A DNA stretch of 63,888 nucleotides, counting the filler, from Octopus bimaculoides (taxonomy: Eukaryota), in assembly GCF_001194135.2 (NCBI RefSeq). It is 4 parts of 4 records of this genome, joined end to end, with 100 filler letters (N's around TTAATTAATTAA, not from the genome) between each part and the next. Parts side by side here need not be neighbours in the genome. Positions count along the whole stretch, not along the records: positions 23,742 to 54,615 come from NC_068996.1; 3 more parts are not named here. The stretch is one strand, 5' to 3'. Within the stretch, counting starts at the first letter, position 1. Each line of letters starts with the position of its first letter. The notes under the pieces were generated by a model. It was not told where the DNA came from, did not search any database, and worked only from the letters and a program-made list of their open reading frames with translations. Positions 1 to 63,888 of the stretch are shown piece by piece. The position numbers and the translations under genes are program-made.

Positions 1-66
1 TCTCTCTCTCTGTTTCTCTCTCTCTGTTTCTCTCTCTCTGTTTCTCTCTCTCACTCTTTCTCTCTC

Positions 67-119
<53 letters not shown>

Positions 120-146
120 ATATATACACACACACACACACATATA
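1..146. repeat. (TC)n/(TA)n/(CA)n microsatellite
   Basis: Direct dinucleotide runs at window start. Confidence 0.95.
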
Positions 147-873
147 TACACCATTAAAGTGAAAGTATCTGTCATTACAGTATCGAAATGTGATTGTTTC
201 AGTTAGTGGAATAGTTTCATTTTTAAAGTGAAAGTATTTGACATGAGTGTTTTTGTTTCACTTTTGACACGTAATACTTAAATAGTGGGAGATATTATGT
301 TGCTGTGGACTTGAACTATGCAAGAAGTTAAATTTTTTTTGACTAAAACACAACCGGGACCCTAAGTAAGGCATGTGTAAAATTTGAATGAAATTGGTTG
401 TGTAGTTCTCGAGTTTTAGGGAAACACACACACACACACACAGACAGACAGACAGACACACATTCTCATTTTTATATATATAGATAAACGGTCTAGCTGA
501 GATGATCTGTGCTGTTCCGACAATATCTAAGATGATGAAACTCAACTGGATCAAATTTTGATCATTCATTTATTTTACCTAACAGTAACTGGCCTGACAG
601 TGTGTTTTAGATATTACACATAGGTGGTGGTCTTAAAGATCAGTGGGCAGCTTACATTTAGCTGAGCTCACATGTAGATCCTACAAAGTCATGGTACTAC
701 CCTTGTTTCTGACTAACTTGTATAACATGCATGTGCAAGATTGCAACCGCATGGGTGAAAAGCTAAAAGAGTAAAAGAGTAAGTGTGTGTGATTATGCCA
801 CAAAATAGCTGCACAAACAAGAAGGAAGAATAAGATTGTTTATTATGCATTGAAGAGTTTTATCTTATTTGTT

Positions 874-1065
874 CATCATTATCATCATCTTTGTTTAATG
901 TTCAACTTCTATGCATGCACAGGTAGGATGGTTGACAGGAGCTGGCCAAGTAGAAAAATTACCCTAGGCTACTGTCTGTTTTGGCAGGGATTTTATGGCT
1001 GGATGCCCTTCCTAACACCAACCACTCCACAGTAGACTCAGTACTTTTTATGTGGCACTAGCACA
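874..1065 (-). mobile_element. Old RTE-3'-tail-related repeat copy
   Basis: Contains ctggatgcccttcctaacaccaaccactcc, also seen in the RTE 3' ends at ~9350 and ~15920, with an (ATC)n tail remnant at 874-889. Confidence 0.55.
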
Positions 1066-2272
1066 TGTAAAGTTAGTTTTGGTATGATTTTTACAGCTGG
1101 CTTCCCTTCCAAACACCAACCATGTTACAGTGTGGACTGGAAGCTTTTAACATGTCACCAGCATTGGCAGGGTAAGCAGGTAACTTCCAAGACAAGGAGT
1201 TATGAGAAATGCAGGACATTTGAAGAGGGGAACTTGTGTCAGAGGATGAAAGGTTAGAGTGTGACAAAGAGACAGAAATAAAAGCAAGTGTCTTGTCACA
1301 ACAGAGGTGATCCAGTATCAAATGAAAGGTAACATGGAAATTTTGCTGTTTCCTACTCTCTCTCTCTCTCTCTTCTCACTTGAGGCAGAAATATTCTCAC
1401 TAAAACACTAAAACCAATTTTTATGCATGTTACATAATTATAAAATTCTTGCTTGAGGCAGAAATAAGTGTCTTACTATAGAAGAAGTACATGGTTACCC
1501 ATTGAGAAAGAGAGAGAGAGAGAGTTACAAGAAAGAGGCCAGAAACAAGTGTGCTGATGTAAAGGTGATACTTGGTTACCTAGTCAGACGAAAAACAAGA
1601 GGAGAGAGAGTAACCAAAGGGAAAGAGAGAGAGAGTAGGAAACAGCAAAAGTGTAAGAGAGAGCAGAAGAGAGATGGTGTAGTGCTAGGATTTACTCACA
1701 AATAACAAGAATATGAGTGTAGAACTTGGTTAGAAAAATAGGGTGGGGCTGTAGGGAAAAGCAATACAGTGAGCACGGCAGTGAGGGCAAGACAGGGGAG
1801 TGAAAAACAATCATAATTTATGAAGAAATGTGAGGAAGAGAAAGATGCAGTTAGAAGAGGAGTTATAGTTCAATTTCTTAGGGTAGAATGGGTGAAAAGT
1901 GTGTTGTTACATGTGGGTTGGACATAACTCTTCTAGCACTCAGTTCCATGGACAAGTCTTCTCTAGGACCTCATATCGCCTAACATCTCAGTCCACTGTC
2001 ATTTCCTCCATCATTTCACCTTTTTCTGGGTTTCATGTTTCTCAGCTATACTTATAGATAGCTGAAGCTTCCCCAATATGCTTGTCCTGAAAACCATTGA
2101 TTATCACATTGGTGTTACTTAAGGACTAAATTCTCACTTGACTTTTTTTGCTTCTCTTCATTTGTGTTTATTCTGCTTCATTTCTTTTGTTTGACATGCA
2201 CTTTGAGCACATCTTGTGTCTTTGACAACACTAGCCCTTCATTATATCTGACTATCTGCCCCTCTTCACTAG

Positions 2273-2428
2273 CCTATCACAGATGATGATGTAGACAGAA
2301 TTGCTGTTTGTCTCCGTGTTTTGGCTGAGAAAACTGAACTGATGAGTGAAATCTTCAATCAGAAATGTCGTGGATCTCTTTCTGTGATGCTGGCAGCAAA
2401 AGTGGAAGAAGAAAAAGTCCAGGTGAAG
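2273..2428 (+). CDS. COPB1: Coatomer subunit beta (beta-COP), internal exon, phase 0-0
   Basis: Pyrimidine tract + AG at 2271-2272 and GT at 2429. Translates [52 protein letters not shown], matching my recollection of beta-[20 protein letters not shown]...IFNKECRQSLSHMLSAKLEEEK. Confidence 0.92.
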
Positions 2429-2723
2429 GTATGATAAACTTATCTTGCTTCCATTTTCATAATTTCTTTTGTCTTTTAAAATTTCTCTTTCTATTATTTC
2501 CTTTTACTCTTTCTTTCTTCAATATATTTGATAAACAATCGGTTGTGAATGAATACTAAATACCAAATCAGTCAAGAATGTGTCACTCAGTAAGAGCTAG
2601 AGGAATTCAGTGACAAAAGACAATCTGGAAAACAAAAGTATGGAAGCTGACAGTATTAGCTGAATTTTTATAAAATTTAAACAGTAATAAAGACAATTTA
2701 TATTGGAACACTACCTCATTTAA

Positions 2724-5202
2724 CCCTTTCGTTACTATATTTCTGACCAAAATACACCCCTCGTGAGTTTCAATTAAATTCTAAAATAATCATGAATTTA
2801 GACTAGTCTCATTAAACACCTGTAACTTTTTTATTTATCAACATATTAATGTGATATTTGGAACATAATTGAAGAAAGGGTTCTTAATCAATTCTATTGC
2901 ATAATTTTTGTCTCAAAGTGACTCTAATTACAGGTAAATTAAAATAAAAAGTAAAACTAAGTAAATTTGAAAAATATTTATACAATCTAATTATACATAT
3001 ATACAAAAAATATTCACACAATATTTCTACCATGGAAAGTTGTAAAANNNNNNNNNNAACTAGAAACATGAATACAACTAAATGAAATATACTCACACAC
3101 ATACATAAATACACAGGGACATATATAATAAAGATTTACAATAGAAATTAAATCAAAACTTGTCACTCACCTTACAAATAAATTAAAATCACAGGTTAAT
3201 TAAAATTACAGGTAAATTAAAATAAAAAGTAAAACTAAGTAAATTTGAAAAATATTTATACAATCTAATTATACATATATACAAAAAATATTCACACAAT
3301 ATTTCTACCATGGAAAGTTGTAAAACATCCCACTCTACATACTGCAACCTTGCAGAATGCACATTGGAAAGATGTTTCAACTGGCTGTCCACTGGGAGTT
3401 TTTCTTTGTTGATTTAGACATTCACGGCACTGCCTTTTGCGACCCCCAATTTTTTCTAATTTATGTAGATCAGCTGAACTCAGAGGGATATCTCTCTGGC
3501 AGGCTTTGCTTTTCCTTCCTGCAGTTATTTTTTTGGAGGAATAACCTGCCCTCAACTGCATTGCAACATCTGCTCGGAACTGCAGATGATCACACCGCTT
3601 GCGAACCCCCCCTGATTTGGTATATGATATGAATGCATTTACAATGCTCATGTTTACAATATACCAAACCAGGTATCGCCACCATTTATTACCTGGTCTA
3701 CCAACCGGATAATAACTCATCATCTGGTTCAGCTGATCAGCACCACCCATGTACCTGTAATAATCAAGTTTCACATATGGGGTGCCATTTTCATTTACAC
3801 ATGGTTGTGCACTGGTAGATAGAAAATTTATCTGCCTCTTATCTCTGTATGCGGTCGCTAGCAGATTTCCTTTCTGCTGTGGGATTATTTCACCTCTTTT
3901 TTTTATATTTAACAGCAGCCCTTTTCTACTAGCCATTACTGTAGCACATGTATACGTTTCTACAGCTTCTAAATCCACCGCAAGTTTGGCTTAACTAAAG
4001 AATCGGTCAAAAAATAATATATGGCCCTGGTTATGGTATGGACGTGATAAATTCCAGACCACATCGTACCCTAGGCCATGCTGACTAACATTATAATCTC
4101 TTTTCCCTGCATAAAAGCTAAATCCACAGCAGTACCCAGTATTTGCTTCACAAATTTTCCAAACTTTGATCCCCCATTTTGTGGCCTTTCCTGGCATATA
4201 CTGTCGGAAGTGTACTCTTCCTTTATACCCCACCATGCCCTCATCGACGGATAAGTATCTCTCAGGTTTGTAAAATGTTTTATATGCATTTTGAACATAG
4301 TCGATGAGGGGGTCTTATTTTAAATAAGGGATCACAGCTTGGTTCTCCACATACTGGGGTACTGCTAGTGTCTCTCACATGTAAATATTGGTTCAGCTTC
4401 ACGAATCGTATTCACGTCATAATACTGGAAACATATTCATCATGGAAAGGTTCCTGATTGCTCCAGTAATTTGTTATTCTGGGTAACTGTCTAATACCTA
4501 CAATAATATTTATGGCAAAAAATGCCCGTATTTCATCTACGGTTGTGGGAAACCACAAGCTATCTTTTTTTCTGGCTTGTTTACATTCTGCGTAACGATT
4601 TGTTTCTGCAGTAATCATATCAAACAAGCATGCTGGAAAAAATAAGAAAAAGAAGTCTAATGGTTTCGCTTCCTGAGAAAGACTATGGGTAGACCCTGTC
4701 TCCTCAGAAAAATTGTTAATAAAGATATTTAAAAAATTTTTACTCCATTCTGGTGTAAAATCATCCTCGCTGTTGATGTTGCCGTCGCTGCTTTCAGTTT
4801 CGGATACAGAAATATCTGATTTATTTTCATTCACCATGTGCTTTTGTAGCTCATTCATTCTTTTCTTCGATATCTCCATATCTTCTGTTGAAAATCCTTC
4901 AAATTCGGAATCATTGCTTGATAGCATGAAACTCCTCTTCATCTTCAAAGTTGAAACAAATTGATACCACAAAAAATGTGGAAAAAAATCTTCCAAAATT
5001 CACTGAGTTCAAATATTATGCCAAACAATGTCGGATATAATAACTCAACTGTTTGCAAAGGGAAATCACGTGTTTTCACGAATGTACTAACGCGATTTGG
5101 GTTCAAATTTACATTTAAATAACAATGGGTACTCTCAGCCGGGTTGGTCTTATGAACCAAAAGATTTTTCAGCCGGCTATGGCCAGGTTAGTAATGAAAG
5201 GG
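2724..5202 (-). mobile_element. piggyBac DNA transposon, full length but defective
   Basis: TIRs CCCTTTCGTTACTA (2724-2737) and TAGTAATGAAAGGG (5189-5202) match at 13/14. TTAA target duplications at 2720-2723 and 5203-5206. Transposase remnants lie inside. Confidence 0.93.
3292..4927 (-). pseudogene. piggyBac transposase pseudogene
   Basis: Pieces show acidic N-terminus, SVDEGMVGYKGR..RQYMP.K..KWGIKVW, FFDRFFS, MGGADQLNQM and a C-terminal Cys-rich domain CRECLN...QCAFCKVAVCRVGCF. Broken by frameshifts near 4412 and 4300 and a stop at 3991-3993. Confidence 0.9.
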
Positions 5203-5299
5203 TTAAAAAGTTACCAAAAATTTAGTATGTAATTTCAAATCCTATGGAAGATGGAAAATAATTTCTTTCATTGTGTTGGGTTAGAAATAGCTCTAATGA

Positions 5300-6235
5300 T
5301 TTAATTATTATTAATGTTGCTTAATGTATGCATTTTGTTTAAATGCTTTTTGGCTGCAGTTTCTCATCCCAGGAAAGACCTTTTAAAATGTATACTTCAA
5401 AACCAGCTGAAACAAACTGTTCTGTAGGTGAACGAGAATCATGGATATTGATATTTTGCTGTTATTTCAGCTCATCAGTACCATGTACTCAAGTTGCCTA
5501 TGAAACAAATTGAAATCACTGATCTGAGGTATATATAGTGTAAAATCTATCTGTTAATGTGCAGTAGCACCACACAAGCAAAACGATAACGCCAATAATG
5601 TTTACATTATTAGAGCTGCTTCTAACGCTGTATTTTGTTTTGATTGTGCCTTGCGGTTGTAGATTTCATGCTATCTGTACATACCTCAGCCTAGCAATTT
5701 GAATTAAGTTCAAGGGTGATTCAAGTATACAGTAAAGTTTAAGTTAAATATGAATATCAACCATTCTTGTTGACCTGCAGGGTGATTTGTTGCACCTGGT
5801 TTTGAGGTGTACAGTGTTTTCAACACTATGTCTTAAAAGAACTTTTCTGGAACAAAATACTGAAAAGCATGTAAGCAGAACACATACATAAAGTATGTGC
5901 ATCAATAATGTTTATGTTATCAGTGCTGCTTCTATCTAAAATTTAATTTTGTTTTATTTGTGCATTACTGTTGCACATCAGCAGAGAGATTTTATTCTAT
6001 CTGAATATACCTCAGATCAGCAATTTGAATTTGTTTCAAGAGTGTCTCAAGTATACAGTGCTGATGAGCTGAAATAACAGCTCATCTGTCTTTCTCATTC
6101 ACCTGATTTGTTTCAACTAGTTTTCACGTATGCAGTATTTTCCAACACTGCATCTTAAAATCACTTTCCCCAGACAAAGTGTCACAGCTAAAAGTGTTTA
6201 AGCAAAACACATACATTAAGTAGGTGACATCAATA
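5300..6235. repeat. Three diverged ~310-330-bp units (one inverted, two tandem) carrying CTGATGAGCTGAAATAACAGC
   Basis: Unit starts caataatgttta at 5593 and 5903, and caataa at 6231. The reverse complement of ~5300-5590 aligns to the 5903-6235 unit (tacctcagatcag, ctgatgagctgaaataacagc, catacattaag). Confidence 0.7.
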
Positions 6236-7497
6236 AAATCATTTCATTATTTCATGTGTAAATTTGTTTATATGTCTGAAATATTCAGGTATTATGCTCT
6301 GTGAATTGAATTCACTTTTATAAAATTTGAAATGTATTCAAACAGTAGAAAAATTAAGTTATTCTCTTACCTGCTTCGGCTTGCAAGCTGTGGGCATGCT
6401 ATGGGACCACTGTTATAGGATATAAAACTTGAATGTTTCAGAAATATAAACAAATCTAAATGTGAAACAATGAAAGAACAAATTATTTTCTATCTTTTGT
6501 ACTAACCATGTACTAACTTTCTCAGGATATGATATCAAATGTGGAAATTTAATAATAGCAGTATTCCAAATATATGCTGTCACTCTGTCTGTCTGTCTCT
6601 CTCTCTCTAACTACACCTATGTAATATTTTGTGTGTAAGTGAATGAGGGATGGAGTTTACCACGAAGTAACTGGTAATGCAAACAAAATACAACAGTACA
6701 GCAAATTACTCGTACAATGTGGCATTCATACTGCAAGGTGCTACTGTACTTGTATATCTGTGATGTAGGTATTAATGCATATGGTATATGTATTTTGTAT
6801 CTATATATGTACCTGATATCAATAATATGAAGTTGAGTTATATATGTATAGGTACATGTTTTTGTATATGATATCGCCTATGTCTCTTTCTCTCTATATA
6901 TATCTAGTATATATAAATCACAGTACGTGTGTATATATTGACTAACACATACATTTCTACAATTCTCAACTGATTTTCCCCAAACTTTACACACACATTA
7001 CTTATGTCCCAAGGATGGTCATGCACTATAACATTTTGCCCAGAGCTCCTGCGTAAATGGGCAAACCAGGAAAACGGTGGTTTACACGGTTTTTCTCTCT
7101 AATTCATTGAATGTACATAGTTTTTTTGTATGTAGAGTCTTCCATACTGTTTAAATCTTTCTACTCATACATTGGCATTAGAGAATATTTTTTAGTGGTT
7201 TTCACATTTTTTTGATTTATTATTTATTTTTATGTTGTAATTGTGTATTATTACTTTCTATATTTTTTTTATGTGTGTATTGGTGTGTATTTTGTGTTTG
7301 AGTGTTTTGGTTAGAGAATATTATAAAAGTGAAAAGATTTTGTCTATTTCAACTGTTTTCCATACTTTTTAAATCTAAATGGTCATGTATTTGCATTACA
7401 GAATACTCTTTAGTTTTCACATTTTTTTGATTAATTATTTGTCAAGCTTTTCATGTCTTCATTTACCAGAGTGCCAGGGACTCTTTCCCATCCCAGT

Positions 7498-7990
7498 TAT
7501 GAAAAAACTGGACATTTTAATGTCGTGTGAAAGAAAGAAAGTTGTGAATCTAGTTGAATTAACGGTTCCTCATGAAGAAAGCATGGATGCTGCTTGGGCT
7601 CAAAAGATTGACCGTTATGTAAACCTCCTTGAGAATGTGAAGACGCAGGCTGGAAAGCAGAGCATTTTCCAATTGAAGTCAGATGTAGAGGGTTTGTTGG
7701 ATACAGTGTGAGATGACTGTTGATATTGTTAGGCCTAACTCATCATAAAGTAAATACCATCATGACTGAACTACAGTGGAAAAGGCCAGCCACTGGATTT
7801 GGTTAAAAAGTGATGATGAGCGATGGCTTCATATCAATAGGGGAGGGTGTACGTTGATGCCGTCAAGAGGTAGGCACCAAAACAGCGTGCATTCTCCCCT
7901 GATGACCCCATACACTTGCTGGCTTCCAGTATGCGGAGTTCTCAACTGGTAGCACTTGCATGTGCAAGTTCCTTGCAAAACATCAAGCTC
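7498..7990 (+). mobile_element. HERO-like (RLE-clade) non-LTR retrotransposon 3' fragment
   Basis: KKLDILM..KKVVNLVELTVPHEE..KIDRY, then frameshifted GWKAEHFPIEVRCRGFVG and EKASHWIWLK. This is a restriction-like endonuclease C-terminus. Confidence 0.75.
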
Positions 7991-8270
7991 TTCATGTCTT
8001 CATTTTTCAATACCTGAAGTCAGTTTCAGAGCGGTCGTACACTGTAAGTATGTAGCAAATACATTACTTTAAAACTATTTTTTCAAGTAGGTATTATATT
8101 GCCTCACTGTGAACTGCTAAAGATTCAATGCAGTATTCATGAACTGAAGTCAAACTCTTCATGTCTTCGTTTTTCATTACCTGAAGTTAATTTCAGAGTG
8201 GTTGTACACTGTAAGCATGTGGCAAATACATTCCTTTAACTCTACTTTTTCAAGTAGGTATTATATTGAC
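7985..8270. repeat. Two-copy tandem duplication, period ~168 bp
   Basis: ctcttcatgtcttc...ttcagag(c/t)ggt(c/t)gtacactgtaag...ttcaagtaggtattatattg occurs at ~7988-8101 and ~8155-8269. Confidence 0.75.
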
Positions 8271-8783
8271 ATTTTGGAACATATTAGTCATACTTCTCTC
8301 TGAAAAAATAACCCCCTTTGCTGTTGAATAAAATAAACTCGCAGAGTAGAAAAGTTTCAACGTCTTCCTTCAATTTCTTAACACCATTTATGTGGCTGCT
8401 TTTGACAAGAAATTTCGCTTTCATGTAAAACAGCTATATTTTGTAGTCATTATCCGTGATCTACTCTCAAAACACTTTAGTAGCTCTACTTTGCATCGCT
8501 TGCAAACGTATATGTTCTATGATCATTAAAGTGCAACGACCACCACAATAACCATCCTTCAATTTGGTTTTCCATTCCTAGGCCAATCGGAAACATAGAT
8601 TACTGTGCTACTCATAAACCTTCTTGGTAGTTCAATTATTTGGTGAAAAAAATACCACCAAAGCAACTTAAACCGTCCAAAGGAAGGGTGCGTTTGCTAG
8701 TGTATATATATATATATTTATATATATATGATTTGATTTGATCTAGTTTCAGGTCATGAGCTGTGACCATGCTGGGGCACTGC

Positions 8784-8828
<45 letters not shown>

Positions 8829-9247
8829 TTCTATATATGTATATATATATATATTTCTCTATATATATGTATATATATATATATGTATATATATGTATAT
8901 NNNNNNNNNNNNNNNNNNNNNNNNNNNNNNNNNNNNNNNNNNNNNNNNNNNNNNNNNNNNNNNNNNNNNNNNNNNNNNNNNNNNNNNNNNNNNNNNNNNN
9001 NNNNNNNNNNNNNNNNNNNNNNNNNNNNNNNNNNNNNNNNNNNNNNNNNNNNNNNNNNNNNNNNNNNNNNNNNNNNNNNNNNNNNNNNNNNNNNNNNNNN
9101 NNNNNNNNNNNNNNNNNNNNNNNNNNNNNNNNNNNNNNNNNNNNNNNNNNNNNNNNNNNNNNNNNNNNNNNNNNNNNNNNNNNNNNNNNNNNNNNNNNNN
9201 NNNNNNNNNNNNNNNNNNNNNNNNNNNNNNNNNNNNNNNNNNNNNNN

Positions 9248-11430
9248 TAATGTCCGCTTTCCATGCTAGCATGGGTTGGACGATTTGACTGAGGACTGGT
9301 GAACCGGATGGCTACACTAGGCTCCAATCTTTTTTGGCAGTTTCTACAGCTGGATGCCCTTCCTAACGCCAACCACTCCGAGAGTGTAGTGGGTGCTTTT
9401 ACGTGCCACCGGCACGAAGGCCAGTCCAGCGGCACTGGCAACGATCTCACTCGAATGTCTTTACACATGCCACCGGCACAAGTGCCAGGAAGGCGACGCT
9501 GGGCACAGGTGCCTTCAAGATTTCACTTTCGCTTGCTCCAACAGGTCTTCACAACCTGAGTTTCGTGTCCAATGAAAAAGACGACGTTGGCATGGGTGCC
9601 AATTGTCGAATTTAGTTCAATTTCGATTCCGATTTCACTTGCCTCAACATGTCTTCGCAAGTGGAGTTTTGTGTCCAATGAAGGAAGGTACGCATAAGTG
9701 GGCTGGCTACAATCCTGGCAGAGGCCTTGGATTTAGGTCTCACTTGGCTTGCCGGGTCTTCTCACGCACAGCGTATTTCCAAAGGTCTCGGTCAGAAGTC
9801 NNNNNNNNNNNNNNNNNNNNNNNNNNNNNNNNNNNNNNNNNNNNNNNNNNNNNNNNNNNNNNNNNNNNNNNNNNNNNNNNNNNNNNNNNNNNNNNNNNNN
9901 NNNNNNNNNNNNNNNNNNNNNNNNNNNNNNNNNNNNNNNNNNNNNNNNNNNNNNNNNNNNNNNNNNNNNNNNNNNNNNNNNNNNNNNNNNNNNNNNNNNN
10001 NNNNNNNNNNNNNNNNNNNNNNNNNNNNNNNNNNNNNNNNNNNNNNNNNNNNNNNNNNNNNNNNNNNNNNNNNNNNNNNNNNNNNNNNNNNNNNNNNNNN
10101 NNNNNNNNNNNNNNNNNNNNNNNNNNNNNNNNNNNNNNNNNNNNNNNNNNNNNNNNNNNNNNNNNNNNNNNNNNNNNNNNNNNNNNNNNNNNNNNNNNNN
10201 NNNNNNNNNNNNNNNNNNNNNNNNNNNNNNNNNNNNNNNNNNNNNNNNNNNNNNNNNNNNNNNNNNNNNNNNNNNNNNNNNNNNNNNNNNNNNNNNNNNN
10301 NNNNNNNNNNNNNNNNNNNNNNNNNNNNNNNNNNNNNNNNNNNNNNNNNNNNNNNNNNNNNNNNNNNNNNNNNNNNNNNNNNNNNNNNNNNNNNNNNNNN
10401 NNNNNNNNNNNNNNNNNNNNNNNNNNNNNNNNNNNNNNNNNNNNNNNNNNNNNNNNNNNNNNNNNNNNNNNNNNNNNNNNNNNNNNNNNNNNNNNNNNNN
10501 NNNNNNNNNNNNNNNNNNNNNNNNNNNNNNNNNNNNNNNNNNNNNNNNNNNNNNNNNNNNNNNNNNNNNNNNNCTATGATAAATAGGAGGGGGCTGAGGA
10601 CATAAACTTGGACTCCTACTTCTACCCTGAATTCTTCACTGTACTCATTTCCAACCCTCACCTTACTGACAGCGTCCCTGTACATGTCTCGCACAGCTCT
10701 CACTAACCATTCTTCTATCCCCAGTTTCCTCATTGATCACCAGATTATGGATCGGGGGACCCTGTCAAAGGCTTTCTCCATGTCGATGAAAGCCAGGTAC
10801 AGAGGTTTATCCTTGGCTAGGTATTTCTCCTGAAGCTGTCTTACCAGAAATATAGCATGAGTGGTGCTTTTCCCAGACACGACCCCAAACTGCATCTCAT
10901 CTAAACTGACTTGCTCCCTAATTAGTTGGGCTATGACCCTCTCCGTGACTTTCATTACCTGATCTAGCAACTTGATGCCTCTGTAATTATTTGTATCTAA
11001 AGCGTCACCTTTACCTTTGTAGCAGTTGACAATGGTGCTGCTACACCAGTCATTAGGTATGACTCCTTCGTGTATCACATGGTTAACAATACAGTTGACT
11101 AGGCTATAACTGACACTGCCAGATATTTTGAGCATCTCTGCAGTGATTCCTGATGGGCCGGGGACTTTCCCTGTCTTCATACTCTTAATTGCTTTATCTA
11201 CCATGGTACTGTCAACTTGGATAGCTGGTCCCTCTTTTGGGTCAACATTCGGCAGACTCTCTTTCTCCCATTCATTCTCTTTATTGAGCAATCTTTCGTA
11301 GTGACATCTCCAAATCTCTTTCTTTGCAGCCTCGTTTAGTGTAAGCGTACCATCATCCATGCGAACACATTTCTCTCTGACGACATCATGATACTCTCTC
11401 ATACACTGTCTTGCAACACAAAATACTTCA
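9248..11430 (-). mobile_element. RTE-clade LINE sequence (RT region plus 3' UTR) spanning an N gap
   Basis: ORF 10737-11648 has NYRGIKLLDQVMKV..QFG..GKSTTHAIFLVRQLQEKYL..AFIDMEKAFDRVP, and the next frame has VLSPLLFII. 9248-9800 is the reverse complement of the 3' end seen at 12205-12655. Confidence 0.9.
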
Positions 11431-11442
11431 AATTTATATAAA

Positions 11443-12677
11443 AGACAAACCCCTTCAGGTAGATGGCCCTGCTTGATCTGTAGAAAAGGCATAGGTAGAA
11501 ACTCTATAAGATGTACCCAGTGCAAGCTATGGACACATAAGAGGTGCAGCAATATCAAAGGAAGGTTAACTAGGAAGTTAGTTTTTGTATGTGGCAGATG
11601 TTCAGGAGCAATAAACACTGAAAATGTGCAGAAAACAACTTCTGCCACATTCCTGGGAGAAAAACTAGATGTAGTTGATAGCTTCCGTTATCTATGTGAC
11701 TAAGTTAGTATTGGGGGAGGGTGCACTGAAAGTGTAGCTGCTAGAATAAGAATAGCCTGGGCAAAGTTCAAAGAGCTCTTACCTCTGCTGGTGACAAAGG
11801 GCCTCTCACTCAGAGTAAAAAGCAGACTGTATGACGCATGTGTACGAACAGCCATGCTACATGGCAGTGAAACATGGGCCGTGACTGCTGAGGACATGCG
11901 TAAGCTTGCACAAAATGAAGCCAGTATGCTCCGATGGATGTGTAATGTCAGTGTGCATACTCGACAGTGTAAGTACCTTGAGAGAAAAGTTGAACCTAAG
12001 AAGCATCAGTTGTGGTGTGCAAGAGAGATGATTGTGCTGGTATGGTCATGTGGCGAGAATGGATGAGGATAGCTGTGTGAAAAAGTGTCACACCCTAGCG
12101 GTTGAGGGAACCCGTGGAAGAGGTAGACCCAGGAAGACCCAGGAAGACCTGGGATGAGGTGGTGAGGCACGATCTCCGAACATTAGGACTCACCGAGGCA
12201 ATGACTTCTGACCAAGACCTTTGGAAATATGCTGTGCATGAGAAGACCTGGCAAGCCAAGTGAGACCAAAATCCAAGGCCTCTGCTAGGGATGTAGCCAG
12301 GCCACTTATGCGTACCTTCCTTCATTGGACACTAAACTCGGCTTGTGAAGACATGTTGGGGCAAGCGAAAGCGAAATCGTGATGGCACCTGTACCAGTGG
12401 AGTGCTAAGAGCACCGTTTGAGTGTGATTGTTGCCAGAGCAGCTGTCTGGCTTCCATGCTGGTGGCACGTAAATAGCACCATTTTAGCGTGATCATTACC
12501 AGCACCCACTACAGTCTCGGAGTGGTTGTCGTTAGGAAGAGCATCCAGCTGTAGAAACTCTGCCAAATCAGATTGGAGCCCGGTATAGCCATCTGGTTCA
12601 CCAGTCCTCAGTCAAATCGTGCAACCAATGCTGGCATGGAAAGCAGACTTTGTATGATGATGATGATGATGATGATG
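11443..12677 (+). mobile_element. RTE-clade LINE 3' part with (GAT)n tail
   Basis: WPC.ICRKG.GRNSIRCTQCKLWTHKRC, VDSFRYL, KSRLYDACVRTAMLHGSETW, then 3' UTR ending gatgatgatgat at 12656-12677. Confidence 0.9.
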
Positions 12678-13950
12678 AAAAAGAAAACAGAAAATGGAAC
12701 AAGAATGTAACAGGCGACAACAAAACTTCTGGACAGTTAGATGATTCAAAAAAGGACAGGAAAAATCAAGGGCAGGTCATTCAGAACTTCCTATCCTAAG
12801 TTTGAGTTCCAGATCATCTTTGCAGTTTCAGCTGGTTACACTCGAGACTGCTCCAATCTGGCTGGCCCCAAGAATATCAAGCTAAGAGCACTAAACTCCT
12901 TGGAAGAAAGCAACCGAATATATACGAAAACAATGACGAAAAGCGGAGAAATGGTACACAGTTACAAATACAAAAAACAGGACATTAACAACAGGTGTCT
13001 TTTGACTAAGGACAAATTAAATTAAGTTGGCATGTGTGAAAGTGAAGCCTTAGGGCTGGGATATAAGAGATGAAAGTCATGGGAAGAAATATAAGAGATG
13101 CTACATAGATGTTAGTTTGAACCAAGAAAGAAAAGTCAGGCTTGGCAGAAGACTGGCCACGTGGAAGGAGAGGAGAGAGGTAGGGGGCAGAGGGATTGAA
13201 GAATTAGGGTGGGACAAGAAAGGAAAGGGACAGTGACGTAAAAGAGGAGGGAAAGTGAAAATGAAGGGAAGGCCAAGAAATGTTAGGGGGAGCGAGAAAA
13301 AGATAAGTGGAAAGAACGGAGAAAGTGTGAAGGGAACTAAAAGAAAAAGTAAAAGAGTTGCACAGAATTTAGATATATATATATATGTACTTACATACAA
13401 GAGACCAAAAGTGTACGTACGCCGCTATATGTATATATAAAAAAAGAAAACAAAAAATGGAATAAGAAAGTAACAGGTGACAATAAAACATCCAGACTGT
13501 TAGACGATACAAAAAAGGACAGGTCATTCAGAGCTTCCTATCCTCGGTCGAGTTCCAGATCATCTTTGCAGTTTCAGCCGGTTACACTCTAGACTGCTTC
13601 AATCTGGCCGGCCCCAAGAAAATCTAAACTAAGAGCACTAGACTCCTTGGAAGAAAGCAAGCAAATGTATATGAGAACAAGGATGAAAAAAAAACGGAGA
13701 AATGGTACACAATTATAAATACAAAAAACAGGACATTAACAACAGGTGTCTTTTGACTAAGGACAAATTAAATTAAGCTGGCATGTGTGGAAGTGAAGCC
13801 TTATGACAGGGACATAAGAGATGAGAGTCATGGGAAGAAATATAAGAGATGCTGCACGGATGTTAGTCGAACCAAGAAAGAAAGGTCACCTGGAAGGAGA
13901 GGAGAGAGGTAGGGGGCAGAGGGATTGAAGAATTAGGGAGGGACAAGAAA
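12678..13950. repeat. Diverged tandem duplication, period ~760 bp (possibly Penelope pseudo-LTR derived)
   Basis: gaaaa..aatggaa..aagaa..gtaacagg at ~12680 and ~13445. The shared block caggacattaacaacaggtgtcttttgactaaggacaaattaaattaag occurs at ~12978 and ~13729. Confidence 0.8.
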
Positions 13951-14004
13951 GAGAGAAAAAATATGCATGTATGTATATATGTGCATATGAACTGATCTAA
14001 TATA

Positions 14005-14322
14005 TGCAGGACACTGACTGGGAGAACAATGTCTGTCATCGCCACGGATGGAGGAAGCAGGTTAAGGAAGGGATCGACACTTTTGAGAGAGCACGTATCC
14101 AGCATGAAGAACTTAAGCGAGCTGTACGAAAGCGCATGGCTCAAATAGTGAATGGGGAAAGCTTAATCTGTAATGTTTGCAGTCGTGTATGCTTGTCAAG
14201 AGCAGGGCTCATTAGCCACCAACGGAGCCGCAAATGCAAAATATAAGTTAGTCCTAGAGCGCACAATGTTCCTGAAGGTCAGCAAAGGTCTTCCTCGGTC
14301 ACGAGTGGATGGCCATCATCAT
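14005..14322 (+). mobile_element. RTE/BovB-like LINE extreme 3' end with C2H2 finger and (CAT)n tail
   Basis: DWE..V.HRHGWRKQVKEG...LICNVCSRVCLSRAGLISHQR, then a short UTR ending gatggccatcatcat. Confidence 0.8.
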
Positions 14323-14409
14323 GAACTGATCTACATATATCGGTATATGTATATGTTGCTTTAACTATACATATCTAAATGTGTATTTATATGTACATGT
14401 ACATATATA

Positions 14410-15293
14410 CAGGGTGTCCCAAAAGTCTCTGATGGGTTTCAATTTTTAATAACTTCCTTAACTTTACCATTACATGCATGAAATTTTGATACAATATAAA
14501 GGACATAATGGAAATTATTATGCACAAGTCAAATTTTGCAACACCACTACATCATGTATGAAAAATGACATCACTTAAATGGCAGCTATTTTTGGCTTCG
14601 TATGTCCGTGCTCTTTCCAAAAATTGCACCATAACACCCTCAAGAGTTTCAGACCCCACTTCTCTGATTTCTCTATTGATGTCCTCCTCCAGTTGCACCG
14701 GGGTCTCTGGTTTGTTGATGTAAACCCTCTCTTTCATATATCCCCACAAGAAAAAATCCCAGTCAAGTCTGGGGAAGGTGAAGGCCATTCAAAGTAGACC
14801 GCACACATGGTTCCAGCAAGATGGGGCAACTGCTCATACTGAAAGAGAAACAGTGCAGTTGCTATAGCAGTGCTTTAGAGAGAGAATAATTTCCCACAAC
14901 GGCAATGTCAACTGGCCTTCACGTTTCCCCAGACTTGACTAGCCCAGATTTTTTCTTGTGGGGATACCTGAAAGAGAATTTATGTCAACAAACCAGAGAC
15001 CCTGGTGCAACTGAAGGAGAACATCAATAAAGAAATGAGAGAAGTGGGGTCTGAAACTCTTGAAGGTGTTATGGTGCAAGTTTTGGAAAGTGCATGAACA
15101 TATGAAGCCAGAAATGGCTGTCATTTAAGCGATGTCATTGATTGTATGTGATGTAATAGTGTTGCAATATTTGACTTGTGCATATTAGTTTCCATTATGT
15201 CCTTTATACTAAATCGAAATTTCATGCATTTATTTGTACAGTTAAGGAAGTTATTAAAAATTGAAATCCATCAGAGACTTTTGGAACACCTTG
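14410..15293. mobile_element. Fold-back Tc1/mariner derivative built from two inverted transposase 3' ends
   Basis: Termini CAGGGTGTCCCAAAAGTCTCTGATG and CATCAGAGACTTTTGGAACACCTTG, with TA at 14408-14409. The minus arm encodes DFFLWGYMKERVY..HLSDVIFHT*. The plus arm encodes WFQQDGATAHT..WPSRFPDLTSPDFFLWGYLKE. Confidence 0.88.
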
Positions 15294-15329
15294 TGCATGT
15301 ATGTATGTGTGTATATATATATATATATC

Positions 15330-15482
15330 AGGAATGGCTGTGTGGTAAGTAGCTTGCTTACCAACCATATGGTTCTGCATTCAGTTCCACTGCGTGGCAC
15401 ATTGGGCAAGTGTCTTCTATCGCCTCTGGCTGACCAAAGCCTTGTGAGTGGATTTGATATATGGAAACGGAAAGAAGCCTGT

Positions 15483-15537
<55 letters not shown>

Positions 15538-15729
15538 NNNNNNNNNNNNNNNNNNNNNNNNNNNNAACATCGCTTGACAACCGACGCTGGTGTGTTTACA
15601 TCCCTGTAACTTAGAGACTGATAGAAAAAGTATTAGTCTTACAAAGAATAAGTCCTGGGGTCGATTTGCTCAACTAATGGCAGTGCTCCAGCATGGCCAC
15701 AGTCAAATGACTGAAACAAACAAAAAAAT
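15330..15729 (+). mobile_element. tRNA-derived SINE with internal microsatellite
   Basis: Head ggctgtgtggtaagtagcttgct..ttcagttccactgcgtggcac..gggcaagtgtcttctat, a (TA)/(TG) core, and tail gtgctccagcatggccacagtcaaatgactgaaacaa. Other copies lie at ~24500, ~45340 and ~57500. Confidence 0.8.
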
Positions 15730-15884
15730 ATATGTATCTTATGTTTATGTTTGTATATTGGTCTTTAACTATGTATGTATATATGGCTATGTCTATATGA
15801 ATCTATAATTATATGTCTCTGTATATACATATATATACACACACACACACACATATATATGTACAATTCTATAGGTATGTCTAT

Positions 15885-16300
15885 ATCATCGTCGTTTGAT
15901 TTGGCAGAGTTTCTACAGCTGGATGCCCTTCCTAACGCCAACCACTCCGTGAATGTAGTGGGTGCTTTTATGTGCCACCGGCACGAAGGCCAGTCAGGCG
16001 GTACTGGCAACGGCCACGCTCAAAGTGGTGTATTTTATGTGCCACCTGCACAGAGCCAGTCCAGCAGCACTGGCAATGATCTCGCTCAAATGTCTTTACA
16101 CATGCCACCGGCACAAGTGCCAGGAAGGCGACGCTGGGCACAGGTGCCATCACGATTTCACTTTCGCTTGCCCCAACAGGTCTTCACAAGCCGAGTTTCA
16201 TGTTCAATGAAGGAGACGACGTTGGCATGGGTGCCAGTCGTCGAATTTAGTTCGATTTCGATTTCACTTGCCTCAACAGGTCTTTGCAAGTGGAGTTTTG
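15885..16300 (-). mobile_element. RTE LINE 3' UTR fragment
   Basis: Nearly the same sequence as 9330-9660 (ggcagagtttctacagctggatgcccttcctaacgccaaccactcc..gtgccaggaaggcgacgctgggcacagg). Confidence 0.85.
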
Positions 16301-16389
16301 AGGATGGTCATGTTGCCAGTTTAGCCAATAAAAGCACATGCACTATATATTTGGCGTTAATCATTATATGTATAATTTACTCCTCCTGT

Positions 16390-17447
16390 CTGTGTGTATT
16401 TTTAGAAGAGAAAACTATGTAATAATTGAAGTAGAAGTAAGATCAGTGTTGTACATCAACTTGTGTTTGTTTATGATACAACAATAATGAGTTGTATGTG
16501 TTATTTTACTTATCTATGCAGTAATGGCAATGGCATAATATTTTTATAAGAGAAAAATATGTAATAATTGAAGTAGAAAAAGATCATTTTTATACATGAA
16601 GTTCTGTTTGTTTATTACATGATAATACGATACAGTGACAGAAAGAGACCGAGAGACTGTTTTGGCAGACACACCCCAAGTGAGAAGTGGGCTGTTCCAC
16701 TACTGATAAATAGTGGACAGAACAGCAAGCAGTGTCAGTCAGTGAGGTATGCCGTATGGGCCAGTCACACAGACGATGAAGGTACATCATCATAATACAG
16801 GACATATCAGTGGTGATGAGGTGTTGAACTACACGCAGTGACAGATAAGACACAACACAGACAGACTGTGCAAGAAGACAATAACTACATACAGTAAAAA
16901 ATTTGAAGAAGGATTTGAACAACACACAGTGAAAAATAACATGCACATAATGAAAAATATATAAATTCTATTGGAAAAAGATTTTGAAGAAAACAATGTC
17001 TGATAAAACTGAACTACTCACAGTGAAAAATAATATAAATCCGTTCATAGGATTTAGGTTGGGTTGCTATGTGTTAGTAGCGCTACCAGTAAACAATGTA
17101 GACTGGTACTACCTGTGGCATTCTGAAGAGAAAAATAATTCTGTGTGGAAGAAAAAATAATATGTTTGTGTGAAGGATTTTAGTTAGGCTGCTTTGTGTT
17201 ATAGTGCTACCAGTAAACAATGTAGACATTCTGCAGCATTCTGAAGAGAAAAATAATTCTGTGGAAGAAAACAAAAAATCTCAAAGTGGGGAGATGTTGT
17301 GGCAGACACCTCCAGGTGAGAAGTGGGCTGTTCCACTACTGGTAAATAGTGGACAGACACAGCAAGCATGGTCAGTCGGCGAGGTATGCCGTACAGACCA
17401 GTCACACACACTATGTAGGTACGTTGTCATAATGTGGGACATATCAG
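16390..17447. repeat. Nested local duplications
   Basis: ~145-bp block at 16666-16810 repeated at 17302-17447. ~45-bp block at ~16402 and ~16545. ~75-bp block at ~17080 and ~17203. Confidence 0.75.
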
Positions 17448-18060
17448 AGATAGAAATAGAGACAGAAAGAGAGTGAGTGACAGAAGGAGAGAGATGTAAA
17501 GAGAGACAGAAAGAAAAAAAGAGTGATAGATGACGGAATGAGAGAGACATAAAGAGAGAGAGGGTAAGAGAAAGAGGAGGAGAGAGAAAGAAAGGGAGAA
17601 ATGAAGAGAGAGATAAAGAAAGAGAGGGAAATAGACAGATAAAGAAAAAGAGAGGTACAGATACAGGAAGCGAGAGACAGACAGAAAGAGAGGATACGGT
17701 ATTAAATAACTGAAACATGAATATATATACATGCGTGTGTGTGTTCTTTTTTCTTGCCTCAGTATCTTGACAGAAATGTAACGTTGATGTGTGTGTGTGT
17801 TCTTTTAGTGAGGGAATGAGAGAAAGGGAGAGAGGGGAAAATAGACAGATAGAGAAGAAAGAAAATCATAGAGATGGTGTGTGGTTTTAGTTTCACCTTG
17901 CGAGACAAGAGACAGAATCTCTTTGAAGTAGCATGGTAGAGAATGAGATAGGCAGGCAGACAGAGAATAGAGATGGGCAGAGAGAATAGAGGAGACCTGG
18001 AAAGAAAATCATAAAGATGGTATCTGGTTTTCAGTTTGTGGGACAAACAGACAGAATTTC

Positions 18061-18099
<39 letters not shown>

Positions 18100-18119
18100 G
18101 TGATAGATATATATGTTGT

Positions 18120-18470
18120 AAACAATTTGCAGATGCGAGTGCTACCAGTTGAAAGCTTCACATACCAGATGCTAGCAAGTTTACGGGCCATCAGGAGAGA
18201 ATGTGCGCTGTTTTGGGACTTTTCTCTCAATGGCACCATTGCGCACTACCCCCCCCTCCCGTCACTGAAATGAGACCATGCTTGCTAGATCAACTGGTTA
18301 TCGGGTTTCACTCAGTATTCTAGCTATTGCTCATTGTCGCTTTTTAACCAAATCCAGTGGCTTGCCTTTTCCACTGTACTTTGGATATCACTCATGATGG
18401 TATTTGCTTTACAATAAGTTAGGCCTAATGATAACAACAGTTGCCTCACACTTATGTGTATAAAACTGTC
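18120..18470 (-). mobile_element. HERO-like LINE 3' fragment, second copy
   Basis: ctttttaaccaaatccagtggc..ccttttccactgta at ~18340-18376 is the reverse complement of 7775-7810. Confidence 0.7.
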
Positions 18471-18497
18471 TGTATATGATGAGCAAATTAGGTAGGC

Positions 18498-18936
18498 CAC
18501 ATCAATATGGCTGTTCCAAAGGAATTGACGTTACTCCTGTTTTTAACTCCAGGTGGAGCCTCCTCCAACTGGTTATCGATGCAATCTACACCCAGTATAT
18601 ATTGTTACTTTCATCTCTTATAGAGATTTTCTAACCAGCTACTTTGCTTGCTGCAAGATCAGTGGCTGATTATCACTTGGTTTTATATATATTGCGAGCT
18701 GGAGTGAATGACTGCTATCTCTAGCGGACAGGTGTTCACCCCCTGATGATGGGCACAGATAGCCTGAAACCATATGGTCTGGTGATCCTGTTGTCTACTA
18801 GAAGATGGTAGGGGTTCGTTTGCCTGCTTGCAATATATATCAGGTGCAGTTTGCATTGATAACCAGTAGGAGAAGGCTCCTCCCGGGGTAAAAACAGTGG
18901 TAATGTTGATTCATATGGAACAGCCATATTGATGTG
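18498..18936. mobile_element. ~440-bp element with ~105-bp inverted arms (MITE-like or inverted Penelope-type ends)
   Basis: CACATCAATATGGCTGTTCCA at 18498 and its exact reverse complement ending at 18936. Arms align as far as tatatattg. Confidence 0.85.
18728..18791 (+). ncRNA. Type I hammerhead ribozyme candidate
   Basis: acagg-tgt-tcacc-cc CTGATGA t gggc(acagata)gcct GAAA cc(atat)gg TC t ggtga-t-cctgt. The core is complete, three stems form, and the cleavage triplet is GUC (after 18779). Confidence 0.7.
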
Positions 18937-19720
18937 ACAATAAACACTACTTGTCTGTATATGTATCTATACATATTTTCTGCATCTGTATCTAAGTATG
19001 TATATGTGTGTGTGTGTACATATATATGTCTGTATTTATGTGTTTATATTACATATATTCAAGTTCAGCTGTTTTGTATGAATAGTATTTGTCAACATCC
19101 CCTTTGGCTCTCTGCTCCCCCCCCCACTGTTTAACACACACAGACACTCACACACAAGTATAATGTCTCTCATTGTATCACATGCCCTCCTACCCTCCCT
19201 CCAAGTGGTCAATCTGGTAAAAATCTTGATCTAGAAATGTATTTATAATGATTCTCCTAAATGCTCTTATGTTTTTCTCTTTTCTTTTCTCTTTCTTTTT
19301 TCTTCATTGTCTTCAGTTTTTTCTGTATGTCCTCATTTCAGGAAATATATCTTGGAATTTAAAATTAGACCACTGGACACTTAGTAAATCACATTTTGCT
19401 TATGTCTGCTTGGCATCAAATTATTGTAATGTTTGTTATCTCCCTTGTGTTTTTCTTTTTGTCTTCTTCTTTACAAGTGTCTCTTGTTTAAACATCTGCT
19501 CAAAGAATAACTGACAAATGGTCTTGTTTGCAGCTTGACAAATGGTAGAGTAAACTGTTATTTTGACAAGGAGACCCTGGGTAGCTGTAATTACAAAATT
19601 TGTGGTTTTTATTTCAAGATTCTTTACTCTCTTTAGCTGATTAATTGCTTTTCTACTTGTGGAAGCATTGCCACATATTACATTTATTTGAGTTAGAATA
19701 AGAACAGTGAGTGAAGAATG

Positions 19721-19968
19721 AATATATAGTGTGTTTGTTTATTTGGCAAAAAAAAAAAATGACCATCTCAAAATACAATATATAGAATGTTCTAAACAGA
19801 ACAGGAAGCGACACATGGGATAGAGAGTCGCTCAAGAGGTCACAAGATGTATGACAAAAGATTTAAGACAAAGGGCATAAAATAAGAACAATAATAAATC
19901 TGAAGTGAAGAGCAAATATATAGTGCGTGTGTTTATTTGGCAAACAAAAAAGACCATCCCAAAATATA
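19721..19968 (+). repeat. ~195-bp-period direct repeat with a mutated hammerhead-like core
   Basis: aatatatagtg..tttatttggcaaa..gaccatc.caaaata at 19721 and 19916. Between them ctcaagaggtcacaagatgtatgacaaaagattt is homologous to 54407-54440. Confidence 0.6.
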
Positions 19969-20089
19969 ACAATATCTGTTTCAGCAAACAGTTTCACATC
20001 AGGAGTCTTGCAAAGCAAATACATAAATGTGTGTGTGTGTGTATATATATATATGTATATACACACACACACATACACAGTGCCACATA

Positions 20090-20298
20090 AAAAGCACCTA
20101 TACTGGTGCCACGTAAAAGGCACCCGGTACTCTCTTTAAAGTGGTTGGCATTAGGAAGGGTATCCAACCATAGAAACTATACCAAAACAGACAGTTGGAG
20201 CTTGGTGTGTCTCTCTCTGGCTTGCCAGCTTCTGTAAAACCATCCAACCCATGCCAGCAAGGAAAACAGATGTTAAGTGATGATAATGATGATGATGA
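20090..20298 (+). mobile_element. RTE-tail-related repeat with (GAT)n tail
   Basis: gtgccacgtaaaaggcacc..gtggttggcattaggaagggtatcca..catccaacccatgccagca..gatgatgatga. Confidence 0.7.
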
Positions 20299-21854
20299 CA
20301 CACACACACATGTAATATATAATTGATAAATGATAGAAAATGGAATGAACAAGATCTTTATTTAAAACCACTACAATTATTTCAACACATTTTACACCTA
20401 TGGTACACACGGGACATGTTGTGTAATCATCCATTCAAGGTACAAAATGTACCTCCTCAGGTGATTGTTTAAACAAGCCATTTGTTAGATTCTACCAGCA
20501 TTTTACTCAGTGTGATAATACATATCCAAAGACTTGTTATTTTCAGCAGCTTACATGCCAGCCCATAAATATAGTAACAGACAAAAACACAATTATAATC
20601 AGAATACAAAATACAGAAATAGAGAAATAGGCAAAACAGAATAGGGTCAGGTTGGCTATAAATTACAATTCTATCATCATAGTCGGATTATAAGGAAGAG
20701 TATGCTAAACAGGATGAAGAATAAAATTAAGCATTTAGAGATAAGAAAGTGATAAAGTGTGAAGACTAAACTTTCAGTGCTTATCAAGTGTTTCTTTATT
20801 TCTGTGAACGATCTAAATTATCATCTGTCTCTCACAACAAAACTGGTCCCATTCTTCACACAAATCAACTTCTATTTAAAGCTGATTTATTACCATATAA
20901 TTTTTATATACTTTTTTGAAACAATAAGAAAAAAATGAGAAGATATTAACTCTCCAGCCACCACATATATATTCTTCTATATACCCACCTACAAGGTAGT
21001 GTATATTGTTCACACCCACACACACGTGTGTGCATCTATTCATATATACACACATATGCTTCTTACTAATCTTTTATTTTTACTGTTTATATCAATATGT
21101 TGTGTTGAAACAGTTGTAGTGATTCGAAATGAAGAATGTTGTTCATTCCAGTTTCTATTGTTTAACTATTCATATGAACTCAACAAATACTTTGGAATTC
21201 CTGGTATATATATCCAGTAACAAAAGCATTTCCACTGTATGATGACATCAGGTTGCCAATAACTGTGGACAAGCTTTGCACAGCATTCTACACAGATTTT
21301 ACCAGATTCCTGTTTAACTAATATAATATATATAATATATGTGATGGAATCAATATATCTCAAAATACATGATACCTGAACATCCAAAACTTCGAAATAG
21401 AAGTTAAAAATTCATAAGTGTGGTAGGTATATCTGTTAGTTCTTGGTTGAAGTTCATTTGACTTCAATGACTGCCTTTGTATAGTGGAAACTAACCTGTG
21501 ACACTTCATCTATGATGGAAGCTCAAGTGATCTCATTAGCAGCTTTCAGCTCCACCTGATTGCTGGGATGCAAGCAAGTCTTAACTCTCCTCATAGTTTC
21601 TCTATATGGTTTATTTGACTAGCAATACCATTAGGTCTACATTATGGTTTCAGTAAAATGTTTGGCAGGCTATTGCTAATCATCTGCAGATTTAAAATGG
21701 AGATAACTGTCTTTCTATTTATCCACCTATTTACTTCTGTATCTCTCTTTCTATATATTTATCTATCTTCACTTACTTTCTCTTTCTACATTTCACCGAT
21801 CTATCATAAGTATTTCAACTAACAAATGAGTTTATACTATTTCATGTACTGCAG

Positions 21855-21944
21855 GCAGCAGAAAAGAAAGCTGTGAAAATCCAAGCTGACCATCCAATAT
21901 CATTTACCCAACTAACTTCAAGAAATGATTTGGGAACCACTGAG
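21855..21944 (+). CDS. COPB1: Coatomer subunit beta, next internal exon, phase 0-0
   Basis: gcag acceptor ends at 21854 and gtatgt donor starts at 21945. Translates AAEKKAVKIQADHPISFTQLTSRNDLGTTE, continuing the beta-COP sequence (recalled as [27 protein letters not shown]) in frame with the 2273-2428 exon. Confidence 0.9.
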
Positions 21945-23339
21945 GTATGTTGGGGACTTTGTTTTTTAATTTGTTTATTGTTTACCTTCCAGTTATATGT
22001 AATAAATCCTGCTTACATGGAATTAGCTTGAAGCAGGTTATATGAATATCTTGTTTATATTCTTCTGTAATTCATCTTCATCTCTTCATTTTATCCAACT
22101 TCTTCACTGCTTATAACCAGCATTCTAGCAAAGTACCTGATACAGAAACATTTTTGGGTACCCTGACCTTAAACAGGCATAATAAGAAAATTTAGTGTCC
22201 TTTCACACTAGTGTCTAGAGTGGTAGGTTGTGTGATTCCCTCTTGCAACTCTCTTGCTATACTTTTGTCTTACACTTTACAATGAAGTCATGTGTGTTTA
22301 TCAGGTGTATATTTATTTGTGTATGTGTGTATACACACTTGTGTGTAAGTATCTTTTACATATGTTTAATAGTAGGTATCATTATGAATTTTTGAAAATA
22401 TTTAACAGTAATTTCTATCATACTTTTTCTTGAAGAGCATCCAAAAAGAAACATTTTGATAACTCATTTGTGAAATTTGGATGAATATTTTAGGAAATAT
22501 GACAATTTGAATGGTCACTGAAATGGTCGAAATCTTCCCTAATTTGCCTAAATGAATAATAAACCATATTTGTGATGTCATATCTTTGAAACTGAGGTAA
22601 TAGTCCACTTCAAATTACACAAATTAATAGTGAACATGATATAGCAGTTGCCTATTTTTTCTCAGGTTCTTGGATAGAAAACTTTGTTTATGGCAATTTT
22701 TAAAACATTTATGTAAAGCCTATTTTGTTACATGTCACAAAACTGTTTTGACGGAGATTTTTCCTTATTTTTCTTTCTTTTTTCCTTTATATCTTGCATC
22801 ATGGTCTTGGAAATGATGCAGATAAACTTTGTATGAAAAAGAATTAAAAAAAAATTTATGGTTTTTCCACATGCCCACCTCTTCTGTGCACCCCCACCCA
22901 CTCCAGACCAATTTTGGCCAATTTTGTTTACACACTTAAAAACAATGGGAGAAGCCTTTTCAGTGAAGGAAAAAAATTTTTTTGAAAATAATTTCAAGCA
23001 AAAAGTTGTATGATTTAAGGAAGATTTAGCTGTTCTTTGTAGCGCATCTCACAATCATCTGATACTTTTCTCAGAGTTGCATGTAGGCTTAGATTAAAAA
23101 ACAAACAAAATGTGAAAACTGATTCCTTGCTTTAAGCATTAAAAACATAAATTAAAGGCATTAGCACATCTGTAACTTACAGCAAGCTTGTTATATTTGA
23201 AGAGAGAGAGAAAAACCTCAAAACAAATATGTAAACACTGACACAAATTATCCTAACTGTATTCAAAATCAGAAAAAAACATCACCTCTGACTTTAATAG
23301 TTTACAAAATTGTATTCATTGCACAATATAATTTTTCGG

Positions 23340-23641
23340 CTTGGAGGAGAAGGGTGTGGAAGCTTGAAGACCCTGCAAATGGACAGAGACTTAGAGACAA
23401 GTTACTTGAAGCATTTGACGAAATAGAAGGGGATATAGCATCATACAACGTGGAAGACAATTGGAGATTTCTGCGGGACAACCTGTTGAAAGCCACCGAC
23501 CAGATCTGTGGCTGGTGTAAGGTCCCCTCTCGACCCAGAGTAACGTGGTGGTGGAACAAGGAGGTAGACAGGGCTATTAGACAAAAGAAACAGGCTTGGA
23601 AGGACTGGAAGAACGGTGGTAGCAGGGAATTGTACCAATGT
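23340..23641 (+). mobile_element. RTE LINE fragment (EN-RT linker), cut by scaffold end
   Basis: VEDNWRFLRDNLLKATDQICGW.K..SRPRVTWWWNKEVDRAIRQKKQAWKDWK. Confidence 0.8.
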
Positions 23642-23741
23642 NNNNNNNNNNNNNNNNNNNNNNNNNNNNNNNNNNNNNNNNNNNNTTAATTAATTAANNN
23701 NNNNNNNNNNNNNNNNNNNNNNNNNNNNNNNNNNNNNNNNN
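23642..23741. other. Artificial scaffold-joining spacer
   Basis: 44 N + TTAATTAATTAA (stops in all six frames) + 44 N. Confidence 0.95.
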
Positions 23742-24499
23742 GTGTGTGTGTGTGTGTGTGTGTGCATGTATGTATGCATGTATGTATGTATCTATATATA
23801 TGCATATATGGGTACAGGACGTCACAAAACGTAAGCAACATGAAATACGAAGACAAACTTGGGTATGCGAACAATGAGAGAAACAAATGGAAAACAAGAC
23901 AAGTAACATCAGTTATCGGCTATCCATCTACTCCTCATTTCGAGCAATTAACGACAATATGAGGCTTTAAAAGCAGTTGCTCCCGCGAACCAAAATAAAA
24001 TTTGGGATTTGCGGAGGGTCAAAGTTGGTAACAAAAACCTGACAGCGGAGACATACAATAAACCAAACGAAAACAAACATGGAGGGCCGTTAGACCAGAC
24101 ACGGTAAGGTAGCGAACGCTGGAGGAATATTGTCTTTGACAAGAGAAAAGATAGAAGAGCAGAAAGATAAGAATGCGTCTGGTTTGTAGACATACTGAAA
24201 GAAAAGAAAGGTGATCACGTGAGGAAAGGAAAGATGGACGATGGTCACGTGTGAGCAGCGAGGGAGAGAGAGAGCAAAGGAGAAAGAGGGAAAGACAGAC
24301 AGACAGATAGACAGACAGACAGACAGACAGATAGAAAACGGTGAAGGGGAGAAAAAAGAATTAAAGAAAGGATGAGAGAGAAAAAACGAAAGGGGGAGAA
24401 GGGGAGAAAAAGAATTAGAGAAAGGAAGAGAGAGAAAACGAAATGGGGATATATATGCACACACACACACTCACAAACACACACTCACAAACACACACA

Positions 24500-24656
24500 C
24501 GACGGGCTTCAGACAGTCTCCATACAAATTTACATACAACCCATTAGTTGATCTTGAGTTATAATAGAAGACACTTGCTCAAAGTATTGTGCAGCGTGAC
24601 TGAATCTGAAACCACATGGTTGCAAATTGATCTTCTTAACCACACATCAATGCCCT
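24500..24656 (-). mobile_element. tRNA-derived SINE head
   Basis: Reverse complement of the 15330-15480 family (atagaagacacttgctcaa..ttcttaaccacac). Confidence 0.65.
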
Positions 24657-24929
24657 TGACAATTTCAAAGAAGATCTCTCTTAATGTTAGGAAATCTCCA
24701 ATTGGATATTTCATTTCAGTCCGTTTCTCCTTCTCTCCTCACCCTCAGCTTCCGCACTGATCACTACACTTGGTCTTACTTTCGCAGAACATCGTCAACT
24801 TGGTGATGATCCTTCTCTACTTGTAAAGAAAAGAAAAAAAACTCGTGGAGTCATTGCATTACTTTCCAAATCGACCGAACGAAACACACCATAGTTTGGG
24901 TGTCGTTCAGTCGGCTCACATAACTTAAC

Positions 24930-25203
24930 ATACATACATAATACATACATACATGCAAACATATTTGCATACATACATGCACACATATTTGTATACACAC
25001 ATGCACACATATTGACATAATACATACATACATATATACATAAACAGATACATACATACATACATACACAAACAGATACATACATACATACTTAAACACT
25101 CAAACACACATAAATACATACATACATATATACATATATGCATACATATATTTACATACATAAATACATACATACATACAAACATACATACTTACATATG
25201 TGT
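24930..25203. repeat. Degenerate (TACA)n microsatellite
   Basis: Direct tetranucleotide run. Confidence 0.9.
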
Positions 25204-27349
25204 ATAGAGGAAGGTTTAATTCATTGAAGTTAATTATTGTAAACAGAGCTCTGTTTATATGAAAACCCCGCACTAAACAGGAAGTATGTAAAATTTATTA
25301 ATATTGCCAATGTTGTAAAGGAAATATACTCAGCTTTTATTTTGAAAAGGTTATTGAAATTCACATTCGCACGAACGTTTATAGCAGACATTTTATTTTT
25401 TGGTAGAATAATTCAAAAGAGGGATGCTTGTTTGATGTATTACAAAATACCAGGTTGATGTATTCCTGGTCCAATACAAAATACCAGGTTGGTGCCTGGT
25501 GTGAATAACATCGCCAAAAGTTGCAATATGCATCGGGTTCATTAAAGTACATTATTGCTCCATCTAAAAAAAAATATCTTTGTTTTGTGGCTTCGTCGTC
25601 CTGAGAAAGCAGTAATTCCCTAACAAGCTCAATGTCGATTATTTTCGAATCAAAATTGTAATTAGAGTTTTGTAATTTGTCGAATAATTTCAGTCTCGAA
25701 ACATTATTTGCTGTTAACTTTTTCCCTTCTATGAAATTTGTTTTTTATATTTTTAACTTTTCCAAAATTCATTTAACGTCATTGATAAAGATTTACGACA
25801 GTTATCTCAGTTGCGTGAGAAAAGCTTTTCTTAATGCTGTAAATTTTCTAAGAAGCAATCCTTTAAGTTCTTAGGTGGTATCAGTGACATTGTATTAAAT
25901 GGCAAAAATATTATTTTAATATTGTCACATAAGTTATTTGGTACAATTGCGTGACCTATGGCATTGTCTAAAATAATGACCGGTCAAAAGTTAAATAACG
26001 GAAACCGATACGTTTTTTTTTTAAAGCTGTAAAAGCAAAACAACATTAAGATACAACTGTATGGAAAACATGTCTGGTGCCATTAAAATCTACAATGCAA
26101 AAATATTGCAACCAAACGTAGTGCAAAGAGAGAAGCAATTGCTAAAACATAGCTCATTCGGCAAAGGGTAAATGCCAAGTCGTATGTAATGGATGTAACT
26201 TCTGAACTTCTGAGAGGCTAACGATTCTGTGACCGATAAACTAATATCATTTTTAATTTACAAACGCCTGAAGTATTTCCTTCCAATGAAAGCGAGAGTC
26301 TTCTTTGACATTTTCAATCTTGGTTCTGATTTTCATTATCCGGCTAAATAAATTTTAATCTGTATCTTCCCAAATAGTATAGTTTCAGTCACATTAAATA
26401 TTTGTTTGTAAACCTTATCGTCCTCTGCTAATTTTCTTTAATTTACTTTACTTACACCGACACCCTAGAACGCTACGAAGGCTAGTTCATTCTTTCGAAA
26501 CAGTTAAATTAGCTTGTATTTGGAGTAACAGTTTTTTTGAGTGTCCACTTAATTTCCATTTTGTATCTATTCTCTATTAAACATTACGTCTCGCTATGTT
26601 CACATTTCAGGTCAGTTCATATAAATAGCAAACATGCCATTTAGTTTATTTTCTGGTTGTTAGTAGGCCAGAAGACAATGAAACACTGTTCTTTCACCTT
26701 GTAAACATTCAGTTTCTCCGGAATACTTAATACTATAGACTTATTCATGGAGTATTCACGACTTTATTGTAGCGTTGTTATGAAGAAAAGTTTGTTGTCA
26801 GTATACATGTACATCATTTGTTGCTACGTTAATACAGAAAGCGTTCATGCAATTCGGCGCGATAGATGAAGAAAGATACCGCGACAACACAGCATCAAGA
26901 TTATGCACTGATGTGTAAAATTCAGCCTAAATATGAATTTATGATGAAGATCTCCTACACTTGTGTGATATACATCGTTTCACATAAAATTTACTGTTCT
27001 TGAATTGCATGAACACCTGTATTAATGTAGCAATAAATGATGTATCTGTAGTGGATCTTGCATGCATGAAGTGGATTCGATCCACTATAGCCAAATTTAA
27101 ATCAACACTGCAACAAAACTTTTCCCACGGTGGAAGAATAGCTTTTCTCTGACAGCAGTTTAATATTTTCCAGATGCCTTTAGCTAGGCCGAAACAATGT
27201 CTTCACCACTTGACCCTTTCTAACCTCTTCTACATCACCAAAAGCTAGAATAGATATAACAAGACCACAAACTAAAACTATTGTTCTCAATAATATATCT
27301 ATCCTTCTAGATAGTTATAAAAGCAAGAAAACCCCAAGAAAAATTTAGT

Positions 27350-27762
27350 TTTAGTCACCAGTCGGTGACGACTCAACCAGTTCAGTCACCAGTCGATGAC
27401 GACTCAATAAGAACGAAGTCTGGCTGACCAGCTAGAACCTTGGCCAGAGGGAGAAATGAAGTTTACTGCCAGCAACTGTGAGACAACGTCCCACACTCTA
27501 TAACTTTCACTAGCTCAATTTCTTTTCTCTGTAACATTACCATATCTCTGTCTATATACTGCTACAAGAACGTGTACACACATATACAGGCCGAAATTAA
27601 CTTTCTTTACCTTGCATGCTTTACGAACTGTGTTATACTATTACACTAACCTACCCGTCATGGTATGGCATTTATTAAAGTAACGATAAATAAATATTTC
27701 TTTACAACTTCGATCACTGTTCTTCGTTCAACATACAACCGTTACAATTGGTAACCTCCGAC
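27350..27762 (+). mobile_element. Possible LTR 3' part followed by PBS-like site
   Basis: A 30-bp tandem pair (agtcaccagtcg.tgacgactcaa), aataaa near 27689, terminus GTTACA at 27741-27746, then TTGGTAACCTCCGAC resembling a Gypsy PBS. The 5' boundary was not found. Confidence 0.35.
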
Positions 27763-28182
27763 TCTAACATTTATCGTTACATATCCATACTTACAAGAAG
27801 CCTGTCTTCATGACCGCGTTACACTATTTTATTTCTCGCTGGTGCCAGCTTTGGATTAATTATCTGTAGGTTTCGTTCTAAAATAATTTTTTTGTCATAT
27901 TCCGAGAAAGTAGATTCAGACATCCATTCACCTAACATGTTTTATAGGGATTTGTTATAAGGATTCAGCTTGAACAATGTAGCAAACTATCTGCAGAGTA
28001 CAAAGGAGAAATATTACTGATCATGTTTCAGGTAAATTCCGAAATGAAGAAATTGATGAGGTTTTGCTTCAGCAACAATTAATCCAATCAGATTTTGTAT
28101 AAGATCGATTAATCTAAATGCTGAGAGGAGTGAAAAATTCATTGACGGAGAGTAAAATTACACGTGTAGTGATTTAGCATAA

Positions 28183-28241
28183 GATGAACTATGAAGATGA
28201 ACTATGAAGATGAACTATGAAGATGAACTATGAAGATGAAC
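28183..28241. repeat. 13-bp minisatellite (GATGAACTATGAA) x4.5
   Basis: Perfect direct repeats. Confidence 0.95.
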
Positions 28242-30109
28242 GGTGAGGGATTATAATAGAAAGAGAGGAAAGGAAACTGGAGAAAGTTGATGAATGAGGA
28301 CCAGAGTAGAAGGAGAGTTGAGGCAAGTATTCATGTTCCTGGTAATTTAGCGTTACTATCCGTTCACTGAGCGACCGAAGCGTTTCATTTTTGTATCGTA
28401 CAAATTATTACTTTTACTCAGGCATATACACACTCAAATAGACATATATGTGAGTACATATGTGCACATGTGTTTATATATGCACACATTCAAATTTATT
28501 ACATACACATATATAAGCACAAATACATACATATTTACACACATTCATATAGTTGGCAGTCTGTTTCTATCTCTGTCCGTTTCCTTAGGAAGATAATTTT
28601 GATCTTATTGGGTCCTTGGGAACAGTTATACTAATTAAAGTATTATCTGTCATGTAGCAGGTATGTTTCAAACGTATGTTTATCATTATTGGTAATATCA
28701 GATAATGTAACATCTGTAGTTAATTGATAGTTAGTCTTTTCGCGATCGATAACATAATAGCGGGGCCCGTGAATATTTCATGAAATTAACGATAAACTTA
28801 CTGGGTTATTTCTGAAAACTTTATCCAAAAAACCTGAAAGTGTAGCCTGTGTTGTGCATGTATGGAAAGATTGTCGCTCATCTGCTACTCATTGAAAAGT
28901 GAAAGAAATTGGAATACGATGATTACTTAATGCACAATTTTATAGACTTAATACACAGCACTCATAAAATAAATATTCACTCTTATTTTCCCATTTTTCC
29001 CATTAACAAAAACAAAAAATATCCCGTACATATGATACAACCTTTACTCAAATTGCATATATCTGCTACGTAAATAAGCGTGGATATTTTACGATAGCAC
29101 TTATGCGCATGCGTTAAGTGATAGGTGATATAAAATATTCAATANNNNNNNNNNNNNNNNNNNNNNNNNNNNNNNNNNNNNNNNNNNNNNNNNNNNNNNN
29201 NNNNNNNNNNNNNNNNNNNNNNNNNNNNNNNNNNNNNNNNNNNNNNNNNNNNNNNNNNNNNNNNNNNNNNNNNNNNNNNNNNNNNNNNNNNNNNNNNNNN
29301 NNNNNNNNNNNNNNNNNNNNNNNNNNNNNNNNNNNNNNNNNNNNNNNNNNNNNNNNNNNNNNNNNNNNNNNNNNNNNNNNNNNNNNNNNNNNNNNNNNNN
29401 NNNNNNNNNNNNNNNNNNNNNNNNNNNNNNNNNNNNNNNNNNNNNNNNNNNNNNNNNNNNNNNNNNNNNNNNNNNNNNNNNNNNNNNNNNNNNNNNNNNN
29501 NNNNNNNNNNNNNNNNNNNNNNNNNNNNNNNNNNNNNNNNNNNNNNNNNNNNNNNNNNNNNNNNNNNNNNNNNNNNNNNNNNNNNNNNNNNNNNNNNNNN
29601 NNNNNNNNNNNNNNNNNNNNNNNNNNNNNNNNNNNNNNNNNNNNNNNNNNNNNNNNNNNNNNNNNNNNNNNNNNNNNNNNNNNNNNNNNNNNNNNNNNNN
29701 NNNNNNNNNNNNNNNNNNNNNNNNNNNNNNNNNNNNNNNNNNNNNNNNNNNNNNNNNNNNNNNNNNNNNNNNNNNNNNNNNNNNNNNNNNNNNNNNNNNN
29801 NNNNNNNNNNNNNNNNNNNNNNNNNNNNNNNNNNNNNNNNNNNNNNNNNNNNNNNNNNNNNNNNNNNNNNNNNNNNNNNNNNNNNNNNNNNNNNNNNNNN
29901 NNNNNNNNNNNNNNNNNNNNNNNNNNNNNNNNNNNNNNNNNNNNNNNNNNNNNNNNNNNNNNNNNNNNNNNNNNNNNNNNNNNNNNNNNNNNNNNNNNNN
30001 NNNNNNNNNNNNNNNNNNNNNNNNNNNNNNNNNNNNNNNNNNNNNNNNNNNNNNNNNNNNNNNNNNNNNNNNNNNNNNNNNNNNNNNNNNNNNNNNNNNN
30101 NNNTGTGTG

Positions 30110-30157
<48 letters not shown>

Positions 30158-31077
30158 CGTGCAGGTGAGCGTGTGTAATATGTATGTATGCGATTATGTA
30201 TTTATGTTTGTTTACGTCCTCGTAATCTTGCGGTTCGTCAAAAGTGATTGATAGAATAAGAATCAGACTTAAAAAATAATTACTTGCGTCGATTTGTTCG
30301 ACTAAAACCCTTCATAGCGGACCCCAGCATGGCTGCTGTCCAATGATTGAATCAAGTAGAAGAAGGTAAAAGGACACAAGCCAAGCTTATCATAAGCTAT
30401 TTCCCCTCCACGAAATGAACCCCGCCATACCAAACCAGATAATAGTCTATTACTACGCAAGTAATAACAGATATGTATATAAAAACATATTCGGAGTTCT
30501 TTAAGAATGGTACCTCCTACCACTCAAATGCATGACCCAACCGAGTCCATAAGCTTTTAATTGCACTAAAGTCAGCATTGTCTTCATAATTTTCTTAATG
30601 TTTATGTATTTATTTATAAGTTATTTATCTATATTAAATTCTCATCAGATGAGTGTACCAATGTTGTCGTTCTGCCTGACGCGAGTTAGACTACTACTCC
30701 CAAAATGGAACCCATGCAGAGGAAACACCAATAGTTTGATGAAACGGAACTGCGAGATATATGTAATGACTTATTCAGAGTCATATGTGTGCGTGTGTGT
30801 ATCATTGTATCGCTGTATTGACCAGGCTATCGGATTTTGTTACACGGTCACAATGCTCTTTCTTGCATTGTTGCAGCCTTCGAATGATGCTACACCACAG
30901 GGTAGGAGGTAGGCCAACATTCCCCCAGAACAGAATGCCAGTCCGTCGCAGGGTTACACGTTTATAGCTGAGTTGACAAAAGCAATGTAAAATGAAATGT
31001 TTTACTGAAGAACACAACATACCGTCGAAGCCTTAACCAAAGGCGCCTTCACACACCCAACACACGCACGCACGCAT

Positions 31078-31157
<80 letters not shown>

Positions 31158-31254
31158 ACACACACACACACATTCTGGCCTGCTGGAAGCTTTTCAAACC
31201 AATGAAGACAAGTTTTATTTTTAGATCTAGTGATAGGAAATCAAACACGGACGT

Positions 31255-31715
31255 ATTTTTATGATGTGGAAACGAAGGTCCAGTCCATGGAATGGTGTCT
31301 TATTCTTCATCCCAAGCCCAATATGTTCAAGGTATAACATTAGGCACAGAAAGTCATAGACAATGTTTCTTTAAGATGTCAAGGGCGTCATTCTTATTGA
31401 TTTTCTGGATAGTGACTGTGCCGTGAATGACGAGCGGTGCATTGAGACACTACGCGACCCAGCAAATCTTTGACTAAAAAAAAAAAAAAATCAGGTAATC
31501 AGCAAATTGTGCTTGTCAATGGTTCTTCACCCACTATCCAACCCGAATTTGGTACTCTTTGACTTCTGCTTGTCTGGTTCATTGGATGTCCGTCTTTGAG
31601 TACAAGGCTTTAATTTCATAGGTGGGGTAAAAGTGGCTGTGAAGAAGTGGGTACAGCAGTGTACATTAGAACTTTTTCAAAGAGGATTCGGAAGTTGGAT
31701 TCCGTGATGGTGCAA
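31255..31715 (+). pseudogene. Highly decayed mariner transposase fragment
   Basis: YDVETKVQSMEW, DVKGVILIDFL, and HPLSNPNLVLFDFCL (a decayed HPPYSPDLAPSDFHLF). Many stops. Confidence 0.65.
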
Positions 31716-33574
31716 CTATTTACGCGCGCGCGTGTGGTTGTATGAACTTCGTGGGTCACCATTGTTGGAATGGATAGAATAGGGCTTGATTAGTTGGTAT
31801 GAAGTTAAGGCTGCGTGCTGTCCCATATTAAAACCAACTCCGAAGAGTATTTAACACGCATTTATTCATACATGTGCGCAACACAATATTTACATAATAA
31901 TACGGATGCTTGCCAGGGTTATATTGCGGTCTGCCAGTATAACTGGAGTACATAGTCAAATTAATAAGCGATAAGAATGGCTTCGAGTAAGAGGCGGGAA
32001 AATACTCCGTTTATCATAGTCGATAAATCCTATAACCCAGGGTCTAATGTTGCAACCAAGAAGCAGTTTTCGCACGGACTTGTTGTCTGTGTAAGCTATA
32101 TGCTCCTCTGGTGTGTTTGACCACACTTTGGCTTTTATAATCCCAATTTACGAGAGAACATCTGGAACTTTCGATAAGAGAGGTGATATTGTTGCAAGAT
32201 GATTGGTTAGTATTCAGGGTAGTCACCTGATCTGATATAGTCTAATCCTCGTTACAAAACCAACACGGTTTCGAATCTAGGCCTTACAACATTACACTCC
32301 ATACCCTAGTGCGATCGAGAAGGAAAGCGAACGAGAGCAAAAAAAAAAACTGTAGCAAAAACTCACAGGCAATACAAAGCAAGGAATTAGCATGCAAAAC
32401 ACTAGAAGAATGTAACTAAAAAATGCAAAATGCATATAACAAGGTGAAAGCATATACAACGAAATGTCTATAATTCGAAAATTCATAATGTTAAATTGCT
32501 AAAATATAAAAAATACGAGAGAGAAAACAGTTCCTGAAATGTCTCCGAAATGACAATTTCAAGAATAGTACTGTGTTTGTGCATATTGAAGGAAAGTGCG
32601 AGATGCTGAATGTACTAAGCCATTTAGGCCTATTTTGATATTCAACATAACCAGGGAGAGGTTGTATAGATGAAAATAGATGGTTGGAAGCAAGGTGCAG
32701 ACAAGCATGGTTGTATTCCTTCTGTCTGAAATTATCTGCATGTGCATTTGTTGGGCTTGAATGTGGCATGTGAATTTATCTGCAAGTGAAGCCTGCAAAA
32801 ACAAAACAAAAAAGAAGCATTAACTTTGGACATGACTGACTTGTAAGGATATAAATGGAGTAAAGAGGGCAGGACAAAAAAATGTTTAGACTAGAATGAA
32901 ATGAAATATAAATTTATATACATGTGAAAAAAGAGTTTTTCGGTGTCCCTTCTACGAAGTCAAGTATGCAAAGCAATGTGGTTGTAATTCGCTTTTGTCG
33001 TCGGTCGCAATTGAGCGCGTAATTTGCCCTTTTGGTCCATGTTAGCCTAACAGATCAGTCGTCTCGTTGTTGTCGGCTGGAGACGAGTCGTTTTGTTAAT
33101 GCCGACGTGGAAGTTAACCCATTGTCGTAGTAGTGTCGGCGTCGATGGTGCGAAAGTCTAAATCATTTGAGTGGTGTGTTTTGTATCGAATAGTAAACTG
33201 CAATAATTTGTATGTTCATCGGGGTTTATCACTTGGAAGTTTATTGAGTGGCTCTTACGCTGTTGAATTCAGCAGTTTATAGTGAATGTCAGTAAGTGAC
33301 ATCCTTTAATTTTTATAACTGCATGCGAGAAAGAGAGGTCACCATCTTGTACGTAAACGACAAGAAAATAAGAGAGACGTTTGTAATAAGTCATAACATA
33401 TTTATTACTGGATGTAATGTGTTAACATATAAGGTTAATTGAAGGGAAAAGGTTGTAGCATCACATGAACATATTTTGCAACCACGTGTCTCAAAACAAA
33501 TAAGGTGAACATCCGCGCGTGCGGATGTGTATGCCAGTGGCGTGACTCATTGCATGTCTAGGATCTGACAGGCA

Positions 33575-33610
33575 AGAGTGGCGCGAAATTAGAATGTGTT
33601 CCTTTATATA
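33575..33610 (-). promoter_or_regulatory. TATA box and initiator
   Basis: TATATAAA at 33610-33603 and YYANWYY match CCACTCT with its A at 33579, 31 nt downstream. Confidence 0.6.
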
Positions 33611-33658
33611 AGGGATGAACCTGAAGTCCCTGACTTCCACGTCATCCGGAAGTCAATT

Positions 33659-33693
33659 GGAAGCTTCTAGAATGTTCGAGAATTTTCGAGAAG
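33659..33693. promoter_or_regulatory. Perfect heat-shock element, 7 alternating nGAAn pentamers
   Basis: gGAAg cTTCt aGAAt gTTCg aGAAt tTTCg aGAAg. Confidence 0.85.
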
Positions 33694-34623
33694 GTCGAGG
33701 GAGATTACTCTCGTTAGATCCCTTTTTCGTTTTGCTTTCCTGCTTGACCGCCAGAGGTCACTACAAGTTTATTGTAGTTGAATGTCAGGTGTCGGGTTAT
33801 TATTTCGCTTGTTGCTTTTNNNNNNNNNNNNNNNNNNNNNNNNNNNNNNNNNNNNNNNNNNNNNNNNNNNNNNNNNNNNNNNNNNNNNNNNNNNNNNNNN
33901 NNNNNNNNNNNNNNNNNNNNNNNNNNNNNNNNNNNNNNNNNNNNNNNNNNNNNNNNNNNNNNNNNNNNNNNNNNNNNNNNNNNNNNNNNNNNNNNNNNNN
34001 NNNNNNNNNNNNNNNNNNNNNNNNNNNNNNNNNNNNNNNNNNNNNNNNNNNNNNNNNNNNNNNNNNNNNNNNNNNNNNNNNNNNNNNNNNNNNNNNNNNN
34101 NNNNNNNNNNNNNNNNNNNNNNNNNNNNNNNNNNNNNNNNNNNNNNNNNNNNNNNNNNNNNNNNNNNNNNNNNNNNNNNNNNNNNNNNNNNNNNNNNNNN
34201 NNNNNNNNNNNNNNNNNNNNNNNNNNNNNNNNNNNNNNNNNGTGACAGAATAAAAACATTATGTTCGGGTCAACGACTCAACAAAAACACCACCCCTCAA
34301 ACAAACAATCATATATAAAAAATACACCATGGTCCACAAACACATAAGAAAAGTATATAATATAAAAATAATACATATATATAAAATGTAGTATTTTTAT
34401 ACTAGTCTCATTTATATTTGAGCACTTCTTTTGCAATCCTATATAAACTCTTTTGTTTCTTAATAGGAAACAAATTTTATTAGATATATATATATATATA
34501 TTCATTCAAACCTACCTACCTACCTACATACATACATACATACATACATACATACGCACACATACATACATACATACATACATACATACATACATACATA
34601 CATACATACATACATACATACAT

Positions 34624-36840
34624 CAAGGACAAATCTTGTTGCCAAAAATGAAATCACCGAGATGGCAGGAAACTACAGGCCCATTGCTTGCCTAAACATT
34701 ATGTACAAACTGTACACAAGTTGCGTCAACCAATTCCACCAGGACCATTGTGAGTCGAACAACATTGTGACTGATGAACAGGCTGGTGGAAAAAAGGGAG
34801 TGTGAGGATGTGCTGAACAACTTTCAATAAACAAAGCTGTACTGTCTGAAGTAAGAAAACAACGCAGAAACCTTGTGACAGTATGGCTTAACTATAAGAA
34901 GGTATTCGACTCTATCCCTACATCTGGCAAAAGTACCTACTACCTTAATTACTGCTATAGAGAGACTCACAAAGACATGGACAACTATTCTTACCCTTAC
35001 AACTGAGAACAGAATAATTGTTTCTCATGGTATAGGTATTAAAAAGAGAATATTCCAGGGAGATAGTCTTTTTGTACTACTTTTCATTTTGGCACTGAAT
35101 CCATTATCGTTTCTACTGCAGAAAACAAATGGTTACATGCTAGGATCTTCAACTGCCAGAAATATCAATGTAACTCATAATTTCTTTGTAGATGACCTGA
35201 AGATTTATGCTAAACGTGTTAACAATGCCCCAAAAAATGGAATTATTAACATTTTCTGCTGATATAGGCATGGAATTCCGCCAAAAGAAATGTTCATATT
35301 TGGTTACAGAACGAAGAAAAACCCAAACCCAAAACCTGTGCATCAACGGTCTCTCTATTTCTCTCATTCTATACAAAGAATGTTACAAGTACTTAGGCAT
35401 AGATGAAAATGTATCATGTGAAGGCACTGTGAATAAAGATAGAGTGACCCAAGAGTATTACACCAGACTTAGGAAAATATGGCAGTCGGAACTCTCCTTT
35501 TACAACAAAACAATTTCCCACAATGCGTCTGCAGTACTAGTGCTGAGATCAACATTTGGGATACTTGATTGGTTTGTAGGGGAAATCCACTCCATAGATA
35601 TCAACACCCGCAAAATCCTGACAACTGGGAACTTCCACAAAAACAGTGATGTTGACAGGCTCTGCTTAAGAAGAAATGAAGGTAGTAGAGGCCTGAAATC
35701 AGTGCAGACGGCCTTCGAATGCCGTATGGTATCACTCAGGCAGCATCTGCTAAACAGCAGCAGCAAACATAAATATATTAATGTAGTCCTGAAAAATCAA
35801 GTGAGCAACATTGTACGAGTTGGCAGTGAACTCCTCAAGAAACACTCTCTTCCTGATGATCTCCTATACAGCCCCAACATAGCTGGACTCTCTTACCTCA
35901 GAGAAGACCTGGATGGAAAGCACTCAACATACAAAAAAAAAAGACTATGCATAGATATACTTCCCGGAAGCTTGAAGAAGACAGTAGAATTGATACAAAG
36001 CGCAGCCTCTCTTGGACACAAGACCACTACATCACATCACACTTTGAAGGCTATGCGTTTGCAATCCAGGAACAGGAAATTGCCACAAAGTACCTGGTGA
36101 ACAAGAGAGAGACAGTGACGCTCTTGTAATCCCAAGGTGCAACCGCATGTGTAGGCTATGTCGTGTTTCTGTGGAAGATATTACGCATGTGTTTATCAGC
36201 TGTCCTAAAATGTCGTCACGGTACTACCTCCCTATGCGACACAACGTTGTTGCTAAAACAATTTACAAAGCTATCCGCAAAAGAGACTATCCTGAAATAA
36301 ACTTCGAAAATCCCTCTGTTATGGAATACATTCATAAACACCAACTCGAGGAATACTAGGGGAATATTTCCATCAAAACTTCTGTCAAATGTAAGTATAA
36401 CAGGCTGGATATTGTTGTTTGGGACAGAGGAACAAAGGTATGTACCATCATAGAAGTCAGCTGCGCTACAAATATAAATATCTCTTTGAAAATCAAAGAC
36501 AAAGAGGATATCTATGGACAACTTCTTCGAAACCTCCAGCTTCTATATCCAGATTATGTATTCATATTCATATTAATAATAATTGAAGCACTAGGTTTTG
36601 TTAGTAAATGCTTAAAGGAAAATCTGGATACACTGGGATTTTCAGAAAGAGAAATCGACCAGCTAATTCGTACAGTACAAGTCCAATCTGTGAGTGGAAC
36701 AGTCAAAATATGCAAGACTTTTCTCAAGTTCCAAATGTGAATTTGTCTGTGTTAATTATATCCTAAAGATGGAGCCTTGTATCTGATGGAAACCGGCTCC
36801 CTCCTTAGTGAAAAATTTATAATAATTAAAAGACAGAAGA
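34624..36840 (+). mobile_element. R4/Dong-like RLE non-LTR retrotransposon, 5'-truncated, decayed
   Basis: NYRPIACLNIMYKLYT, EQAGGKKG, YKKVFDSIP, LFVDDLKIYAK, YKYLGIDE, CRLC..EDITHV.ISCP..RHNVVAK, RLDIVVWD..IIEVSC, GTVKICKTFLKF*. Multiple stops and frameshifts. Flanked on both sides by (TACA)n. Confidence 0.85.
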
Positions 36841-37494
36841 GACATGCATACATTCATACATACATACATACATACATACGTGACATTTACAGTCCTGCTT
36901 GTATGTTAGCCATGCATATTGTTCAAGCGACAAAGGGCCCGAAAGATGTAATCCATGCATATTACATTCTTGGGATATATTTATACGAAAATTCATTCTC
37001 CTTTTTTTTCTTTAAGGTCAACTGACTGCTGATATATATATCTTCATTGAAAAGACGACATCAGTAATATTCCTCGTATTTTTCATATCATCAATTGTTG
37101 TATGGTATTTAAAACAAACTTTGACTCAACAAGTTTGACATTTAGTGATATAATTTATTTTATTGTTATGCGAATGAAGGAAGTCAGAATTAGAGCAACA
37201 GAGGGAGCAACAATTCTATTTATCATTTACTTTCAAATAAATATGATATTCCTTCTTAATAATAGAGCTGTGTAAAAGCTCTTTTTCGCTCAGCAGCTTC
37301 AAAATCATCTGAATAGCAAGCATTGAAGGTATGCTATGCCAGCGAACTTTATGCACAAATATATGCTGTAGTTTCAACATCAGCAGCTTAATATATACAT
37401 ACTGCAGGCACGCGCGCGCACGCGCACACACTTATATATGTATATATTAAAGATTACATATATGTATTTTATTCTTATAAATATATATTCATAT

Positions 37495-37772
37495 ACATAC
37501 AAAAGTATGTATGTCTGTATGTATGTATGGTGCATGCCTGTATATATGCATGTATGTATCTACATATATGTGTGTTTGTATGTATGTATGTATGTATGTA
37601 TGTATGTATGTATGTATCTGGGCGTGTATGTATGTATTATGTAAATATATGTGCATGTATGTATGCAAATATGTTTGCATGTATGTATGTATGCATATAT
37701 GTATGTATGTGTGTATGTATGTGTGTATGTATGTATGTATGTATGTATGTATGTATGTATGTATGTATGTAT
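37495..37772. repeat. (TATG)n microsatellite
   Basis: Direct run; source of spurious MYVC ORFs. Confidence 0.95.
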
Positions 37773-38041
37773 AGTGTCCTTTACTCTAGCGTAGCTAAAT
37801 TAATGTAACCGTATACATATACAAGGATATACACGTAGAAATACATTAGGAAGAATATATTAATAATAAAACAAGCAAGAAATTAACTTGTGATATGATA
37901 CGGTTTCGATTCCTATTTCAAGCTCATCAGTGGAGGCGATAACTGCGTACTTATAGCTGTGTATTTTCCCATAGTTTGAGCCTATTGTATGTATGTATGT
38001 ATGTATGTATGTATGTATGTATGTATGTATGTATGTATGTG

Positions 38042-38480
38042 TGGAGGCGTAATGGCCCAGTGGTTAGGGCAGCGGACTCGCGGTCATAGGATCGCGGTTT
38101 CGATTCCCAAACCGGGCGTTGTGAGTGTTTATGAGCGAAAACNNNNNNNNNNGTGAGTGTTTATGAGCGAAAACACCTAAAGCTCCACGAGGCTCCACGA
38201 GACTCCAGCAGGAGATGGTGGCGAACCCTGCTGTACTCTTCCACCACAACTTTCTCTCGCTCTTACTTCCTGTTTCTGCTGTACCTGTATTTCAAAGGGC
38301 CAGCCTTGTCACACTGTGTCACGCTGGATATTCCCGAGAACTACGTTAAGGGTACACGTGTCTGTGGAGTGCTCAGTTACTTGCACGTTAATTTCACGAG
38401 CAGGCTGTTCCGTTGATCAGATCAACTGGAACCCTCAACGTCGTAAGCGACGGGGTGCCAACAACAACAACAACAACAAT
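38042..38480 (+). mobile_element. tRNA-derived SINE with (CAA)n tail
   Basis: A box TGGCCCAGTGG at 38053-38063, B box GGTTTCGATTCC at 38096-38107, no tRNA cloverleaf 3' end, (aac)n tail. It sits between (TATG)n runs. Confidence 0.85.
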
Positions 38481-39241
38481 GTATGTATGTATGTATGTAT
38501 GTATGTATGTATTCAGAGAGAGGGGGAGAGGGAGAGAGGAACGTAGCGTTTATCGCGGTTTACGACTAAGGCGTAATTCGATTCATACGGTTTATTTTTA
38601 ATGACTATATGCCAATTATGTGAAGCATGATTTCAGTTATCGTCCTCTGCCATTTAGCAAAATTGACTAGGTTTTCAAGGTAAAGTAATGAAGTTTTTGC
38701 TGCACACAGTTACCGCTCGTCGCATTGTTAGTAAAGCTAAGCTGCTAAAGACATGAATGTTTGCATCAGTTGACCTTGAATCTCACTCGTCTAACCTTCT
38801 CTCACCACCTTTCACTGATCTCCCTCTCCATAACTAAAGCTCGTAACTCTCCTTCAATGTGTTTCATGCACAACATATGTTAACTAGTATCACATCTAAA
38901 TATATTCTCTCTTGACGAATTCTTCTCACAGCATTTTTATGAATCAATCTGCAATAAATTCATTGGATAAAATGTTGCCGGCGCAAACTCTCATCTTTCC
39001 TAGATTCTGGAATATACCTGAGATATAAGCAGTGCTGTATTGGACATTGCAGGTTACTCGTTCCTTCCAACAAATGTTGTTCATGGTTTCATGTCGAATA
39101 AGTGGTTGAACAGGAGGAGGAAGAGGAGGAGGAGGAGTTAAGATTGAACTAATGCATTGCAGCATACGAACAACTAAACATTAGACAAATATCGAACAGA
39201 TTTAATCAGAACTTTCAATTATTTCGGGTTTAAAATAACAA

Positions 39242-39627
39242 TGTAGTAAAGATTGTTTGCCAACATAACATAGCAGTCTTGGTTTAGGACTAATGTTGCT
39301 GTAATTTAGCCCAAGAGACATCGTCTTCAGCTGGCTATACGACACAATCTGTGTCCTTATATTTTCGAACAAGGAAATCTAGCACCCCAGCTCAGCTCAA
39401 AACAATATCTGTGTATCGCGATTTCTGGGTTATTTCTCATCAGAAATTGCGATACACAGATATTGTTTTGAGCTGAGTTGGGGTGCTAGATTCCCTTGTT
39501 CAAAAATACAAGGACACAGATCGTGTCGTATAGCCAACTGAAGACGATGTCTCTTGGGGCTAAATTACAGTAACATTAGTCCTAAACCAGGACTGCCATG
39601 TTATGTTGGTAAACAATATTTACTACA
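39242..39627. repeat. 386-bp near-perfect palindrome (fold-back/MITE-like)
   Basis: tgtagtaaa..atttctg arm, 13-nt spacer ggttatttctcat, then cagaaat..tttactaca arm. Confidence 0.92.
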
Positions 39628-39805
39628 AAGTACTGTTGCTGAATATCTCACGTTGTGAGATTAAAAAAAATAATAATTTTCTAACTTAAAATAACAATAT
39701 CTACAAACTTGAGTACAGCTAATTCTATAAATGTTTCACTTAACATAATTATACGCGAATATATGCTATACAGAAGATCAAACAAAAAGGTTCACATATA
39801 TTCAT

Positions 39806-40018
39806 TTCTACTCCAGGCACAAGGCCCGAAATTTTGGGGGAGGGGGCTAGTCGATTAGGTCAACTCCAGTATGCAACTGGTGCTTAATTTATCGACTCCG
39901 AAAGGATGAAAGGCAAAGTCGACCTCGGCGGAATTTAAACTCAGAACGTAAAGACAGACGAAATACCATTAAGCATTTCGCCCGGCGTGCTAACGTTTCT
40001 GCCACTTCGCCGTCTTAA
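39806..40018 (-). mobile_element. tRNA-derived SINE (ggcggcgagctggcagaa family)
   Basis: cgaaaggatgaaaggcaaagtcgacctcggcggaattt..cgtgctaacgtttctgcca; the same family recurs at 40888-42918 and 55140-56250. Confidence 0.85.
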
Positions 40019-40697
40019 GGCTCACATATATTAACACAAATGCCAGACATCTACCCGTAGTATTCAAAAGTTTTGAGGAAAAAATACTTTCCAGTCTGCA
40101 GGCGTGGCTGAATCGATAACAAGCTTATTTCCTAACTATGTGGTCTTAGTTCAGTTTCTTTATTATAGAATAAAGGAAATCTCTAATGCAGAATGACTGT
40201 GTAAAAAGCTTAGAAGATCGGGTAAATACCCTTAGAAGACGGCAAAAAATGGTCAGCAAGTTGCTACCGAGAATCGAACCTTGTACCTCTCGAGTTTCGG
40301 CTGACCACTCAGTACTATTTAGCTATGCGACCCTTGACAACAAGCACCGTCTTTTGAAGTACAAGGTTCGATTCAATGTAGCGGCTTGCTGGCCACTTTT
40401 TCCCGTCTTCTAAAGGTATTTATTCGATCCTCTGAGCTGTTTTCACAGCTATTCTGCGTTCGCGAATTCCTTTATTGTTTGTAAAATTCCAACTCACTTT
40501 GTGCTTTAAAGTCTGTTTTAAATGCGCGCGCGCATCTATGTGTTATTTGTCTCCTACCACTGCTTGATTAGAGTGTGGTTGATTGATTCATCAACAGCCG
40601 TTAAACTGTCTTCTAGGTAACTTTGCATGTGTATATGTAAGTCTATGTATGTGACATGTATTTATATGTATAATATATATTTATGTTCGTATTTCTC

Positions 40698-40738
<41 letters not shown>

Positions 40739-41160
40739 ATATTTTATATGTGCATATGTGTACATTTAGTTATGCAGTTAAGTAATGTGCTGTTATGTCG
40801 TACGACTAACTTTATAATCTTCATATTACACTATTTATAATTGGCAGCAACCTGGTTTGTATTGCACTTTCGGCCAGGAAATAGTTCTTTTCTACTCTAG
40901 GCTCAAGTCCCGAAATTTTGGGGGAGGAGGCCAGTCAATTAGATCGACCCCAGTACGCAACTAGTACTTAGCTTCTTATTTCTTTATTGCCCACAAGGGG
41001 CTAAACATAGAGGGACAAACAAGGACAGACAAAGGGATTAAGTCAATTACATCGACCCCAGTGCGTAACTTGTACTTAATTTATCGACCCCGAAAGGATG
41101 AGAGGCAAACTCGACCTCGGCGGAATATGAACTCAGAACGTAACGGCAAACGAAATACCG

Positions 41161-42856
41161 ATTTCTTTATTAGGCATAAAGCCCTAAACATAGATGGAGA
41201 CACCACAAGGACAGACAAGACCACAGTAGGGACAAAAAACATAAAACGAATGTAAATGAAATGAAAGTTATATAAAAATGAAAAAATGAAAATGGACGCA
41301 TGGGCCCAACTCCCTTGCGGTACCATTTGAACCGTTATATGTACTATTTACAATTGTTCTTTTTTTTCTCCTTTAATTTCATACTTTTTTTTGTCTTTAG
41401 TAGAACTTCATTAGTGGTTCGATATCTCTTAAATCCACCACTGGTGGCAACTCTTTAAATTCCACCTCCACTCCTGGCGGGTCAACGTTATCTCCACATA
41501 TCTCTTTCAATTTTCTGTAGTTTTCTTCTTCTATCACTATTGCCTTCATATCCTCTGCGTAGACGTATGAAGGCACCTTCACTCTTACTATTGAGTGTAA
41601 CTTGATTATTTTTTTCTGTTTCAACATGTTTTAGGTACGTTACATAACACCATACTCCTTCTCCTCCTCGTATCTTCTTTCCTTTCTCTTGGACTTTTGG
41701 TTCTCTTTTTTCTTCCTCCATAAATAGTCTCTCCATCTCACCTTCATACAGTTGAGTTTCTGACACTTTCTCCACTGGTAACACCACTTTCTTTTTACTT
41801 CCTACTGCCCTCCTTCACAGTTCCTTTTCTCACCTCTTCTCTCTTCTTTTTCTGCTTCTCTGGCGGAGAACTCATTCCTCCTCTCCTTCTTTTCTTTTTA
41901 ACTATAGTGAATACCTTCTCCGTTTCTTTTTCTGTTGCCTTGTCCTATACTACTTGGTCCACACTCTCATGTTTCTCCTCCTGTTCTGTTTGTGGCTTTC
42001 TTTGGGTGCACCATACCTTCATGTGACCCCTTTCTCCACATGAGAAACATACTGGCGGCCTGCCCTCCACAATGACTCTCAGCTTCACATCTTCTGGCAG
42101 CACAATCTCATCCACCACACTATTCAAGTCCTCCGTTGTTGCCTGAATCGTTAATTCGATACCATATCCCCAGTAGTTCACCTTCTGGGTCCTGGTAGCC
42201 TTCAGAATCTTCCCATCCTTCATATTATATGTTATTGCTGTCATCAGCCATTCTTCCTTTAATTCGGGTGGCACCCTATCCACTCGCACTTTGGCCACAC
42301 GTTTGCCGCAGTATGAAGGCAGGAGCATCCATTCTTCTGACCTTATAGCCTCTGTGGTGTACTTTATTGCTTCTTCCTCCGTTGTGAAGTGCACCTCCAC
42401 AGTGGCGTATCTCCTTCCTCTCGTAACGTATGTTGTAACTCTTTTCAATTCCTTGATACATTCCTCTATGGCTTCTATCGGCGCAATCACTATTTTCCTC
42501 GTGGCTGTCTTCATGGTTTTAAATGTTACCGTTCGTTTTAACACGTTGGCCGATAGCTCATCCGGTGGCGTTAGCTTCAGTATGTTACCTTCCTTAGTGA
42601 TTAGTTTTTCACTCTCCTTCATCTTTCTGGGCTCCACTTTTATTTCTCGGACCTTCAACTCTTGCACGTCTACTCCTTTGCTTGTTGCGGCCGCATAACT
42701 GGGGCCTGCCTTCGGCGCCTTCTCCATTTTCCCACAATGGGAAACAAAGCAACAATTAACGAATCAACAACGGCAACAATTAAACAACAATTCAATCAAC
42801 AACGGCAACAATTCAATAAACAATTCAACATAGACTCACGCAATAACTTCACAGAG
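41161..42856 (-). mobile_element. ORF1-only (HAL1-like) non-autonomous retroelement
   Basis: ~130-bp 5' UTR, ORF1-like coding region, ~235-bp 3' UTR ending AATAAAGAAAT, and no ORF2. TSD ACGAAATACCG (41150-41160) / ACGAAATATCG (42857-42867). Confidence 0.75.
41945..42727 (-). CDS. LINE ORF1/gag-like protein with CCHC zinc knuckle (260 aa; probably continued by broken frames to 41397)
   Basis: PSYAAA near the N-terminus and CFSCGERGHMKVWC knuckle, followed by E/K-rich segments in ORFs 41488-41787 and 41397-41627. Confidence 0.75.
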   Translation of the reverse strand: MEKAPKAGPSYAAATSKGVDVQELKVREIKVEPRKMKESEKLITKEGNILKLTPPDELSANVLKRTVTFKTMKTATRKIVIAPIEAIEECIKELKRVTTYVTRGRRYATVEVHFTTEEEAIKYTTEAIRSEEWMLLPSYCGKRVAKVRVDRVPPELKEEWLMTAITYNMKDGKILKATRTQKVNYWGYGIELTIQATTEDLNSVVDEIVLPEDVKLRVIVEGRPPVCFSCGERGHMKVWCTQRKPQTEQEEKHESVDQVV

Positions 42857-45264
42857 ACGAAATATCGCTAAGCATTTCGCCCCCGGCGTGCTAACGTTTC
42901 TGCCAGCTCGCCGCCTTCGGCCACGAAATAGTTATTACATAGTAGCAACGATACGCATGCGTGTGTCAGAGTGCAAGTATGTGTGTATTTGTTTGAGGAT
43001 GCAAGTATTTATGTAGGTGGGGTACGCACGCGTGCGTGCATATATCTGCACAGTCCATAGAGGAGATGAGTATGTGTGTGGATATGTGGATGTGTGTATG
43101 GGTGCATTTATATGTGCGTGAGTGTAGGTATGTGTGTGAGTGCCTTGGCGCTTCTGCTGCAGGTGTGTGTGTTTGGTATTCCAAAAAAGAAGACGCTGAA
43201 TCGGTTTAGCACATCTTTATTTCTAGTTTCATTTGTCTCAGCACCACTTCGTTAAAAGCGTAAATGGTTTCATGTGAAGTTACGTAATATTAGCGGCTGG
43301 TTACATTGCAGCAGCTTTTCATCGAATTTGCATCAAACTTTGATGCAAGTCTGATGAAAAGCCGCTGCAGTATAATCAACCATAAAGTTGTTAATCCCTA
43401 TGGAGTTACTGAATCCTATGCTATTGTCTTATTCTAGATGTTTCTAATAATGTTAAGTGGGTTCCAAATCAACAAACTCTTTCCTCTCTTAAATCACATG
43501 GTTATCTATTCTATATTTTTTCAATTCATAAATCTACCCCAGCTTCATCCATCCAGGCTTTTTCATCAACATGAAGATAAACACCTGGAATTAATTTCGT
43601 TATTTAATATTGTTTTTCTTTTAAAAATTAACATTGATTTAAACTTGGTGTCAAATGTGAGGCGGTTTAATATAATAGTGAACTTCGTCATTTCATGATT
43701 TGTACTTTCTATTAAAATAATTTGTTTAGCTTCTGATGTCAGCAATTTTATTGCTGAGGAAACCCAATCTGAGACTACTTCTTCAGTCTATCTGTGGAAA
43801 TTTGTAATTTATTCCTTTCAAGGTCTGCTAAGAGTTTCTGTGAACTTCTTCTCTTCTAATATTATACAAAATTGCAGGGTTTTTTTTTTTCTTCATTAAG
43901 TGGAAACGTCAGTTTGTTGCTGTTGCTTTGAAATCTCCGGCTTCATTTGGCCGTGTTTTTGCCCGTTTAAGTGCTCAGCTATATTTCCTAATATCAAGTG
44001 GCGATGTAAATATTTCGTTCAATGAGCTAACCTTATAAATAATTTCCTAACTCTGGCCATTGATAGATACTGGTTGTTTCAGCACATTTCTTCTTTGACA
44101 TCTTCAGAGAAGCTTTGCTTAACCACACACCAATATTTTTTCACTCCATATTTCTTCACTGTAACACTGTTTGAAAATAATCACAAATGTACCAACGTTC
44201 AAACTGAAACTAACGTTATATTTTTATTTATTTATGTATTTTAGTTAGCTGGCTAGCCCATTTGATAAAATATTTCAACAATATTATAAACTGAATGCGT
44301 TAAAAGTTTAACAGACACAACTGTAAAGGACAACCAATTTTTCTAGTAGGTCACGTGATATGACGGAAAGCAAGATTTGGTTTATTTATTTAGATGTTCT
44401 GTAGATGTACTACTGTGTTTTGCTATATAATATACTTGTAAGACCTTACAAGTACGAAACATACCAAATGTTGTCACTATACTTACCAAAGATCAAGCTC
44501 ATTCACTGCTGCATAACCTCATTTAATTTTTTTATATTTGAATTTCAGAGTTGCCATCCTTGCCTTCTATGATAAGAAATATCATTTCGCTAAATTATTA
44601 CGTTATTTCCACTACGGATGTAATTTAAATGGAATAAAGATTTAGTAGAGGCTCACTACGTTAAGTACTTTAGCACCTCTCACTTAACGTTTGACTATAT
44701 ATTGGTGTGAAAGAAAATAAATACAGAGTGCATGAGATAAGAGAGTTTACGTATTCATTTGAACCCCATGATTCACCAATTTTCGCGGAAATGAAATATA
44801 TGTATATATACATATGTAATATAATCTATGTTTATATATAAACATATCTGAAAGTGTGTTTTATGTGGTGGTTCAAGTGTATGTATATGTGTATGGGAAT
44901 GGCTGTATGCATGGGTCTGTCTGTGTGTATGCTTTTATGGGTTCGTTCTGAAACGGAAAGGAAGTGTGGAGATATGGGCATGTGGGGATGAGAGGTTCCA
45001 TCCACAAGGCAAAGTAAACAGGAAGAAGTGTTTGGAAAAAAATTAATGTAGTTGGTGGGGATTTATAGACGTGCCAATTCATATGTCCCAACTAGTTAAG
45101 AGTGGTGGTTGCGCTAAGTTTGGGTCGGGGTGGAAACAACGTCTGTATGAATAGAATTGTGGGGAAGATAGACGTTTGACTTGCATATATGTACGCCTGT
45201 AAACGTACGTAAATACAATGACACAATGTAGCGTAGTAAACACAGGTGCACATAAATACATGCA

Positions 45265-45336
<72 letters not shown>

Positions 45337-45338
<2 letters not shown>

Positions 45339-45520
45339 GTTATTTGTTTCAGTCATTTGACTGCGGCCATGCTGGAGCAACGCCTTAACAGGTGTTAGTC
45401 GAAAGAATCGCCCCTAGGATTTATTCTTTGTAAGCTTAGTACTTATTCTATCAGTCTCTTTTGCCGAACAGGGACATAAACACACCAGCATCGGCAGCGG
45501 GACAAACACAAGCACAAATA
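45337..45520 (-). mobile_element. SINE 3' half
   Basis: tttcagtcatttgactgcggccatgctggagca..tacttattctatc..ttttgccgaac; reverse complement of the 15570-15729 family. Confidence 0.75.
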
Positions 45521-45589
45521 TTTGCATTATTGAATCTGTATCTGCCAAATGATGTGTTGAAGGTAGTGAGCATGGATGATTCTTTCTCT

Positions 45590-46600
45590 ATCTTTATATT
45601 TCAGTACCCATTGCTGGCATCCAGTTTGCTGAATATCTTAGATCCAGCTAATGATGGTGTGATTTCTTCGAGGGTTGGAATTGGATAGTAATCTCGTTTT
45701 AATGCCTTGTTCAGATCCCTGGTGTCAAGGCATATTCGTAGGGTACTATTGGGTTTTTCTTTAATTACAATTGAATTCACCCAGTCGGTTGATTGTGTCA
45801 CTTTGGTGATTATTTGTTTTTCCCTCTTCTGTCCAAATCTGCCTTTAGCTTCTCTCTTAATTCTAGCGAAACACGGCGAGGTGGATGGACAACTGGCTTG
45901 ACGTTGGGGTCGACTGTTATATGGTACCGATACTTCTCAAAACACCCGACTGTATCATCAAAACATTCTGGGTACATGCTCATCAGTTCATCTTTATTTC
46001 TAATTGGTGGTCGATCTTTGATAGGCATATTTCTGTCAATCCTGCTAGGAGCTACCTTCACTTCACTGTTGATTGATACAATGTTGAGCTTTTGACAGGT
46101 ATTAAGTCCGAGAATTGCGGGTCCTTCTGTTCTTGTGACATAAAAAGAACACTTGATTTTTCTTCTTTGTGTATCCCTGTAATGGTTGTTTTGCCCAGTT
46201 GTGGAATCCTGGTACCTCCATATGCAGTCAGGATTACATCACTTGGTGTGAGGATTCTTTCTTTGACTTTGTATCATGTGTTCTGGGAACATCTTTTTGT
46301 AGAGGTTGACAGGCAAGATATCGCTCGAGGCTCCAGTGTCAATCTTTAGCTTTAGGTCAATGTTTATTTGTTTCTTGCCTGACTTCTTTTGGATTTGTAT
46401 TGTTGTGTATGCCTCATTTTTTTCTTCGGTTGTTGTTTCCCATCTTATGAACATTAATTGTGCTGAATACCAAGAATTCATCCTCTGAGGTGTTTTCTTC
46501 TTGTTGTTGGGCATGTACATCTCCTTGTCTTCTCTTTCCGATCCCCCTTGAAAGCTGGGGCTTGTATTTGTGAGATTTTGTTAATCTATGCTGGCACTTG
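45590..46600 (-). pseudogene. Ty3/Gypsy pol remnant (protease and RT start)
   Basis: LKLKIDTGASSDILP protease motif, then VDPNVKPVVHPPRRV..LRE and DWVNSIVIKEKPNSTLRICLD.RDLNKALKR..YPIPTLEEI...IFSKLDASNGY. Frameshifted. Confidence 0.88.
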
Positions 46601-47184
46601 CTCGCATCTCACATTGCGAGCCTTTTATGTCCTACTAGCAGTATAACCCGACCTTGTCTGGGTGTGACTTATTACGCCATCTACGATAAGTCTTTCTAGG
46701 TGAAAATAAACTAAAAAAGAAAGCCTTACAACGAAAAAGCCTTTATGATGTAAATATGTTCATAATTCAAAAGACGATGAAATTAATAGGGAAAGTCTGA
46801 AGGCTGTTTTACGTAATATTATTAAGCGTACGTAAATTGGCTATAGAAATGCTTGTGCAAAACAAATTTTTGCGCTGCCCTGATTATACATAGCAGAGTA
46901 ATCCCTTTTCGCAGGAGCTAGGACGGCAATTTGTAATGAAGCAATTGCTGGCGATCTGTTGGTACACAGTTTTGCCAGAATTCTATTAGATTGAGCAGAA
47001 TGTGGTGAACTGCTGCAGTCTGTTGCTGTCAATTTAAACCGGTTGCTTTCTTTCCCCAGCAAACTCTCTTCTTTGGAGGCATAATCTATGTATATATTAA
47101 ACAGAACAACAAAAGTTATAATAGATGGCAGGGTCGGTACTTTTCACGTATCTGTAATTTTTCAGATTAACACCCGCACGATTA

Positions 47185-47226
47185 CCCAACCCTAATCCTA
47201 AACCTAATCCTAACACTAACCCTAAC
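47185..47226 (-). repeat. Short telomere-like (CCCTAA)n tract abutting an N gap
   Basis: cccaaccctaatcctaaacctaatcctaacactaaccctaac, with non-telomeric sequence on both sides of the gap. Confidence 0.8.
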
Positions 47227-49140
47227 NNNNNNNNNNNNNNNNNNNNNNNNNNNNNNNNNNNNNNNNNNNNNNNNNNNNNNNNNNNNNNNNNNNNNNNNNN
47301 NNNNNNNNNNNNNNNNNNNNNNNNNNNNNNNNNNNNNNNNNNNNNNNNNNNNNNNNNNNNNNNNNNNNNNNNNNNNNNNNNNNNNNNNNNNNNNNNNNNN
47401 NNNNNNNNNNNNNNNNNNNNNNNNNNNNNNNNNNNNNNNNNNNNNNNNNNNNNNNNNNNNNNNNNNNNNNNNNNNNNNNNNNNNNNNNNNNNNNNNNNNN
47501 NNNNNNNNNNNNNNNNNNNNNNNNNNNNNNNNNNNNNNNNNNNNNNNNNNNNNNNNNNNNNNNNNNNNNNNNNAAATATTCATTTTCCTGGAAGTTAAGA
47601 GGAATTTAAGTGGAATTTCCGAAAATTTCCCCCACCCCTCTCCCAAAACACTTTCACCGAAAATTTTTGTATATTCGGAATCTACATAATAAATAATATA
47701 TGCATAAAAAATTTCATTAAAAAAATATTAATTTTTCTGAAAGCTATGACCTTCCAAAGTCGGTGGGTACAACTCTGTAGTTATGCCACATTGACGAACG
47801 TGAAAGATTGTGTTTAGTTGTACGTGTATGCGTTTGAAAGAGGAAGAGGGAGAGATAGAGAACGGGAGCAATGTGTATGTTGTTGTCACAGATCCTGTAT
47901 GTGTGGTTGTGTGTATTTTTACGTATCAATGTTATGAAAAATAAGTAAAGAATACTGAGAAGAAAGTTTAATCTATGACGTTGTATGTATCACTTTCTCT
48001 CTGTTGAGCGCGTGTGTAAGAACGCTGTCCAGGTAGAAGGGAAGAAATATAAAAGTTGCTAGAAACAACAGCCAAATCTCCCTTAAATCACACAAAGTAA
48101 GCGGAATTTAAAAACTCTAATTACTGCACTGGAAAGTTCACATCGAGAAAATTCCATTGATGTAAATTGTTTACGAAAAAATGGAAAATGTGGATTTCTA
48201 TAAACTTTTAAAAAGGCTTCACACAGACACACAACTTCAGCTTTATATATTAAGGTTATATGTTTTATGACGACCGTGCGACGCGTGAAAAGGAGCCTGT
48301 TTCCGTTCGTCGCCAAACTTTTGCACAAAACAGTTGATAAAAGGAATTCATCTTATAATCTACGTTCGCATAATGAATTAATTGCTTGGATACACGAGCC
48401 GAAAGGTTTTAAATGGATCAGTCGGTATTTTATTCACTAAGACTCATCTCAGAAATTTTTTAAGAGTTGGAACGAGTTGAAAGAAATGAGAGAATAAGAT
48501 AACTACGTATTCATACTCTTCAATCCCACTTTCCTCTGTCTGTTCCTCTAGTTCTCTAATCGCCTTTTGCAACGTTTCTACCCCTGTTAACATGGTTTAC
48601 AGAACTGAAGGAAAATCTCTATATCATGACAAGTAATATTCTTATACTGTAATTTTTTTCACTACTTTCATGGATTCCCATGACTCACTGCTGCCATCCA
48701 GTTCTGCAATTATGAATTTGAATTGAAAGCTTGAGTCATAGTGAATCCTTCATCAGCTGATTGCACAACAATGGATGCCATCCCTATGGATGCGTTGCAG
48801 TTATTCTCTTGATAGAGCTTGGTGATCCTGACTGTTGATCTTCATGGATTCCTCCACTCATCATCAATGTAAGAAGCACCATTGGCTCAGTTCAGCTCTT
48901 CTGCTACCTCTTCAGAAGCCACTATACTGCATTCCTGTGACATCGGCGTATCCCTGCCAGAAGAGCAATATGTCAAAGGGTAGCCAGTAACTATGCAGGA
49001 CACGGTCATCACTCTATTAGATATTTTCAAATATCCACATACCCAGTACTTGAGTTATATCTTCAAGTACTTCCTAGTTCTTCATACATTTCTTCTCATT
49101 GGATATGTTTACTCTTACATATCCCAGTGGGTACAGTGAC

Positions 49141-49600
<460 letters not shown>

Positions 49601-49659
49601 TCGCGCGTGTGTGTACAATATGCATCTGAAGGAGCTGACACATATCGTCTGTAATGTGA

Positions 49660-49930
49660 CTTGGATGTTATTTGGAGTTTTGAATCTTTCAAAATCAGAT
49701 GCCCTCGTCCAGACAACTCAGCAGAGTTGATCAGATCGTGACTGGCGTCTCAGTAGTAGCAAGTCATAAAACAGCCCTCTAAATCCAGAATCCTTTGGTG
49801 CCTTTCTCTGTAGCTTCACTTGCAAGCTGAATAGCCCTCTCCTTCACCACCCTTGTAAGTCTCAAATTGCTTGAGTATTTTACAGACCGAGTGTCCAGCA
49901 ATGCCTCTACAATCACCTCTATAGGATCAA
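49660..49930 (-). mobile_element. HERO-like LINE 3' end, decayed
   Basis: Minus strand gives PIEV.CRGIAGHSVCK and SEATEKGTKGFWI*R, followed by a UTR with ctggacgagggcatctgattttgaaaga. Confidence 0.6.
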
Positions 49931-50664
49931 ATGCTCTAAACTCTATCCTGGTACTTATCGTCCGGTTCCTGGTAATTCACGCATTTCTTTTCATTCACAC
50001 TGTTAGTTACAGCACGATCACTTGTTAAGTCGCCTCATTGGTGATGATCATGTTTAGCCGGGGCGATATTGGCACTATATACCGTGGAAACTTCCTTGCT
50101 CAAATTCACAAGCAGCTGTCAATCGGGATATTATCAAAGACATGAAACTAATGGTATCTTGCATTTAAATCTTGTGTATTTTAAATGATATATCTCACTG
50201 GATGGAGTACTATGTTGTTGATCCCACAAATAGTGGAACCGTACACTATGTGTGTGTATGTGTATGTGTGTATGTGTGTATGTGTGTATGCGTGTGTGTC
50301 ATTTAATGTACAGAATTTACAAAAGAGCTACTAATAGTTTCATGCTTTTAAGATTCATTGAGTTGACAGATTTATATAACATGCCCTGTATCTACAAGCA
50401 ATCTTTCGGGTTCAGTTCATATGCTGGATGTATTTTATAAACCAGGACGCTGGACTGTGAGAAAACACGAGGAAAAAAAACTAGACGCAAAAACCCGATT
50501 AAGTTGGCAAAAAGTGGAACGAGAAGAAAGAAAAGAAAAGTAAGAAAACCATAATTAATGAAGCTGGTGCAGTATAATATAAGAGAAAGGACGCCAAAGT
50601 CTGTGAGACAGCTATTCAATCCGGAACAGGTGGCGTCCTCCAGTTCGACAAAAGAAACCTGTCT

Positions 50665-51110
50665 AAGTGCTTACATTAGCTAAGAATTTCGCATCTGGAA
50701 TTAAGTAGTGTGGTGAAATTCTTGGACCTAAAAAGAATGTACGATCTTTCAGCTACACGTAACTGGCATCTCTTTTATCCATTTTTATATGCCGTAGATT
50801 TCTCCATGATTTTTCACTTGATTGTATGTGGTGTGCAGTTGGTCTTCAGATCCCATACATGTGTCTGAAAGAAGACTGGTGCTTTGCATAACTGTTTTTT
50901 TTTTAATTGCCTTTGCATAAACTGATGTAATTTTTCTTCTCAATTATGTTGTCTTGAAACACTGCTGTAACTTCGGCTTCATAAACAACTACATTTATCA
51001 AACACACCTGATCAAGCGGGCAAGATTCAGAGTCTCGACAGTTACAGTTGGGAGTGGGTTCTAGATGTGACTTACGACTGATAATGTTCTTCATACTGGA
51101 GCAGCAACAG
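50665..51110 (-). mobile_element. Penelope-like element remnant (GIY-YIG endonuclease C-terminus)
   Basis: CNCRDSESCPLDQVCL.NVVVYEAEV..KKNYISL, HVWDLK, YKNG*KRCQL.VAER.YIL..LLNSRCEILS*CKH. Confidence 0.75.
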
Positions 51111-52116
51111 TATGAAATTTTATTAAAAATTTTCCTGTATCTGTGTATGTGCGTTTATGTGTGTATGTATGTGCGTATGTATGTACACACAGATACACAC
51201 ATATGTATATATATANNNNNNNNNNNNNNNNNNNNNNNNNNNNNNNNNNNNNNNNNNNNNNNNNNNNNNNNNNNNNNNNNNNNNNNNNNNNNNNNNNNNN
51301 NNNNNNNNNNNNNNNNNNNNNNNNNNNNNNNNNNNNNNNNNNNNNNNNNNNNNNNNNNNNNNNNNNNNNNNNNNNNNNNNNNNNNNNNNNNNNNNNNNNN
51401 NNNNNNNNNNNNNNNNNNNNNNNNNNNNNNNNNNNNNNNNNNNNNNNNNNNNNNNNNNNNNNNNNNNNNNNNNNNNNNNNNNNNNNNNNNNNNNNNNNNN
51501 NNNNNNNNNNNNNNNNNNNNNNNNNNNNNNNNNNNNNNNNCTATATATACATGTAGATGAAGGTATGTACATACATGTACATATATATGCATATACTCAT
51601 ATATTGTTTGTATATATATATATATATACACACATACATATATATACATTCATGCATACACACTCACACACACACATACACATATTCTTTTCCTATCCTT
51701 AGTTATGTTTACATCCAATCTTGTCATCTTTCGTAACCACCACCATCACACCTTCAACACAATCACAACCTCCAATACCACCATCGCCACCACCAAACAC
51801 ACCAACACCAATCAACTCCTTACATTTGACCAGAGAAGTAAGTGGGGAGGAGGCTCGTCTGTAGATCTGAGGAGGATATTTGGTTAGGAAATCAAAACAA
51901 CAGAAAATGACTATGACATCTGAAAAATTCCTGACTGAGACAAGATCATTTTAAAACGAGTCAAAAAGAAAGGGGTAAGCAGGAGGAATCGTGGAGGGAG
52001 AACAACGAATTCCTTTAATCCCATCCACCATAGCAAATGTCATATTTCTTTTAAATGCATTACAAATGTTAAAATCTAGCGCTGGGAATGGAGATGGAAC
52101 TTCTGGCTCTGCGATC

Positions 52117-52124
<8 letters not shown>

Positions 52125-52200
<76 letters not shown>

Positions 52201-52225
52201 CGTCATCGTCGTCGTCGTCGTGGCG
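52125..52225. repeat. (AGT)n(AGC)n(GTC)n trinucleotide repeat
   Basis: Direct runs. Confidence 0.95.
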
Positions 52226-53936
52226 GGGTGGGGAGGCGATAACAACGTCAACGATGATGACGATATCGCATGAGGTAGAAGCATTCGTAGATAGATCTAC
52301 TGAGAATCGTACAAGTTTGTGCGCTTTCGGTCACCCTNNNNNNNNNNNNNNNNNNNNNNNNNNNNNNNNNNNNNNNNNNNNNNNNNNNNNNNNNNNNNNN
52401 NNNNNNNNNNNNNNNNNNNNNNNNNNNNNNNNNNNNNNNNNNNNNNNNNNNNNNNNNNNNNNNNNNNNNNNNNNNNNNNNNNNNNNNNNNNNNNNNNNNN
52501 NNNNNNNNNNNNNNNNNNNNNNNNNNNNNNNNNNNNNNNNNNNNNNNNNNNNNNNNNNNNNNNNNNNNNNNNNNNNNNNNNNNNNNNNNNNNNNNNNNNN
52601 NNNNNNNNNNNNNNNNNNNNNNNNNNNNNNNNNNNNNNNNNNNNNNNNNNNNNNNNNNNNNNNNNNNNNNNNNNNNNNNNNNNNNNNNNNNNNNNNNNNN
52701 NNNNNNNNNNNNNNNNNNNNNNNNNNNNNNNNNNNNNNNNNNNNNNNNNNNNNNNNNNNNNNNNNNNNNNNNNNNNNNNNNNNNNNNNNNNNNNNNNNNN
52801 NNNNNNNNNNNNNNNNNNNNNNNNNNNNNNNNNNNNNNNNNNNNNNNNNNNNNNNNNNNNNNNNNNNNNNNNNNNNNNNNNNNNNNNNNNNNNNNNNNNN
52901 NNNNNNNNNNNNNNNNNNNNNNNNNNNNNNNNNNNNNNNNNNNNNNNNNNNNNNNNNNNNNNNNNNNNNNNNNNNNNNNNNNNNNNNNNNNNNNNNNNNN
53001 NNNNNNNNNNNNNNNNNNNNNNNNNNNNNNNNNNNNNNNNNNNNNNNNNNNNNNNNNNNNNNNNNNNNNNNNNNNNNNNNNNNNNNNNNNNNNNNNNNNN
53101 NNNNNNNNNNNNNNNNNNNNNNNNNNNNNNNNNNNNNNNNNNNNNNNNNNNNNNNNNNNNNNNNNNNNNNNNNNNNNNNNNNNNNNNNNNNNNNNNNNNN
53201 NNNNNNNNNNNNNNNNNTAGAATCCGAACTCTAAAATTGTTACACACATAGATACGCACAGCGTAATTTATTATATAAACAATATATGCGTATAAATTAC
53301 GATTAAACCGGATGAAATATGTCACAGGGAATAACATTTTTATGACCGCCCAGCAGTAACTCTATTCAGCTGAATAGACGTCAGTGATTGGTTGAAATTA
53401 CAGAAATACAACTTTAACATGGAATAACTTGCGATGTACGTTTTTTTGTTAAGAAGACTAAGAGTAAAAGATGTTTTATATGACACATTCTACCAGTGTC
53501 CCAAGTTTCAAAGTGTTTCGTTAGTGTTTTGTTAAGAAAATACTGGTGCCCCCGTTTTGAAATAGATCCAAAAAAACTTCTTCATATCCCTTTTGTGGAC
53601 AATTTTATCAAGAGGTCGCTAAAGAGGCAATAGATTATTTCATTTGATTTAGTAGTATGTGAAAACATGTAAATAGTTACAAACGCGTATGTTTATATGT
53701 GGATGTGTGTGCGTGTGTGCGTGCGCGCGCGCGTACTATATAGAACTGGTCAGTACTAAAAGCAATGCCATCTTAATTCTCTATGGAGAAATAAACTGGA
53801 GGCAGATTTATGCGTGCGGGTGTTTTTAAATGCATTGACTACTTTATCTCTGGCGACAAAAATTTTCTGAGTACACATATGTTTGTGTGTGCGCGTATAC
53901 ACACATACACATACATACATACATACATACATACAT

Positions 53937-53982
<46 letters not shown>

Positions 53983-54401
53983 TCATACACATCACACACA
54001 CACACATATATCTGTATATATATATTAATTTAGCGATACTATTTTTGTACATAGGGTAAATGTGGTTTCTTTGTTGTAGCTTAATTAATAATGTTAGGGT
54101 TTAATTCTTCCTAGAATTAAGATTGAATCAATGTAGTGATATCTAAGGTATGTTTGTTCCCAAACAACACTTATTTTAGTGCTGTTGACACCGCCGGATT
54201 GAATGGTACTGTCCAGGTGTCGAAATCATAGTGATATCCGTGGGACAGCTGATGATGGAGGTGTGTTGGATTGTTGGTATGGTCGTTATTGTATGCGCAG
54301 AATAGTTTTACAAGACATCCATTATATATATATATATATATATAAGTTTATCAATTCGAGAATTGCGTAAGTGGAGCAAGAACACACACGAAAACGAAAA
54401 G

Positions 54402-54446
54402 TGTTGCTGAAGAGGTCACAGATGTGTGACGAAAGATTTCTAGACA
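54402..54446 (+). ncRNA. Minimal type I hammerhead ribozyme candidate
   Basis: tgtt-g CTGAAGA g gtcaca(gatg)tgtgac GAAA ga(tt)tc TA gaca. Core intact, 6-bp stem II, very short stems I and III. Confidence 0.5.
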
Positions 54447-54615
54447 ATGGACATAAGTTAAAATAGTAAAATAAGAACAGTAATAAATGAGTGAAGAAAA
54501 AATTTATAGTGCTTGTGTTTATTTGGCAAAAGAAATTACAACAATATATATTATGTGCTTGTGTGTGTAATGTATTTCGGAATGGTAATTTTATATATAT
54601 ATATATCTATATATA

Positions 54616-54715
54616 NNNNNNNNNNNNNNNNNNNNNNNNNNNNNNNNNNNNNNNNNNNNTTAATTAATTAANNNNNNNNNNNNNNNNNNNNNNNNNNNNN
54701 NNNNNNNNNNNNNNN
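54616..54715. other. Artificial scaffold-joining spacer
   Basis: 44 N + TTAATTAATTAA + 44 N. Confidence 0.95.
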
Positions 54716-54799
54716 TATTTACATACATTCATACATACATACATGCATACATACATACATACATTCATACATACATACATACATATTCATTTTATGTAG

Positions 54800-55108
54800 G
54801 TACCTACAAGAAAGCTTTCGATGGTTGTTTGCAAAAGGGAAAATTGTTGAAGCCGAAAGAGTTGTGAAACGCGCAGCAAAACTTAACGGAGTCCATTTCG
54901 AATCGACATGGACAAAATGTCTGAAATCTAATGAATCTGCCATGGAACTGCATCAATTAGATGAACAGTCCAAACAACTGATTGACAGAACTGCAACAAA
55001 CCCTGAAGACGAAACCAATTTTCATCCTAAAGAAACTGCGCTTGGATTGTGGACCATGATGAAATACAGTAAAACCAGAAATATCACCCTAGTTGTCATG
55101 TTCGCATG
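54800..55108 (+). CDS. SLC22-family (organic cation transporter-like, MFS) internal exon, large cytoplasmic loop
   Basis: Acceptor ttttatgtag (AG 54798-54799) and donor gtaagt at 55109. YLQESFRWLFAKGKIVEAERVVKRAAKLNG resembles the SLC22 PESPRWL..G...EA...L.KAAK.NG motif and ends TLVVMFAW. Confidence 0.85.
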
Positions 55109-55139
55109 GTAAGTCTTCTTCTTCATGATAATAATAACC

Positions 55140-55340
55140 CTTTCTACTGGAAGCACAAGGCCTCAAATTTGGGGGAAGGGGATTAAGTCGATTACATTGA
55201 GTCCAGTGCGTAACTGGTACTTATTTCATTGACCCCGAAATGATAAAAAGCAAAGTCGACCTCGGCGGGATTTGAACTCAAAACGTAAAGACGAACGAAA
55301 TACCGCCAAGCATCTTGTCATGAGTGCTAACGATTCTGCT
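55140..55340 (-). mobile_element. tRNA-derived SINE
   Basis: Same family as 39806-40018. Confidence 0.8.
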
Positions 55341-55611
55341 AATTATTTTATTGTTGTTAAGGTGATGGACAATGGAATGTTTAGCTCGAAAGACACAATG
55401 CAGTATTCTGTTTTTACTTACGATCCCTTATGTTATGAATTCTAGTCCCACTGCAGACATTAGGAAATTACAAAAAGGTGTTCTAATAAGCTACACTGCA
55501 ATACTAGTGAAATACTACACTGCAATACCAGTGAAATAACGGAATCCGAAGCATCGACCTTACTCACTGCCCTTAATATTGCTGGCCTAGTGCCTAAATC
55601 AGAAACTAAGG

Positions 55612-56250
55612 CAGTGAGCTGGAAGTATCAATGGCGCGTCGGAGAAAATGCAAAGCGACATTTCCTCCGGTTCTTTAGTTTCAGTGTTTAAGACCTGCAG
55701 AGGTCAACTTTGCCCAATAAAACAAGTACCAGTTCAGCCCTGGGGTCAATGTAATCTAAAATTACTGGCCATTGTAGCAAAATTTGAAACTATTGTTATT
55801 GTTGTTGAAGCTGTTGTTCTTATTCATGTTCCTGTTATTAATGTTTTTGATAAGGCGTCGAGTTGACAAAATTGTTTGCATGCCGGGCAAAATACTTAGC
55901 AGCATTTCGTTTGTCTTTATGTTCTGAGTTCAAATTCCACCTAGGTCGACTTTGCTTTTCATCCTTTCGGGCTCGATAAATTAAGTTCCAGTCGAGTACT
56001 GGGGTCAATGTAATCGACTGTCCCCTTCCCCAAATTCCAGGCCTTGAGCCGCCTATACTAGAAAGGATTATTATAATCATCATCATCATCATAATTATTA
56101 CTCTTATTTAGGCGGCGAGCTGGCAGAATCATTACCGCTCCGGACAAAATTCCTTCCTGATTTCAAATGTCGCCGATGTCGTCTTTGCTTGTCGTCATTT
56201 TAGGGGTTAATATTATAAGTACTAGCACATGTAATCGACATGCCCGCTGT
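55612..56250 (+). mobile_element. Cluster of three plus-strand SINE copies (55612-55790, 55852-56068, 56109-56250)
   Basis: Heads aggcagtgagctgg, aggcgtcgagttgacaaaa and aggcggcgagctggcagaa, with bodies aggtcgactttgc..ctggggtcaatgtaatc. Confidence 0.75.
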
Positions 56251-57499
56251 TTCAAAATTGCTTGCTTAGTACCAAACTTGGAAACCATTATTAGTTCATC
56301 ATCAATAGCTAAGACACGAACTCTTTTCGAACTTTATCGAAAATTCCGCCGTCCATACACATTTAAGATTGTGACCACAAACAAACTGTTCATTTATGAT
56401 AGAGAGACTTAGACACCGACATGTCTGTGTTGTTAAGAAGATCTATTTGCAACCTCGTGATTCTGCGTAGAGCTTTAAGCAAAATCCTTCTTTTATAATC
56501 TCATGTTGATCAGTTCCTTCTAAGTATATTGTAGTTGGAATCAGGGTAGGTAATATGCACAAGTCTACCTTGTGCTATATTCTTTCCTTTCCGTTCTGTT
56601 CTTTTATCCAGAGTAAGTCACAGCTCTAATCTATTTTTTTATTTTGAATTTCTAATTGAGCACTTTTGCAATTAATGTTTCGCTTTGAATTAAGATGTAA
56701 AGTGTTTGAATGCATTTATGCATGTATAATTATGCATGCATGTACGAGTGCATATATACAAACATGTATATCAACGATTAAGGTAGGCGTCATAACAAGC
56801 AGATGGGCATCGAATGAATGTCTTTGTACTGAATTACAGGCAATCCTTTACCATATTTGTTATTCGCCAACTTAAGAAATGCAGTAAACCTATTATCATA
56901 ATATATAGTTTACAAATTACAATGCAAAATATACTATTAATGATTTTTTTGATAGTGACTTCGAAGTTTTGAAAGTAGTTAGCGTCGAAAGACTAGCGAG
57001 GCCAACAACGGGCAAAATATCAGAGTCACTGCCTTTATGATTAAAAATAAACATATATTGAATCTTTCATTTAATGTTCGCATCTTTTATACTCATAAAG
57101 TTATCATTTAATTAAGCAAAATTCCTTATATTTGGACATGGTAGGTGCAGCATTGTGAAAGGCACAACTAGATGTTGGAGATATATAGCTCTAGTAAAAC
57201 ATTCTTTACATTTACTAAACCCCATCCACACGATCCGGCAGTGTCCTGCGAGCAGGCGTTGGGTGTCTTTTATCAGGCAAACTTGACGCGCAAACCAGCG
57301 GAATGCTCTTGACCGTCGTTGAGCGAAATCACCAGACAATGGCTGCCTACTTGGTGGTTTGCAGCCATATATTATTGCTCTTAGCTGTTCATGCGACACA
57401 CCATGGTCACACTCACCGGCGTTCGACTAAGACTTCCACCAACCTCACTTGATTTCAGAAAGTTAACAGCAATAATATCGTGATAGGTGCATCATTTAT

Positions 57500-57719
57500 C
57501 TTTTACTTATTTCAGTCATTTGACTGTGTACATGCTGGGGCACCGCCTTGAAATTTTAGTCGAATGAATTGCCCCCAGTTCTTATTTTATAAAGCCAGGT
57601 ACTTATTCTATCGATGTCTTTTGCCGAACCGCAAGATTACTTAGACGTAAACACACCAACACCAGTTGTCGAATGGTGGGTGGATGGGGACAAACACGGA
57701 CACACATGCTAATATATAT

Positions 57720-57752
<33 letters not shown>

Positions 57753-57920
57753 TATATATAACGGGCTTTTTCAGTTTCCGTCTATCAAATCTACTCACAA
57801 GATTTTGGTCAGCCCAAGGCTATAATAGAAGACACCTGCTCAAAGTGCCACGCAGTGGGACTGAACCTGGTATCATGTGGATGGGAAGCAAACTTCTTAC
57901 TAAACAGCCATGCTTGCGCC
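57500..57920 (-). mobile_element. tRNA-derived SINE with internal microsatellite
   Basis: Reverse complement of the 15330-15729 family, head and tail both present. Confidence 0.8.
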
Positions 57921-58040
57921 ACAAATACATATAAAACAACATTAGTTATATTTGATAATGTACAACAAAAAACTGACCATTACGTGTAATATCTTTAAGA
58001 AAAAACAAAAGCCAAATATCTTTTTTTTCCTGTGTTTCAG

Positions 58041-58175
58041 GCTCATTACCAGTTTGACATATTTTGGACTCTACTTGACCTCCAGTGGTTTGTCTGGGGA
58101 CCGTCATTTGAATTTCTTCCTCACAGCATCCATGGAACTTCCCTCCGTTTACCTTAACTACAAATTATTCATGCT
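58041..58175 (+). CDS. SLC22-family transporter, next exon (TM7-TM8)
   Basis: Acceptor tgtttcag ends at 58040. It completes the split Trp codon and reads LITSLTYFGLYLTSSGLSGDRHLNFFLTASMELPSVYL (cf. SL.YYGL.L....L.G..YLNF.L...VE.P). The donor is either 58176 (gttcgt) or 58180 (gtaaat). Confidence 0.85.
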
Positions 58176-58241
58176 GTTCGTAAATATTTTATGTTTGATT
58201 CACATACGCATATATATACATGTGCACACGTGAGCGCGCAC

Positions 58242-58280
<39 letters not shown>

Positions 58281-58827
58281 CTGAGAGTGTGTGAGACAGA
58301 GAGAGACGGAGAGACAGATGGAGATACAGATAGACAGATAGACCGGCAGACAGAAAGATATTTGTATTTGTGTGAATGTCTTTAACACACGTGCGTTCTA
58401 AATCTTAATTTAGAAGGTGAATGAAGATTGCATGGTGGAGAAAACATTAACTGGTTCAGAGAATTCTGGTGTCAAATGATCAGGGCACGCTAGAAGCTTT
58501 ATGTGTTATGAGATGTGTACATTAAAGATGTGTACATTAAAGAAGCGGAAAAAGAGTGAAAAGGGGAGAGAGACAGACAGACAGAGAGTTGGGGTAGATA
58601 AATGAAATACTGAAGAGATCATTGAACAGGGGTTGGTGATCGTGAGTACAATAATTTTACAAGTTTTGTTATTATGTATACCCCAGAATAACCTTAGTTC
58701 AGCTGTCTATGATCAAAACAGTTCCAGTTGCTATCATTTTACCTCTTTGTTCCAAACACATTCTATTTTCAACTGTGTTATCAAATATATGCCTTGCTTT
58801 CATCTGAGACAAAAAGATATGATTTCA

Positions 58828-58975
58828 GGCGGCAAACTTGTGGAATTGTTAAAGAATTGGTCGGACTGCCTTTCGCAATCGTTGTTCCAGCTCTATGCGC
58901 CCTGAACTCGAATCCCTCCGAAGTCAACTTTATCATTTGTCCTTTCGAAAATATATGCCAGTCAAACATTGGAGC
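58828..58975 (-). mobile_element. Old diverged SINE copy
   Basis: The minus strand aaagttgacttcggagggattcgagttcag..gtttgccgcc is a decayed version of aaagtcgacctcggcggaatttgaactcag..ctcgccgcc; the SINE strand call is less certain than the identity. Confidence 0.5.
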
Positions 58976-59879
58976 TCNNNNNNNNNNNNNNNNNNNNNNN
59001 NNNNNNNNNNNNNNNNNNNNNNNNNNNNNNNNNNNNNNNNNNNNNNNNNNNNNNNNNNNNNNNNNNNNNNNNNNNNNNNNNNNNNNNNNNNNNNNNNNNN
59101 NNNNNNNNNNNNNNNNNNNNNNNNNNNNNNNNNNNNNNNNNNNNNNNNNNNNNNNNNNNNNNNNNNNNNNNNNNNNNNNNNNNNNNNNNNNNNNNNNNNN
59201 NNNNNNNNNNNNNNNNNNNNNNNNNNNNNNNNNNNNNNNNNNNNNNNNNNNNNNNNNNNNNNNNNNNNNNNNNNNNNNNNNNNNNNNNNNNNNNNNNNNN
59301 NNNNNNNNNNNNNNNNNNNNNNNNNNNNNNNNNNNNNNNNNNNNNNNNNNNNNNNNNNNNNNNNNNNNNNNNNNNNNNNNNNNNNNNNNNNNNNNNNNNN
59401 NNNNNNNNNNNNNNNNNNNNNNNNNNNNNNNNNNNNNNNNNNNNNNNNNNNNNNNNNNNNNNNNNNNNNNNNNNNNNNNNNNNNNNNNNNNNNNNNNNNN
59501 NNNNNNNNNNNNNNNNNNNNNNNNNNNNNNNNNNNNNNNNNNNNNNNNNNNNNNNNNNNNNNNNNNNNNNNNNNNNNNNNNNNNNNNNNNNNNNNNNNNN
59601 NNNNNNNNNNNNNNNNNNNNNNNNNNNNNNNNNNNNNNNNNNNNNNNNNNNNNNNNNNNNNNNNNNNNNNNNNNNNNNNNNNNNNNNNNNNNNNNNNNNN
59701 NNNNNNNNNNNNNNNNNNNNNNNNNNNNNNNNNNNNNNNNNNNNNNNNNNNNNNNNNNNNNNNNNNNNNNNNNNNNNNNNNNNNNNNNNNNNNNNNNNNN
59801 NNNNNNNNNNNNNNNNNNNNNNNNNNNNNNNNNNNNNNNNNNNNNNNNNNNNNNNNNNNNNNNNNNNNNNNNNNNNNNN

Positions 59880-59956
<77 letters not shown>

Positions 59957-60429
59957 TTCAATGCAAACACAAGAATGATGGACCAGAAGAGCTTTCTAAA
60001 AAGAGATTGTATGAAGTGACAGCAAAACGCAGAAATGTTAACTTGATCGCATACTTATCTTACTGTTTATGCTTTTATCTTGAATATTCAAGACGATCTT
60101 GTAAACAGAGAGAGAGAGAGAGACAGACAGACAAGGGAAAGGCAAGTCATCTGATTTATGCAATTTTTTCTGTTTTGGTGTTTAGCTCTCTATGCATCGT
60201 CAAGTGGTTGAAGATCAAATTACACTGACATAAGGTCAGATATATTTGAATAGTCCAAAACATTCGAGGCCAAGTCTATTAAGTATCAGTGAATTTATTT
60301 AGCGAATTCTTTAAATTACCACGTTACCATTCATACATCTAGAAGGTGTCATCAAATGCAGTTTTTGGTGTTGTCATCATTGAAAAGAAGATATCAACTG
60401 AACAGAAGTTAAATATATTAAATAATATT

Positions 60430-60529
60430 NNNNNNNNNNNNNNNNNNNNNNNNNNNNNNNNNNNNNNNNNNNNTTAATTAATTAANNNNNNNNNNNNNNN
60501 NNNNNNNNNNNNNNNNNNNNNNNNNNNNN
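60430..60529. other. Artificial scaffold-joining spacer
   Basis: 44 N + TTAATTAATTAA + 44 N. Confidence 0.95.
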
Positions 60530-63468
60530 TAGGGTTAGGGTGAGGGTTAGTGTTAGGGTTAGGGTTAGGGTTAAGGTTAGGGTTAGCGTTATGGTTAAGG
60601 TTAGGGTTAGGGTTAGGGTTAGCGTTAGGGTCAGGGTTAGGGTTAGGTTTAGCGTTTAGCGTTAGGGTTAGGGTTAGGGTTAGGGTTAGGTTTAGCGTTA
60701 GGGTTAGGGTTAGGGTTAGGGTTAGAGTTATTGTTAGCGTTAGCGTCAGGGTTAGGGTTAGGGATAGGGTTAGCGTTAGGGTTAGCGTTATTGTTCGGGT
60801 TAGCGTTAGNNNNNNNNNNNNNNNNNNNNNNNNNNNNNNNNNNNNNNNNNNNNNNNNNNNNNNNNNNNNNNNNNNNNNNNNNNNNNNNNNNNNNNNNNNN
60901 NNNNNNNNNNNNNNNNNNNNNNNNNNNNNNNNNNNNNNNNNNNNNNNNNNNNNNNNNNNNNNNNNNNNNNNNNNNNNNNNNNNNNNNNNNNNNNNNNNNN
61001 NNNNNNNNNNNNNNNNNNNNNNNNNNNNNNNNNNNNNNNNNNNNNNNNNNNNNNNNNNNNNNNNNNNNNNNNNNNNNNNNNNNNNNNNNNNNNNNNNNNN
61101 NNNNNNNNNNNNNNNNNNNNNNNNNNNNNNNNNNNNNNNNNNNNNNNNNNNNNNNNNNNNNNNNNNNNNNNNNNNNNNNNNNNNNNNNNNNNNNNNNNNN
61201 NNNNNNNNNNNNNNNNNNNNNNNNNNNNNNNNNNNNNNNNNNNNNNNNNNNNNNNNNNNNNNNNNNNNNNNNNNNNNNNNNNNNNNNNNNNNNNNNNNNN
61301 NNNNNNNNNNNNNNNNNNNNNNNNNNNNNNNNNNNNNNNNNNNNNNNNNNNNNNNNNNNNNNNNNNNNNNNNNNNNNNNNNNNNNNNNNNNNNNNNNNNN
61401 NNNNNNNNNNNNNNNNGGCTAGGGTTAGCGTTAGGGTTAGGGTTAAGGTTAGGGTAAGGGTTAGGGTTAGGTTTAGGGTTAGGGTTAGGGTTAGGTTTAG
61501 GGTTAGCGTTATGGTTAAGGTTAGGTTTACGGTTAGGGTTATTGTTAGTGTTAGGGTTAGGGTTAGGGTTACGGTTAGGGTTAGCGTTAGGGTTAGGGTT
61601 ACGGTTAGGGTTACGGTTAGGGTTAGCGTTAGGGTTAGGGTAAGGGTTAGGGTTAGGGTTAATGTTAGGGTTAGCGTTAGGGTTACGTTTAGGGTTAGCG
61701 TTAGAGTTAGGGTTAGCGTTAGGGTTAGGGTTAGGGTTAGGGTTAGCCGTAGGGTTAGGGTTAGGTTTAGGGTTAGGTTTAGTGATAGGGTTAAGGTTAG
61801 GGTTAGGTTTAGTGTTAGTGTTAGGGTTATGGTTAGGGTTAGGGTTAGGGTCAATGTTTGGGTTAGGTTTAGGTTAGAGTTAATGTTAGGGATAGGTTTA
61901 GGTTTAGGGTTAGGGTTAGGGTTACGGTTACGGTTATGGTTAGTGTTAGCGTTATGTTTAGGGTTAGGGTTAGGTTTAGGGTTAGGGTTAGCGTTAGGGT
62001 TAGGGTTAGGGTTAGGGTTAGGATTTGTGTTAGGTTTAGGGTTAGGGTTAGGGTTAGGTTTAGGTTATGTTTAGGGTTAGGTTTAGGGATAGGATTAGGT
62101 TTAGGGTTAGGGTTAGGTTTACCCTTTGCGTTTGGGTTAGGGTTAAGTTAAGGGTTAAGGTTAGTGTTAAAGATTAGGGTTAGGGTTAAGTTTAGGGTTT
62201 GCGTTAGGTTTAGGCTTAGGGTTAGGTTTAGGTTTAGTGTTAGGGTTAGGGTTAGGGTTAGGGTTAGGGTTAGGGTTAGGGTTAGGGTTAGGGTTAGGTT
62301 TAGGTTTAGTGTTAGTGGTAGGGTTAGGTTAAGTGATTAGGTTTAAGGTTTGGGTTAGGGTTAGGGTTAGGGTTANNNNNNNNNNNNNNNNNNNNNNNNN
62401 NNNNNNNNNNNNNNNNNNNNNNNNNNNNNNNNNNNNNNNNNNNNNNNNNNNNNNNNNNNNNNNNNNNNNNNNNNNNNNNNNNNNNNNNNNNNNNNNNNNN
62501 NNNNNNNNNNNNNNNNNNNNNNNNNNNNNNNNNNNNNNNNNNNNNNNNNNNNNNNNNNNNNNNNNNNNNNNNNNNNNNNNNNNNNNNNNNNNNNNNNNNN
62601 NNNNNNNNNNNNNNNNNNNNNNNNNNNNNNNNNNNNNNNNNNNNNNNNNNNNNNNNNNNNNNNNNNNNNNNNNNNNNNNNNNNNNNNNNNNNNNNNNNNN
62701 NNNNNNNNNNNNNNNNNNNNNNNNNNNNNNNNNNNNNNNNNNNNNNNNNNNNNNNNNNNNNNNNNNNNNNNNNNNNNNNNNNNNNNNNNNNNNNNNNNNN
62801 NNNNNNNNNNNNNNNNNNNNNNNNNNNNNNNNNNNNNNNNNNNNNNNNNNNNNNNNNNNNNNNNNNNNNNNNNNNNNNNNNNNNNNNNNNNNNNNNNNNN
62901 NNNNNNNNNNNNNNNNNNNNNNNNNNNNNNNNNNNNNNNNNNNNNNNNNNNNNNNNNNNNNNNNNNNNNNNNNNNNNNNNNNNNNNNNNNNNNNNNNNNN
63001 NNNNNNNTTAGGGTTAGGGTTAGGGTTAGGGTTAGGGTTAGGGTTAGGGTTAGGTTTAGGGTTAGGGTTAGCGTTAGGGTTAGGGTTAGGGTTAGGGTTA
63101 GGGTTAGTGTCAGGGTGAGGGTTATTGTTAGTTTAGGGTTAGGGTTAGGTTTAGGTTTAGGGTAATGATTAGATTTAGGTTTAGGGATAGGGTTAGGTTT
63201 AGAGCTAGGGTTAGGGTTAGGGTTAGGTTTAGGGTTAGTTAGTGTTAGGGTTAGGGTTAGCGTTAGGGTTAGTGTTAGGATTAGCATTAGGTTTAGCGTT
63301 AGCTTTATCGATGGGGTTAGGGTTAAGGTTAGGGTTATTGTTAGGTTTATGGCTAGGTTTGGGTTAAAGTTAGGTATAGTGTTTGGGTTAGGGTTAGGGT
63401 TAGGGTTAAGGTTGTGGTTAGGGTTAGGGTTAGGGTTAGGTTTAATGTTAGGGTTAGGGTTAGGGTTA
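60530..63468 (+). repeat. Degenerate (TTAGGG)n telomeric-type array with two N gaps
   Basis: Hundreds of TTAGGG units mixed with TTAGCG, TTAGTG, TTACGG, TTAAGG and TTTAGG variants, followed 3' by AT-rich non-telomeric sequence. Confidence 0.95.
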
Positions 63469-63888
63469 CACAAATTATTTAGAAAATAATGATGTTATAC
63501 CATAATTATTTTTGAATTGATTTGAATCATTTGCTTGATCTCAACACTTCTAAGATCAACGGTTGTATATCATCTCAAGTCTTTTTATCTTGCTGTGCAT
63601 GTTTTCATAGGTCAACTATGAAAATTGTATTTGAATTTTTTCTAGTTTTTTTTGTCTGCATATTACTAATAATGATAATAATAATAATAATAATAAGGCC
63701 CCGATGAGATGTGGTATCCCATATTTTATAATATTTTGTAATATTTAATAATATGCACGAATCGATCTGGATATTGCATCGAAATGTTCATAGGTCATTT
63801 TCATTATTATTATTATCATAATATAATATTTTCAATGGATCAGTTTTAAGCTCTCTTTAAAGTCGATATATATATATATATATATATA

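What the first reader, a model, noticed from the sequence alone, without database searches (positions are those of the whole stretch)
33337..34247. LTR carrying a perfect 7-pentamer heat-shock element in a textbook HSE-TATA-Inr promoter: candidate heat-inducible retrotransposon
Seen on the minus strand, in order: seven perfect alternating nGAAn units (33693-33659), ETS/CRE-like ccggaagt and acgtca, TATATAAA, an Inr 31 nt later (33579), a TGAGTCA AP-1 site (~33549-33543), AATAAA, an ACA end (33348) and a TGGTGACC PBS-like site. No heat-shock-protein ORF follows. Established: three or more contiguous inverted nGAAn units bind HSF, and the Arabidopsis ONSEN element is heat-activated through HSEs in its LTR. 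Inference: a stress-inducible LTR family in an ectothermic marine animal, or an HSF-responsive promoter donated to neighbouring sequence.
Basis: partly seen in the sequence, partly recalled or inferred. Interest (0 to 1): 0.75.

Follow-up and report, generated by a model that had tools for sequence, protein, structure and literature searches.

The report
Orphan heat-shock promoter, LTR status unproven
A complete, textbook heat-shock-factor promoter sits on the minus strand with no gene behind it; it could belong to a heat-inducible retrotransposon, but nothing available here shows that it is an LTR.

Summary
On the minus strand, seven perfect alternating nTTCn/nGAAn pentamers (33693-33659) are followed by CCAAT, an ETS/CRE cluster, TATATAAA (33610-33603), an Inr with its A at 33579, TGAGTCA, AATAAA (33406-33401), ACA (33350-33348) and TGGTGACC (33344-33337). 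About 1e-7 such seven-unit arrays are expected in the piece by chance, and no other run of three or more units occurs.

No heat-shock protein or other recognisable coding sequence follows in the roughly 9.8 kb downstream. The predicted transcript has 19 ATGs and no ORF longer than 41 aa in its first 780 nt, and no good splice donor in its first 700 nt.

The LTR reading is not demonstrated:
- There is no second copy in the 30.9-kb piece.
- No gag or pol lies next to it on the same strand.
- The 5' boundary lies in or beyond the assembly gap.
- The primer-binding-site match is only 8 nt.
- The source species is absent from every searchable collection, so copy number could not be measured.

Best reading: a genuine HSF-type promoter driving a short non-coding unit, most likely retroelement-derived (about 0.4). 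Rivals are a non-coding first exon of a host gene, a heat-inducible lncRNA, or a stranded promoter. HSE-bearing LTRs are already known in plants and in a flatworm, so even if true this is a new member of a known kind.

The parts
33659..33693 (-). Heat-shock element: seven contiguous perfect alternating nTTCn/nGAAn pentamers, which is also about three copies of a 10-nt unit. It spans -114 to -80 relative to the predicted start.
33656..33660 (-). CCAAT box directly abutting the HSE, at about -81 to -77.
33631..33655 (-). Palindromic cluster TGACTTCC-GGATGACGT-GGAAGTCA: two inverted ETS-type GGAA cores around a CRE/ATF half-site TGACGT.
   Evidence: ACTTCCGG occurs only once in the piece.
33603..33610 (-). 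TATA box TATATAAA. It also reads as a consensus TATA on the + strand, but there it would sit on the wrong side of the HSE.
33575..33581 (-). Initiator CCACTCT. The predicted +1 is the A at 33579, 31 nt after the first T of the TATA box.
33382..33579 (-). Predicted short non-coding transcribed segment (R-like). It has several short upstream-type ATGs and no usable splice donor. It contains TGAGTCA (33549-33543), a 7-bp G+C-rich hairpin (about 33527-33510) and CACGTG (33488-33483), and it folds better than shuffles (z -2.45, computed over 33579-33345).
33401..33406 (-). First poly(A) signal AATAAA, 174 nt after the predicted start. It is followed by a CA and a T-rich stretch (33380-33355).
   Evidence: AATAAA is frequent in this DNA, about 1.1 per kb per strand.
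33337..33350 (-). ACA (33350-33348), a 3-nt spacer, then TGGTGACC (33344-33337): a possible LTR end plus primer-binding-site start. It can equally be read as a Kozak-context ATG followed by a weak splice donor (ATG|GTGACC).
   Evidence: The octamer occurs twice in the piece.
32930..33336 (-). CpG-rich non-coding stretch downstream of the unit (leader-like). Its longest ORF is 26 aa, from an ATG at 33040. The stretch ends at an A+T-rich junction near 32925.
33694..33819 (-). Known part of the upstream (U3-like) region. It is unique sequence that runs into the gap.
33820..34241 (.). Assembly gap of 422 N (length only estimated). Any upstream boundary of the unit lies in or beyond it.

Best explanation
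**What it is.** The minus strand of 33693-33575 is a genuine RNA polymerase II promoter of the HSF/hsp70 type.

**How it most likely works.**
1. Under proteotoxic stress, HSF trimers occupy the seven-pentamer array. This step is inferred from what is established for three or more inverted nGAAn units.
2. Together with CCAAT-, ETS- and ATF-type factors, HSF recruits polymerase to the TATA box and Inr.
3. Transcription starts at or near 33579 and runs towards lower coordinates.

**What it transcribes.** The product is non-coding. A poly(A) signal with a T-rich downstream element lies 174 nt after the start.

**Most likely carrier.** Promoter and terminator together form a self-contained unit of about 350 nt. 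The unit ends in CA and is followed 3 nt later by TGG. This is the U3-R-U5 layout of a retrotransposon LTR. I take the single most likely carrier to be a retroelement-derived LTR: either a solo LTR or the 5' LTR of an internally truncated copy, and either young or kept intact by selection.

**Shown versus inferred.**
- Shown: the motifs, their spacing, their improbability by chance, and the absence of coding sequence downstream.
- Inferred: HSF binding, heat induction, the start site and the LTR identity.
For: - The seven-unit perfect HSE is unique in the piece, with about 1e-7 expected by chance.
- The order and distances HSE-CCAAT-ETS/CRE-TATA-Inr are canonical.
- No chaperone, gag, pol or other Pfam domain lies in the 9.8 kb downstream.
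- After the start there are 19 ATGs in the first 780 nt, no ORF longer than 41 aa, and no donor scoring above 2 bits in the first 700 nt. This argues against an ordinary hsp mRNA leader.
- AATAAA, then CA, then a T-rich tract, then ACA, then TGG follow in LTR-like order.
- The neighbourhood is transposon debris: LINE RT, a Ty3-like PR-RT fragment, a CCHC ORF, mariner and pogo remnants, and SINE-like repeats.
- The promoter motifs are undamaged while the neighbouring LINE carries at least three frameshifts and two in-frame stops. This fits a young insertion or selection.
- Precedent exists for HSE-bearing LTRs: ONSEN (PMC3907296) and Macrostomum lignano Ty3 clades (PMC12801592).
Against: - There is no second LTR copy within the piece at sensitive settings.
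- No gag or pol lies after the putative primer-binding site, and none was found upstream on the same strand in 38153-44000.
- The 5' terminus and target-site duplication are unreadable because of the gap.
- The primer-binding-site likeness is 8 nt. At position 16 it has C, where complementarity to the conserved tRNA C61 would require G. This rule is my own knowledge of tRNA structure, applied to the sequence.
- AATAAA and TGGTGACC are expected by chance at appreciable rates.
- No family member could be found anywhere. This is uninformative, however, because the species is missing from the collections.
Confidence: 0.4

Rival explanations
1. It is the promoter and non-coding first exon of a host heat-shock-response gene. 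The gene would be of a chaperone or co-chaperone type with a 5'-UTR intron, and its coding exons would lie beyond the piece's end at 23742 or in the gap at 29145-30103.
For: - The architecture is that of bona fide hsp promoters.
- The CpG-rich domain at 32930-33800 could be a promoter island.
- Only about 9.8 kb downstream is visible, and short exons escape Pfam scans.
Against: - There is no acceptable splice donor in the first 700 nt. The first decent ones are 1.2-1.35 kb downstream.
- With 19 ATGs before any of them, the leader would be a very poor one for a stress mRNA.
- No exon-like match lies anywhere downstream.
- CpG observed/expected is not distinctive in this piece.
Confidence: 0.2
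2. It is a single-copy, heat-inducible non-coding RNA gene of the host, comparable in logic to Drosophila hsr-omega. It would be transcribed from 33579 and polyadenylated at one of the local signals at 33406, 33310 or 33245.
For: - A complete promoter precedes a non-coding transcript with nearby poly(A) signals.
- The first 235 nt fold better than shuffles, z -2.45.
- The motifs are intact despite decayed surroundings.
Against: - No Rfam family matches the locus.
- Nothing distinguishes this reading from an LTR except copy number, which is unknown.
- Host lncRNAs with such strong HSE arrays are rare. This is my own knowledge.
Confidence: 0.2
3. It is a stranded promoter. It once drove a heat-shock gene that was removed by deletion, rearrangement or mis-assembly, and it now drives nothing of function.
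For: - The region is full of transposon insertions and assembly gaps.
- No coding sequence follows.
Against: - All seven pentamers, the TATA box and the Inr are perfect. In a neutral relic they should have decayed like the neighbouring LINE.
- No trace of a chaperone ORF remains, even at E-values up to 1.
Confidence: 0.12
4. It is a chance or slippage product. A short palindromic TTCnnGAA motif was expanded as a 10-nt minisatellite in microsatellite-rich DNA, and it lies near a TATA-like A+T-rich run by coincidence.
For: - TRF reads the array as 2.8 copies of a 10-nt unit.
- The piece is crowded with tandem repeats.
Against: - TATATAAA lies 49 nt downstream and an Inr exactly 31 nt further on.
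- CCAAT and a unique ETS/CRE palindrome sit between them.
- I estimate the joint chance of the TATA and Inr placement alone at about 0.002. This is a rough figure from the motif frequencies.
- The three 10-nt copies differ at the non-contact positions only.
Confidence: 0.03

Closest known systems
Canonical HSF-dependent hsp70-type promoters of animals
   Same: - Contiguous inverted nGAAn units lie within about 120 nt of the start.
- A CCAAT box and an ATF/CRE-type site sit between the HSE and the TATA box.
- The TATA box is at -31 and a consensus Inr follows.
   Different: - No chaperone ORF or any coding sequence lies behind it.
- The leader is full of ATGs, and a poly(A) signal comes after only 174 nt.
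HSE-bearing Ty3 LTR retrotransposons of the flatworm Macrostomum lignano (Mag, CsRN1, Gmr1/Osvaldo clades; PMC12801592)
   Same: - Canonical HSEs lie upstream of the start within an LTR-like promoter unit of a spiralian animal.
[quoted passage not shown]
   Different: - Those families are defined by paired LTRs, gag-pol and many copies, and heat induction of more than 250-fold was measured.
- None of these features is shown here.
ONSEN (ATCOPIA78), the heat-activated Ty1/copia element of Arabidopsis (PMC3907296, PMC13602373)
   Same: The logic would be the same: an LTR promoter that borrows the host's HSF pathway.
   Different: - ONSEN is a plant Ty1/copia element with shown HSF dependence.
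- Here the LTR identity itself is open.
Helitron-borne HSEs in Caenorhabditis (PMC6927752)
   Same: A transposable element spreads HSF binding sites through an animal genome.
   Different: - Helitrons are rolling-circle DNA transposons that carry HSEs without a dedicated TATA-Inr-poly(A) unit.
- I saw no Helitron-type 3' end next to the one G+C-rich hairpin in the unit. This was by eye only, from the sequence.
Heat-inducible non-coding loci (Drosophila hsr-omega)
   Same: An HSE-driven promoter lies in front of a transcript without coding capacity.
   Different: - hsr-omega has a characteristic exon-intron-tandem-repeat body.
- No tandem-repeat body follows here.

Membership tests
HSF-dependent heat-shock promoter | Three or more contiguous inverted nGAAn pentamers | tested here: met
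   Seven perfect units at 33693-33659. About 1e-7 are expected by chance.
HSF-dependent heat-shock promoter | HSE placed upstream of a core promoter (TATA and/or Inr) at promoter-proximal distance | tested here: met
   The HSE spans -114 to -80, the TATA box starts at -31, and the Inr A is at 33579.
HSF-dependent heat-shock promoter | Drives a chaperone or other stress-response coding gene | tested here: not met
   No Pfam domain was found in three minus frames over 33700-30104 and 29144-23742. The gap at 29145-30103 and anything beyond 23742 are unseen.
HSF-dependent heat-shock promoter | HSF occupancy and temperature-dependent transcription | not testable with these tools
   No expression or binding data are reachable.
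LTR of an LTR retrotransposon | Two direct copies flanking an internal region, or membership of a dispersed multi-copy family for a solo LTR | tested here: not met
   There is no second copy in the 30.9-kb piece at blastn word size 7. The genome-wide family could not be tested because the species is absent from the collections.
LTR of an LTR retrotransposon | TG...CA termini with short inverted repeats, flanked by a 4-6 bp target-site duplication | tested here: inconclusive
   A 3' ...ACA is present at 33350-33348. The 5' end lies in or beyond the gap at 33820-34241, so neither the inverted repeat nor the duplication can be read.
LTR of an LTR retrotransposon | Primer-binding site complementary to a tRNA 3' end just after the 5' LTR | tested here: inconclusive
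   - TGG lies 3 nt after CA, and the match is 8 nt (TGGTGACC).
- Position 16 is C, where pairing to the conserved tRNA C61 would need G. That rule is my own knowledge.
- No tRNA gene is in the piece for comparison.
- The primer I had in mind is tRNA-Trp. I did not test it.
LTR of an LTR retrotransposon | Adjacent gag/pol coding region (downstream of a 5' LTR, upstream of a 3' LTR) | tested here: not met
   - No gag, protease, RT, RNase H or integrase domain lies downstream.
- None was found upstream on the same strand in 38153-44000.
- The nearest pol fragment, at about 45529-46520, is 12 kb away.
LTR of an LTR retrotransposon | Promoter and poly(A) signal within one unit (U3-R-U5) | tested here: met
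   TATA-Inr at 33610-33575, AATAAA at 33406-33401, a T-rich tract, then CA at 33349-33348. This is weak evidence, because AATAAA is common in this DNA.
Helitron carrying HSEs | 5' TC and 3' CTRR ends with a sub-terminal G+C-rich hairpin, inserted between A and T | not tested
   I inspected this by eye only around the hairpin at about 33527-33510, and saw no CTRR at the usual distance.

The most novel reading that the evidence does not exclude
The unit is one copy of a cephalopod LTR-retrotransposon family that has captured a seven-unit HSE and rides the host heat-shock response. That would be a third independent lineage after ONSEN in Brassicaceae and the Ty3 families of Macrostomum lignano, and the first in a mollusc. 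It would also be a candidate source of HSF-responsive promoters scattered through a very transposon-rich genome.
Probability: 0.3. Interest if true: 0.6.

Novelty: new member of a known kind. Interest (0 to 1): 0.4.

Why it matters
**If the unit is an LTR family.** It would extend HSF hijacking by retrotransposons to molluscs. So far this is documented with experiments only in Brassicaceae and one flatworm. It would also give a concrete way to ask whether temperature stress changes transposon transcription in an ectothermic marine animal.

**If it is a single-copy host locus.** It marks an unannotated heat-inducible transcript, coding or not, that gene prediction would miss.

**In either case.** The promoter is a clean, compact example of the conserved HSF architecture in this lineage.

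Tried and rejected
**Searches for other copies**
1. I used a 68-aa + strand ORF over the HSE as a protein query. No word hits were found.
2. Exact look-ups of four window ORFs found none on record.
3. Exact DNA scans of metagenome contigs, with a 47-mer and a 25-mer, and of prokaryotic genome contigs, with a 24-mer, returned 0 matches.
4. I tried to reach the same locus in another assembly through the neighbouring LINE ORF. The best relatives were only 43-65% identical. The two contigs I fetched share 66-70% nucleotide identity over the RT alone. The source species is therefore not in the collections, and all the nulls above say nothing about copy number.

**Searches for known features**
5. 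The Rfam E-value scan found nothing at the locus. Its miRNA rows are microsatellites and one hairpin.
6. ARAGORN found no tRNA to test the primer-binding site against.
7. A plasmid-collection search, as a contamination check, found no match.

**Ideas considered and dropped**
8. CpG observed/expected as an island marker: it is not distinctive in this piece.
9. + strand transcription from the same TATA box: the HSE would then lie inside the transcript.
10. The 9-nt direct repeat GTGACCTCT as a target-site duplication: about 0.7 such pairs are expected by chance.
11. A non-autonomous TRIM-type element: there is no second LTR within reach.
12. The Ty3-like fragment at 45.5-46.5 kb as the body of the same element: it is 12 kb away and shares no sequence with the unit.
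Full report
**What is in the sequence.** The following features occur in order on the minus strand.

| Feature | Coordinates | Note |
|---|---|---|
| HSE, seven perfect alternating pentamers CTTCT-CGAAA-ATTCT-CGAAC-ATTCT-AGAAG-CTTCC | 33693-33659 | |
| CCAAT | 33660-33656 | abuts the HSE |
| Palindromic cluster TGACTTCC-GGATGACGT-GGAAGTCA | 33655-33631 | two inverted ETS-type cores around a CRE/ATF half-site |
| TATATAAA | 33610-33603 | |
| Initiator CCACTCT | 33581-33575 | A at 33579, 31 nt after the first T of the TATA box |
| TGAGTCA | 33549-33543 | |
| CACGTG | 33488-33483 | |
| AATAAA | 33406-33401 | followed by a CA and a T-rich tract |
| ACA | 33350-33348 | |
| TGGTGACC | 33344-33337 | 3 nt after ACA |

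Two motifs, ccggaagt and acgtca, were quoted in their + strand spelling.

**Is it more than chance?**
- From the GAA and TTC frequencies of the piece, about 1e-7 seven-unit arrays are expected.
- In 300 block shuffles the longest run was 4, seen once.
- The array is the only run of three or more units in 30.9 kb.
- TRF also reads it as 2.8 copies of a 10-nt unit, so slippage may have lengthened a shorter element.
- The copies differ only at positions that do not contact HSF.
- The array is followed at canonical distances by CCAAT, a unique ETS/CRE palindrome, the TATA box and the Inr.
- The motifs further downstream are individually weak. AATAAA occurs about 1.1 times per kb per strand, and TGGTGACC occurs twice in the piece.

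**The gap.** Positions 33820-34241 are 422 N. The flanks share nothing longer than 8 nt. G+C is about 0.40 below the gap and 0.26 above it. The ORFs that cross the gap are runs of X. Continuity therefore cannot be established. Everything claimed here lies on the low-coordinate side, which is contiguous down to 30104. The consequence is that any upstream boundary of the unit is unreadable.

**What lies behind the promoter.**
- Pfam scans of all three minus frames of 33700-30104 and 29144-23742, with stops marked X, found no chaperone, gag, protease, RT, RNase H or integrase domain. The only hit was a weak pogo-type DDE_1 remnant at 25867-25980.
- The first 780 nt after the predicted start hold 19 ATGs. 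The longest ORF is 41 aa.
- No splice donor in the first 700 nt scores above 2 bits on a simple consensus matrix. The first decent ones lie 1.2-1.35 kb downstream.
- Poly(A) signals lie at 33406, 33310 and 33245.
- The first 235 nt fold better than shuffles, with z -2.45.
- No Rfam family matches the locus.
- The transcript is therefore, as far as can be seen, short and non-coding.

**Surroundings.** The neighbourhood is transposon debris.
- On the + strand, 34662-36740 is a 5'-truncated LINE-type reverse transcriptase. Its relatives carry PF00078 and are 43-65% identical. It is broken by at least three frameshifts and two in-frame stops.
- On the minus strand there is a 260-aa ORF with one CCHC knuckle at 41945-42727.
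- Also on the minus strand, a Ty3-like protease plus N-terminal RT fragment lies at about 45529-46520.
- Other debris comprises a mariner-like remnant at 31375-31470, a SINE-like pair, a long hairpin, and many (TGTA)n and (CA)n arrays.
- No host gene was recognised in the frames scanned.
- The repeat content looks cephalopod-like to me. That is recognition from memory, not a test.

**Is it an LTR?**

In favour:
- Promoter and poly(A) signal sit in one unit of about 350 nt.
- A CA end is followed 3 nt later by TGG.
- The sequence downstream is non-coding.
- The setting is transposon-rich.
- The motifs are undamaged next to decayed neighbours.

Against or untested:
- No second copy of 32900-33819 exists in the piece, even at word size 7. 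It is therefore not a complete element or a miniature one.
- No gag or pol lies after the putative primer-binding site, or before the unit on the same strand in the stretch scanned.
- The 5' terminus and target-site duplication are hidden by the gap.
- The primer-binding-site likeness cannot extend far. Position 16 is C, where pairing with the conserved tRNA C61 would need G. This rule is my own knowledge of tRNA structure.
- No tRNA gene is available in the piece for a direct comparison.

At most, then, it is a solo LTR or a 5' LTR with about 420 nt of leader, truncated near 32925.

**Copy number, the decisive variable, could not be measured.**
- A protein-space search with the ORF over the HSE found nothing.
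- Four exact ORF look-ups found nothing.
- Three exact DNA scans of public contig collections found nothing.
- The adjacent LINE must be highly repeated in its genome, yet its best relatives were only 43-65% identical. The two contigs I fetched share only 66-70% nucleotide identity.
- The source species is therefore simply not represented, and the nulls carry no weight.
- A search of the plasmid collection, as a contamination check, was also empty.

**Mechanism and ranking.** All live explanations share the same first step: HSF trimers on the array drive TATA/Inr-dependent initiation near 33579 under proteotoxic stress. This is inferred from the established rule for three or more inverted nGAAn units. 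The explanations differ in what carries the promoter.

| Carrier | Confidence |
|---|---|
| Retroelement-derived LTR-like unit | about 0.4 |
| Non-coding first exon of a host stress gene with distant exons | about 0.2 |
| Single-copy heat-inducible non-coding RNA gene | about 0.2 |
| Stranded promoter after loss of its gene | about 0.12 |
| Slippage and coincidence | about 0.03 |

**Comparison with what is known.**
- As a promoter it is a textbook member of the HSF/hsp70 class, apart from lacking a gene.
- As a possible transposon feature it has direct precedents.
  - ONSEN in Arabidopsis (PMC3907296).
  - Four Ty3 families of the flatworm Macrostomum lignano. Their canonical HSEs give more than 250-fold heat induction and are needed for it (PMC12801592).
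  - HSE-carrying Helitrons in Caenorhabditis (PMC6927752).
- The flatworm paper presents its case as the second experimentally validated one among LTR elements.
- A cephalopod family would therefore be a new member of a known kind, not a new kind.

**Verdict.** Interest is moderate at 0.4. If a census shows a dispersed family, interest rises to about 0.6.

Noticed in passing
window 34662-36740 (+): A 5'-truncated LINE-type reverse transcriptase next to a (TGTA)n array. It is broken by at least three frameshifts and two in-frame stops. Its closest database relatives are only 43-65% identical (PF00078).
   Followed up: partly
window 41945-42727 (-): An intact 260-aa ORF with a single CCHC zinc knuckle (gag-like or LINE ORF1-like). 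No pol domains follow it on the same strand down to 38153.
   Followed up: partly
window ~45529-46520 (-): A Ty3/gypsy-like aspartic protease plus the N-terminal part of an RT. It has at least one frameshift and is cut off at a CA microsatellite. It shares no sequence with the HSE unit.
   Followed up: partly
window 39310-39558: A near-perfect hairpin (118-nt arms, 94% complementary, 13-nt loop). It gives sub-threshold hits to plant MIR families in Rfam and is probably a MITE-like foldback.
   Followed up: no
window 39801-39967 and 40885-41159: Two copies (85% identical) of a SINE-like repeat. A further SINE-like stretch lies on the minus strand at about 30230-30420.
   Followed up: no
window 31375-31470 (+) and 25867-25980 (-): Decayed DNA-transposon remnants. 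One is a mariner-like transposase peptide, recognised by eye with Pfam silent. The other is a pogo-type DDE_1 fragment (E 7.5e-4).
   Followed up: no
window ~34282-34293 (-), just above the gap: A purine-rich GAGGGGTGG is followed directly by TGT. It looks like a polypurine tract plus an LTR start and would fit an LTR of about 940 nt, but it cannot be evaluated across the gap.
   Followed up: no
window 33762-33754 and 33342-33334 (-): A 9-nt direct repeat GTGACCTCT brackets most of the unit. About 0.7 such pairs are expected by chance in 500 nt, so it is probably meaningless.
   Followed up: partly
window ~33527-33510 (-): A perfect 7-bp G+C-rich hairpin (CATCCGC / GCGGATG) lies about 55-70 nt into the predicted transcript. 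Its function is unknown.
   Followed up: no
window 23742-54615, many sites: All Rfam 'mir-297', 'mir-466' and 'mir-3149' rows fall on (TGTA)n or (CA)n microsatellites and are below the gathering scores. They are false positives.
   Followed up: yes
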